Virus record (IMG/VR): IMGVR_UViG_3300027776_000002
Location: 10,414-74,413 of that record
DNA from: a virus
Lineage: Duplodnaviria; Caudoviricetes
DNA: 64,000 nucleotides
Strand: one strand, 5' to 3'
Shown here: one piece after another, positions 1 to 64,000 of the stretch
Layout: each line of letters starts with the position of its first letter
Position numbering within the stretch: position 1 is the first letter of the stretch
Position numbers and translations under genes: made by a program
The notes under the pieces: model-generated
The model's database searches: none
What the model was told of the DNA's origin: nothing
Seen by the model: the letters and a program-made list of their open reading frames with translations, nothing else

Positions 1-228
1 AATACAAAAGAACGTCAGGAAGTGATGGTGCAGATTGAATCTGCTCTTAAACTAATGGGCATCAAATTTCAAAAGGGTAAAACATTCAAAATTCGTATTC
101 TTAATGAAAAACAACAAGAAGCAGTTCATCAAATCAAAACTATAACTTTTAGTGCTCAATATGGTCAGCAAGACCCAATTAGCAATGGCAAAGGAATAAA
201 AGCCATCATCATAGATGATGTGTACTAA
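1..228 (+). CDS. Hypothetical protein, 5' truncated by the window edge
   Basis: Frame is open from position 1 (NTKERQEVMVQ...). C-terminal LKLMGIKF..KIRILNE resembles the next ORF. Confidence 0.6.
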   Translation, partial: NTKERQEVMVQIESALKLMGIKFQKGKTFKIRILNEKQQEAVHQIKTITFSAQYGQQDPISNGKGIKAIIIDDVY

Positions 229-482
229 TGGTCGATCAAGATCTTCATTACAAACAAGTCGAAGCGTACTACACGCTATTGATGAAACATCCAGGTCGTA
301 CTCTTCGAGTTCCAATTCCTTTACGTGGTGAACCGCTACCAAGCCAAGAAGATTACGACAACAGCGTTCTCATCTGGCAAGAGGTCAGGGATCTCTTGAA
401 AATGATGGGAGTCAAACACGATTCTTTCAAAGAGAATCTTGGAATAAGGATACACAATGAAAACGCTTCAAGAGCGAGTTAG
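228..482 (+). CDS. Hypothetical protein (84 aa)
   Basis: ATG overlaps the previous stop (TAATG); part of a tightly packed + strand operon. Confidence 0.7.
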   Translation: MVDQDLHYKQVEAYYTLLMKHPGRTLRVPIPLRGEPLPSQEDYDNSVLIWQEVRDLLKMMGVKHDSFKENLGIRIHNENASRAS

Positions 483-798
483 CAATGCATCTAATGCAGT
501 AAAGACAGGTGTCCATGTCAGCAATTCAACTCTTCGAGAGTTGATAGTCGAAATAGATCAAGCAACAAATCATTGGGCCAAAAAAGCAGCTGAAGGACAT
601 CGAGCACAGATCAAGAAGTTATCTCGCGGTAAAGAGAAGCAACATCTGATTTACATGCTCGATACGATCCGAGATCAGCCAATGAGCATCGGAAAAGTCA
701 ATCGCTGGCTTAGTTGGATACAAGCAACGCTAGTTCATAAATTCGGTGTAGCAACACTTGAAGAGATGAAGCAACACAACAAGGCGTATTCCGAATGA
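457..798 (+). CDS. Hypothetical phage protein (113 aa)
   Basis: AAGGA Shine-Dalgarno upstream; stop overlaps the next start (ATGA). Confidence 0.7.
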   Translation: MKTLQERVSNASNAVKTGVHVSNSTLRELIVEIDQATNHWAKKAAEGHRAQIKKLSRGKEKQHLIYMLDTIRDQPMSIGKVNRWLSWIQATLVHKFGVATLEEMKQHNKAYSE

Positions 799-1133
799 AT
801 CTAGGGCGTCGTCTGACGATCATCGAAAAAATTGAAGCCCGATGTGAGATTGTTGATATTGGGTTTAAAATCAACAACAAGGCGTCTCCATGCCATCTAT
901 GGACTGGCCCTACATCTGGTTCTGGTCGAGGTGGTGGCTATGGCCGTATGTGTCTCGATGGTCAAACCGTCGCTACACATATCGTGGTTTACACGCATTA
1001 CTTCGGCTATATTCCTGGGAAGAAACAGGTGGATCATCTGTGCAACCAGAGACTGTGTTGCAATCCACAACATCTAGAATTGGTCACACATCTGAAAAAT
1101 CAAAGGCGTAGAGCCAAGAGGGCAAAATCATGA
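795..1133 (+). CDS. HNH endonuclease (N4 gp22-like)
   Basis: CHLWTG...GYG...H...VDHLCNQRLCCNPQHLELVTHLKN is the HNH_3-type His/Cys/Asn pattern. Confidence 0.85.
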   Translation: MNLGRRLTIIEKIEARCEIVDIGFKINNKASPCHLWTGPTSGSGRGGGYGRMCLDGQTVATHIVVYTHYFGYIPGKKQVDHLCNQRLCCNPQHLELVTHLKNQRRRAKRAKS

Positions 1134-1648
1134 ACGATAATACTGTATGTGGTGGCTGTGGAAATAGCGATCCAGAAAAGAGATGTTTGGGTTGTTTACA
1201 TTCATTCTCACAAGAAAAGAAAATAGATCTGAGTGAGCTTTTTCCAAACAGTCCAGAAAATGCTTTCAAGCGAATCATTCATCAAGATCGTCACAATTCG
1301 ATGGATGTGAAAATCGTTCAAGATGCTTTGAAAGCTCACGCTTTCAATAACTCTCCAATTACAATCGAAACAATTTGCGAAAGTAAACCAAACAAAAGAC
1401 GAACATACCATACAAAAATAACTCGTTCTGGTAATTCAATTGAAAATGGTTTTACTTATATTGCGGGATATGCTGCCTACAATACTGCATTATGGAAGCA
1501 CATTCTATTAGGGCATGACAAACCTAATATAAACAATTTCGATGTTGACCCAAACACCAATGATTGTGTTGCATGTGGTGCTCCAAACTCCCCAAGAGAT
1601 CTTGGATCAGGTGGTCCTTATCGTTGTAGTAATTGCATCATCTATTGA
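1130..1648 (+). CDS. Hypothetical protein with CxxC pairs at both ends
   Basis: CGGC/CLGC at the N-terminus, CVAC/CSNC at the C-terminus; ATGA coupling to the previous gene. Confidence 0.6.
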   Translation: MNDNTVCGGCGNSDPEKRCLGCLHSFSQEKKIDLSELFPNSPENAFKRIIHQDRHNSMDVKIVQDALKAHAFNNSPITIETICESKPNKRRTYHTKITRSGNSIENGFTYIAGYAAYNTALWKHILLGHDKPNINNFDVDPNTNDCVACGAPNSPRDLGSGGPYRCSNCIIY

Positions 1649-1657
1649 GGATAAGTT

Positions 1658-1933
1658 ATGGCCGTCTATGTTGATGACATGCGAGCACCATTCCGTCGAA
1701 TGATCATGTGTCACATGATTGCCGACACCACCGAAGAACTCAATGCAATGGCTGACAAGATAGGTGTAGCTCGAAAATGGATTCAGTACCCTGGATCCAG
1801 TAGAGAGCACTACGATATCTGTCTATCAGCCCGAGCCAAAGCTGTTGCCGCTGGTGCCATTGAAATCACATGGCGCGAAACAGCCGAACGCACAATGGCA
1901 AAAAGGAAAGAAGAAAATGAGCAACGAAAATGA
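1658..1933 (+). CDS. DUF4031-family protein
   Basis: MAVYVDD...MCHMIADTTEELNAMA..IG....W.Q....EHYDI....RA.AV..GA matches the recalled DUF4031 pattern; GAGG SD. Confidence 0.8.
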   Translation: MAVYVDDMRAPFRRMIMCHMIADTTEELNAMADKIGVARKWIQYPGSSREHYDICLSARAKAVAAGAIEITWRETAERTMAKRKEENEQRK

Positions 1934-2279
1934 AAACCTGGTTGTTGGCTATGCAGCAAATGGTAGAGAGATTTATGCAAAGAATGAAGGATTTGTTACA
2001 CAGGCTTTCATTTTTTGCAAGAAATGCAATCTACCAATCAAATCTACAGGGGGACCAAGCACAGGTTCCATCTGTGTTAGCTGCCTCCCAAAGTACATGA
2101 TTACTCTTCTTGATAAGAAATACGATGATGAATCTATGTACGACGGGAGCCGAGATTTTGCAGAAGCATTGGACGAAAACTTTAATTCAATGCTTAAGCA
2201 CATTCCAAAAGATGAACACAATTTCTTAAAAGGAACTTTTCGAGTTCTGATCACTTGGGAACCAGACGATGACTCGTAA
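1917..2279 (+). CDS. Hypothetical protein (start moved to MSNENE)
   Basis: AAGGA upstream of ATG 1917; contains CKKC and CVSC. Confidence 0.6.
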   Translation: MSNENENLVVGYAANGREIYAKNEGFVTQAFIFCKKCNLPIKSTGGPSTGSICVSCLPKYMITLLDKKYDDESMYDGSRDFAEALDENFNSMLKHIPKDEHNFLKGTFRVLITWEPDDDS

Positions 2280-2613
2280 TCCTTTTGCAGCTGATGGCAC
2301 TGCTACAAATCCCAGTCCAAGTAAGATTGAATATCCAGCATGTGATCGCTGTGGAAGCCCCAATGTGAGCGCCGATGCAGCAGCTCGCTGGGATCATCAA
2401 AAACAGGATTGGGTGACTACCACAATTTTCGACAAAGGACACTCGTGCGATGACTGCGAAGACGAATGCGGCATCGAATGGAAAGAAGGCAATCCCGAGG
2501 ATTGGGAACCAGAAGAAGAAAAGAAAGAAGAAGTCAAGCAGAAGTGTACAAACTGCTACGACAATCCACAGGTTGCGTTCTGTGAATCGTGCGGCAAGGG
2601 GATGGTGCTGTGA
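2269..2613 (+). CDS. Putative zinc-ribbon protein
   Basis: CDRC, CDDC, CTNC and CESC motifs with an acidic linker. Confidence 0.6.
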   Translation: MTRNPFAADGTATNPSPSKIEYPACDRCGSPNVSADAAARWDHQKQDWVTTTIFDKGHSCDDCEDECGIEWKEGNPEDWEPEEEKKEEVKQKCTNCYDNPQVAFCESCGKGMVL

Positions 2614-2795
2614 TGATTCCTGATCTCTGGCTCAATTCATTCGATGAACATCTGAAGAAATTCTTCGGTATCGATCATCACGATGCTGGTCTTTCGGATG
2701 AACATCTACTTCGTTACACAGATCTTGAGCCAAGAGAAGCAGCTTTGGTGTACGGAGAAGATTATGACCTCGACAGAATCGACCGAGGATTTTGA
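2613..2795 (+). CDS. Small hypothetical protein (MIPDLW..., 60 aa)
   Basis: TGATG stop/start overlap at 2611-2615. Confidence 0.6.
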   Translation: MIPDLWLNSFDEHLKKFFGIDHHDAGLSDEHLLRYTDLEPREAALVYGEDYDLDRIDRGF

Positions 2796-3165
2796 TCCGG
2801 ATCATATTCATCGCAATCCAGTGTATCTGTCAGGCGAAGAGACGATCTACTTGATCTCGGACATCCTGGATCCAAAGCCAAAAGAAGAACGTGCAACTGG
2901 ACGTACTTCTCGATTGGCGTGCAAGTACGCCGAGATGGCAATGCAATTTCCAAATACCAGAGTGATGGTTAAAGATCATTGCGATGACCGGCATACTAAT
3001 AATCGACTAATGGAAATGGTGGGGAGAATTTTGACAGCACTCAACATCGAATATCAGATGAGTGAAATTCCCATTGCAATTAGAGATCCAACTTCTTTTA
3101 CTGGTGTAAAGATGACCGACAAAGCTGGTCACTACATTATTGTTCGACCGCCACCTTCTGCTTAG
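2764..3165 (+). CDS. Hypothetical protein (start moved to MTSTES)
   Basis: GGAG SD upstream of ATG 2764. Confidence 0.6.
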   Translation: MTSTESTEDFDPDHIHRNPVYLSGEETIYLISDILDPKPKEERATGRTSRLACKYAEMAMQFPNTRVMVKDHCDDRHTNNRLMEMVGRILTALNIEYQMSEIPIAIRDPTSFTGVKMTDKAGHYIIVRPPPSA

Positions 3166-3205
3166 CCTGTTTTGCGGGTGGTTTCCCACAAGACAAGGAA
3201 AAAAC

Positions 3206-3553
3206 ATGAGTAACCGTACTCCAAGCACCGATGCTCTTGAAACATTGGGCATGATCCATTTCAAACCTGAGCATCGTGATGCGATTCATCTGGCTGTCGA
3301 ACCTGTTGTAGCTGGAATGGATCTTCGTCCAGGCGAGCCAATCGGAATTCTCCACGGCACCGCTTATCCTGCTGGTTCCACGCAGATGATTGATGCCAAT
3401 CTTAACGGCAAGGTGCCTTCGCAAGGCATCGTAGATCCGTTTCTTCCACGCAATGTAAAGCGTGGTGAATCCTTTTGGTTCATCATGAATCCAAGAATGG
3501 TAACTTCGCTGCGCCATGTCTGGGATCACCCGGATTTTCCAAAAGGGGCGTAA
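3206..3553 (+). CDS. Conserved N4-like hypothetical protein
   Basis: RDAIHLAVEPV...GIVDPFL...FW....P...TSLRHVWDHPDF pattern recalled from N4-like phages; AAGGA SD. Confidence 0.7.
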   Translation: MSNRTPSTDALETLGMIHFKPEHRDAIHLAVEPVVAGMDLRPGEPIGILHGTAYPAGSTQMIDANLNGKVPSQGIVDPFLPRNVKRGESFWFIMNPRMVTSLRHVWDHPDFPKGA

Positions 3554-3900
3554 TGAAATTTCCATACCCAGAAAACGAACACAAATCCAGAGTGATATGC
3601 GGTGATCCTGTTGCTCTTGCATACGAATGGATTCGTGCTTACACAGAGAATCTCAACAGTCGAATCAACCAAGCTGAAGATGGTTCATTGCTAACCATGA
3701 AAGAAGTCATTGAAACAGCAATGTCGCATGTCAATGCTAGTGATGGCCCATACGCATGGGGTGATTACATTACTCGTGGCGGTGCTTTTGAAGGTGTAAG
3801 AATTGACCCAACTTTTTGGGACAAATTGGCCGATTTCAAACAAATCGAAATTTCGCATGACAAGAGAAATAATTTTCTTAGTTTTAGTTGTTCATGCTAA
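3553..3900 (+). CDS. Conserved N4-like hypothetical protein ending FSCSC
   Basis: TAATG coupling; C-terminal FSCSC. Confidence 0.7.
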   Translation: MKFPYPENEHKSRVICGDPVALAYEWIRAYTENLNSRINQAEDGSLLTMKEVIETAMSHVNASDGPYAWGDYITRGGAFEGVRIDPTFWDKLADFKQIEISHDKRNNFLSFSCSC

Positions 3901-3915
3901 CCGGGGACAATACCA

Positions 3916-4950
3916 ATGACCGAGCTTTATCAATGCACCCCAAGACAAATCAGGGGATTTGTCACCGATTGTCTTTATGCTGGACTGACACCTTATGTGC
4001 AGTCAAGTCCTGGCATGGGCAAATCTTCCATCATGCGAAATATCGCAAGCGACCTTCAATTGAAGATGATTGATCACCGTCTGAGTACCAGTGCTCCGGA
4101 AGATCTCTCTGGCCTACCTCGATTCAACGAACATGGCGAAGCTGTGTTCTCGCCATTCGCTGATCTATTCCCGGTCGAAGGCAGGGAATTGCCAAAAGGT
4201 ATGCAGGGCTGGATGCTATTCCTCGACGAATTCAACGCTGCCTCCAAGAGCGTCCAGGCTGCGGCCTACAAGCTCATCCTGGATCGTCAGGTGGGTCAGC
4301 ACAACCTACACGAGAAAGCCGTTCTAACAGCCGCTGGGAATCTCTCAACGGATCGTGCTATCACTAACCCGATCAGCACAGCCATGCAGAGCCGCGTTGT
4401 ACATCTCGAAATGCGAATCGACTTCGAGGAATGGCTGTACGATGTTGCACTGAAAGAAAACTACGACAGTCGAATCATTGGATTCCTGTCACAGTATCCA
4501 TCAAAGCTGATGGATTTCCGTCCTGATCACAACGAGAAAACATTCTGCTGTCCTCGTACCTGGGAATTCACGAATCGCCTAATCAAAGATCGGGATGTGA
4601 AGAATGAGACTGCAACTTTGCTCGCTGGCACCATTACGTCTGGTGTAGCGGTAGACTTCGTACAATTTACAAGGGTCTATCACAATCTCGTAACGATTCA
4701 AGAGATTAGACAGGATCCTCAAAATTGCCGAGTACCACAAGATAACGGATCCAAATGGGCAATCATCTCGCACATGATGGAAAAGATTACAGAGGAAAAT
4801 TTCAATGATCTTGCTATCTATGCAGATCGTTTTACCTTCGATTTCCGGGTTCTGTTTTATCGTTCGGTGATGGTACGTCAACCAACGTTCCGAACGCATT
4901 CTCCGTTCATTCGTGCAATGTCCGCACTGGCTCGGTACCTCACCGGCTAA
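3916..4950 (+). CDS. MoxR-like AAA+ ATPase (N4 gp24-like)
   Basis: Walker A SSPGMGKS, Walker B LFLDEFN, AAGN sensor; directly followed by a vWA partner gene. Confidence 0.9.
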   Translation: MTELYQCTPRQIRGFVTDCLYAGLTPYVQSSPGMGKSSIMRNIASDLQLKMIDHRLSTSAPEDLSGLPRFNEHGEAVFSPFADLFPVEGRELPKGMQGWMLFLDEFNAASKSVQAAAYKLILDRQVGQHNLHEKAVLTAAGNLSTDRAITNPISTAMQSRVVHLEMRIDFEEWLYDVALKENYDSRIIGFLSQYPSKLMDFRPDHNEKTFCCPRTWEFTNRLIKDRDVKNETATLLAGTITSGVAVDFVQFTRVYHNLVTIQEIRQDPQNCRVPQDNGSKWAIISHMMEKITEENFNDLAIYADRFTFDFRVLFYRSVMVRQPTFRTHSPFIRAMSALARYLTG

Positions 4951-4959
4951 GGAATAATC

Positions 4960-6102
4960 ATGAACTTGAAAGTCGAAGTTGATCCGCAAGAGATTGACTT
5001 CAATGAACTGACACGAGACTTGGATCGAACCAAGTCGAGTGTCTTCATGAGCGACAAGAATGCTGCTTTCCTTGGTTCGCTCATGTGTTCATTGAATTTT
5101 TTATGGACCAACAATTATCCAACAGCCGCAACAGATGGAATAAATCTGATGTGGAATCCAAGTTTCTTTCAGTCACTTGTTCCATTGTCTAGAGAAACAG
5201 TATTGCAACATGAATTGTGGCATGTTGGTTTACTTCATAACATCCGAAGAGGAACCCGAGATCCAGGAACATGGAACAAAGCCTGCGACATCAAAATCAA
5301 TCTAATGCTGGAAGCAGAAAAATGTACCTTCGTCGGTGTTGAAGATGCTCGTGGTGATCCGAAATACATCGGATGGATTGAAGAAGATATTTACGATGAT
5401 CTGATTAAGCAACAAACCGTTCCACCCTGTAGCGGTTGTTGTACGGATAAGGTTCCAGTCAGTGATATAAATATTCAAGCTACGATCAACAACGTGGTAC
5501 AGGCAATCCATCAGGCAAAAGCTGCTGGTGTGACAAAGATTCCTGGGCAAATCGAGGAGATTGTCAAACAGTTTCTTGAACCACAGATTCCATGGCAGAC
5601 AGTGTTGATGCAATTCTTCACTGATTTGCTACAAGAGGATTATAGCTGGAAACGACCGAACAGGCGTTATTCAGACATCTACCTTCCATCTCGTTGTATG
5701 GATGATGGACGATTAGAACATCTAATTTACTATCTCGATGTTTCGGGTTCGTGTTCTGAAACAGATGTGATTCGTTTCAACAGCGAAGTGAAATACATCC
5801 AGGAAGTGTTAAAGCCAAAGCGCTTGACACTCGTACAATTCGACGACAGTATTCAAGCAACCAAGGAATTCAAAGAAGAGGATCCATTCGACGAGATTCA
5901 AATCGTAGGTCGTGGTGGTACCCTCTGGGAACCAGTTAGAGAACACATTGAAAAACACAAGCCTACTACTGCGATTGTCTTTACTGACATGGGCTTCTTC
6001 GATGCAATCATTCAACCTAATATCGACGTTCCATTGATTTGGATTGCAATCAACAAACCCGGTGCATCTGCCCCATTCGGAAAGATACTCCACATCAGGT
6101 AA
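4960..6102 (+). CDS. Metallopeptidase-like/vWA domain protein (N4 gp25-like)
   Basis: HELWH (HExxH) zinc motif, AATDG, MIDAS-like DVSGS and GRGGT. Confidence 0.88.
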   Translation: MNLKVEVDPQEIDFNELTRDLDRTKSSVFMSDKNAAFLGSLMCSLNFLWTNNYPTAATDGINLMWNPSFFQSLVPLSRETVLQHELWHVGLLHNIRRGTRDPGTWNKACDIKINLMLEAEKCTFVGVEDARGDPKYIGWIEEDIYDDLIKQQTVPPCSGCCTDKVPVSDINIQATINNVVQAIHQAKAAGVTKIPGQIEEIVKQFLEPQIPWQTVLMQFFTDLLQEDYSWKRPNRRYSDIYLPSRCMDDGRLEHLIYYLDVSGSCSETDVIRFNSEVKYIQEVLKPKRLTLVQFDDSIQATKEFKEEDPFDEIQIVGRGGTLWEPVREHIEKHKPTTAIVFTDMGFFDAIIQPNIDVPLIWIAINKPGASAPFGKILHIR

Positions 6103-6112
6103 GGAGAACAAA

Positions 6113-6304
6113 ATGCGTAATACAATTCGTGCTACGGGGATGCTGCCTTTAATGCTATCTTTCTATGGGGGTGGTCTTCGTCACAATAGAATTCTCAGTG
6201 GCAATCGAAGCATGCCAGAAGAGATGCAGAAGGAAACCATGGCAGCTGCTCAACGCAAACGTAAGCGTAAAATGGATCGTCCACAAGGTTGGTACAACGG
6301 ATGA
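6113..6304 (+). CDS. Small basic hypothetical protein
   Basis: AAGGAG SD; ends AAAQRKRKRK. Confidence 0.6.
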   Translation: MRNTIRATGMLPLMLSFYGGGLRHNRILSGNRSMPEEMQKETMAAAQRKRKRKMDRPQGWYNG

Positions 6305-6339
6305 TATAATTCAAAACTGTTGAACCAAAGGAGGAAATC

Positions 6340-6846
6340 ATGGTCATTAATGACATGAAATTACTAATTGCTGCTCCGATTAAGAACATGCTTGAATACA
6401 AGGACAAAGACCATGGTGTAAGTCATGGTCTGTCTGAAGCTGGCTACGATATTCGGATTGCTCAAAACATCGAGTTTAAAAAAGATGCTTCCGGTATTCA
6501 ATGCGTTGGTGTAATGCCACCTGGACATGAACCTTCTTTTGATGAAGGACGATTTTGTATTGCATCAGCGATGGAAGAATTTGACATGCCAACCCATCTG
6601 GTAGGCATTGTCCACGACAAATCTTCATGGGCACGTCAAGGTCTTTCCGTCTTCAACACGGTCATCGAACCTGGATGGAAAGGTTTCTTAACCCTCGAAT
6701 TGGTTTATCATGGGAACACAGGTTTGGTTATTCCAGCTGGTGCTGGAATCGCACAAGTGATCTTCCATGAGTTGTCGTCGAGGGTTTGCTATGATGGCAA
6801 GTATCAGAACCAAGAGAATCGACCTGTTCCAGCTCGTGAAAGCTAA
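6340..6846 (+). CDS. dcd: dCTP deaminase / dUTPase family protein
   Basis: GLSEAGYDIR, DKSSWARQGL, EPGWKGFLTLEL and GIAQVIF motifs; GGAGG SD. Confidence 0.9.
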   Translation: MVINDMKLLIAAPIKNMLEYKDKDHGVSHGLSEAGYDIRIAQNIEFKKDASGIQCVGVMPPGHEPSFDEGRFCIASAMEEFDMPTHLVGIVHDKSSWARQGLSVFNTVIEPGWKGFLTLELVYHGNTGLVIPAGAGIAQVIFHELSSRVCYDGKYQNQENRPVPARES

Positions 6847-6896
6847 CCGTCAATCGTTTCATGGGTTTATAAACCCCAAACCAAAGAGAGGAAACA

Positions 6897-7469
6897 ATGG
6901 CAACCAAGAAAACCGCTCGCAAAAGTGCGAAGAAGACAGCGACAAAGAAGGCTACTAAAAAACGTGCCTACACTCGTCGTACTCCGGTGGATGACAAACC
7001 GAAGCGAAAGTACAACCGCAAGCCGAAACCCGAACAAGCAGAAACAATTCCGATGACGGATACGGCAGCAGAACAGCCGAATCTGGACAAAGTTGAAATT
7101 GCGGGCTATAGCGAAACTCAAAGCAATGCCAGTGTGCTACGAGAGATCCAGGTGATCGATCTGCGTGGTGCCAATACGGTTGAGCGTTTCACTGTGCTGG
7201 CGATGCTGGACAAAGAGGGCTACCTCACCGAACAGCTGAAAAGTCCGCTGGATCACGATCAGTTCCAATCGCATCTGTTCACGGATGCCATCGGGCTGAA
7301 TCACAACAATAAAATCATCAGTCCTGCCGAATGGACCAATGCCAGTCGCAGTGCTCAGATCAGTCGTCCACAGGTTCGATGGAAGTCGTTTATCGGTTTC
7401 ACAAAGCCGGATGCTGCTTACGAAGACACGCTGCAAGTCGGCAACGCAACCTACATTCGCGTAGGTTGA
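6897..7469 (+). CDS. Protein with histone H1-like Lys/Ala/Thr-rich N-terminus, putative nucleic-acid binding
   Basis: N-terminus MATKKTARKSAKKTATKKATKKRAYTRR...KPKRKYNRKPK; GAGGA SD. Confidence 0.7.
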   Translation: MATKKTARKSAKKTATKKATKKRAYTRRTPVDDKPKRKYNRKPKPEQAETIPMTDTAAEQPNLDKVEIAGYSETQSNASVLREIQVIDLRGANTVERFTVLAMLDKEGYLTEQLKSPLDHDQFQSHLFTDAIGLNHNNKIISPAEWTNASRSAQISRPQVRWKSFIGFTKPDAAYEDTLQVGNATYIRVG

Positions 7470-7476
7470 TCAAGAT

Positions 7477-7587
7477 TCGGGAGTTCTCCTTCTCCCGATA
7501 GGTGAAATGCTTCTCCCCAAAGCTATCACCAAGCTGGTAGCCTCCCCTTCTATCAGCAGCTCCGTGGAATTCGGAGCATCGTTCCAC
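7477..7587 (+). ncRNA. Candidate sRNA: three tandem hairpins with CUCC-rich loops plus an H-type pseudoknot
   Basis: Stems 7477-83/7492-98, 7501-12/7520-30 and 7533-40/7550-57 with loops UUCUCCUU, CUCCCCA and CCUCCCCUU. Stem 7559-64/7572-77 has loop UGGAA complementary to downstream UUCCA. Confidence 0.5.
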
Positions 7588-7843
7588 CTTCAGGGATGTC
7601 GAGCGGAGCGAAATCGGAATCTCCGCAATGTCATTAACCGATACGTAAAGCCCTTTGAGGCGAATACTAAATCGGAGGCTGGATGACAAAGAGAAGATTT
7701 GCCCTCCACTGCCGGGGGATTAAACTAGGCTTTCAGGTAGAGTAGGTTCGTTACCTACTCGCGGTGGATCGCTTCTCCCACTAACAAATGCTGGTGTTGT
7801 AAAAACGTACCAGCCATCCCTGACCTTTTCTGAGATCATCATC

Positions 7844-7978
7844 GTGATTAAACCAAAAAAGAAACCTATGCATCCTTGGCGGAATTTTGTTGCACACCCG
7901 CCAAAAAAGGATTACCGTCATTTTCCCGATTCGTCTCCAATTCGACAGCGTGCAAATCAAAAGAATCGAGCCAAATAA
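7844..7978 (+). CDS. Possible 44-aa basic peptide (VIKPKKKPMHPWR...), not in the ORF track
   Basis: Open GTG..TAA frame with a KP..HPWR motif; SD is weak and the ORF overlaps a hairpin. Confidence 0.35.
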   Translation: MIKPKKKPMHPWRNFVAHPPKKDYRHFPDSSPIRQRANQKNRAK

Positions 7979-7987
7979 TCTTTGCCT

Positions 7988-8016
7988 TTGACAAAGTTGC
8001 AAAGGCATATTAAGAT
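7988..8016 (+). promoter_or_regulatory. Host sigma70-type promoter for the tRNA/tmRNA cluster
   Basis: TTGACA (7988-93), 17-nt spacer, TAAGAT (8011-16). Confidence 0.75.
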
Positions 8017-8024
8017 CGTAATAA

Positions 8025-8099
8025 GTGTTCAAGAAGCTGCGTATCGGGGCAACATCTTCCCAACAGCTGATAAGATTCAGCACGCAGCTTCTTGAGCAT
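8025..8099 (+). ncRNA. Structured tRNA leader: 18-bp terminal stem with a two-hairpin head
   Basis: 8025-8042 pairs with 8082-8099 (G-U allowed); inner hairpin GCTGA/TCAGC. Confidence 0.5.
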
Positions 8100-8102
8100 T
8101 TT

Positions 8103-8179
<77 letters not shown>

Positions 8180-8183
8180 TTTA

Positions 8184-8502
8184 TGGCGTGGAACTTACTT
8201 ACGGTCGGGCCTTACTTCCCATGTGCCAGAGTTCTTAATTCCGAGCAGTTGAGGTTCTCGGACACGTCGCCTAACACAGGCCAGTGTGAGCAGAGAAGTC
8301 TGATAGTTACACTTTCCAAACCCTGCTCGGGATGTGTAATCCCAAACAAAAAAGTCGTCGAAAGTGCGTCGAGGCTCGTTCTCGTGCCGGTACGATAACC
8401 CGGTCCCGAATCCAGATCTGCGCAAGTAGTTAATCAAATCTGATGGGTCTTATGCTTCCTGCTTGCATAGCTAGGCACGCCATCGCCGGATACAGTAACC
8501 GG
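8184..8502 (+). ncRNA. Unassigned structured RNA downstream of tRNA-Pro
   Basis: Helices TCCGAG/CTCGGA, GAGCAG/CTGCTC, GGGAT/ATCCC, GCCGG/CCGGC and long-range TGGCGTG/CACGCCA; no credible ORF. Confidence 0.4.
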
Positions 8503-8522
8503 CACTGAATCTCCACTAACTT

Positions 8523-8622
8523 TCTTTTCATGCGCTGCGTATTGACGAGTAGGTACGTAGGCCATCGACCCAATGGGGCAGTACCGCGAACGACGAAAGT
8601 CAGTGCGCAGCGCATGGAGAGA
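8523..8622 (+). ncRNA. Unassigned structured RNA with a ~24-bp terminal stem
   Basis: 8523-8546 pairs continuously with 8599-8622 using several G-U pairs; inner GGTAC/GTACC and CCAT/ATGG helices. Confidence 0.45.
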
Positions 8623-8735
8623 CGGGAACTGAAAAACACTTTCTTAGGTATCCGCCATATTGAACTGGTGTTGCGGACCCAGTTGATGAACATCCCGGAC
8701 ATCGATACCAAATTAAGAATGCATCTCCATTTAAA

Positions 8736-8847
8736 TATCGGAGCGTATATGTCGTCGTTGGCAGTGAAGTTTCGATAAAGCAATAGCTGTAATTCGGTCT
8801 TAAAATAAGTTGTTTGGACGCGGGTTCGATTCCCGCCAGGTCCACCA
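8736..8847 (+). ncRNA. ssrA: Permuted tmRNA, acceptor piece (5' boundary approximate)
   Basis: T-arm GCGGG-TTCGATT-CCCGC (8820-36), acceptor strand CAGGTCC-A-CCA (8837-47). Segments 8784-90 and 8809-16 are complementary to the coding piece. Confidence 0.9.
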
Positions 8848-9012
8848 TGAAACCCTCTCGTGTCGTAAGACTCTAAGGGCGTCGAACTGCAAGAAATTGG
8901 TCTCTGCATCTTCGGATGGACATATATGAGAGACTGCTCAGTAGAGGCCATGCTTGAGCCTCTGCGTTTACAGCAAGGTGTTTCTGGCCGCAGTACGAGA
9001 GGGTTTCATCAT
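8848..9012 (+). other. tmRNA intervening sequence (165 nt, structured)
   Basis: Perfect 15-bp inverted repeat 8847-61/8995-9009; internal GUAA and UUCG tetraloop hairpins. Confidence 0.8.
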
Positions 9013-9210
9013 GGGCCTGCAAAGGTTTCGACAGGCAATGGATATAAAGAACGCAGCTGGACAGGCGACTGACCTAATCAGCGCAAAACCTTAAACGCGA
9101 ACGATGATGCGTTTGCTCCACAGCTGCGTCTCGCAGCTTAAAAGAGCATGGGGTAATGGAGAAGCCCTATAACCAAAAAGACCCCGCGTGGTCCCGGCGA
9201 CACGGGACAC
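9013..9210 (+). ncRNA. ssrA: Permuted tmRNA, coding piece with tag ANDDAFAPQLRLAA (3' boundary approximate)
   Basis: 5' end GGGCCTGCAAAGGTTTCGAC matches the tmRNA 5' consensus; GGGCCTG pairs with CAGGTCC giving G3-U70. Tag frame 9097-9141 ends LAA-stop. Confidence 0.9.
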
Positions 9211-9315
9211 TAATTTCTATGCCATCTAATGCCGAGATTGGAATACGTAAGTAGATCCGAGTGAAAGGACAGGATAGACTGGCCCTGTTTAGATGACACT
9301 TTTCCGGAGAAATCC

Positions 9316-9486
9316 ATGGCAAGAAAAGAAAAAGCTGATGCTATTCAGTGGGCAATCAATCTCGCAGATAGTCAGATGAAACGAGATGCTCGAACACCTG
9401 AAGAGCGTCATTATATTTACGAGCTGGAAGATCTAAAGAGACGATGCGAAGGTGACGGCTATCGCGCATTCAGTAAACCCACCTAA
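9316..9486 (+). CDS. Small hypothetical protein (56 aa, MARKEKADAIQWAI...), not in the ORF track
   Basis: GGAG SD; open frame to TAA 9484-86; followed by a terminator. Confidence 0.65.
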   Translation: MARKEKADAIQWAINLADSQMKRDARTPEERHYIYELEDLKRRCEGDGYRAFSKPT

Positions 9487-9505
9487 GCGGTGGGTTTTCT
9501 TTTTT
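9475..9505 (+). terminator. Rho-independent terminator
   Basis: AAACCCACC/GGTGGGTTT stem followed by a T-run. Confidence 0.8.
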
Positions 9506-9613
9506 AGGAGATGTGTGATGTTAAATCCATCATTTGTTTTTCTTACGACAAAGAATTGCTAACAAGATCACCCTCAAACCACATTGGTACTTATACGAAA
9601 GGAAACCAATTCA

Positions 9614-10585
9614 ATGAACACCAAAGCCACAGCTACCATCGTTGCTGATAGCATCTCTCCAGATGGTATTCGTCTTCGTACATTCCAACTTCGCTATTGG
9701 CGTCCAATCCATTCCGAGTTGATGACACATCGAGTCTTCTCTCGCAATGCTGGATCAAGTCGTGCACGTCCAAGTGCAAAGATCATCGAGCAAGTTCGTA
9801 CTGATCCCTGGGGTCCAATTCATTGGGGAGCAAATGAACCAGGAATGCAAGCATCGAAAGAACACAACGAGTTGGTTTCAGTTTGGGAAGACAATCGTCA
9901 GGATCCATACAAGGTTGATAAGAAAAGTGCTTGGAAAAAAGCAGCAGCAAATGCAGCTAGTCTTGCGCATTCTTTCATGCAAGCTGGATACCACAAGCAA
10001 ATCGTGAATCGTTTGCTCGAACCTTTTACATACATCGACGTTCTTGTGACAGCTACAGACTTCAACAACTGGTTTGCTTTGCGAGATCATAAGGATGCAC
10101 AGCCAGAAATCCAAGAGCTGGCTCGACTGATGAAGTTCGCATCTGATGAAAGTCTGCCAAATCCAATCCATCTTGGTGAATGGCATCTGCCGTACATCAC
10201 GGCTGAAGATTGGAAGGCAGCTGAGCGTTACTGCCAGATCAACCGAATCACTCGTGACATGCCGTCCTATCAGGAGAAATTGGAGATCGTTCGTAAAATC
10301 TCTGTTGCTCGATGTGCTCGTGTGTCTTACAAGGCATTCGATGGCACAATCGCTCCAATCGAGAAGGATCTCGAACTATTCCATCAATTACTCGTAAGTG
10401 AACCACTCCATGCAAGCCCAGCTGAGCATCAGGCAACACCTGATGTTTTGCAATATCCAGAATGGGATGTCGAGAAGCGTTGCGATGTAGAAGAGATGGT
10501 ATGGGAACACCCAGAGTTGCATGGCAATTTCCGTGGGTGGTGTCAGTACCGCAAGATGCTCCCCAATGAATTCGTGCCGGGTTAA
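9614..10585 (+). CDS. thyX: Flavin-dependent thymidylate synthase
   Basis: HSELMTHRVFSRNAGSSRA ThyX motif, NRLLEPF, ARCARVSY, HASPAEHQATP. Confidence 0.92.
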   Translation: MNTKATATIVADSISPDGIRLRTFQLRYWRPIHSELMTHRVFSRNAGSSRARPSAKIIEQVRTDPWGPIHWGANEPGMQASKEHNELVSVWEDNRQDPYKVDKKSAWKKAAANAASLAHSFMQAGYHKQIVNRLLEPFTYIDVLVTATDFNNWFALRDHKDAQPEIQELARLMKFASDESLPNPIHLGEWHLPYITAEDWKAAERYCQINRITRDMPSYQEKLEIVRKISVARCARVSYKAFDGTIAPIEKDLELFHQLLVSEPLHASPAEHQATPDVLQYPEWDVEKRCDVEEMVWEHPELHGNFRGWCQYRKMLPNEFVPG

Positions 10586-10610
10586 CCGTCATTGCTTTTT
10601 GTGGGCAACT

Positions 10611-10639
10611 GCCCTGCTAGGAAACTAGTAGGGCTTTTT
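10611..10639 (+). terminator. Rho-independent terminator
   Basis: GCCCTGCTAG-GAAA-CTAGTAGGGC-TTTTT. Confidence 0.85.
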
Positions 10640-10661
10640 ATTTCCACAAAGGAGCAAACCA

Positions 10662-13247
10662 ATGTTAGTTGCACATCAAGATGATCACATCACTCATGCA
10701 GTCATCGGTGGTAAGAAGCAAATCAATTTCGGTATCTCAGACGATCCTGCATTCTTTCAAATCCTTTCTTCGGCTCTGTACAAAGATCCGATGTTGGCGA
10801 TGGTGCGAGAGACGATCTGCAACGCCTGGGATGCACATATCGAATGTGGTCGAGTCGATCAACCGATCCTCATCACTCTCGATGACGACTACCTGACAAT
10901 TCGTGACCACGGTAATGGCATCCTCGATGCCATGATCGGTCCAATCTACGGTGTCTACGGTGCGAGTACGAAGAAGAACGATGGTCGTCAGACTGGTGGT
11001 TTCGGTCTTGGATGCAAGTCGCCTTTCGCCTACACCGATCATTTCGAGGTCACTTCGTCGCATGCAGGGACAAAAACGATCTATAACATGAGCAAGTCAT
11101 CTGCTCAGGTACAAGGCAAGCCGAGCATCGTTCCAATCGCTTCGTTTCCAACAACAGAATCCGGCATCACAGTCAAAATTCCGTTGAACCCAGAAAAACA
11201 CAACAATCGACTTCAAGAATTGATTCGACAAGTCGTCTTCAATGGTGATATTCGTGCATTGTTTAATGGCACTCAGCTTCCAATTCTCGGATTGGACGAG
11301 TCCGAATGTGGTCTCGTGCTGTTGAACCAAGAAGCAAATTCCAGGACCGACATTAGTCACTTCGACAAAGGTCGAATCTATGTTCGCTACGGCAATGTGA
11401 TCTACCCCATCGAGAAGTCGAGTGAATTCGGTGAGCTTTACGATAAGGTCAGCAATCTTTTGAATCGGTACTACTCGTGTAAGCTCGTAATGCTGGCCCC
11501 ACCTGACAGCATTTCGATTACTCCGAGTCGTGAAGCACTGACCATGAGCAACATCACAGTAGATACTGTGAAAAAATTACTTATTCATTTCCTTGCTGTG
11601 TTCTTTAAGAATCAGGAACTCATGCATCGTCACAAAACGATGGTGTATGATTACGTAGACAATGCTGCAGAAAGAGATGCAATGTTACATATGAAACTCC
11701 CACTAGGTGAGTGGATTATTCCTGGTATTCCTAATCTAGTGCAGAACAAGATCCTAAAGACCACGGATCAATTTGCATTTTTGGAAGTATTACTTCGATA
11801 CAGTGGTCGTCGTGGTACTCTACAAGCAAATGTCTGGTTCAAGTTTATCACCAGATACTTGTGGAATCTTCAAGCAAAACACAATTTCGACAAGGGTCTG
11901 TTGCATCGTTGGTTTCGTACCATGCAGCAAAATCTCAAGAAAGTGAGTAATCCAAATGGAGATTACTATCTCCAGTCCGAGGAAAGTGAAATCGCCACCG
12001 AATGGTGGCGAAAGAATATTCTTGCTCCTTTGGTTCAAGAATTGATGAAGACTTTTCCTGGATTCGATAGAAAAAGTATGTATTTTTTGAGCAACAATAT
12101 TGAGCATAAAAGCTACAAAGAAAAAGAAATGATCCCTGTTAGTCAAGTTGTGATGAATACGCACACACACAACCTTGTGCACTTACTTACTCCAACCGTG
12201 ATTCTTTGTCACAACGCAAAGATGTTGCATCGTCGTTTAAAGAACGCAAATGAGGTGAATCTCGGTTGCAGTGGATCGATTGTCAAGAACGCTTATTTTG
12301 CAATCGAAGTAAGTCGAAAAAAAGATGTTGCAGAAAAAGCGTTGGAAAAGTTAAAGCTGATCCAAGGAATCGAAGTTCTTGATCTAACGGGGCGTTTGCC
12401 GAATGAGCAAACAGCCTATGAAGAAAGACAGGCTGAAATTCTGAAAGTTCGTGCTGATGCGGCTGCAGGGAAGAAGATTCATATTCCACTAGTGAAAAAG
12501 AACAAGGCAGGTCTAGTCCAATTCAATTACATCTTGGACAAAGCGAACAACAGGATTGATACAAAAATCTTTTCCGAAGCACTCGATCCTGATCGTCTCA
12601 CCAAACCAGAATTCGTAGTCTTGATCGCTACGGGCAAAGAAAGTCGTCATGATACTCCCAGCATTTCTGCTGCAGTTCTCCATGCAGCAGCAAGATTGTA
12701 TGGCGACAAAGGTGCTGTGACGAATCGTAGTGATACATACGACAAGTACATCGAGAATGGAGCCATGGATTTTAATCTGTATCTGGTACAAAAAATTTTA
12801 CATGATGTAAGTACATCTCCAACACTGTTGGAGTACCATTCCACCGATCCAATAAAAATGGAGAAGTATATTCACAGCAAGTTGGGTTGGTACAACCGAG
12901 AGCCGTCCGTTCGATTCGTTGAAATGTTGTTGCAGAACCCAGCTGTACAACATCTGATGCCTGCTGTTCCGGTGTTGTCAGATGAAGATCAATACCGCTG
13001 GGTAATCTGGAAAGAACTTCGTCAGATTACTCCACACTCAAAGAGAGCAGATCTGACTGCTATAGAAAAACAAGTGGAGGCGATCCCACTCAAACAGGAG
13101 ATCATTGATTTTCTTGATAAGCTGATCGTCAATCCGTTTCTCGGTCTCATTGACGTGAATTCTGCTTCCGAATTGCTTCGGACTCACCAAAATGATCCAG
13201 TTGCAACATCCAAGATCGTTGCAGTTATCCAAACAATTCTCAGCTAG
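10662..13247 (+). CDS. rIIA: rIIA-like protein (GHKL/Hsp90-like ATPase N-terminus)
   Basis: LYKDP.LA.VRE..CNAWDAH, IRDHGNGI, STKKND..QTGGFGLGCKSPFAY; followed by rIIB. Confidence 0.9.
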   Translation: MLVAHQDDHITHAVIGGKKQINFGISDDPAFFQILSSALYKDPMLAMVRETICNAWDAHIECGRVDQPILITLDDDYLTIRDHGNGILDAMIGPIYGVYGASTKKNDGRQTGGFGLGCKSPFAYTDHFEVTSSHAGTKTIYNMSKSSAQVQGKPSIVPIASFPTTESGITVKIPLNPEKHNNRLQELIRQVVFNGDIRALFNGTQLPILGLDESECGLVLLNQEANSRTDISHFDKGRIYVRYGNVIYPIEKSSEFGELYDKVSNLLNRYYSCKLVMLAPPDSISITPSREALTMSNITVDTVKKLLIHFLAVFFKNQELMHRHKTMVYDYVDNAAERDAMLHMKLPLGEWIIPGIPNLVQNKILKTTDQFAFLEVLLRYSGRRGTLQANVWFKFITRYLWNLQAKHNFDKGLLHRWFRTMQQNLKKVSNPNGDYYLQSEESEIATEWWRKNILAPLVQELMKTFPGFDRKSMYFLSNNIEHKSYKEKEMIPVSQVVMNTHTHNLVHLLTPTVILCHNAKMLHRRLKNANEVNLGCSGSIVKNAYFAIEVSRKKDVAEKALEKLKLIQGIEVLDLTGRLPNEQTAYEERQAEILKVRADAAAGKKIHIPLVKKNKAGLVQFNYILDKANNRIDTKIFSEALDPDRLTKPEFVVLIATGKESRHDTPSISAAVLHAAARLYGDKGAVTNRSDTYDKYIENGAMDFNLYLVQKILHDVSTSPTLLEYHSTDPIKMEKYIHSKLGWYNREPSVRFVEMLLQNPAVQHLMPAVPVLSDEDQYRWVIWKELRQITPHSKRADLTAIEKQVEAIPLKQEIIDFLDKLIVNPFLGLIDVNSASELLRTHQNDPVATSKIVAVIQTILS

Positions 13248-13255
13248 GAGGTACC

Positions 13256-14818
13256 ATGCGACAGCTCACTCGAATCGTGGCCGCAGTCGTGGACACGAAA
13301 AAAGCCATCCTCTATAAGGAAGATGGTACTGCTATCGAGATTTTTCAGGGCGACGTACGACTTCGCCCAATTCTCGAATACATCACCCCACTGCTGATCA
13401 AGCAGAACTACGCTGACATCGATCTCAGCACTCCAAATTCGTTCAAGGAATTTGAACAAGCCAGTAGTGGTTTTCGCTTCTTCAAAATTGCCAAGGCGAA
13501 GTTCAACGAACTCTTCCATGGAAAGAACAATCCAATTGATCCGACTGTTATCGGTTTAGTCCCCATTGAGAGCGTCGTAGCAAGCCGTCAGGCAGCCGTT
13601 CAGGAAATCATCGCCCATGCCACACCAGTCACTGCCGCCACTTTTAGCGAAGAGGGTGTGGCTCCTCAGCGACCTACTGCGGTTGATGGGCATACGCCGA
13701 ATGACAGTCGTCCAAACGATGGGCAGGATGGCCACTACGACAAACATCCCGATACCATCATTGCAGTGACACCAAAGGGTCGAGTTATTCCCGGTGCCGA
13801 ACGCATCAAAAGCCAATTTGATGGTGCCGTTAAAAGCGGTAGCACAAGGGGAATGGAAATCTTCCTGGAACGCATTGGTCGTGTAATTGACAAACGTAAG
13901 CATACTGTCGATGATCTTCTGCGATTCATGGAACGTGGTGATCTTCCAGTGGCAGATGACGGTACGATTATCATCTACAAAAAACTCTATCGTCGTGATG
14001 AACATTACGTTGATGCACATAGCAAAAACGTAAAACAACGAGTAGGATCGTTCGTTCATATGGATGAAAAGATGGTAGATCCTAACCGTCGAAACGAATG
14101 CTCGAATGGTCTGCACGTTGCCCGTCGTGGATATGTGGGCAGCTTCTCGGGTGATGTGATCGTGCTAGCAAAGGTCCGTCCGGAAGATGTAATTGCAGTA
14201 CCAGATTACGATGCCAACAAAATGCGTGTGTGTGGTTATCACATCATCGCCGAATTGGACAAAGCGCAGTATCAAGCCATCAACTCAAACCGTCCGATCT
14301 CTGCTGCTGAAGGTGGCAACAAACTCTTGAGTCGTGCCATTGCTGGTGATCACATTGGCGTGATCGAACACGTCAAGATCACACAGAACAATGGTGGTGG
14401 ATTGGAGATCACACCGAAGGGTGAAGCTGCTCCAACTGTTCCTACTCCCAAAACCGCCAGCAAGCGCCCCAACAGCTCCAAGAAGGCGAAGAAGAAGATA
14501 CCTGCCAAGAAGGCCAAGCCCAAAACGAAGCGTACTGTGAAGCCGCTGGAAGCGGCTCAGGCAGCAACGGATTCGCATGTCGATGTGAAGAAGGTTGTCG
14601 CCAAGACGAAGGACACCACGAAGAGTCTCAGCGAAGATGCACCAAAGCAAATCACACAAACGGATGTTGTGACTCAGATGTGGAACAAGGCTATTGGTGG
14701 TGACAAAAAGAAGGCGAAGGAATTGCTGGACTTCAAGAAAAAGGCAAAGAAAAGTTGGACGGTGTGGAATTTGCCAAATACCGCAGGCGATACGCTGAAA
14801 GCTCTACTCGATCCGTAA
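13256..14818 (+). CDS. rIIB: rIIB-like protein
   Basis: DLPVADDG.IIIYK, VDPNRRNECSNGLHVA, PEDVIAVPDYDANKMRVCGY; Lys-rich C-terminal linker. Confidence 0.9.
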   Translation: MRQLTRIVAAVVDTKKAILYKEDGTAIEIFQGDVRLRPILEYITPLLIKQNYADIDLSTPNSFKEFEQASSGFRFFKIAKAKFNELFHGKNNPIDPTVIGLVPIESVVASRQAAVQEIIAHATPVTAATFSEEGVAPQRPTAVDGHTPNDSRPNDGQDGHYDKHPDTIIAVTPKGRVIPGAERIKSQFDGAVKSGSTRGMEIFLERIGRVIDKRKHTVDDLLRFMERGDLPVADDGTIIIYKKLYRRDEHYVDAHSKNVKQRVGSFVHMDEKMVDPNRRNECSNGLHVARRGYVGSFSGDVIVLAKVRPEDVIAVPDYDANKMRVCGYHIIAELDKAQYQAINSNRPISAAEGGNKLLSRAIAGDHIGVIEHVKITQNNGGGLEITPKGEAAPTVPTPKTASKRPNSSKKAKKKIPAKKAKPKTKRTVKPLEAAQAATDSHVDVKKVVAKTKDTTKSLSEDAPKQITQTDVVTQMWNKAIGGDKKKAKELLDFKKKAKKSWTVWNLPNTAGDTLKALLDP

Positions 14819-14830
14819 GCGACTTCCAAG

Positions 14831-14870
14831 ATACCCCGAGTATAGAAATATACTTGGGGTATTTCTTTTT
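14831..14870 (+). terminator. Rho-independent terminator after rIIB
   Basis: ATACCCCGAGTATA-GAAA-TATACTTGGGGTAT followed by a T-run. Confidence 0.85.
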
Positions 14871-14887
14871 CACCCGAGGTAAATTGT

Positions 14888-15226
14888 ATGTCCACCGTTT
14901 ATCGCGCAAACCGGAAGGCAACCGACGCCGACATTATCCGAATGAACAGTGTCGGATTGTCACTGACTACTATTGCAGCTGCGTTGGACTGTCACCCTAC
15001 TACTATCACACTTCGTCTGAAATCACTAAAGATCAAACCAGCAGATACACGTCGAAGTTTCATGGAAGACATCTTCTTGAAGCTCACTCCCGATCAACAG
15101 GAGTGGCTTGCAGATCAAGTTACAAATACTTCTGTGAAAGACTACGTGCATCAACTGATTGTCGATAAGCATAAACAGACGCAGAACCAAGGAACCAAGA
15201 ATGAAAATCCAGGAACTCCCCCGTAA
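14888..15226 (+). CDS. Helix-turn-helix DNA-binding protein (N4-like conserved)
   Basis: GLSLTTIAAALDCHPTTITLRLK HTH pattern, then DTRRSFMEDI. Confidence 0.75.
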   Translation: MSTVYRANRKATDADIIRMNSVGLSLTTIAAALDCHPTTITLRLKSLKIKPADTRRSFMEDIFLKLTPDQQEWLADQVTNTSVKDYVHQLIVDKHKQTQNQGTKNENPGTPP

Positions 15227-15662
15227 TCCGCTGGCTGATACCTATCGATGGTTCGGTAAGGCGGTTTCAAAGCCAACGCAACAGAGCGTATCTGTGCAGA
15301 TCGGTGTGCACTTCGAAGAAGTAGGCGAAATGCTCAATGCAATTCAGACAGATGATTATGTTACTGCACAATACTTAGATGCAGCACAAAACACATTGGA
15401 AGGTTTAGCAAATCATCTTAAAAAAACGCATCCTGTGCTGCGGATTAAAGATCGTGTTGCTTTCATCGATTCGATTGCTGATCAACTCGTAACTGCAATA
15501 GGTTCGGCGTATATGCTCCAAATGGATCCTATCGGAGCATTGATCGAAGTGAACGAGTCGAACTACTCGAAGTTCGTCGATGGCGAACCATTGTTCGATG
15601 AGAATAAGAAGATCAAGAAAGGTCCAAACTACCGGAAGCCAGATCTCAGCCGTTTTGCTTGA
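15201..15662 (+). CDS. MazG-like NTP pyrophosphohydrolase
   Basis: HFEEVGEM, DSIADQLVTAIG, EVNESNYSKF...KIKKGPNYRKPDL. Confidence 0.82.
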   Translation: MKIQELPRNPLADTYRWFGKAVSKPTQQSVSVQIGVHFEEVGEMLNAIQTDDYVTAQYLDAAQNTLEGLANHLKKTHPVLRIKDRVAFIDSIADQLVTAIGSAYMLQMDPIGALIEVNESNYSKFVDGEPLFDENKKIKKGPNYRKPDLSRFA

Positions 15663-15683
15663 GCTTCTACCACGAGAACACCG

Positions 15684-15712
15684 AAGCCCCCATATTAGAT
15701 GGGGGCTTTTTT
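15684..15712 (+). terminator. Rho-independent terminator
   Basis: AAGCCCCCAT/ATGGGGGCTT followed by a T-run. Confidence 0.8.
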
Positions 15713-15726
15713 GTCGGAGATTTACG

Positions 15727-17025
15727 ATGCAAGACAACACCATGAACCTCAACGAAGGACAGCAAGCCGCAGCTGATGGTTTCTTTCAATTCCTGTTCGA
15801 CAAAGGTACCGAGCTGATCATTAGCGGACCTGGAGGCGTGGGTAAAACATTTCTGATGGGACACATGATCGACGAAATCATGCCTCGCTATCAGAGGACA
15901 TGCAAAATGATGGGCATTCGGTCAGAGTTCGACGACGTGGTGATGACAGCCACAACGAACAAAGCTGCGGAAGTTCTCAGCATTGCAACCAATCGTCCGA
16001 CTCAGACGATCCATTCCTTCATGAATCTTAAAGTGAAGGATGATTACAAGACTGGCAAGAGTCTTCTTGAGAAGACGAACAACTGGCGCATCCATAGGAA
16101 CATGATCATCTTTGTCGATGAAGCATCGATGATCGATCATGCTCTATTGGAGAAGATTCGTGAAGGTACGTTCCAGTGCAAGATCGTGTACGTCGGTGAT
16201 CATTGTCAGCTGGCTCCGATCATGGAACCAATCAGCCCAATCTATCGCTACAACCTGCCATTCTTTGAACTGACGGAACCAATGCGAAATAACAATCAGC
16301 CTGCGCTGATGCAACTATGTCAGCAACTTCGAAATACGGTTGAAACAGGTGACTTCTACCCAGTGCGTATTCGCCCTGGTGTTATCGATCTATTGAATGA
16401 TGCAGAAATGGAAGCTGAAATCGAGAACACATTTAAGCAAGATGCCGATGCTCGAATTCTGGCTTACACCAATCAACGTGTCGTGATGTACAACAATCAC
16501 ATTCGAGAACTTCGTCAGTTCCATGACACCTACATTCTGGGTGAGAGACTCATCAACAACAGCGCCATCCAAACATCCAAGGGAATGATCTCCGTCGAAG
16601 AGGAATTGGAAATCATTAAATTAGGTAGTGCGATCGAAACAATCCACATTGATGGTCAAGTTTCAATGGATGTTCGATACGCCGATCTGCAAAACAAGTT
16701 CGGAGATGTGTATACCGATGTTCCTCTACCAGAGGACAAAGAGCATTTCCATCAATTGATCAAATTCTATGGAAAGAATAAAGCCTGGAATCATTATTTT
16801 CATTTAAAAAACAGCTATCCTGATCTCCGTCCTCGTGATGCTGCTACAGTGCATAAAGCCCAAGGCAGCACCTACGACACAGTATACGTCGATTTGACAA
16901 ACCTGAGCACCTGTCGCAATCCAATCGAAGCCGCTCGACTCTTATACGTGGCATTTACCCGTGCTCGCAATCGAGTCGTCCTCTATGGACAGTTGGCGGA
17001 CAAGTACGGAGGTCTGATTCAGTAG
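15727..17025 (+). CDS. SF1B (Dda/RecD-like) DNA helicase
   Basis: GPGGVGKT, DEASM, VGDHCQLAP, TVHKAQGSTY, YVAFTRAR; start moved to the GGAG-preceded ATG 15727. Confidence 0.93.
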   Translation: MQDNTMNLNEGQQAAADGFFQFLFDKGTELIISGPGGVGKTFLMGHMIDEIMPRYQRTCKMMGIRSEFDDVVMTATTNKAAEVLSIATNRPTQTIHSFMNLKVKDDYKTGKSLLEKTNNWRIHRNMIIFVDEASMIDHALLEKIREGTFQCKIVYVGDHCQLAPIMEPISPIYRYNLPFFELTEPMRNNNQPALMQLCQQLRNTVETGDFYPVRIRPGVIDLLNDAEMEAEIENTFKQDADARILAYTNQRVVMYNNHIRELRQFHDTYILGERLINNSAIQTSKGMISVEEELEIIKLGSAIETIHIDGQVSMDVRYADLQNKFGDVYTDVPLPEDKEHFHQLIKFYGKNKAWNHYFHLKNSYPDLRPRDAATVHKAQGSTYDTVYVDLTNLSTCRNPIEAARLLYVAFTRARNRVVLYGQLADKYGGLIQ

Positions 17026-17033
17026 GAGTCATC

Positions 17034-17552
17034 ATGAAAAATTCGCACGAATGGATCGACAAAATCATTGCAGCATTGTTCGCACCAGAAAAACGTCGAA
17101 TCGATAAGATGGTGGAAGATCTCAACCGCAAAAATTCAGAGATCAAGAAGAAAGTCTTCCACGGATTCATACATCTTGGGGAACGGTATATACCCGGAGC
17201 CTCCAAGCCACAGATGGTGACGAATCGTCGAATGCAGATACCAATGCCATCACTCGCATTCGAGTTGAACGACGAAGCAAGTGCCTTCATATCGGATGTT
17301 AGAAAAGTCCAATTGGACGAAGATCAAATTAGGCAAGTCCTATTCAAGTTACTTCACCAAGCCAACAGTCTTCAAGAGATTCGAGATTCACTCCCAGACT
17401 CAGTTGTCCCATTGGTTCCAGAAATAGCCCAACTTAATCGTTGTACCGAAAACCCAACATGGTTCATTCGCAATGACGCTCGTGCTCTGAAGATGTACGA
17501 AAAGATGCTTCCAAAAATCGAGATGTATGCGATAAGCCGATTGATCTACTGA
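17034..17552 (+). CDS. Conserved N4-like hypothetical protein between helicase and polymerase
   Basis: AGGAG SD; same position as in N4-type gene order. Confidence 0.75.
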   Translation: MKNSHEWIDKIIAALFAPEKRRIDKMVEDLNRKNSEIKKKVFHGFIHLGERYIPGASKPQMVTNRRMQIPMPSLAFELNDEASAFISDVRKVQLDEDQIRQVLFKLLHQANSLQEIRDSLPDSVVPLVPEIAQLNRCTENPTWFIRNDARALKMYEKMLPKIEMYAISRLIY

Positions 17553-17560
17553 GGTTTCCA

Positions 17561-20182
17561 ATGGCATACTTGACCTACTCTGCAACGGAGCACGGCAACT
17601 ATCCGCTTTGCTTTTTGGTTCCAAGCATCCGCAAGGAAGAGATCCAGAAAGAGTACATCGATCCATTCGAAATCCCGCATGACGATGTGCTCGTTCTGGA
17701 TCTGCACTACTCCCAAGACAAGAAGAAGACACCAGCGGAAGAAATGAAAGAGTTCATCACCAGTGAATTGGTGCGAATTCTTGAAGACATGCAAGTGAAA
17801 TATATTGCAGTCGCAGATGCGGATTACTTCAAGCTGTTGACGAAAGTCACGAAGGTCGATGTCAATCTTGGCTACGTGTTGGACTGCGCATACGGTCCAT
17901 GGAAAGTTGCGTATATACCGAACTACCGATCAGTGTTCTATGACCCGGTGAAGGTGCGCGCAAAGATCAAGCAAGGAATGGAAGCGTTGGTTGCACACGC
18001 TTCCAATAGCTATGAAGTTCCAGGCAACGACATCATCCACTTCGCTGAATATCCTAGAACCAATAAGGAAATTGAAGCATGGTTGGAAAGACTTCTGGCG
18101 ATGGATTGTGATCTCACTATCGACATCGAAGCATTCGACCTAAAGCATCACAAGGCAGGGATTGGCACGATCACGTTCTGTTGGTCGAAGCATGAAGGCA
18201 TTGCCTTCCCAGTAGATTACGTCGAGATTCCTGGAGCCACAGAAGCACCATTCGGACGACAAGTCCGGAACGAAGAAATTCGGATTTTGCTCAGAAGTTT
18301 TTTCGAAAGATATTTGCGACGTGCAATCTATCACAGCATCAGCTATGACGTATACGACTTGATTTATCAGTTGTATATGACAAATCTTTTGGACAATGAA
18401 GGTCTACTTCAAGGCATCGAAATTCTTCTCAGAAATTGGGAAGACACGAAACTCATCACCTATCTGGCAACAAATAGCTGTGCAGGGAACAAGCTCTCGC
18501 TGAAAGATCAAGCCCAGGAGTATTCAGGCAACTATGCTCAAAGCGAAATTGCTGACATCACCCGAATTCCGTTGACAGATTTACTGAGATACAACCTCAT
18601 TGATGGACTATCTACTTGGTACGTCTATGAGAAGTATTGGCAGACAATGATCGATGATAAGCAAGAAGAGATCTACATCAATCTTTTCAAGCCAGCAACT
18701 ATCGACATCATCCAGATGCAATTGACTGGTCTGCCGGTAAATAAGCAGCGTGCGATAGAAGTCAACGCTCAGCTGACCAAAGAAGAAGAAGCACTGAATC
18801 AAAAGATCTTATCCAATCCGATCATCGAGGAATTCACGAGAGACTATCTCAACGTGGAATACGCCAACAAGATGAACGCAAAGTGGAAGAAGAAGAGGAT
18901 CACTCCACAGGAAGCAAATCAAGTTTTCAATCCGAATTCGGATCAGCAGAAACGAGCACTGTTTTTCACTTGGCTGCAGTTACCTGTGATTAATCTCACA
19001 GACAGCAAGTTGCCAAGCACGAATGGTGAAACTATCGAAGCGTTGATGAATCACACAGATCATCCGCTGTTGAAAGAATTGCTGGAATCATTCCAACTCC
19101 TGTCAATCATCAATACGCTCACGACGAATTTCATGCCGAATATCTTGACAGCTGTCGAGGGTCCAGATGGTTGGCATTACTTGTTCGGGAACTACAACCT
19201 TGGAGGGACAATTTCAGGGCGTCTCAGTAGCTCGGATCCAAATCTGCAAAATCTCCCAAGCACAGGCAAGGGGCATAAGATCAAATTGGTGTACATCAAG
19301 ATGGTGAAGAGTTGTTTCCAAGCACCACCTGGATGGATGTTCTGTGGTGTGGATTTCGCATCGTTGGAAGATCGAATCTCAGCACTTACTACGAAGGATC
19401 CGAACAAGCTCAAAGTCTATACGGATGGTTACGATGGGCATTCGCTTCGTGCATTTGCGTACTTCGGAAAGCAGATGCCGGACATCGATGGCAATTCAGT
19501 CGATAGCATCAATTCGATTCAGAAGAAGTACAAGCCCCTCCGAGATAGATCTAAAAATCCCACATTCACTTTGACGTATCAGGGCACTTGGCACGCACTT
19601 GTTAAGAAATACGGATTTACTCCAGAACAGGCAAAAGAAGTCGAAAGGCTGTATCATGTTCTATACGAAGTGAGTGATGCGTGGGTTAACAAGCAACTCG
19701 ATGCAGCTATGACCGATGGCTATATCACAGCCGCCTTCGGATTGCGACTCAGGACGCCTCTCCTGAAACAGGTAATTCGAGGCAATAGCAAGACGCCCTA
19801 TGAGGCAGAAGCCGAAGGGAGAACAGCTGGTAACGCTCTAGGCCAAAGCTGGTGCCTGCTCAACAGCCGCGCCTGGGTCGAGTTCATGCAAAAGGTCAGG
19901 CAATCAAAATTTCGATGTGCCATTCGACCATGCGCTCAAATCCACGATGCGGGATACGCCTTAGTCAAGGATGATATCGCACCACTGATGTTCATGAACG
20001 AACACTTGATCGAAGCAGTGAAGTGGCAAAACCATCCTGACATTTGGCATGACGAAGTGAAAATCGGCGGTGAACTCGGAATCTTTTATCCAAATTGGAA
20101 CACTGAAATCACCATCCCCAATTCTGCGACAGCAGATCAAATCTTCGAGATCATCGAAGACAACCTAAAGGAAAAGAAATGA
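17561..20182 (+). CDS. Family A DNA polymerase (N4 gp39-like)
   Basis: Exo I DIEAF, GRLSSSDPNLQNLP, motif A DFASLEDRI, motif B KNPTFTLTYQG, motif C QIHDA; uninterrupted. Confidence 0.96.
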   Translation: MAYLTYSATEHGNYPLCFLVPSIRKEEIQKEYIDPFEIPHDDVLVLDLHYSQDKKKTPAEEMKEFITSELVRILEDMQVKYIAVADADYFKLLTKVTKVDVNLGYVLDCAYGPWKVAYIPNYRSVFYDPVKVRAKIKQGMEALVAHASNSYEVPGNDIIHFAEYPRTNKEIEAWLERLLAMDCDLTIDIEAFDLKHHKAGIGTITFCWSKHEGIAFPVDYVEIPGATEAPFGRQVRNEEIRILLRSFFERYLRRAIYHSISYDVYDLIYQLYMTNLLDNEGLLQGIEILLRNWEDTKLITYLATNSCAGNKLSLKDQAQEYSGNYAQSEIADITRIPLTDLLRYNLIDGLSTWYVYEKYWQTMIDDKQEEIYINLFKPATIDIIQMQLTGLPVNKQRAIEVNAQLTKEEEALNQKILSNPIIEEFTRDYLNVEYANKMNAKWKKKRITPQEANQVFNPNSDQQKRALFFTWLQLPVINLTDSKLPSTNGETIEALMNHTDHPLLKELLESFQLLSIINTLTTNFMPNILTAVEGPDGWHYLFGNYNLGGTISGRLSSSDPNLQNLPSTGKGHKIKLVYIKMVKSCFQAPPGWMFCGVDFASLEDRISALTTKDPNKLKVYTDGYDGHSLRAFAYFGKQMPDIDGNSVDSINSIQKKYKPLRDRSKNPTFTLTYQGTWHALVKKYGFTPEQAKEVERLYHVLYEVSDAWVNKQLDAAMTDGYITAAFGLRLRTPLLKQVIRGNSKTPYEAEAEGRTAGNALGQSWCLLNSRAWVEFMQKVRQSKFRCAIRPCAQIHDAGYALVKDDIAPLMFMNEHLIEAVKWQNHPDIWHDEVKIGGELGIFYPNWNTEITIPNSATADQIFEIIEDNLKEKK

Positions 20183-20562
20183 ATCCAAATCAAAAGAATC
20201 ACCATCATCTGATCTCTGGCGAAATCGTATTCCAACAGGAAGGCGAAGAAGGTATCGCTTCGATTCGATGCAACGGTGTCCTAATCGCTGATACTCGTGA
20301 TCTGCCCGTTCGTCTAATGGGTAAGGCTCAGCAAATCCTGCAAGTAAATTTCCACAATCGCATGAAGGGTCAAAAAATCCAAGTGCTTGATGTGGTGCTG
20401 ATGAACTTTACCTATTTGGGTCATATGACCCAAGAGGAATTTAATCAGCCTCCGCAAGGCACTAAACTACAAGAAAAAACTCAACCTGTTCCCGATTTGG
20501 AAACCGCAATCGCAGAAGCTAAGACTCAATCGAGCAATAGTGTTCCTGCCAATCCGAGGTGA
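20179..20562 (+). CDS. Conserved N4-like hypothetical protein
   Basis: ATGA overlap with the polymerase stop. Confidence 0.7.
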   Translation: MNPNQKNHHHLISGEIVFQQEGEEGIASIRCNGVLIADTRDLPVRLMGKAQQILQVNFHNRMKGQKIQVLDVVLMNFTYLGHMTQEEFNQPPQGTKLQEKTQPVPDLETAIAEAKTQSSNSVPANPR

Positions 20563-20565
20563 TCC

Positions 20566-20841
20566 ATGTCCAATGACGCAGGCGGTGGTCTGACTAGCTA
20601 TTACCTCGTTCAAGTGGGTTATCCACAACGCGAGGAACAAGGACCATATCAAGCAGAGTGCGAAGACATTATCGAAGCACTTGAACTAACTTTCGATGAA
20701 GGTAATATCTTCAAAGCAATTTGGAGAAATGCCAATGCACGAAAGGGTCGAGCGAAACCAGGAAATACTGCAATTCGTGATGCCGAAAAAATTCTGCATT
20801 ACGCTGGCAGGATTCATCGCAAGGCATCAAGAGAAAACTGA
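20566..20841 (+). CDS. Hypothetical protein, DUF3310-like
   Basis: GGLTSYY...ECEDIIEAL..TFDEGNIFKAIWR...D.EK..HYA. Confidence 0.65.
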   Translation: MSNDAGGGLTSYYLVQVGYPQREEQGPYQAECEDIIEALELTFDEGNIFKAIWRNANARKGRAKPGNTAIRDAEKILHYAGRIHRKASREN

Positions 20842-20846
20842 TCGTG

Positions 20847-20881
20847 GATCGTAGCTCTTTCTTGGAGCTACGATCTTTTTT
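20847..20881 (+). terminator. Rho-independent terminator
   Basis: GATCGTAGCTC/GAGCTACGATC followed by TTTTT. Confidence 0.85.
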
Positions 20882-20899
20882 ATTTCACAGGAGGACACT

Positions 20900-21922
20900 A
20901 TGCCTATCACAAATCAAGGCGACATCCCGTTAGGATTAGCTGTTTGGTTGGTTCATGATGAATACGACTACATCAACCAACCGAATTACATTTCGGTAAC
21001 GAGTTTGATGAAACCACTTCGTCATATCATTCTTCCACCACGAGTTCCAAGAGAACTTCAGCAATCGGATGTGCAGGATTTCGTCTCCCGTGCACTCGGT
21101 CATTCTCTACATGACAGTATCGAGAAAGCATGGGTCAAAGGATACCGTCGAAGCCTTCAACTGATGGGCTATCCAGACAGTGTCATCGATCGAATTCTAA
21201 TTAACCCGACCCCAGAAGAACTGGCCATGATTAAAGATCCAATTCCCGTTTATCTCGAACAGCGTGCATTCCGAAAGATTGTGGTCAATGGAACGATATA
21301 CACCATCGGTGGCAAATTCGACATGACCGCTGATGGAATTCTCCACGACAACAAATCCACCACTGCTTATACCTGGCTTTACGGAACTAGAGATGATGAA
21401 CATAAACTGCAAGGTAGCTTGTACAAGTGGTTGGATAAGGACGGTTACACAGATGCGAAATGCGAATGTCCACTGGGCTTGAATCGCATCACCGAAGATT
21501 TCATCCGCATCAATTACATCTTCACCGATTGGCAGAAGATGTCTGCTCGCCAGAATCCAAAGTATCCTCAAAGCAGAATTCTCTATAAGGACATTCCATT
21601 GATGACGGATTCCGAAGTGGATGCGTGGATCAAATGGAAAGTGGGTCTAGTGGAGCAATACAAAAACACTCCTGAAAACCAACTTCCGGAATGTACTGAT
21701 GAAGAGCTATGGCGTTCATCTCCACAGTACAAGTATTATGCTGATCCAACCAAAACCAATGGGCGTTCGACAAAGAATTTCGACGATCCAGGCGAAGCCC
21801 GAGCGTATTTGGCAGAGAAGGGTGGTCGAGGAGTTGTCCTAACTGTTCCGGGTGAAGTAAAACGATGCGGTTATTGCAACGCATTCCCCATCTGCACGCA
21901 AAAAGACAGGTACTTCCCATGA
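20900..21922 (+). CDS. PD-(D/E)XK exonuclease (N4 gp42-like)
   Basis: SVTSL, GHSLHDSIE, GGKFD...LHDNKST, C-terminal C.YC..F.IC.Q. Confidence 0.8.
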   Translation: MPITNQGDIPLGLAVWLVHDEYDYINQPNYISVTSLMKPLRHIILPPRVPRELQQSDVQDFVSRALGHSLHDSIEKAWVKGYRRSLQLMGYPDSVIDRILINPTPEELAMIKDPIPVYLEQRAFRKIVVNGTIYTIGGKFDMTADGILHDNKSTTAYTWLYGTRDDEHKLQGSLYKWLDKDGYTDAKCECPLGLNRITEDFIRINYIFTDWQKMSARQNPKYPQSRILYKDIPLMTDSEVDAWIKWKVGLVEQYKNTPENQLPECTDEELWRSSPQYKYYADPTKTNGRSTKNFDDPGEARAYLAEKGGRGVVLTVPGEVKRCGYCNAFPICTQKDRYFP

Positions 21923-24075
21923 TCGATATGACAGGCGTGGAGCACCATCCAGCAATCGAAGAGATTACTGAAGTGCTCTGCAACAAAACACAGAACACCG
22001 ACAGGGGGTTTTTTCGCACAGAAGTTGCTTACTTCCTTGCGAAGATGGCAAGCAACATGCGAGCTACCATTGTCACGAAAGATCGTGGCGATATTCCAGT
22101 AAATCTCTATGCATTAGCTCTGGCAACATCGGGTTTCGGTAAGGGTCACTCCGTCAACATCATGGAGAATGAATTTATCCGTGGGTTCAAGAAGCGTTTC
22201 ATGGAAGACGCTCTCCCAGTGATCGCAGAAAAACATCTCTGGGACATTGCAAACGACCGTGCTGCTCGCAATGGATCGGATCCTGCTGAGGAATACGAAA
22301 CCATCGAAAAGGAATTCAAGCGGGCTGGCGCCTATCCTTTCACCTTTGACAGTGGTACTCCACCGGCAGTAAAACAGTTACGCCACAAACTGTTGCTTGC
22401 AAACTGCGGGGCTATCAATTTGCAAATCGATGAGATCGGATCCAATTTGATTGGTTCGACTGACGTGCTTACTCTATTTCTTGAGCTTTATGATCAAGGT
22501 ACAGTAAAGCAAAAGCTCACCAAGAACACGAATGAAAACATTCGTGCTGAAGAATTAGATGGCAAGACACCAACAAATATGCTGCTGTTTGGTACGCCAA
22601 GCAAATTACTCGATGGTGGTCCAACCGAGGAGCAATTTTATTCGTTCCTTGAAACCGGCTATGCACGTCGTTGCTTGTTCGGATACGGTCAACATGATCG
22701 AAAGGCTTTCAACAGCCAAACTCCACAAGAGATTTATGCACGTCTGACCCAACCAACCAATCACAATGCAGTAGCAAAGTGGGCGAACCAATTTCACAAG
22801 CTGGCCGATCCTGCAATGTACGGCTGGAAGATGACCGTCGAAGACGACGTGGCAATTCGTCTCCTGGAATACAAGATCTACTGCGAGCGCAGTTCCGACT
22901 CGATGGCAGATCACGAAGAGATCCGAAAAGCCGAACTGAGCCATCGTTATTTCAAGGCTCTAAAACTGGCCGGTGCGTTCGCTTTCATTGACGAAAGTGC
23001 AGAGATCGAAATGAACCATCTGATGCAAGCAATTCTGCTTGTTGAAGAAAGTGGCAAATCATTTCAAACAATTCTTAGTCGTGAGAAAACTTATGTCAAG
23101 CTGGCAAAGTACATCGCAGCTGTGGGAACCGAAGTCACTCACGCTGACTTACTCGAAGCACTGCCATTCTACAAAAGTGGTAATGCTGCACGCAATGAAA
23201 TGATGACGCTTGCGATTGCCTGGGGTTATAGACAGCATATTGTGATCAAAAAATTCTTTATCGATGGAATCGAATTCTTCAAGGGTGAAACCTTGGAGGA
23301 AACGAATTTGGAACAAATGATCGTATCTTATAGTGATCACTGGGCATACAACTATGGGACCGAACGTGTTCCATTCGAGCAACTGCATGTGTTAACGCAA
23401 GCTCCAGGAATGCACTGGGCCAACCATGGCTTCAAGAACTTCCATCGTGCAGAAGAGAATGTCATCGCTGGGTTCAACATGGTCGTCATTGACGTGGATG
23501 GTGGTATCTCACTTGAAGCTGTACACGACCTGTTAAAGGAATACAAATTCATGACCTACACCACCAAGCGTCATCAAGTGGAAAATCATGGAGACAGATT
23601 CCGTGTAATTATTCCTATCAACTATGTACTGGAGTTGGACTCTGATGAATACAAAGAGTTCATGGTCAACATCACGAATTGGCTTCCATTTAAAACAGAT
23701 GAAGCTGCGAACCAAAGAGCAAGAAAATGGGAGTCGTTCGACGGTGGAACGTATCACTACAATCTCGAAGGTGAAATCCTGGATGCTCTGAAGTTCATCC
23801 CTAAGACTAGCAAAAACGAGCAGTACAAGCGTCACTTCCAGGAAGTCGAATCCCTCGACAATCTGGAACGGTGGTTCGCTCAGCGAATTGCTTCAGGTAA
23901 TCGAAACAACCAAATGTTGAGATATGCAATGGCTTTGGTTGATACTGGTATGTCATTGATGGATGTGAGTAAACAAGTACATTCTTTTAATGACAAGCTC
24001 AACACACCACTGGATAAAAACGAGATCGACACGACCATCATGGTGAGCGTGGCGAAGAAGTACACCGCCAGTTGA
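21919..24075 (+). CDS. DNA primase (N4 gp43-like)
   Basis: SGFGKG P-loop, IDEIGSNL, C-terminal GNRNNQMLRYA (PriCT-like); ATGA coupling at 21919. Confidence 0.85.
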   Translation: MIDMTGVEHHPAIEEITEVLCNKTQNTDRGFFRTEVAYFLAKMASNMRATIVTKDRGDIPVNLYALALATSGFGKGHSVNIMENEFIRGFKKRFMEDALPVIAEKHLWDIANDRAARNGSDPAEEYETIEKEFKRAGAYPFTFDSGTPPAVKQLRHKLLLANCGAINLQIDEIGSNLIGSTDVLTLFLELYDQGTVKQKLTKNTNENIRAEELDGKTPTNMLLFGTPSKLLDGGPTEEQFYSFLETGYARRCLFGYGQHDRKAFNSQTPQEIYARLTQPTNHNAVAKWANQFHKLADPAMYGWKMTVEDDVAIRLLEYKIYCERSSDSMADHEEIRKAELSHRYFKALKLAGAFAFIDESAEIEMNHLMQAILLVEESGKSFQTILSREKTYVKLAKYIAAVGTEVTHADLLEALPFYKSGNAARNEMMTLAIAWGYRQHIVIKKFFIDGIEFFKGETLEETNLEQMIVSYSDHWAYNYGTERVPFEQLHVLTQAPGMHWANHGFKNFHRAEENVIAGFNMVVIDVDGGISLEAVHDLLKEYKFMTYTTKRHQVENHGDRFRVIIPINYVLELDSDEYKEFMVNITNWLPFKTDEAANQRARKWESFDGGTYHYNLEGEILDALKFIPKTSKNEQYKRHFQEVESLDNLERWFAQRIASGNRNNQMLRYAMALVDTGMSLMDVSKQVHSFNDKLNTPLDKNEIDTTIMVSVAKKYTAS

Positions 24076-24142
24076 TTCGTAGCGACTGCCAGTTCTTTTG
24101 CTCGGCTTAGGACTGGCAGTTTTGCAAAGAGAGGAGGTTTCA

Positions 24143-24880
24143 ATGTCCGATGAAATACATGATACAAACGATCAGTTGGTTTTGATCGTGGGCTATTCAG
24201 CGACGGGTAAATCCGCATCGCTGCGAAACATTCGTGATCAACCAAAATGGATGTATTTGAATTGTGAAGCAGGCAAACGTTTACCTTTCAAAAACAAGTT
24301 CGATAGTTATCGAATTGAAGATCCATATCAGGTGCACGAAGCATTTGATCACGGTACTAATAATCCCTCTGTCAGTGGTATCATTACTGACTCATTAACG
24401 TTCCTGATGGATATGTATGAAACACAGTACGTTCTTCAGGCTACGAACACGATGCAGGGTTGGAGTAATTTCGCTCAGTTCTTCAAAGTTCTAATGCAGC
24501 AGAAAGTTACTGCATTTGGAAAGCCAACTATCTTCACTGCTCACGTCGGCGATATGTTAGATGAGAAAGCAATGGAGATCAAAACCTCAGTACCAATCAA
24601 GGGTTCTTTAAAGAACAATGGTATTGAAGCCTACTTCTCAACTGTCGTTGCTGCAAAGAAAGTTCCACTCAAGGAGATCGAAAAGTACAAGTCTAACTTG
24701 CTAACGATTACCGATGAGGAGAAAGAGTTGGGTTACAAGCATGTGTTTCAAACCCGACCAACCAAGACCACAACTGGAGAGCGTATTCGTTCGCCGATGG
24801 GAATGTTCTCTAAGGAAGAGACTTACATCGACAATGACGCTCAACTGTTGCTGGACCATCTCAGCGAGTTCTATCGCTGA
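24143..24880 (+). CDS. AAA-family (Sak4-like) ATPase (N4 gp44-like)
   Basis: Walker A GYSATGKS, DSLTFLMDMYE, RSPMGMF; GAGGAGG SD. Confidence 0.82.
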   Translation: MSDEIHDTNDQLVLIVGYSATGKSASLRNIRDQPKWMYLNCEAGKRLPFKNKFDSYRIEDPYQVHEAFDHGTNNPSVSGIITDSLTFLMDMYETQYVLQATNTMQGWSNFAQFFKVLMQQKVTAFGKPTIFTAHVGDMLDEKAMEIKTSVPIKGSLKNNGIEAYFSTVVAAKKVPLKEIEKYKSNLLTITDEEKELGYKHVFQTRPTKTTTGERIRSPMGMFSKEETYIDNDAQLLLDHLSEFYR

Positions 24881-24900
24881 ACCAACAAAAGGAAACCGAG

Positions 24901-25644
24901 ATGACGCTGTTCAACAAACTGACGAGTGATGGTCTGGAAAAATCCCAAGATCGTTTGGGTGGATTCAGTCCATTCGATTCGGGTATCTACAAGGGCAAAA
25001 TCAAAGCTGCTTATGCAGGACATTCACAAGGTGGTGCAATGTCTGTGACGATTCTCGTGGACATGAGTGGTAAGGAATACCGCGAAACGTTCTACGTCAC
25101 CAATAAGAAGGGTGAGAACTTCTTCCTCAACAAGGATGACAAGTCCAAGAAGGTTCCACTTCCGGGATTCACGATCGTCGATGACATCTGTCTGATCTGC
25201 ACTGGCAAGCCACTGGCAGAGCAGGACAGTGAAGAAAAGGTCATCAACATCTATGACTACGACGTCAAGAAGGAACTGCCAAAGTCGGTGCCGATGTTGA
25301 TCGAATTGCTGGGCAAGGAGATCTCGCTGGGTATTCTGAAGCAGTTGGAAAACAAGAATATCAAGCAGGGTGAGGAACACGTTGCCACTGCCGAAACCCG
25401 TGAAATCAACGTGGTGGACAAGGTGTTCCATCCAGAGATGAAGCTCACCGTAGCGGAAGCTCGCAATGGTCAGGACGAGGCGAAGTTCTACGATTCCTGG
25501 GAAGAGCGCAACAAGGGCGTGACCCGTGACAAGCGAACCATCAAGGATGGTGCTGGTGGTACGACGGGCGCTCCTCCGAAGAGCAATGCTCCTGCCGGTG
25601 GTGGTGCACAGCGTCAAAGCCTGTTCGGTCAGAAAGCGAAGTAA
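24901..25644 (+). CDS. Single-stranded DNA-binding protein (N4 gp45-like)
   Basis: QDRLGG, YRETFYVTN, KKVPLPGF pattern; flexible tail ending SLFG; follows gp44 as in N4. Confidence 0.85.
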   Translation: MTLFNKLTSDGLEKSQDRLGGFSPFDSGIYKGKIKAAYAGHSQGGAMSVTILVDMSGKEYRETFYVTNKKGENFFLNKDDKSKKVPLPGFTIVDDICLICTGKPLAEQDSEEKVINIYDYDVKKELPKSVPMLIELLGKEISLGILKQLENKNIKQGEEHVATAETREINVVDKVFHPEMKLTVAEARNGQDEAKFYDSWEERNKGVTRDKRTIKDGAGGTTGAPPKSNAPAGGGAQRQSLFGQKAK

Positions 25645-25649
25645 CACCG

Positions 25650-26231
25650 ATGAAGATCCCAGTCGTAGGATTCGATCCGAGTCTCAAAAACTGGGGGATT
25701 GCTGAAGCCATTTTGGATCTTCAAGATGGGATGCTCAGCACACCCACATTGTCCCTGGTTAATCCCAGGGACGATGCTGGGACTAAGAAGAAAGTTCGGG
25801 TCAACTCCCTGGATCTCGAAAAGGCCGAGCAACTGGCTAGCGGAACATTCGCAGCGGCATCGAGAGCAAAGGTTGTCTTCGTAGAAGTTCCTGTAGGAAG
25901 TCAATCAGCGAGAGCAATGGCGTCATACGGAATTTGTATAGGTATCCTTGGTTCTTTGCGATCTAAGGGGATTGAGATCATCGAAGTGACTCCTACAGAG
26001 AACAAGATGATCTTCACTGGATCCAAGACAGCAACAAAAGATGATATGATTCAGAAAGCAATCCAGCTATATCCAAATGCTAACTGGCCCATCGATAACC
26101 GAAAAGGGAAAGGTGGAATCATCATGGGAGAAGCCGAACACATGGCTGATGCAATTGCAGCAATCCATGCTGGGGTTCAAACTCCAGTATTCCAAAACCT
26201 CATGCGCCTACTACAGGCAACCAAGGAATAA
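25650..26231 (+). CDS. RuvC-like Holliday junction resolvase
   Basis: VVGFDPSLKNWG, FVEVP and HMADAIAAI acidic catalytic pattern. Confidence 0.82.
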   Translation: MKIPVVGFDPSLKNWGIAEAILDLQDGMLSTPTLSLVNPRDDAGTKKKVRVNSLDLEKAEQLASGTFAAASRAKVVFVEVPVGSQSARAMASYGICIGILGSLRSKGIEIIEVTPTENKMIFTGSKTATKDDMIQKAIQLYPNANWPIDNRKGKGGIIMGEAEHMADAIAAIHAGVQTPVFQNLMRLLQATKE

Positions 26232-26236
26232 ATGAA

Positions 26237-26677
26237 ATGCAGATCACACTGAACCAAGACGAGATTGAGACTGCGCTGCGGCGTTATGTGGAAGATCAGG
26301 TAAATATCCGAGAAGGTAACGAAATCACCATCGATCTGAAGGCAGGCCGTGGTGAGAACGGTTTCTCGGCAACCATCGACATCGTGCCTGCCGGATCGGC
26401 AGTTAAACCCCAGACTGCTCCAAGGAATATGCTTCCAACGAAGCCAGCGACCCAGGAACCTGCCCCGGTCACTTCGGCTCCCCAAGCTGCTGCAACTGCT
26501 CAAGAGACCGCACAGGACGCTGCTAGTGAGCCATCCAGCAATAGGGCTACCGATGCCCTAGCTCAGGACACATCGTCCACGGAAGCAGCTACGGAGGGTG
26601 CTCCACCGCCAACTGAGAAGCCACGGAGTCTGTTTGCTGCTTTGGGTAAGCCACGGAACGATCAGCCATCGGCTTGA
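26237..26677 (+). CDS. Conserved N4-like hypothetical protein with an Ala/Pro/Thr-rich tail
   Basis: MQITLNQDEIETALRRYV...IDLKAGRGENGFSATIDI; ends SLF. Confidence 0.75.
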   Translation: MQITLNQDEIETALRRYVEDQVNIREGNEITIDLKAGRGENGFSATIDIVPAGSAVKPQTAPRNMLPTKPATQEPAPVTSAPQAAATAQETAQDAASEPSSNRATDALAQDTSSTEAATEGAPPPTEKPRSLFAALGKPRNDQPSA

Positions 26678-26701
26678 TCAATCTACGAGGTAAGTTTGAA
26701 T

Positions 26702-26735
26702 AAAAGACCTTTGGTTTTAACCAAAGGTCTTTTTT
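26702..26735 (+). terminator. Rho-independent terminator
   Basis: AAAAGACCTTTGGTT/AACCAAAGGTCTTTT. Confidence 0.8.
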
Positions 26736-26772
26736 ATGGGAGGAATCCTCCTCTCATATGGAGTTAGAACCC

Positions 26773-26919
26773 ATGAAAGAGCAAATCGAAAAAGCAATCA
26801 AAAGTCTGGTTGCTAAAGCTGAGAACGCTCATGACTCAAATGATTCGTTGAAGTTTTCACAAGCAGCAACCAATATCGCGAATGCGTATGCAACAATGCA
26901 ACATGCGAATAAGACATAA
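26773..26919 (+). CDS. Small protein (48 aa, MKEQIEKAIK...KFSQAA), not in the ORF track
   Basis: GGAG SD; open frame; sits between two terminators. Confidence 0.6.
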   Translation: MKEQIEKAIKSLVAKAENAHDSNDSLKFSQAATNIANAYATMQHANKT

Positions 26920-26924
26920 AATAG

Positions 26925-26954
26925 AAGAAGCCCCCAATCGGGGGCTTCTTTTTT
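26925..26954 (+). terminator. Rho-independent terminator
   Basis: AAGAAGCCCCC/GGGGGCTTCTT followed by TTTT. Confidence 0.8.
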
Positions 26955-26965
26955 GGAGAATCACA

Positions 26966-27208
26966 ATGTCATACACAACACTAGGTGGGCGAAAGTTACA
27001 ACATTGGTGTTCGATTGACATCGAACTCGAAGAAGAGACTCAATACGTGTACTTTAATTCAGATTTCCACATTAATAGACGAAAACAAATGCCAGTAAGT
27101 TATGCAAAAGAGTTTTCTCATGCGGAAATTTTACGTGACAGTTCTCTTATCAAAAGTATCAATGATCACTACGGAAAAGTTACGATGCCAGATGAATCAC
27201 CATTCTGA
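26966..27208 (+). CDS. Hypothetical protein (80 aa)
   Basis: GGAG SD before ATG 26966. Confidence 0.55.
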   Translation: MSYTTLGGRKLQHWCSIDIELEEETQYVYFNSDFHINRRKQMPVSYAKEFSHAEILRDSSLIKSINDHYGKVTMPDESPF

Positions 27209-27286
27209 TAGGAGTTGACAAACTCCTCATATAAGTTGTATCTAAGCATCTGCTTGGATCACTGTGCCCTGCGGGAAGACCATATC

Positions 27287-27337
27287 CAAAGCCAGCAAAG
27301 CCCCCGAGGCCATGATTCTCGGGGGCTTTGCTGTTTT
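27287..27337. terminator. Bidirectional terminator at the convergence of middle and late transcription
   Basis: 16-bp stem CAGCAAAGCCCCCGAG/CTCGGGGGCTTTGCTG. Confidence 0.8.
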
Positions 27338-27344
27338 AGTAAAA

Positions 27345-30300
27345 TCAATTCACAAGATTCCACCATGGGTTAAGTGTCGGTGCACGAAGCGCCATGCCCG
27401 GACCCATCGACCAACCAAGCGAACCATCAATAGTCTTCATGATGATGTTGTCCTCAAATGGCAGATCGATTCCGTCAATTGGAACAGGCATCATCGAAGT
27501 CATTAAAGCATGTACCGGATTGTTTCGGATCATGCTCAATGCCACCTTGGAAATACGGATCTTGTAATTGTAGAACCACAGTAAGCCCATGTTCTCCAAG
27601 TACGAACGGAAGCGACCAGGGAGACGGTCGTAATTCACAAACTCTTCTGTCACTCGACCCATCGCATATTCTTTCGACTTCTTCTGACGCTTCACGAGAT
27701 CATCATAGAGCACGGCCTTTGCGATGAAGTCACCGTACTGCACTGACTTCTGCAAGCCTTGAAAGAGAGCAGTGTCACGAGTGATCAACGCATAGCGACC
27801 AGCATTGCGAACCTTCTCTGGCAGCTTGTTGACCATGCGCTCCATGTACTGCACGAGTTTGCCGGAGGTGAGTTCCAGATCTTCATTGATCATGCCAACA
27901 TCGGCAATCGTACTAAACTCGCCAGCTTCAATCAGCGGCCAGATACCTAGACGTTTGTGCGAATCCGTAATCGACTGAATCTCAGCCTTCAACTTACGTT
28001 GTTCGATTGGATTCTCAGTCGCACGCAATTCTGCTTCCGCATCAATTTGACGCAAACGAGTCTTTGCAAAGCTATCAATCTCAGCCAGCTTTTTTGGCAT
28101 GCTATAAGTGATGTCGAGCATAGGCACACCACGAGCCATCAGCTGGTACACATTTGACATGAAGTTGTAAACCGGAACAACCATCGACTTCACAACAATC
28201 AATGTACGAGCATCAGCCATCAGGTTTTGAATCACCTGTTCGCTCTTCACCAGCAACTTGTAACCGTCGAGGCTGAAAGCAGCCACGAGATTCTTCACTG
28301 TGTCTTGCGTTTCCTTGGACCACTTGCTGTTGCCAGTCCAGAAGTCACCCACAGATGCAGAGCGATAGCCGATAGCATCATCGAGCATATCTTTACGAAC
28401 CCAGAACTGCTCACCAAACTTCTCACGGATGTAAGCGAGAGTTTCATCAGTGAACAGATTGACAGCATCTTGTTGTACTTGATTCAACAATTTCGGATTC
28501 AGCAGATTGATATATTGTTTTTGGTTCGAGCTAGAAGCCAGCATGTCTTCGTCATACATCGCACGAAGTGCATCGATCAACTTCTCGTTGTAGATCTGAC
28601 TCATACCTTCTTCGGCCTGACGACCACGCCATACACCGATTATGCGTGGAAGATTCTGAGGCGGCATGACACGCTTCCATTGAGTAGCGGAGATCGGACG
28701 TTCCATTGCCACCACTGTACCGTAGTCGTCGTACACGGGCATCAGAGCTTCTTCCGTGGCGGTCTCATTGCGCATCTGTGCAGACAGGCGACGAACTTCG
28801 GTTCGATCCGTCACTCGACCAGCCATTTGAGCAACGGTGAATCCAGTCACCGAATCAACACCACCAGCAGTGTGACGGACATTTTGCATGATGCCCTGAT
28901 TGAACATGGCTCGACCAGAGAGCGGTGCATAATAGTAGCCACGACTCGAAACACGACGTTCGGTAGAAGAACCCTTGTAGTCGGCCACTCGGACATATCC
29001 CATCTGACGAAGTTGGGAGAAGTTTTTATCGTCCTGGACAACGAGAGACACACCCTGTTCCTGCTCACTTGGGATAAAACCTTTGTAAGCATTGATGCGA
29101 GCTTTACCCTTTGAAGATTTGCTGACTTCTTCCTTTCGCTGTCCAACCAGATAATCAAGAGTGAAGGACAGACCATCCGTTTCACTTTGAACCAAAGAAG
29201 TAATGTTGCTGCGATCGGATTGGTCAAGACCTTCGATAGCGTACAGAGTGATCAACTTGTCCAGTGCATTGATAATGTTCTTTGGAGGTGTCTTGTAACC
29301 ACGACCAACAGTCTGCCCAAAGAGATTCGCAATCGAATAAGCATTGCGAAGTAGGTTCTTACCAGGGACTCCAGTATTCATGAAGTTGGCAAGTTGCTGT
29401 GCCTTCTGTTTGATCAAACCATAGTGATTCTTGTCATGAGATTGAATCAGCTGTTCCAGCTTGTTGATCTCATTGTCGAGAGTTGTTTGGTCAGAGAAGA
29501 GCTTCTGAATATCAGCATGGCTCATCGTATCCCGCAGCACTGCAAGATCCGTTTTACCCATCGCATTGAACATCGAAGCGTTCTGTTCGGGAGTGATCTT
29601 GTTAGTGAACTTGCTTATGATGATGCGAGGAGTTTCCTCACGGAACTGTTGGCGAACTTGCTGTACCATCGAGCGAGTGACCTTGATCATGTCGTAGACC
29701 AAAGCATTCGAGTTGGTGCGACCAACCAAATCAGACATGAGCTTTTGAAGTGGCTCCCAGAGTTTCGACTTGTTGACCATCACCATAGTCTGTTCTGCAA
29801 CAATAGCTCCGTTCTTCTCGGTAGCCATAGCAGCCACAAGTTTGGTGGAACGTGCAGCAAACTTGGTAAGTTCATTCTTGGCATTCTTTTCGACTTCAGT
29901 TGCTTTCTCCATCGCTATGTCGGACAGCTTTTCCATACCATCAACGACATAGGTATTCATACGATCCATAATGCCACCAGCTTTGGAAGCATACTGATCC
30001 AGAAACGTCTGCTCATCCTGAGCAACTTTCTTGACGTGTTGAATCAGATTGTCCACAGCTTGCTGGACATTCTTCGAGGAGGTATCTCCTGCGAGACGCT
30101 TAGACAGTGAATCCATCACACTATTGCTGGCGTTTTCCAACATGGCATCGAGACTACCATCAGTGTTCTTCGCCTTGTTTGGAACTTCGATCTTGCCAAG
30201 CACAGTGCGGAATTCATCGCTCACAGTTGCCAGACCCAGAAAAGCTGGGAGCAAACTGGAACGACCAACATCATCGGTGCGGATGATGTGCTTACCCATC

Positions 30301-33300
30301 ACCGAGTCGTACTTTTCCTGTGCGTAGTAACGAGCGGCTGGATCCAGGGATTCTGGATCTGCCATGAAGTCTTCGATCTTGAGATTCTTCGAGACGTGAG
30401 TGTACAACTCCTGTGCACGAGAAAGTGCATTCGGATCGATTTCAGCTTCCGTCGCCAGAGCAGTAACAATCATTCGGAAGGTAGCCGATTCCTGCATCGT
30501 CATTGGAAAGCCGTGAGCATTCATCGACAGTGCCACGTCGATAGCAGCCATCTGAGCATCCGACACTCGAACTTGACGCAGCTTGTCTTTCAGCGACAAT
30601 TTCTCATCACCAAGATAATCGAGAATCTTACGACCGAATGCAGTGCGCACACCCTTTAAGCGTTCATTGTTGCCATAGTTTGTAGAGTGAAAGAGTTCAC
30701 CATCTCGATTGATCGTGGAGATAGACGGCTGCGAACGGATAATGATCCCCGAGTTGAATTGTAGATTCGATAGGAAATCATCAACAGACTTTGGAGCAAT
30801 TTTACGGCCCCAAATCATCTGCTTGATTGCCTTGATAACATCTTTCGCCATCTGAACCAAAGAAGGTACTTGTTTCTTTTTCAGAGCTTCGGTGAGCTGT
30901 TCGTTAGTCAGACCCCAGGCCATGAATTCATTGAGCGCCTTAGCTTGTGCCACGGCTTGATCCGATTCGAGATTCGAGGAAAGAATTGCTTCACGAGCAC
31001 TAGTGTACGAAGAAGATTTGTCGTCGAGCGTGAGGAATTCCTCCATCATCGTTTCGAGACGAGTAATCGCAGACGTGATTTCTTTGGAATTTGGACCAAG
31101 ATCTTCGCGGTTGTAATAAGCGAGCACCGTCTCATACGATGCAGCGTGCACAAGCTCATGCACCATCGTCTCTATGGTTGGGTTGACCATGTAGATCGTG
31201 TTGTCACCAATGTTGGTCCAACCAAAGACTTCTTGGTCAGGACGTGGATTGAGACCCTTCTGTTCGATGTAAGCATCCAGCTGATCGACAGTTCCAGAGA
31301 TCACCTTGTATTGCTTCGCTGCAAGCGAACGACGGATTTCATCGAAAATGATTTTTTGTGCTTCCGTCATCGTTGGAGCGAGTTTGGTCATCGCAGTCCA
31401 GCTAAGAATACGAGCACCAGTCGAATGCAGACGACCCACCTTTTCCATTTCCGGAGTGGGTTTGGCTGGAGCAACGACTTTGATCGGAGCAACGGTAACT
31501 TCTGGATTCAACGAACCACCTTGCATGATGGTGTTATATCGTTTATTGAGTTCTGCCAGCGTTTGTTCCGAAGTGAGATTGATTGCGATACGACCATTCT
31601 GATATGGAACAGCGGCAGCAGCCATTTGATCCAAAGAAATTGGCATCGACTGTAATGCTTCATGACGAGCATCGATAGAGTCAGCAGACCATTTTAAATT
31701 GGCCTGCATGGCATCGATGCGTTCACGAATCTGATCCGGAGTGAACTTGGAATTTTTCGAGTCACCACGCTCCTGTGGAGTGAACAAGATACGAGTTAGC
31801 GCATCGTAGGTCTGATCATTGATAAAAGCATTGTCGAAGTTCTTCATGAAACGACTGAAGGTCTTCGACATTTCACGAAGAGGATTCCCTTTCCAACTTT
31901 CATAGACTGCTTCATTTGCTTGCAGACTATATTCCTTGATCTTGTCAAGTGGCATGTTCATACCATCGAAGATCTTCAGTGTGCCTTCGAGACCAGCTTG
32001 TGCAAGTAGCTGCATCATCATACCGTCACCCATGCCGATAGTGAGCATAGGAATAGCACGGACGCCAGCTTGCCCAGGAGCATAGATACTGGCCGATGCA
32101 CGCATCGTATCGTCGAGTGCAGCACTGATTTCCAGATCATTGCCACGAACTTCGAGACGTTGATTAGAAGCGATCATGAAACTCTGATCACCTGTTTGAA
32201 CCAAAGGAGCAATGGTCTGCAACTTGCGCTGGATCTTCTCGATCTCAGCACGAGATAGGAATTCACCACGCTTCCAGTTTGGATCATTAGCTTCCTTCTC
32301 AGCCAGTGCAGTATCGATAGCTTGAACGAATTGATTCTCCAAAATGATAGATTGAATCTGTGCACTGTCACGGAGAATTCCAACCGCCTTCATCAAGCGA
32401 CTGCCCACTGTGTCTTCAATGCCTTGACGCATCGGCTCAACAAAGAGTTGAAGCATGTTGGCATTCATCGCTTCCAACTCCGATTGATCGAAGGTGAAGT
32501 TGTGAGGATTGAAGGTAGTACGACGTTGGCCGAGACTTTCAAACACAAGTTCGCCCTTACTCCACACTGGCTTTTGGCGAGTGAGAGCATTGTAGGCAGA
32601 TTGGAAGCGATCCATCTTGACCTGTGCATCCGGATCATTCGGAAACATAGCTTCCGAAAGCGTGATGTTCGGATTGTCGTTGCGAGCTTGGATCACTGCC
32701 GACATACGAGCGTAGATTTCAGTCGTAAGTTGCCCCACCAGCTTGCCAGCGATACCAGCAGCACCCGAACCATACACTGTGATGGTGAGAGGATTCTTAG
32801 CAATACCACGCTTCATTTCCAACGCACCATCTTCCCAAGCACGGTCTGGATTGAAAGTGACATCACTACTGAAAAGACCCATCATCGAAAGCAGCTGATT
32901 CATCTGCTCTAATACTTCAGCAGAGTTCTTCTGTTGTGCAAGTTGGCGACGTAGGAACGAGAGATTTTCACGAGTTGCATCAGTTGATGCTTGATAGAGA
33001 TCCTTCGGATCCTCAGCACGAATGTCAGCCATCGTTTGCGCATCACCGATGACCAAACCACCCTTGCGAATGTTTTTAAGCCAGTCCTGTTGGAATTCGC
33101 CAATGGTCATCAAAGCCATAGCATTGATTGGACCATTGGTCACGCCGTCAGCTTCGAGATAGATGCTCGTCGTAAACTTGGACTTGTCATCCGTGTTCTG
33201 AAGACGTGCGTAATCGACCACGGCATGTAGGCTTGCCATGGTCAGATCGGCACCAGCTTTCTTGAAAGCAGTACGAATCTGATCGACTTGTTCGGAGGTG

Positions 33301-36300
33301 AAAGTCTCCTCGCCAGAAAGCGGATTATCGAAATCAGCTATTTTCAGCCAGTCTTGCAACATCATGATGACAGGAGCAAGTTCACCACTGAGCATTTGAT
33401 TCAGCTGTATCTGCGATGTTTCGAGCGGCAGGTTGTGCACTTTGATACCAAACGCTTGAGCCAAGCCCAGCGTATAAGCATCCCAGTTGGCATTATTTTG
33501 ATTTGCCAGATCGACAGTCACACGAGTTGGTAGGAACGCTTCACGAACCAGCTTGCTGGATTGTGGGTTGTACTTGCCAAGCATCTGCATACGACCAACA
33601 CGGCTCATGTTGTAGCCATATCGAATAGGGACATCATCGGCATTCTTCGACGCAGTTTCAGCGAAGTTGGTCAGGTCATATGCCACATCCAGCATGTGAT
33701 TATAAGCAGACACAACACTGGTGTTCTGTCCTTCCAGCGAAGACAGATGATTGACATTCCAGTCTTCTGGATTCTTGATCACGGTACCGAAAAGACTCAG
33801 CAGACTCTCACGTCCCATAGCAGTAAAGAAACTTACCATTGGGCGATTGATATAAAACGGAGTTTGCTGTTCTTTTTCGAGTGCATCCTTCTGCGCCGAA
33901 GTATTTGGCACTTCAGGATTGTTCATCTGACGCTCGGCAACAGCAGGCACTTCATCACCGAAATAATTCGTGTGCTCTGGTGCGATCATCACAGCATTTT
34001 CAATCGCATCTTGGAAGGTGCGAATCGGATCATTGTCATCGAGACGCGCAACAATGTAACGCTGGATAGTGCGATTCTCTTTAACAGAGAATTGCTCTTT
34101 TGAGATTTCAGTGGTCTCGATATTCAGCAGTCCCATGTCACGCAGGCCACGAATCATCTCTGAAGCCATTGCTTGTGGAATACCATCGACGTATGCAATA
34201 TCAGCATCACGCTTGCCATTGAGACCCCAGTAGTTCGAGATCTTTTGACCCAGTGAACGAACAGCTTGCTCCATGCTCATGCCACTGGTAACACGTTCAA
34301 TTATCGCAGGAGTTAGCTCATAGACTGGGATGTTCGTGATCTCAGACACATCCTGCTCATCCATATTGCTTTCGTATTGGTTCGCAGACAGCAGCCATTG
34401 CATCGCAGCAAGACCAGCTTGCTCGATGATCTGCGTGTTGTATTGGAAGCCATCATCCGTCTGTTCAACCAGATTGAGCACCTTACCATTACGCCAGCGA
34501 TTCGCTTCGACACCATTTTCGCCAAATTTCTTTCCCTTGGTTCGCAAGAACTCTTGCAGATTGTTCTCTACATTTGAGAGAAGATGCCCAAGCGTATTGC
34601 CTTCCTGCTTATCCGACAGGAGAGTTTGGTAGGCATCAGCAGCTTCTTTGCTCAGCGTGTTGCGAGACGAACCAGTGAGGAAGGATTGCAAGCGAAGGTT
34701 TGAGGACAGAGCACGACGAACCGACGCTGCCGGAGATTCTTCGGCATACAGTCGAGTCTTTGGTTCTTGCGGGAATTGGAACGATTCTAGGAATAGATTT
34801 CGCACACCTTTGTAGAGGTTAGGAAATGCAGTTTCGATTCCAGTAGGAGCGGTTTTAGTAGAAACAACAGGAGTTGTCTCCTCAGTCTTGGAATCAAATG
34901 CTTGACGGAAAGCCTTCCCTTCTTCGGATTGATTCTGCGCATTGTTGAGTTGAGCACCTTTTGCACGAGCCATCTTGTACATGGTCGTAGCGATACCTTG
35001 ACGACGAAAACCTTCATCAACAGTGACTGACTGATCCATTGAATCATCAAGCGTGTACAGCAATTCACCAACTTCCTGATCTCCCGAAAAAGCCTTGATG
35101 CTTTGTACACCAGCTACTTCCGATTCCTCGTAGCGAATTTCTGGTTTCACATTTGTCCGTACCACTTTCGATGTGGATTCGGTTTTGGTTGAAGTGGGCT
35201 TATCTTGAACATTGGTGATGGGCGCAGGTTTCGATTCCACAGTTGTAGAAGACGCGGGGATAGCGGAAACAGTAGTTTGCTCATTACTAATGCTCTCTTG
35301 TACTGGCGTAGGAGAACGGAACTTCTGTGCAAGTTCGTCAGGGTTTCCTTGAAGTTCAGCAGCCAACGAAACAGCTTCAATCCTTGGTTGTGCGAGATCT
35401 GGAAATGTTTCAGTTAAACCGTTATATACATCGGACAAGATTTTGCCTTCAAGAGCAATTGACTGTGCTTGATCGATAGATTTTGGCGAACGAGTATTGA
35501 CATACATACCATCGCGAGACTCTTTGAAATCACGTTCAGTGTTTGGTTGCAGTGCTTGATACTTCACCGGGGAAGAAGACACATTCCCTGTAGCGAAGTG
35601 TGCATTGAGTGCACCAATCTTGTTCTGCATATGCTGAACAAACTTACCGAAGTCTTCCAGTCGAGCAGCAGCAAGATCATTGTTTTTTCCACGAACAGCC
35701 GAGAGAATGCCCTGAGTGTGACCCAGAGCAGACAGTGCAATCTTGCGAAGAGGATCGTTACCAGCAACCACTTGTTCCGAAACAACATCCTTTGCGGAAC
35801 GTAGACCTTTAGCTTTGATCTCCGCTTCCATTGCCTGACGAGCACGAAGCAGCTGCGTAGATGCACGCAGGGTTGCTTGTTGTTGTGGTGTCAGTGCGAT
35901 CTTGCCATTGGCAGCATGTGTGAGGATGTTCTCATTTGCTTCGAGATTGCCTCGATCCGGATGCAAACTCGAAATCACCAGTGCATTACGGACATTCTGT
36001 TGGCCTTCAACAGTACCAAGAGATTCTTCCGTGACTGGCTTGATGTTCGCATCGACTTGATTCTTCGAGACCATCTCATTGATGGCGCGAAGTGCACGTT
36101 GTACAGATGGAGTGTTTTCGATGTCAGCAACGATAGTCTCGTACTGTTGCAGTGCTTGATTGATCTGAGGATTCTGCATAGCAACAGAATCGACAGCTGA
36201 TGGGTCACTCTCCTGTAAGTTGTAGAAAGGTTCCATCAGCATATGAAGACTAGTAGCAGCACGGAGTTGATCCGCACCATCCAAACGTGCAACCTCCCGA

Positions 36301-38030
36301 GCCATACGCTGAATCGCTTCAGGACGAGAAGCCGAACCAGTAAGAATAGCCTTCTGTTCATCGGGAATCGAATTAAATTCTTCCGAGTTCGGATCGAATG
36401 CCATCGCTTGGGTCAGAGTGGAGACGTATTCCTGCGATGCAGCTTTCTCTTCCGAAGTGGCATGCGAGTTTTGGATGGCATCATTGATAGTCGAAGCATC
36501 GAAAGTAGCAGTAGAAACATTCGCAGCAGCACGCTCCTGTATCGCTTCATCAGCGACAGGAGATGCTTTTTCCATATTGCGGATACGTTCTGCACCACGC
36601 TCAACGAGTGCATTAAAGAGTGGAACACCCTTGTCGATCAGTGGTTGAACAGCAGCCCGAGTACCACGATAGACATGCTTGGCAGCTACGACAGATGCTT
36701 GTGCAGTAACACCAGGAGCTTGAACAGCACCAGCCGAGGTTGCACCGTACAAAGCACCTTGTGCAGTCTGTTCACCAACACCTTCAGAAAGCACACGATT
36801 TTCATCAGCATACTTTTGAGCAGCGATATTTTGAGCAAGTCCACCAGTAGTCGATTGAATGGCTTCTTCAAGCGGTTCTTTAACCAGTGTATTCGTGAGA
36901 GCCGAACCAATAGAACGAACATGAAATGGACGTTCAGCAAAACGAGTAAGTGAACCAGCAGCAACACCAATCGGAGCTTGAATGGCAGCTGCAAAAAGTG
37001 CAGATCGATTAGCGACTTGGATTCGTGCTTCTTCTGGTGTAGCACCCGCAGCGACTAATTCACGATATGTAGGAGAGTTTTCTTGCAGTTGTTCAAACGA
37101 CATGCTGAGCACATCGCTGGAAGTCTGCGAATAAGCACCACCAGCTTCGAGACCAGCAGTCACCAAAGGCCATCTAGCCCATTCGGCAGCAGTACCCAAC
37201 CGACCAGTATTAGCAATACCCAAGGACTTCATGGCAGCCCCACCAATGAGCTTCAGCCCCTTGGAGATAGGACCACCAGCCAGAAACGAACCACCCGCCT
37301 CAGCAGTTCCTTGAGCAAGCATGGTGGAGTTCTGCGCAGAATTCGCAAGAGTATCGACAGTATCTCGGCCCCAACGACGAAGATCAGCAACAATTTCCGA
37401 ACTACCATCTTCGATTTCGTTTTCGCGCTTCAGCGTATTATCACGATAATCGAGAGACGATTGTGCACGCTGAACACGACGAGCAGCATTCACACCATTA
37501 GATTGCTGTTTTTCAACCCACTGCATTCCCTGCTGAACTTTGTCACCAACCCAGGTACCAGCTTCAGCATCAACAAGACCAGTACCCAAAGCAGCAAGCC
37601 CACCAAGGCTTCCACCAAATCCAGCACCAATACCGGAAACCGTATCACCGAGAATTTGTGGACCCGTTCGGTTGTTCGACTGAAGAATATCTTTGAAGAA
37701 TTGCGTTCCAGCACCAGCTTGATCATTCAACAAATCAACAGCCGAAGATCCGTACTTCAAATACAGATCAAGAGGCTGCATAGTCCGAAGATCAGTCTCC
37801 AATGGAGACATACTTTGCACACCAAGTTGGTTTCCCTGCCCAGCAGCAATTTGGTAAAAATCAGGAATACCCTGCATCGGAGAAAGTGCAACTTTCTTTT
37901 CCACAGATGCTTGCGCTACTTGGGCTTGCTTTTCGAGGAATGGATTGTTCAGGACAGGGCTAGCATCAACACCAGTTGCAGGAGTGATGGGAGCAGCAGC
38001 CTGATCCAGAAGACGCTGGAAATCCGTCAT
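27345..38030 (-). CDS. Virion-encapsidated RNA polymerase (N4 gp50-like), ~3,560 aa
   Basis: Size; YNMSRVGRMQM, motif A EADGVTNGP, motif B KRGIAKNPLTITVYGSG, motif C KIFDG; likely start MTDFQRLL at 38030. Confidence 0.97.
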   Translation of the reverse strand: MTDFQRLLDQAAAPITPATGVDASPVLNNPFLEKQAQVAQASVEKKVALSPMQGIPDFYQIAAGQGNQLGVQSMSPLETDLRTMQPLDLYLKYGSSAVDLLNDQAGAGTQFFKDILQSNNRTGPQILGDTVSGIGAGFGGSLGGLAALGTGLVDAEAGTWVGDKVQQGMQWVEKQQSNGVNAARRVQRAQSSLDYRDNTLKRENEIEDGSSEIVADLRRWGRDTVDTLANSAQNSTMLAQGTAEAGGSFLAGGPISKGLKLIGGAAMKSLGIANTGRLGTAAEWARWPLVTAGLEAGGAYSQTSSDVLSMSFEQLQENSPTYRELVAAGATPEEARIQVANRSALFAAAIQAPIGVAAGSLTRFAERPFHVRSIGSALTNTLVKEPLEEAIQSTTGGLAQNIAAQKYADENRVLSEGVGEQTAQGALYGATSAGAVQAPGVTAQASVVAAKHVYRGTRAAVQPLIDKGVPLFNALVERGAERIRNMEKASPVADEAIQERAAANVSTATFDASTINDAIQNSHATSEEKAASQEYVSTLTQAMAFDPNSEEFNSIPDEQKAILTGSASRPEAIQRMAREVARLDGADQLRAATSLHMLMEPFYNLQESDPSAVDSVAMQNPQINQALQQYETIVADIENTPSVQRALRAINEMVSKNQVDANIKPVTEESLGTVEGQQNVRNALVISSLHPDRGNLEANENILTHAANGKIALTPQQQATLRASTQLLRARQAMEAEIKAKGLRSAKDVVSEQVVAGNDPLRKIALSALGHTQGILSAVRGKNNDLAAARLEDFGKFVQHMQNKIGALNAHFATGNVSSSPVKYQALQPNTERDFKESRDGMYVNTRSPKSIDQAQSIALEGKILSDVYNGLTETFPDLAQPRIEAVSLAAELQGNPDELAQKFRSPTPVQESISNEQTTVSAIPASSTTVESKPAPITNVQDKPTSTKTESTSKVVRTNVKPEIRYEESEVAGVQSIKAFSGDQEVGELLYTLDDSMDQSVTVDEGFRRQGIATTMYKMARAKGAQLNNAQNQSEEGKAFRQAFDSKTEETTPVVSTKTAPTGIETAFPNLYKGVRNLFLESFQFPQEPKTRLYAEESPAASVRRALSSNLRLQSFLTGSSRNTLSKEAADAYQTLLSDKQEGNTLGHLLSNVENNLQEFLRTKGKKFGENGVEANRWRNGKVLNLVEQTDDGFQYNTQIIEQAGLAAMQWLLSANQYESNMDEQDVSEITNIPVYELTPAIIERVTSGMSMEQAVRSLGQKISNYWGLNGKRDADIAYVDGIPQAMASEMIRGLRDMGLLNIETTEISKEQFSVKENRTIQRYIVARLDDNDPIRTFQDAIENAVMIAPEHTNYFGDEVPAVAERQMNNPEVPNTSAQKDALEKEQQTPFYINRPMVSFFTAMGRESLLSLFGTVIKNPEDWNVNHLSSLEGQNTSVVSAYNHMLDVAYDLTNFAETASKNADDVPIRYGYNMSRVGRMQMLGKYNPQSSKLVREAFLPTRVTVDLANQNNANWDAYTLGLAQAFGIKVHNLPLETSQIQLNQMLSGELAPVIMMLQDWLKIADFDNPLSGEETFTSEQVDQIRTAFKKAGADLTMASLHAVVDYARLQNTDDKSKFTTSIYLEADGVTNGPINAMALMTIGEFQQDWLKNIRKGGLVIGDAQTMADIRAEDPKDLYQASTDATRENLSFLRRQLAQQKNSAEVLEQMNQLLSMMGLFSSDVTFNPDRAWEDGALEMKRGIAKNPLTITVYGSGAAGIAGKLVGQLTTEIYARMSAVIQARNDNPNITLSEAMFPNDPDAQVKMDRFQSAYNALTRQKPVWSKGELVFESLGQRRTTFNPHNFTFDQSELEAMNANMLQLFVEPMRQGIEDTVGSRLMKAVGILRDSAQIQSIILENQFVQAIDTALAEKEANDPNWKRGEFLSRAEIEKIQRKLQTIAPLVQTGDQSFMIASNQRLEVRGNDLEISAALDDTMRASASIYAPGQAGVRAIPMLTIGMGDGMMMQLLAQAGLEGTLKIFDGMNMPLDKIKEYSLQANEAVYESWKGNPLREMSKTFSRFMKNFDNAFINDQTYDALTRILFTPQERGDSKNSKFTPDQIRERIDAMQANLKWSADSIDARHEALQSMPISLDQMAAAAVPYQNGRIAINLTSEQTLAELNKRYNTIMQGGSLNPEVTVAPIKVVAPAKPTPEMEKVGRLHSTGARILSWTAMTKLAPTMTEAQKIIFDEIRRSLAAKQYKVISGTVDQLDAYIEQKGLNPRPDQEVFGWTNIGDNTIYMVNPTIETMVHELVHAASYETVLAYYNREDLGPNSKEITSAITRLETMMEEFLTLDDKSSSYTSAREAILSSNLESDQAVAQAKALNEFMAWGLTNEQLTEALKKKQVPSLVQMAKDVIKAIKQMIWGRKIAPKSVDDFLSNLQFNSGIIIRSQPSISTINRDGELFHSTNYGNNERLKGVRTAFGRKILDYLGDEKLSLKDKLRQVRVSDAQMAAIDVALSMNAHGFPMTMQESATFRMIVTALATEAEIDPNALSRAQELYTHVSKNLKIEDFMADPESLDPAARYYAQEKYDSVMGKHIIRTDDVGRSSLLPAFLGLATVSDEFRTVLGKIEVPNKAKNTDGSLDAMLENASNSVMDSLSKRLAGDTSSKNVQQAVDNLIQHVKKVAQDEQTFLDQYASKAGGIMDRMNTYVVDGMEKLSDIAMEKATEVEKNAKNELTKFAARSTKLVAAMATEKNGAIVAEQTMVMVNKSKLWEPLQKLMSDLVGRTNSNALVYDMIKVTRSMVQQVRQQFREETPRIIISKFTNKITPEQNASMFNAMGKTDLAVLRDTMSHADIQKLFSDQTTLDNEINKLEQLIQSHDKNHYGLIKQKAQQLANFMNTGVPGKNLLRNAYSIANLFGQTVGRGYKTPPKNIINALDKLITLYAIEGLDQSDRSNITSLVQSETDGLSFTLDYLVGQRKEEVSKSSKGKARINAYKGFIPSEQEQGVSLVVQDDKNFSQLRQMGYVRVADYKGSSTERRVSSRGYYYAPLSGRAMFNQGIMQNVRHTAGGVDSVTGFTVAQMAGRVTDRTEVRRLSAQMRNETATEEALMPVYDDYGTVVAMERPISATQWKRVMPPQNLPRIIGVWRGRQAEEGMSQIYNEKLIDALRAMYDEDMLASSSNQKQYINLLNPKLLNQVQQDAVNLFTDETLAYIREKFGEQFWVRKDMLDDAIGYRSASVGDFWTGNSKWSKETQDTVKNLVAAFSLDGYKLLVKSEQVIQNLMADARTLIVVKSMVVPVYNFMSNVYQLMARGVPMLDITYSMPKKLAEIDSFAKTRLRQIDAEAELRATENPIEQRKLKAEIQSITDSHKRLGIWPLIEAGEFSTIADVGMINEDLELTSGKLVQYMERMVNKLPEKVRNAGRYALITRDTALFQGLQKSVQYGDFIAKAVLYDDLVKRQKKSKEYAMGRVTEEFVNYDRLPGRFRSYLENMGLLWFYNYKIRISKVALSMIRNNPVHALMTSMMPVPIDGIDLPFEDNIIMKTIDGSLGWSMGPGMALRAPTLNPWWNLVN

Positions 38031-38079
38031 GAGAGTCGTCCTGTTCAGTGGGTTAGATCGAGTGCGCAGTATAGACAGA

Positions 38080-38107
38080 AAGCCCCGCAATGCGGGGCTT
38101 CTTTTTT
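38080..38107. terminator. Terminator-like hairpin between gp51 and the vRNAP gene
   Basis: AAGCCCCGC/GCGGGGCTT; strong T-run on +, weak on -. Confidence 0.6.
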
Positions 38108-40190
38108 ACTGTCGAGCCGGTCGAATGATGCGATCGATGTCGCTGTCGGTGGGGGTACGTCGAGTCTTGATCAAACCCATCAGCATATCCATCCAGTCCT
38201 CTTCATTCGGCTTTGTCGTGTCAAAGTTTGGACGCCAGTTCGGATTTTGAGCTACCTTGGTTTGAACGGCATTCATCACAGCAGCCGCTTCTTCCACAGC
38301 AGCGCGGAAGCGTGGAAGATTAGCAGCAGCACCAGGACGAGACTGAGCATCGATCAATGCAGCTTGATATTGCTGCAACGCACTTTGATATTTCGCTTGT
38401 GCAGCTTGCGAAACCTGCGACATTGCCCCCATCGATTCATTCGCAAGTGTACGCTGTGAAGTCTTGCCTGAGAGATAATCGTCCATCGTGGCTCGGAGAT
38501 TATCATCATTGATTCGAATACCTCCTGCCAAGTTTGGAGTAATTTCATTACCTCCAAAAGCAGCAGGACCACGCCATAACTTGGAAAGAAGACCGTCCGC
38601 CTGTTCTGTATTGGCAGACATCATCGCACCAGCCATCGCTGGATTGATTCGACCCCCACTCTTGTTAACGATGTGGTTGATTTGATCCAGCAGGAATCCA
38701 CGATTGGTACCAGCGAATGCACCACCCTTATCAGCAAGAGCAGTTGCTACTTGATTCGCATCACGAGAATCGGAAGCCAGATTTGCGTAATTTGCAGAAA
38801 TACCAGTGGCATTGTTCTGACCAAGACGTTCTTGCAATGTACGATCCACCATATGAGCAGCAAAGTTTGCTTCTGGCCCAGTTGGACTTGGGGCGCCAAA
38901 TCGCTGGCCGTAGTCAGAAAGACGAGTGCCATTCGCATCAGCTGGATTGATCTTGCCACCACTCGTGATGAATTTTTGCACACCACCGATACCACCGAGA
39001 TGCGCCATGCCACGAATCGAATCGCGATCAATAACAACACCACCAATGTTTTGACCGTAGAAACGATCCAGACCCATGTTCTTCGCTTGCTGATCAATAT
39101 CAGCGAAGTGCCAATCGGCTACTTTGTCTTGTACATCTTTCCCGGATGTACGGAACTGTTCTGGTGTCATGTTTTGCGGGATGACACCAGCACGTTTCGC
39201 ATCAGCCAGACGATCCTGTCCGAATTGCAGTGCACCAAAATGACCACGCTTACCGCCAGAGCCAACTGCATTGTTTGAGGCACCATAATTGCCACCACTT
39301 TCACTTCCAAGGAGACCAACAGATTGCGCCCATGCAGCACCGCTACTCGGACGTTGAGCAGTCTCGCCAGCAACTCCACCACTGGCACCAGCACCACCGG
39401 AACCAAGAGGAGCATAGACATTTCCGTAACCATAATTACCGAGACCTTGCATCGCTTTGGAAAAAGCCTCGGGAGACATTTGGCCAGACATGCGTTCCAA
39501 CGCAGCACGAGCATCGGTTGGAGTAGCTGAAGTACGAAGCACTTCGATGAGCGCAGCATTCGCCTGATCGCCAGCATTGTCATTGCGAATGTTTCGGCCG
39601 AATCCGTAACGATCTTCTGTCAGTCGTTGACTCGTGACATCACGAGCAAGATCACGAGTAGCGAGTTGATCCACATCGCCAAGTACACCAGCATATTGAT
39701 CCGGGCGTAAACCTGGAATCTTCTGGAGCGTGGCAAGCGCAGTGTTCATCTGACCAGCAGCAGCCAGCGAACGAGCAGTGTTGATTGCATCCGAATTCTG
39801 ATCGAGAATCTGATTACCACTAATCGTACGATCACGACCGTATTGAGTAAACGCTTGATCTTGTGCGTTATACCCACGTTGGTCAGTTTTCATTGCACGA
39901 TTAACAAGCGTATCAGCATACTCACCAACACCACGCAAAGTGGCTAGCGATGCACGGCTCCCATCTGCGCCAATCACTGCATTTGGATTGAATTGCGTTG
40001 GATCAGTAACACCTACCATCCGTTGCAGGATTGCACGATCAGCAGCTTGTGCATTCGCATTACGGATGGTATCAACCATTTCTGTTCCAGACTGCGTGGC
40101 ATTACTGAGCAATTGACTCATAACGCGATAACTATCTGCAATCCCCGAAAAATTCGGAGATGCGACATTATCCCAAGTCAGTCGAGCCAT
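38106..40190 (-). CDS. Internal virion/ejection protein with a lysozyme-like domain (N4 gp51-like)
   Basis: MARLTWDNV start; central SESGGNYGASN...GHFGALQF...MAHLGG...NGT...Y transglycosylase-like pattern. Confidence 0.8.
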   Translation of the reverse strand: MARLTWDNVASPNFSGIADSYRVMSQLLSNATQSGTEMVDTIRNANAQAADRAILQRMVGVTDPTQFNPNAVIGADGSRASLATLRGVGEYADTLVNRAMKTDQRGYNAQDQAFTQYGRDRTISGNQILDQNSDAINTARSLAAAGQMNTALATLQKIPGLRPDQYAGVLGDVDQLATRDLARDVTSQRLTEDRYGFGRNIRNDNAGDQANAALIEVLRTSATPTDARAALERMSGQMSPEAFSKAMQGLGNYGYGNVYAPLGSGGAGASGGVAGETAQRPSSGAAWAQSVGLLGSESGGNYGASNNAVGSGGKRGHFGALQFGQDRLADAKRAGVIPQNMTPEQFRTSGKDVQDKVADWHFADIDQQAKNMGLDRFYGQNIGGVVIDRDSIRGMAHLGGIGGVQKFITSGGKINPADANGTRLSDYGQRFGAPSPTGPEANFAAHMVDRTLQERLGQNNATGISANYANLASDSRDANQVATALADKGGAFAGTNRGFLLDQINHIVNKSGGRINPAMAGAMMSANTEQADGLLSKLWRGPAAFGGNEITPNLAGGIRINDDNLRATMDDYLSGKTSQRTLANESMGAMSQVSQAAQAKYQSALQQYQAALIDAQSRPGAAANLPRFRAAVEEAAAVMNAVQTKVAQNPNWRPNFDTTKPNEEDWMDMLMGLIKTRRTPTDSDIDRIIRPARQ

Positions 40191-40200
40191 GATTTACTCC

Positions 40201-40587
40201 TTAGCCGCCAAGAAGACGATTCTTATCGATGTATGCTTGCTGCTCGGCGGAAGTTTGACCTTCAGCCGCAGCTCGGGAACGAGCACGATCTTCCAATGCA
40301 GTGTTATACGAAGCGATTTGATTATTGAGATTTGCCGTAGCGATTCGCTTGGTAAAATTCAACTGATCTTTCGCCAACTTATTGGACTGCCATGCCCCCC
40401 AAATGTTGCCGATGGTGTTTAACCCCTGCATACCGAGTTGAAAAGTTGGTGCGTTCCAGCCTAACTGAAAACCAGATGCAGCAGCATTTGGATCAGCACC
40501 CACCATTCCAGTATTAGCAGGTTGCTGCGGTACTTGATTCATGCCGTAGTTTTGCATGCCCCATTGGGCAGAAGGAATCCAAGACAT
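40201..40587 (-). CDS. Small virion protein (N4 gp52-like)
   Basis: N..NQIASYNTALEDR.RSR pattern; N4 gene order. Confidence 0.8.
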   Translation of the reverse strand: MSWIPSAQWGMQNYGMNQVPQQPANTGMVGADPNAAASGFQLGWNAPTFQLGMQGLNTIGNIWGAWQSNKLAKDQLNFTKRIATANLNNQIASYNTALEDRARSRAAAEGQTSAEQQAYIDKNRLLGG

Positions 40588-40602
40588 AGTGTTCTCCGTG
40601 AA

Positions 40603-43122
40603 TCAGTATTGAAGATCGGTAGAGGTAGTGATTTCAGAAAAATTGGCAAGCATGTTAAGACTCATGTCTGCCACATCACTTCCGCACATGAGGGTACGTT
40701 GTAGGAATGAGTCCAAGGATTCTATATTGATCTCCAAGGTTTCAGTCAACTCAAAAACGTCGATATAGGCTCGGCCTATGCCGAGGTTTCTGGTCCAAGC
40801 CTCTCGAATTCTACGGGATTCTTCTTCATATTGGTCAAGTACATTCTGACTTTTTTGGTAAATTTCGGCCGTGGCAGCATTCATGTATCCGGCATAGCCT
40901 TGCCCAAGCGCATTTGTGAGTGCAAGGATATTATCCGCACGCATCAATCCACTAAACGCTGTGCTGAGAGTTTGACCAGAAGCGACTGCATTACCAATGT
41001 TCAAAGCGACAATCGATACGATTGCACCGATGATCGCACCCCATTTCTCACCGAAGATCTTCGTAGAAACTCTAGTGATCAAACTAGTAATAACCATACT
41101 GGCAAGCACATAAATCGTCGCTGCAAGAATGATTGCCATTGTCGTACCACCAAGAGCAGCAGCCAATGCTGTTAGTACAGCTGGTGTACTGGTGCCCCAT
41201 GTCACGATAATAATAATAATTGCAACAACAATCAAAATGATCTTGAAAAGTGTCGTCTGATACCACTTCTGTTTGACGACCTTGTAACAATTGAACACCA
41301 TGAAAGAACACGCTGTCGCCATCTGGGTTCCGTCAACAAGTCCCATTGCACGATAGATGCCTTCATGAAGTGGAATAATGAATCCAGATTCATCATTATC
41401 TTCAAGAGCTTCCTTTGCAGTAATTTCAACTGCCTTACCTTTATAGATAAGATTTCTATGCTTGAGACCTATGATACGTATCTTACGCCATGTCGTTTCA
41501 GTCTCTTGCCAATTTAGAATGATCTCATCAACTCCAACAGATGCAGTGAGAATTCGCTGCCATACGTTGTCTTGTTCACCCCACGCCGTCTCATTGAATT
41601 CACTAGTTGTACCAATCGAGAACCACAACTCATCTCGCTTGGCATCGGGCTTAATCAACCCAGTGCCCGTTGTTTCTTGAATTGCATTCCACGAAACGGT
41701 CATGTCGTAATTCATGACCGGATTGGAGCCAGAGGACACCCGAATAGAGCTTCCAGGCATCGCTGGATAAGGCAGCTTTACTGGCTCGAGGGTTCCATAG
41801 AGTGGATCACCAGGATCGTTCTGTGCAGCGCCCCAGGCTGTCCAAACATCCCAAGAATCCTTGGCTTCCTCCCAAGCTATTCGCCATGTGGCATAAGCAG
41901 CACTACCTGTTTCCGGGAAGTCGTTGATAATCTCCTGAAAGAATTTGTAGACGTATTTACGGGAAGCGTTTTCGAGTACATTCAACGACACACCAAAAAC
42001 AGTGTATGCGTAATCGATATCGTCAAGACTCTCATTGTTCGAGAGATCTTCGACCATTTTATCGAACTTACCGGTAGTTGCTTTTTTATAGCCCTTCTTG
42101 GCTAGTGCATAAACTTCTGGTAAGTAAGTTTCACTGACGAATTTGTTGTTGATTCGGAATGGAATGAAAGGAAAAAACTGTCCCATTCCATCAGCTTGAA
42201 CAAAAAGTGCATCAAGGACAGAGTTACCATTTCCTTCTTGGTAAATAAAGACGCGCATTGGAGTACGAGAAGATCCGTAAATCTTCTGCTCATCGATACG
42301 ATACGAACGTATCGGTGGTGGTTCGACAGGTGGATCCGGAGGAGGATCTTCGGGTTCGCCAGGAAGTGTGTCTTGATACATCGTTTCCTTCAAAGAATAC
42401 GTTGCATCTCGATCTGGTGCTTGCCCTATGTAGGTAGTACGTTCCCAAACACCATGAATCTCACCAGCACCATCATCGGTGTAGCTGATTTCAGTCCATC
42501 CCGTGATGTCGGGGAAATCATCATCATCTTCAAGATCGACAACTTCACCTTCAACAACTGAATCCACTGCACCCATAGTTTCTTCGGTGTAGACAGCGTA
42601 TAGATAAGAACCAAGAGGATCATATCCAATGGGAGTAAAACTACTCGTAGTGGTATCAGCCCAGAGAATGGTGATGGTATTAGTTTCTTCGTCGAAGTCA
42701 GTCGTATATTCAGTTGCTAGACGTTGCGGATAATTTAGAGAGATCCATTGATCCGCCCAGAATGTGTAATCCGCTGCGTCAATAGTGGCATTTTGAACTA
42801 AGATCGTGGAACCAAAAGAAGCAGGAATTTGTCCCGCCACTACAGAAATATCGACACTATTTGTCGTACTGATACTGCCCGTAACAAGACCGACCACATC
42901 ATTGTAATCAGTGCGATCTGCCCAATTTGCAAATGAACGAAAACGCATCCCTGGACCTTTGAGATACGTATCTGTGATAACGCCAGAAATGGAAGGTTTA
43001 TGATTCAAGACCGCTCCAAGAACGGTCGTCTTGAGAAAATTCGCACGTTGAGTTTCATCCCCCGCCATGTTGTACACGACGGAGGAGACATAGGTCTTCT
43101 TCTTTCGACTGAAGATGCCCAT
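40603..43122 (-). CDS. Structural protein (N4 gp53-like)
   Basis: Start MGIFSRKKKTYVSS; hydrophobic C-terminal segments after KWYQT; N4 gene order. Confidence 0.82.
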   Translation of the reverse strand: MGIFSRKKKTYVSSVVYNMAGDETQRANFLKTTVLGAVLNHKPSISGVITDTYLKGPGMRFRSFANWADRTDYNDVVGLVTGSISTTNSVDISVVAGQIPASFGSTILVQNATIDAADYTFWADQWISLNYPQRLATEYTTDFDEETNTITILWADTTTSSFTPIGYDPLGSYLYAVYTEETMGAVDSVVEGEVVDLEDDDDFPDITGWTEISYTDDGAGEIHGVWERTTYIGQAPDRDATYSLKETMYQDTLPGEPEDPPPDPPVEPPPIRSYRIDEQKIYGSSRTPMRVFIYQEGNGNSVLDALFVQADGMGQFFPFIPFRINNKFVSETYLPEVYALAKKGYKKATTGKFDKMVEDLSNNESLDDIDYAYTVFGVSLNVLENASRKYVYKFFQEIINDFPETGSAAYATWRIAWEEAKDSWDVWTAWGAAQNDPGDPLYGTLEPVKLPYPAMPGSSIRVSSGSNPVMNYDMTVSWNAIQETTGTGLIKPDAKRDELWFSIGTTSEFNETAWGEQDNVWQRILTASVGVDEIILNWQETETTWRKIRIIGLKHRNLIYKGKAVEITAKEALEDNDESGFIIPLHEGIYRAMGLVDGTQMATACSFMVFNCYKVVKQKWYQTTLFKIILIVVAIIIIIVTWGTSTPAVLTALAAALGGTTMAIILAATIYVLASMVITSLITRVSTKIFGEKWGAIIGAIVSIVALNIGNAVASGQTLSTAFSGLMRADNILALTNALGQGYAGYMNAATAEIYQKSQNVLDQYEEESRRIREAWTRNLGIGRAYIDVFELTETLEINIESLDSFLQRTLMCGSDVADMSLNMLANFSEITTSTDLQY

Positions 43123-43126
43123 GTGA

Positions 43127-43969
43127 TTACGCACCCAAATTGTTATTTGTTTTAATAGTGGTGAGAATTGCATCAAGACTGCTGTTTGTAAAACCATCAG
43201 GTGGCAGCAAACCTTCGTCGATGGTTTTTTGCACAGTCCATGCATCAGCAAACATTTTCGCAGCCTTCATTTCAGCATCTCGCTGATAACTCACAATTTG
43301 CTGGTTATAAAGATCCTTCTGTTTACCAAGCACACCAACAACCAACGCACCATCAGTACGATTATTGAGAGTCTGAGCACGAGCAGCTTCGGTTTGTTCC
43401 AGTAGCATCAACTTTTGCTGGGGCAGAATGTTAGCCAACTGGAATTCACCAGATGCAAAAGTCACATCTTCAGTTGCGAGCTTCAATTTTGTCAGAGCGT
43501 AGTTCGCTCGGGAGTTGAGTGCTTCAAGCAACACAGCAGTGTATTGCACTTTGGCGGTTTCGAGTTGAACTCGTGCAGAGATTGCTTGTGCTTGTGCCGT
43601 GACAGCTTGCCAAAAAGCACCATCACGACCTAACAAGAATTGAACAGCACCAGCCATTGCATTGCCAGTGAGTGCAATGAAGGCTTTTGTATATTCAGCA
43701 CCAGAAATTCGATTCGCATCAAATTCATCTCTAAGATGCACCTTAAAGCCAGTCATTAGTGCATCAAACGCACCATTCCCACCAACCACACCAGTTGTCA
43801 AATCAGCATTCGTAAGACGACTGACTAACTTATAGAGGTCTGAATTGACATCACTTGGGAGTTTAAAAGATGGATCATCAAAATTGATTTCTGGAATCGG
43901 AATGTTCTCGCCTTGCATCAGCGAAAGCATTAGTTGGTTTGCATTGATTGCGCCGCCGTGAATTGCCAT
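43127..43969 (-). CDS. Structural protein (N4 gp54-like)
   Basis: LT.G.VGG.G.FD.LM, KQKDLY.QQI.SY.RDAE.KAAK, AW..QKTIDEG. Confidence 0.82.
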   Translation of the reverse strand: MAIHGGAINANQLMLSLMQGENIPIPEINFDDPSFKLPSDVNSDLYKLVSRLTNADLTTGVVGGNGAFDALMTGFKVHLRDEFDANRISGAEYTKAFIALTGNAMAGAVQFLLGRDGAFWQAVTAQAQAISARVQLETAKVQYTAVLLEALNSRANYALTKLKLATEDVTFASGEFQLANILPQQKLMLLEQTEAARAQTLNNRTDGALVVGVLGKQKDLYNQQIVSYQRDAEMKAAKMFADAWTVQKTIDEGLLPPDGFTNSSLDAILTTIKTNNNLGA

Positions 43970-44050
43970 TTTGCTTTCCTTGTGAATTCAGAAAAAAGAA
44001 CGGCCCATCAGACCATAAGATCTGTGGGCCGTCCACCAACGCTTTAAGGC

Positions 44051-44680
44051 TTAGCTCAAGCCGCCAGCAGCGAGTTGGGCCGTACCCAGGCGAGCGAGTT
44101 CGTCCTTCGTGAGTGGAGGCAGAACTTCAAGGGCAAATTCGAGCGCCCAATTTTGTTCCACCTTGATCACGTTGCCGTTTTTCTTATCCTTGAACGTGCG
44201 AATGTTGAGAAACTTTCGCGTCTTTAGATTCTTGTAGAGGATGTACGGAACGTGGTATCCGTCTTCGGTGACTTCACCATAGGGGATGAATTTTGACACG
44301 GTTCCGAGGAAGTTATTGGCGACAGTAAAAATCTCACCAGGAAGATCTTTTTTCTTTGGATCCATGTTGGTGATACGCAGACGCACCAATCGCATGTTTT
44401 CACGCGTCAGACGTTGACGAAGGGTTTCCTTCTTGGGAGTCGGATTCGCTGGATCATTGAGCGATGGTACGTCGGTAGATGGAATTTCCGAAATGTCATC
44501 AGATGGCGGATTGCTAGTACTCGACATCTTGTCTGCAATCTTCTGACGCAGCGTTTCGATGCCGATGTTGTTCGAGAACGGGATTCCCATCATCGTGGCA
44601 CGCTGTTTGAGCATAGTCATTTCATCTGGCATTTGCTCGTTACCGTTGCCATCGTTTTCTTGGGTTTGATCGGTGCTCAT
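44051..44680 (-). CDS. Conserved N4-like protein (gp55-like)
   Basis: LKQRA..MGI.FSNNIG.E.L, RLRITNMDPKKKDL.GEI, LPPLT..EL..L...Q. Confidence 0.8.
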   Translation of the reverse strand: MSTDQTQENDGNGNEQMPDEMTMLKQRATMMGIPFSNNIGIETLRQKIADKMSSTSNPPSDDISEIPSTDVPSLNDPANPTPKKETLRQRLTRENMRLVRLRITNMDPKKKDLPGEIFTVANNFLGTVSKFIPYGEVTEDGYHVPYILYKNLKTRKFLNIRTFKDKKNGNVIKVEQNWALEFALEVLPPLTKDELARLGTAQLAAGGLS

Positions 44681-44701
44681 TTCTTGGTCCTTGTTAGAAG
44701 T

Positions 44702-44733
44702 TGGAACCAGGGAGATTTTTCTCCCTGGTTCCA
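44702..44733. terminator. Stable hairpin after the major capsid gene
   Basis: TGGAACCAGGGAGA-TTTT-TCTCCCTGGTTCCA. Confidence 0.6.
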
Positions 44734-44754
44734 GTTGCTTCGATGGTCAGTTTA

Positions 44755-45978
44755 TTACACTGGGGCAACGGTCTTAATCAGACCGATACGTTCCGGACGC
44801 ATGATCAGGATACCGTAGTACCACTTGATCGAACTAAAGCCAGTCTCACCGTATGGATCATTGCGATCCGCAGTCTCACGACCTGGCATCTTGGTGAGCA
44901 CGTTGAACTTCACCGTCTTGCCATCGGTTTGGAAGCCGATAGTGGTGAAACTGTTATCACCGACCACAAGGATCGGGAATACATCGTAGTGCTCTTCACC
45001 GCCAACCATAGTCGAACGGTAGCCAGGATTCGCATCCACTTCGGCACCAGCACCGGCCCAATGCAGCATCTCTGGAACCTGCACAAAACGGAACGCATCA
45101 ATCGAACCGATTTCACCATTTAGCACATTGCCTGCATCGGAGTAGTGCTGAATCTCGATGAAAGCCTTGTTGTTGAACAGATCTTTCATTCCTTTCAACA
45201 AGGGGACCAGTTCGGAACCGATGAAGGCAATGCGACCAGCCGGGATGACCTTGGTATCGATCATGCGGGAACCAGTGATCACCTTGGTCTGTTTCGGAGT
45301 GCGATTGTCGGTGAGAATCTGATCAAGACGCATCAGATCCGCATACGTCACCAACGACGCCGGAGTATCAGGATCGGGAACGGTATCCACTTCACCCGTG
45401 ATCTCGTCGTCCGAGGTGGCAGCACCAGCAAACAAAATCACACCGGCACCAGCCAACAGATCCTTTTGCAGCACGGCTTCGGTCAACTGCACTGCACCAT
45501 TCATCAGCTCACGCGCCAGATGATCTTTCAAAGCATCATCCGAATCGAAGTCTTGCGACTCCTGCGTCCACTCGTGGAAAAAGCCGAACTTGTGGATCGA
45601 ACCTTCACGGCTGATACGGGTGAAACCGACTCGGTTCACACGACCACCATTCTCGGTCAGCAGCGGCAGCTTCGCAGTGATCGTGCCAACGTCACGGCTG
45701 GAACCATACAGGTTGCCGCCCACGATGCTCACACCATTGGCGTCGATGCCTTGATCGTTGATGTTGCGGTCGTCCAACAGCGGCACGTACTCGTATACCT
45801 TGATCATCTTGCCCATGTTCTTGGGCATGTTGGTGACGCTGGCAAGCGGCATGAAATACTGCTCTTTACGCGACTCGATGATCGCCTTCTTCAGCCAGAA
45901 GAAGGTGTTCATCTGGTCGCTACCAGCGCCGTCGATGGTGGACTTCTGCCCATCGATTGGGGCGTTGTAGTTCAACAT
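44755..45978 (-). CDS. Major capsid protein (N4 gp56-like)
   Basis: [60 protein letters not shown]; high GC3. Confidence 0.95.
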
Positions 45979-45990
45979 GGTTCAGTTTCC

Positions 45991-47334
45991 TTAAAGGCGA
46001 CCCTCAAATACGGCGACCTGTTTCATGAAGGTGTCGTCATCGAGAGCAAGTGGGTTTACAGAAATATCAACTTTTCGAGTATTCGTACGAGTGGGAGACG
46101 CCGCACTCGCTTTGTCACCATTCTTCACAGCAGGCTTTGGCGTCTGGACCCGAGTTACAACAGGAGTTTTTTGTTCCTGTGACTTCGGATCGGGAGCTTT
46201 ATTCAGATGATCGAATTTGCCTTCTTCAGCAAATTGATCACCGATTGCCTTATACGCATGAAGGAATGGGACATTTGCAGGAAGTGTACCAAGTGTGCGC
46301 TGGCGGTCAATTTCCGCAGCCACGAGATCGTAAATACCGCTCTCGCGTTGAGAATGAATCAGCGACATCACTTCTGGTTGCTTCCACAGCACTTCCTTAC
46401 TGGCTTGATCCCATTGGGATTGAATCATTTGAAGAGTAACTTTACCTTCTGGATTGGAACTTAGTTCGTCCAGTTGTGTGCGAAAGTTTGCTTCTTCTTC
46501 CGATACCCCGTGATTGCCTTGAACGTAAGTTTTTGCTTGAGGATCTTCAAGATCGATTTCTCGTGGATCGATCCCTGCATCCTTGATCAATTTCTTGATT
46601 GCTTCAGGATTCTTCTTATCCAGGTCGATCAGATAAGACAGTTTGTCCTGGTCGAGTAATTGATTATTTTCGAGCATGAGCAGAATTTTTCGATGCGGAG
46701 CGATTGCTTGCATCTTTCGAGTGTAGTTAGCACCCAACTGCATTAGCTGAATTGCTTCTTCTGGACTCTTCAGATCAATGTTCTTTCCGTTTGCACGGAG
46801 TGGAGCCATAATCTTTTCATAGAGAACTTTGTAATCGGGAATTGCCTGTTTTTCATCAGCCTTGGAACCAGGAGGATCTTTTCCATCACCCTGAGATCCA
46901 TCACCTTCGGCAGGCTTGTCTTTCTGCTTGGGATCCTTCGAATCCTTTGCATCAGGTGCCTTGCCATCAGCGGGCTTTTTGTCGGCAGGATCTTTCCCTT
47001 GTGACTTGTCTTTGGAAAGATTACCACTTTCTCCCGCTTTGTCACTAGAGATTTCTTTGTCGTCCTTACTGTCTTCACCCTTGGAATCTTTGCCGTCGCT
47101 ATTAAGATCATCCCCAGCGCCAGCATCATTGTCTTTTTGACTGTCTGAATCGTCATCCTGCTTGCCATCACCGGCACCAGAATCGTCACCATCGCCATCA
47201 GTGTTTGGTTTGTCTCCCTGAGCATCTTCCCTACCCTCACCATCTGCCGAAGCAGATGGGGGGGCTGGGAGCTTCAGGAAGTCATCATCGGACATACCAA
47301 GTGGGTTGGTTGCCGCATTGACTTCAGTGCCCAT
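45991..47334 (-). CDS. N4 gp57-like protein (annotated tape-measure/scaffold in relatives)
   Basis: MSDDDFL, D/K-rich low-complexity N-terminus, LMQ.GANY..KMQ, NPLA.DD..F.K. Confidence 0.8.
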   Translation of the reverse strand: MGTEVNAATNPLGMSDDDFLKLPAPPSASADGEGREDAQGDKPNTDGDGDDSGAGDGKQDDDSDSQKDNDAGAGDDLNSDGKDSKGEDSKDDKEISSDKAGESGNLSKDKSQGKDPADKKPADGKAPDAKDSKDPKQKDKPAEGDGSQGDGKDPPGSKADEKQAIPDYKVLYEKIMAPLRANGKNIDLKSPEEAIQLMQLGANYTRKMQAIAPHRKILLMLENNQLLDQDKLSYLIDLDKKNPEAIKKLIKDAGIDPREIDLEDPQAKTYVQGNHGVSEEEANFRTQLDELSSNPEGKVTLQMIQSQWDQASKEVLWKQPEVMSLIHSQRESGIYDLVAAEIDRQRTLGTLPANVPFLHAYKAIGDQFAEEGKFDHLNKAPDPKSQEQKTPVVTRVQTPKPAVKNGDKASAASPTRTNTRKVDISVNPLALDDDTFMKQVAVFEGRL

Positions 47335-47666
47335 TATTCGACCTCCTCCGCACGAGCCTCAGCGATGGCCTGTTCGAGATCAGGCAATAGTCGTTCGGCC
47401 TGATTTCCCATAGTGATCTGAACAGACAGAAATCGACGGATATGCCCAGCAGCTTGAGCGATTGCAAGAGCATCCGCACGAGCACGGTCATCAAGAGCAG
47501 GGTTAGCACTTTCCTGCGCATACCGAGCGCATTCGGTAACGCAAAACGCATCAACGATGAGCTTTTTGAAGTCCGGATTCTTGTAGAGACGAAGTGCAAT
47601 CTCCCGACGTTCGAGGGCGAGTTTGGAATCGGCGAGTTGCTGTTCAAGATCGAAGACGTCAGACAT
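47334..47666 (-). CDS. Conserved N4-like protein (gp58-like)
   Basis: L.KNPDFKKLI...F...ECARY; between portal and gp57. Confidence 0.75.
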   Translation of the reverse strand: MSDVFDLEQQLADSKLALERREIALRLYKNPDFKKLIVDAFCVTECARYAQESANPALDDRARADALAIAQAAGHIRRFLSVQITMGNQAERLLPDLEQAIAEARAEEVE

Positions 47667-47690
47667 GGCTGAATGGTCCTTTAGATGAAA

Positions 47691-64000: not shown

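Follow-up and report, generated by a model that had tools for sequence, protein, structure and literature searches.

The two halves of a circularly permuted tmRNA gene are joined by a loop, and the locus considered here raises the question of what lies in that loop and whether a sequence that would be discarded from the mature molecule can be a folded RNA in its own right. The window, a stretch of 64,000 nt, corresponds to positions 10414-74413 in a virus record of 74.4 kb that is complete and has terminal repeats. Its gene content marks the phage as N4-like and includes a 3581-aa ORF, the size of an N4-type virion RNA polymerase, and an 861-aa ORF at the position of rIIA in relatives. The ThyX protein encoded in the window is 56-62% identical to those of the Stenotrophomonas and Xanthomonas Schitoviridae Paxi, Pokken, RiverRider, PB119, Piffle, C121 and Philippe.

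ARAGORN predicts a circularly permuted tmRNA at 8755-9232 with the tag ANDDAFAPQLRLAA, and two Rfam models match it above their gathering scores, tmRNA_permuted (RF04321) at 139.7 bits (gathering score 47) and beta_tmRNA (RF01850) at 104.1 bits (gathering score 84). A sequence-only reading of this DNA had taken the 165 nt at 8848-9012 to be the intervening segment (IVS) of a permuted tmRNA, and both programs agree with that assignment; these limits follow because the encoded CCA (8845-8847) ends at 8847 and the coding piece starts at G9013. The segment thus sits where the IVS of the permuted class is found, between the encoded CCA and the 5' end of the coding piece, and it separates the two tmRNA pieces by 164-165 nt as against 26 nt in the Rfam beta_tmRNA model. 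G9015.U8841, as read from the sequence, is the G3.U70 pair of the tmRNA, which is the alanine identity pair.

Among the eight Xanthomonadaceae N4-like phages examined, the window phage alone has a tmRNA, none being found in the six relatives Paxi, Pokken, RiverRider, PB119, Piffle and C121. Its tmRNA is most closely related to the permuted tmRNAs of Menderavirus, 160-kb phages such as Marzo that infect Stenotrophomonas. When window positions 8785-9209 are compared with Marzo (extracted locus 1384-1687), both flanking tmRNA pieces are 80-90% identical, and the intervening position in Marzo holds a plain 57-nt hairpin whose stem starts at the CCA. Judged by its sequence, this likeness suggests that the tmRNA was transferred between unrelated phages of one host. 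In the window, the approximately 570 nt between tRNA-Pro and the tmRNA (8180-8750) match no protein family and resemble none of the relatives examined at the DNA level.

The features of the operon and of the IVS are listed in Table 1, and a scan for promoters and terminators is consistent with 7988-9505 forming a single polycistronic RNA operon. The stems described in the sequence-only reading, namely the 15-bp repeat, the GUAA and UUCG hairpins, the 8-bp hairpin and the ACTGC/GCAGT pairing, were all recovered in our analysis at identical coordinates. Folded in isolation, the window IVS has a minimum free energy (MFE) of −60.8 kcal/mol (z = −3.05), and none of 200 shuffled sequences was as stable. 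The P1 inverted repeat runs on through a 3x3 internal loop into the acceptor stem of the tmRNA, giving a total of 25 nt at 88% complementarity, and in the predicted fold of the precursor (8785-9060) the T-arm, the acceptor stem and P1 form one extended helix. Within P3 lies the junction J3/4, which reads AAGNNNUU. The core of P4 in the window is GUCUCU/AGAGAC at 8900-05/8929-34 with P5 nested inside it, and the 8-bp hairpin of P7 (8941-48/8958-65) includes one G.U pair. The consensus fold of the three copies of the element described below, predicted with RNAalifold, consists of two stacked three-way junctions.

Table 1. Features of the RNA operon and of the intervening segment in the window (positions are those of the window).
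Feature	Position	Strand	Remarks
Sigma-70-like promoter TTGACA-17-TAAGAT	7988..8016	+	Upstream of the tRNA-Pro/tmRNA RNA operon; consensus match only
tRNA-Pro (UGG)	8103..8179	+	ARAGORN; Rfam tRNA 67.5 bits; first recognisable RNA of the operon
tmRNA acceptor piece	8785..8847	+	Rfam tmRNA_permuted alignment, ARAGORN; T-arm 8820-8836, acceptor 3' strand 8837-8843, discriminator A8844, CCA 8845-8847
IVS of the permuted tmRNA (putative passenger RNA module)	8848..9012	+	165 nt; family core 8847-9009; covariance models R1, R2
P1 closing helix, 5' strand	8847..8861	+	Pairs with 8995-9009; perfect 15-bp inverted repeat
P2 hairpin GUC-GUAA-GAC	8862..8871	+	Contiguous with P1 5' strand; GNRA loop
J2/3 junction UCUAAGGGCGUCGA	8872..8885	+	14 nt, invariant in all three phages
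P3 5' strand ACUGC	8886..8890	+	Pairs with GCAGU 8990-8994; invariant
P4 GGUCUCU/AGAGACU, 7 bp	8899..8935	+	Encloses P5 and a conserved asymmetric loop
P5 CAUC-UUCG-GAUG	8907-8918	+	Tip variable between copies
Asymmetric loop GACAUAUAUG	8919-8928	+	Conserved in P4; family form GACA..(G)AUAYG
P6/P7 variable hairpin	8936..8974	+	Pairs 8936-38/8972-74 and 8941-48/8958-65
3' junction AAGGUGuuuCUGGCC	8975..8989	+	15 nt, invariant; family consensus AAGGUG-NNN-YUGGCC
P3 3' strand (8990-8994), then P1 3' strand (8995-9009)	8990..9009	+	No linker
tmRNA coding piece	9013..9209	+	5' G9013 is the expected RNase P site; tag reading frame 9097-9141; terminal hairpin 9191-9208

We used blastn to search 50,697 phage records for the element (E ≤ 10) and obtained only one phage, Stenotrophomonas phage Philippe, in which positions 19274-19418 are 74% identical to IVS positions 8858-8998. 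The Philippe copy sits between tRNA-Met and tRNA-Asn in an array of six tRNAs, and no tmRNA was found at this locus. It is flanked by an 8-nt direct repeat, AGTTTCAC (extracted locus 2986-2993 and 3160-3167), whose GTTTCA trailer also follows tRNA-Met in RiverRider, a phage that lacks the element; the repeat could be the footprint of an insertion or recombination event or could represent repeated RNase E-type sites.

A third copy was found with an exact 19-mer from the core, in a single 99-kb IMG/VR contig that is rated complete (UViG_3300047445_000314, element at 2220-2420). The contig has a single tRNA-like gene, which ends 2-3 nt before the element, a TTGACA-18-TATTAT promoter precedes the pair, and no tRNA-like 5' end was found after the element. 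The promoter (2048-2077) is a nearly perfect sigma-70 match with a TG motif. The tRNA-like gene itself (2118-2216; Rfam tRNA 33.4 bits) has a normal acceptor, D-arm and T-arm, and its anticodon arm is replaced by a 33-nt insert that reads ...AAACGACAACGAUGCCGCUAAUGA...; this insert looks like the tag frame of a tmRNA and has a double stop, UAAUGA, in a different frame.

Each of the three genomes carries exactly one copy of the element, which measures approximately 160-200 nt and is in every case separated by 0-7 nt from a preceding tRNA-like 3' end; in two of the three, a tRNA-like 5' end lies 3-15 nt downstream. The surroundings are otherwise largely unrelated. In the 2.2-3 kb around the element, the DNA that can be aligned with Philippe is confined to the element and tRNA-Pro, and that alignable with the 99-kb phage is the element alone. 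The sole protein match between the window phage and the 99-kb phage is a DNA polymerase at 22% identity, and as far as their sequences indicate, the three host phages share no protein except this weakly similar polymerase. Sequence comparison of the two N4-like phages shows that the element is about as conserved between them as their shared tRNA-Pro gene. The element has passed from one phage to another across unrelated groups, and in the window phage a tmRNA of Menderavirus type is apparently joined to a passenger RNA of the kind present in Philippe. All three phages encode a thymidylate synthase close to the element: ThyX is encoded downstream of it in both N4-like phages (window 9584-10585; Philippe extracted locus 6084 onward), and ThyA (680-1597) about 600 nt upstream of it in the 99-kb phage. 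This proximity may simply reflect the gene content of the early region.

That the element occurs outside any tmRNA in two phages indicates that it is an independent RNA module, and such occurrence is what the idea of a released small RNA predicts. The proposal in the sequence-only reading that the segment is a folded RNA of its own is thereby substantially borne out. Its other proposal, that the segment might be left over from whatever element brought about the permutation, is not supported, since a homologous tmRNA, that of Marzo, has the 57-nt hairpin in the same place and the two other homes of the element are not tmRNA genes. The Marzo hairpin implies instead that the segment is cargo.

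We compared the three copies for signs of selection on structure. Both sides have changed in 29 of the 48 predicted base pairs (P1, 9/13; P4, 6/7; P5, 2/5; P6/P7, 12/12), so that compensatory changes are present in P1, P4, P5, P6 and P7. Base pairing is found in 97.2% of the alignment cells, against 36-46% when the partners are slid by one to three columns, and none of 500 shuffles matched the observed value on any of five measures; these statistics rest on three sequences, from which the structure itself was predicted. P1 is 14-20 bp long in the three copies, 13 of its pairs being shared across the family, and its outer sequences are unrelated among the three phages, yet always complementary. 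The sequence of P6/P7 is likewise unrelated between copies. The 34-nt 5' core from GUGUCG to CUGCAAG and the 3' junction, in contrast to these drifting stems, are identical in all copies except at the second base of the GNRA tetraloop (GUAA in the window and the 99-kb phage, GAAA in Philippe). The stems contain G.U pairs, one of them common to the three copies, and these identify the + strand as that of the RNA.

These patterns, together with the homologues in two other phages, agree with the suggestion from the sequence alone that the RNA structure has been under selection, and the changes in P4-P7 and the invariant junctions contradict the contrary possibility that neither covariation nor conservation extends beyond the closing stem. 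The canonical tetraloops that had been offered as a sign of such selection fared unequally. The GNRA loop is indeed conserved, whereas the UUCG loop is particular to the window copy, as the Philippe loop differs and the 99-kb phage has a 39-nt insertion in P5.

Because the family has only three members and the structure was derived from them, we carried out a leave-one-out test. When only the copies of the window phage and Philippe were used to build the model, it found the third copy at 89.3 bits (E about 1e-22) over its full length (model positions 1-167), as the sole match in 180 kb, among which were the whole 99-kb phage genome and seven other phage loci. The third member of the proposed family is thus recognised by a model constructed without it.

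Further members were sought in several ways. Exact and degenerate core patterns, scanned against IMG/VR, JGI metagenomes and GTDB genomes, recovered the 99-kb contig only; the other pattern matches were chance ones and, where inspected, appeared to lie in coding sequence. These collection searches were pattern scans, which divergent members would escape, and the family stands at three members so far. Model R1 found no element in the tRNA regions of Paxi, Pokken, RiverRider, PB119, Piffle and C121, and the absence of the element from these six Xanthomonadaceae N4-like phages indicates that it is dispensable for this phage group. The neighbouring 190-aa protein, used as a query for related loci, gave no relatives. 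A search of Rfam 15, which had been proposed as a check on the sequence-only reading, returned only tmRNA and tRNA at gathering thresholds and no family for the segment, and at E ≤ 10 the region 8830-9030 gave only noise, the top match reaching 21.5 bits where the gathering score is 45.

Several other identities for the segment were considered and rejected. The Rfam result speaks against a known RNA family (riboswitch, ribozyme, Y RNA, 6S, RNase P or GOLLD/ROOL). A protein-coding reading was discarded because the ORFs that overlap the IVS have no Pfam or PHROG match and the overlapping frames in Philippe seem, by eye, to be interrupted. An N4 hairpin promoter does not fit, since the 99-kb phage shares only the weakly matching DNA polymerase and the stems covary as RNA, with G.U pairs. 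Within the fold, no pairing between the invariant junctions is consistent across all three copies, which eliminated an internal pseudoknot, and a reading of CUAAG/UAUG as an 11-nt receptor for a GAAA tetraloop failed on inspection by hand because the partner bases are already taken by P4.

The explanation that we favour, with moderate confidence, is that the IVS is a self-contained, conserved, structured non-coding RNA of approximately 160 nt that rides in phage tRNA-type transcription units and is freed by tRNA-processing enzymes. On this explanation the element fills the loop linking the two halves of the permuted tmRNA gene, and P1 would continue the tmRNA acceptor stem in the precursor, bringing the 5' and 3' ends of the element together, so that the cuts that mature the tmRNA would also free the module. 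In the window these cuts would presumably be made by RNase P at G9013 and by 3'-end processing after the CCA at 8847; more generally, they would be expected from 3' processing after the CCA or discriminator of the upstream unit and from RNase P at the next 5' end. RNase P cannot define the 3' end of the element in the 99-kb phage, because no tRNA-like 5' end follows it there. The closing helix would shield the ends of the released RNA from exonucleases, and the RNA would be stable and act in trans. The 165-nt piece is probably an independent small RNA that is set free by the enzymes with which the cell trims its tRNAs.

The invariant single-stranded junctions point to a specific partner. A phage-encoded protein partner was rejected on the basis of co-occurrence, as the window and 99-kb phages share just the weak DNA polymerase match, and the lack of a shared phage protein makes a universal host component or a small ligand the more likely partner. 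The host candidates that we regard as more likely are a tRNA or the tmRNA, the ribosome and a processing enzyme.

An alternative to such a passenger RNA is that the element acts only in cis as a spacer for processing and folding, with P1 serving as an entry point for RNase III or RNase E and insulating the tRNA-like units, and is degraded after excision. This would suit the position of the element, which always adjoins a tRNA-like 3' end on its upstream side and, in two of the three phages, a tRNA-like 5' end on its downstream side, as well as the retention of a long P1 in all three copies and the Marzo IVS, which is likewise a stem beginning at the CCA. In addition, AGUUUCAC is present on both sides of the Philippe element and fits the consensus of RNase E sites, RN↓WUU. 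In Marzo, however, a plain hairpin suffices, nothing tRNA-like follows the element in the 99-kb phage, and an invariant 34-nt core and 15-nt junction, maintained amid drifting stems and in unrelated phages, exceed what a spacer needs. We consider a role confined to spacing unlikely.

A different possibility concerns the neighbouring T-arm. The stretch GGGCGUCGAAC (8877-8887), which includes part of J2/3, could pair with the T-loop and the 3' strand of the T-stem in the tRNA-like unit that precedes the element; the complementarity covers 10 of 11 positions in the window (one of them G.U), 10 of 11 in Philippe and 9 of 11 in the 99-kb phage. With a predicted energy of −12 to −14 kcal/mol in all three phages, this is the most consistent duplex between the segments. 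It might form part of a cis switch in which the fold of the element, perhaps dependent on a ligand or protein, decides the folding and maturation of the adjoining tRNA or tmRNA, and the element does always adjoin a T-arm. However, the match lies beyond covariation testing because T-loops are nearly universal, and it may be due to chance (a rough post hoc estimate gives about 1-2% for a match of the 6-nt core). Furthermore, the minimum-energy fold of the precursor leaves the T-arm intact, and no ligand or protein candidate has emerged. We regard such a switch as very improbable. The broader idea that the element belongs to a new functional class of RNA acting on tRNA-shaped molecules, in which GGGCGUCGAAC pairs with the near-universal T-loop and T-stem either for cis gating (possibly ligand-responsive) or in trans, where the RNA would serve phages as a decoy or sponge against tRNA-targeting systems of the host, is speculative, and we give it little weight even with both forms taken together.

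It is also conceivable that the element is a selfish mobile sequence that inserts beside tRNA-like sequences and has no function for the phage. It is scattered in its occurrence (present in two N4-like phages and an unrelated one, absent from six close relatives), its ends form inverted repeats and the Philippe copy is flanked by the 8-bp direct repeat AGTTTCAC. Nevertheless, termini that differ wholly while remaining complementary, G.U pairs included, around an invariant interior are the reverse of the pattern expected of a transposon. Each genome has a single copy, the other two copies lack flanking direct repeats and no transposase or endonuclease is found nearby. We find a selfish element highly improbable; its MITE-like form was rejected because the termini covary instead of being conserved in sequence, the copies are single and the direct repeat is present at Philippe only. 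Lastly, an ordinary intervening segment with stems that arose by chance has next to no probability: G+C-balanced 165-mers often fold well and the isolated Philippe element has a z-score of merely −1.7 to −1.9, but the homologues in two other phages, the covariation and the leave-one-out detection already contradict it.

The passenger RNA that we favour can be compared with several known systems. Like other IVSs of permuted tmRNAs, the segment is bounded by the acceptor-piece CCA on one side and the coding-piece 5' end on the other, begins with a stem beside the CCA and must be removed by tRNA-processing enzymes. It differs in its length (164-165 nt against 26 nt in the beta_tmRNA model and 57 nt in Marzo) and in having a core that is conserved in phages where it lies outside any tmRNA. 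Isolated precedents for cargo in an IVS come from two permuted tmRNAs, of which one contains a tRNA-Ala and the other a repetitive element (PMC11915505); that tmRNA database paper describes no IVS whose cargo is a structured RNA other than a tRNA.

T4 offers a parallel in its rnaC and rnaD (species 1 and 2 RNAs), small stable RNAs of 139 and 119 nt whose function is unknown (PMC3014915; PMC9697503). Like the element, they are encoded directly after a tRNA gene (in T4, tRNA-Arg) on the same strand and belong to the tRNA-region transcript, and the element shares this same-strand adjacency to tRNA genes in all its copies. Model R1 applied to T4 positions 69000-74000 at E ≤ 10 revealed no homology to rnaC or rnaD, and rnaC, unlike the element, ends in a tRNA-like T-arm (CCGGGUUCGAAUCCCGG). 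The fold of rnaC (extracted locus 1909-2047, minus strand) has a z-score of −4.6, and rnaD starts 1 nt after tRNA-Arg.

GOLLD and ROOL are structured phage RNAs of unknown function that often lie beside tRNA islands (PMC12286853); one GOLLD is downstream of tRNA-Met, and tRNAs are sometimes embedded in GOLLD (PMC12286853). These RNAs, however, are 500-800+ nt long and form multimeric cages, while the element has 160-200 nt and matches neither Rfam model. Bacterial and phage Y RNAs (YrlA, RF02553), the RNAs of the Ro60/Rsr system, have ends paired in a long terminal helix and a tie to tRNA biology (PMC4201824). The ends of the element are likewise paired in a long terminal helix and it too is linked to tRNAs, but it lacks a tRNA-like T-arm/D-arm module and gave no Rfam match at E ≤ 10. 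No Ro60 gene turned up in the general scan of ORFs.

Other spacers in these tRNA arrays also show signs of structure. The spacer between tRNA-Cys and tRNA-Met in Philippe (extracted locus 2733-2909) has an MFE of −83 kcal/mol (z = −7.9), and its 3' part (CAUCGAACU.GGGGCAACC....CCACUGCCCC) appears to be conserved before a tRNA in C121 (about 2110-2230); it is probably another passenger or leader RNA. By eye, inter-tRNA spacers of RiverRider, PB119, Paxi, Pokken and Piffle look mutually homologous despite different flanking tRNAs. In our extracted loci, the look-alikes are L031 3789-3957 and L032 911-1082, L031 3404-3712 and L032 1937-2277, and the Tyr/Asn-Pro spacers of L029, L030 and L033 and L032 1441-1859. 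The tRNA arrays of N4-like phages seem to carry a set of shuffled RNA modules that are not tRNAs.

Phage tRNA regions are usually annotated as tRNAs and 'spacers', and the locus described here shows that what resembles a spacer, in this instance the discarded portion of a split tmRNA gene, can prove to be a folded RNA that is conserved. The element constitutes a small new family of structured phage RNAs in a known setting, that of passenger RNAs of tRNA operons, and we have found no earlier description of such an RNA in the discarded loop of a two-piece tmRNA. The small size, clear junctions and invariant core of the element make it tractable for probing, pull-down and genetics in the culturable phage Philippe. 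If the RNA is released and active, it would be a compact 160-nt addition to the tRNA-linked phage RNAs represented by T4 rnaC/rnaD, GOLLD and ROOL, and permuted tmRNA genes and tRNA arrays would serve phages as platforms for the expression and processing of other small RNAs.
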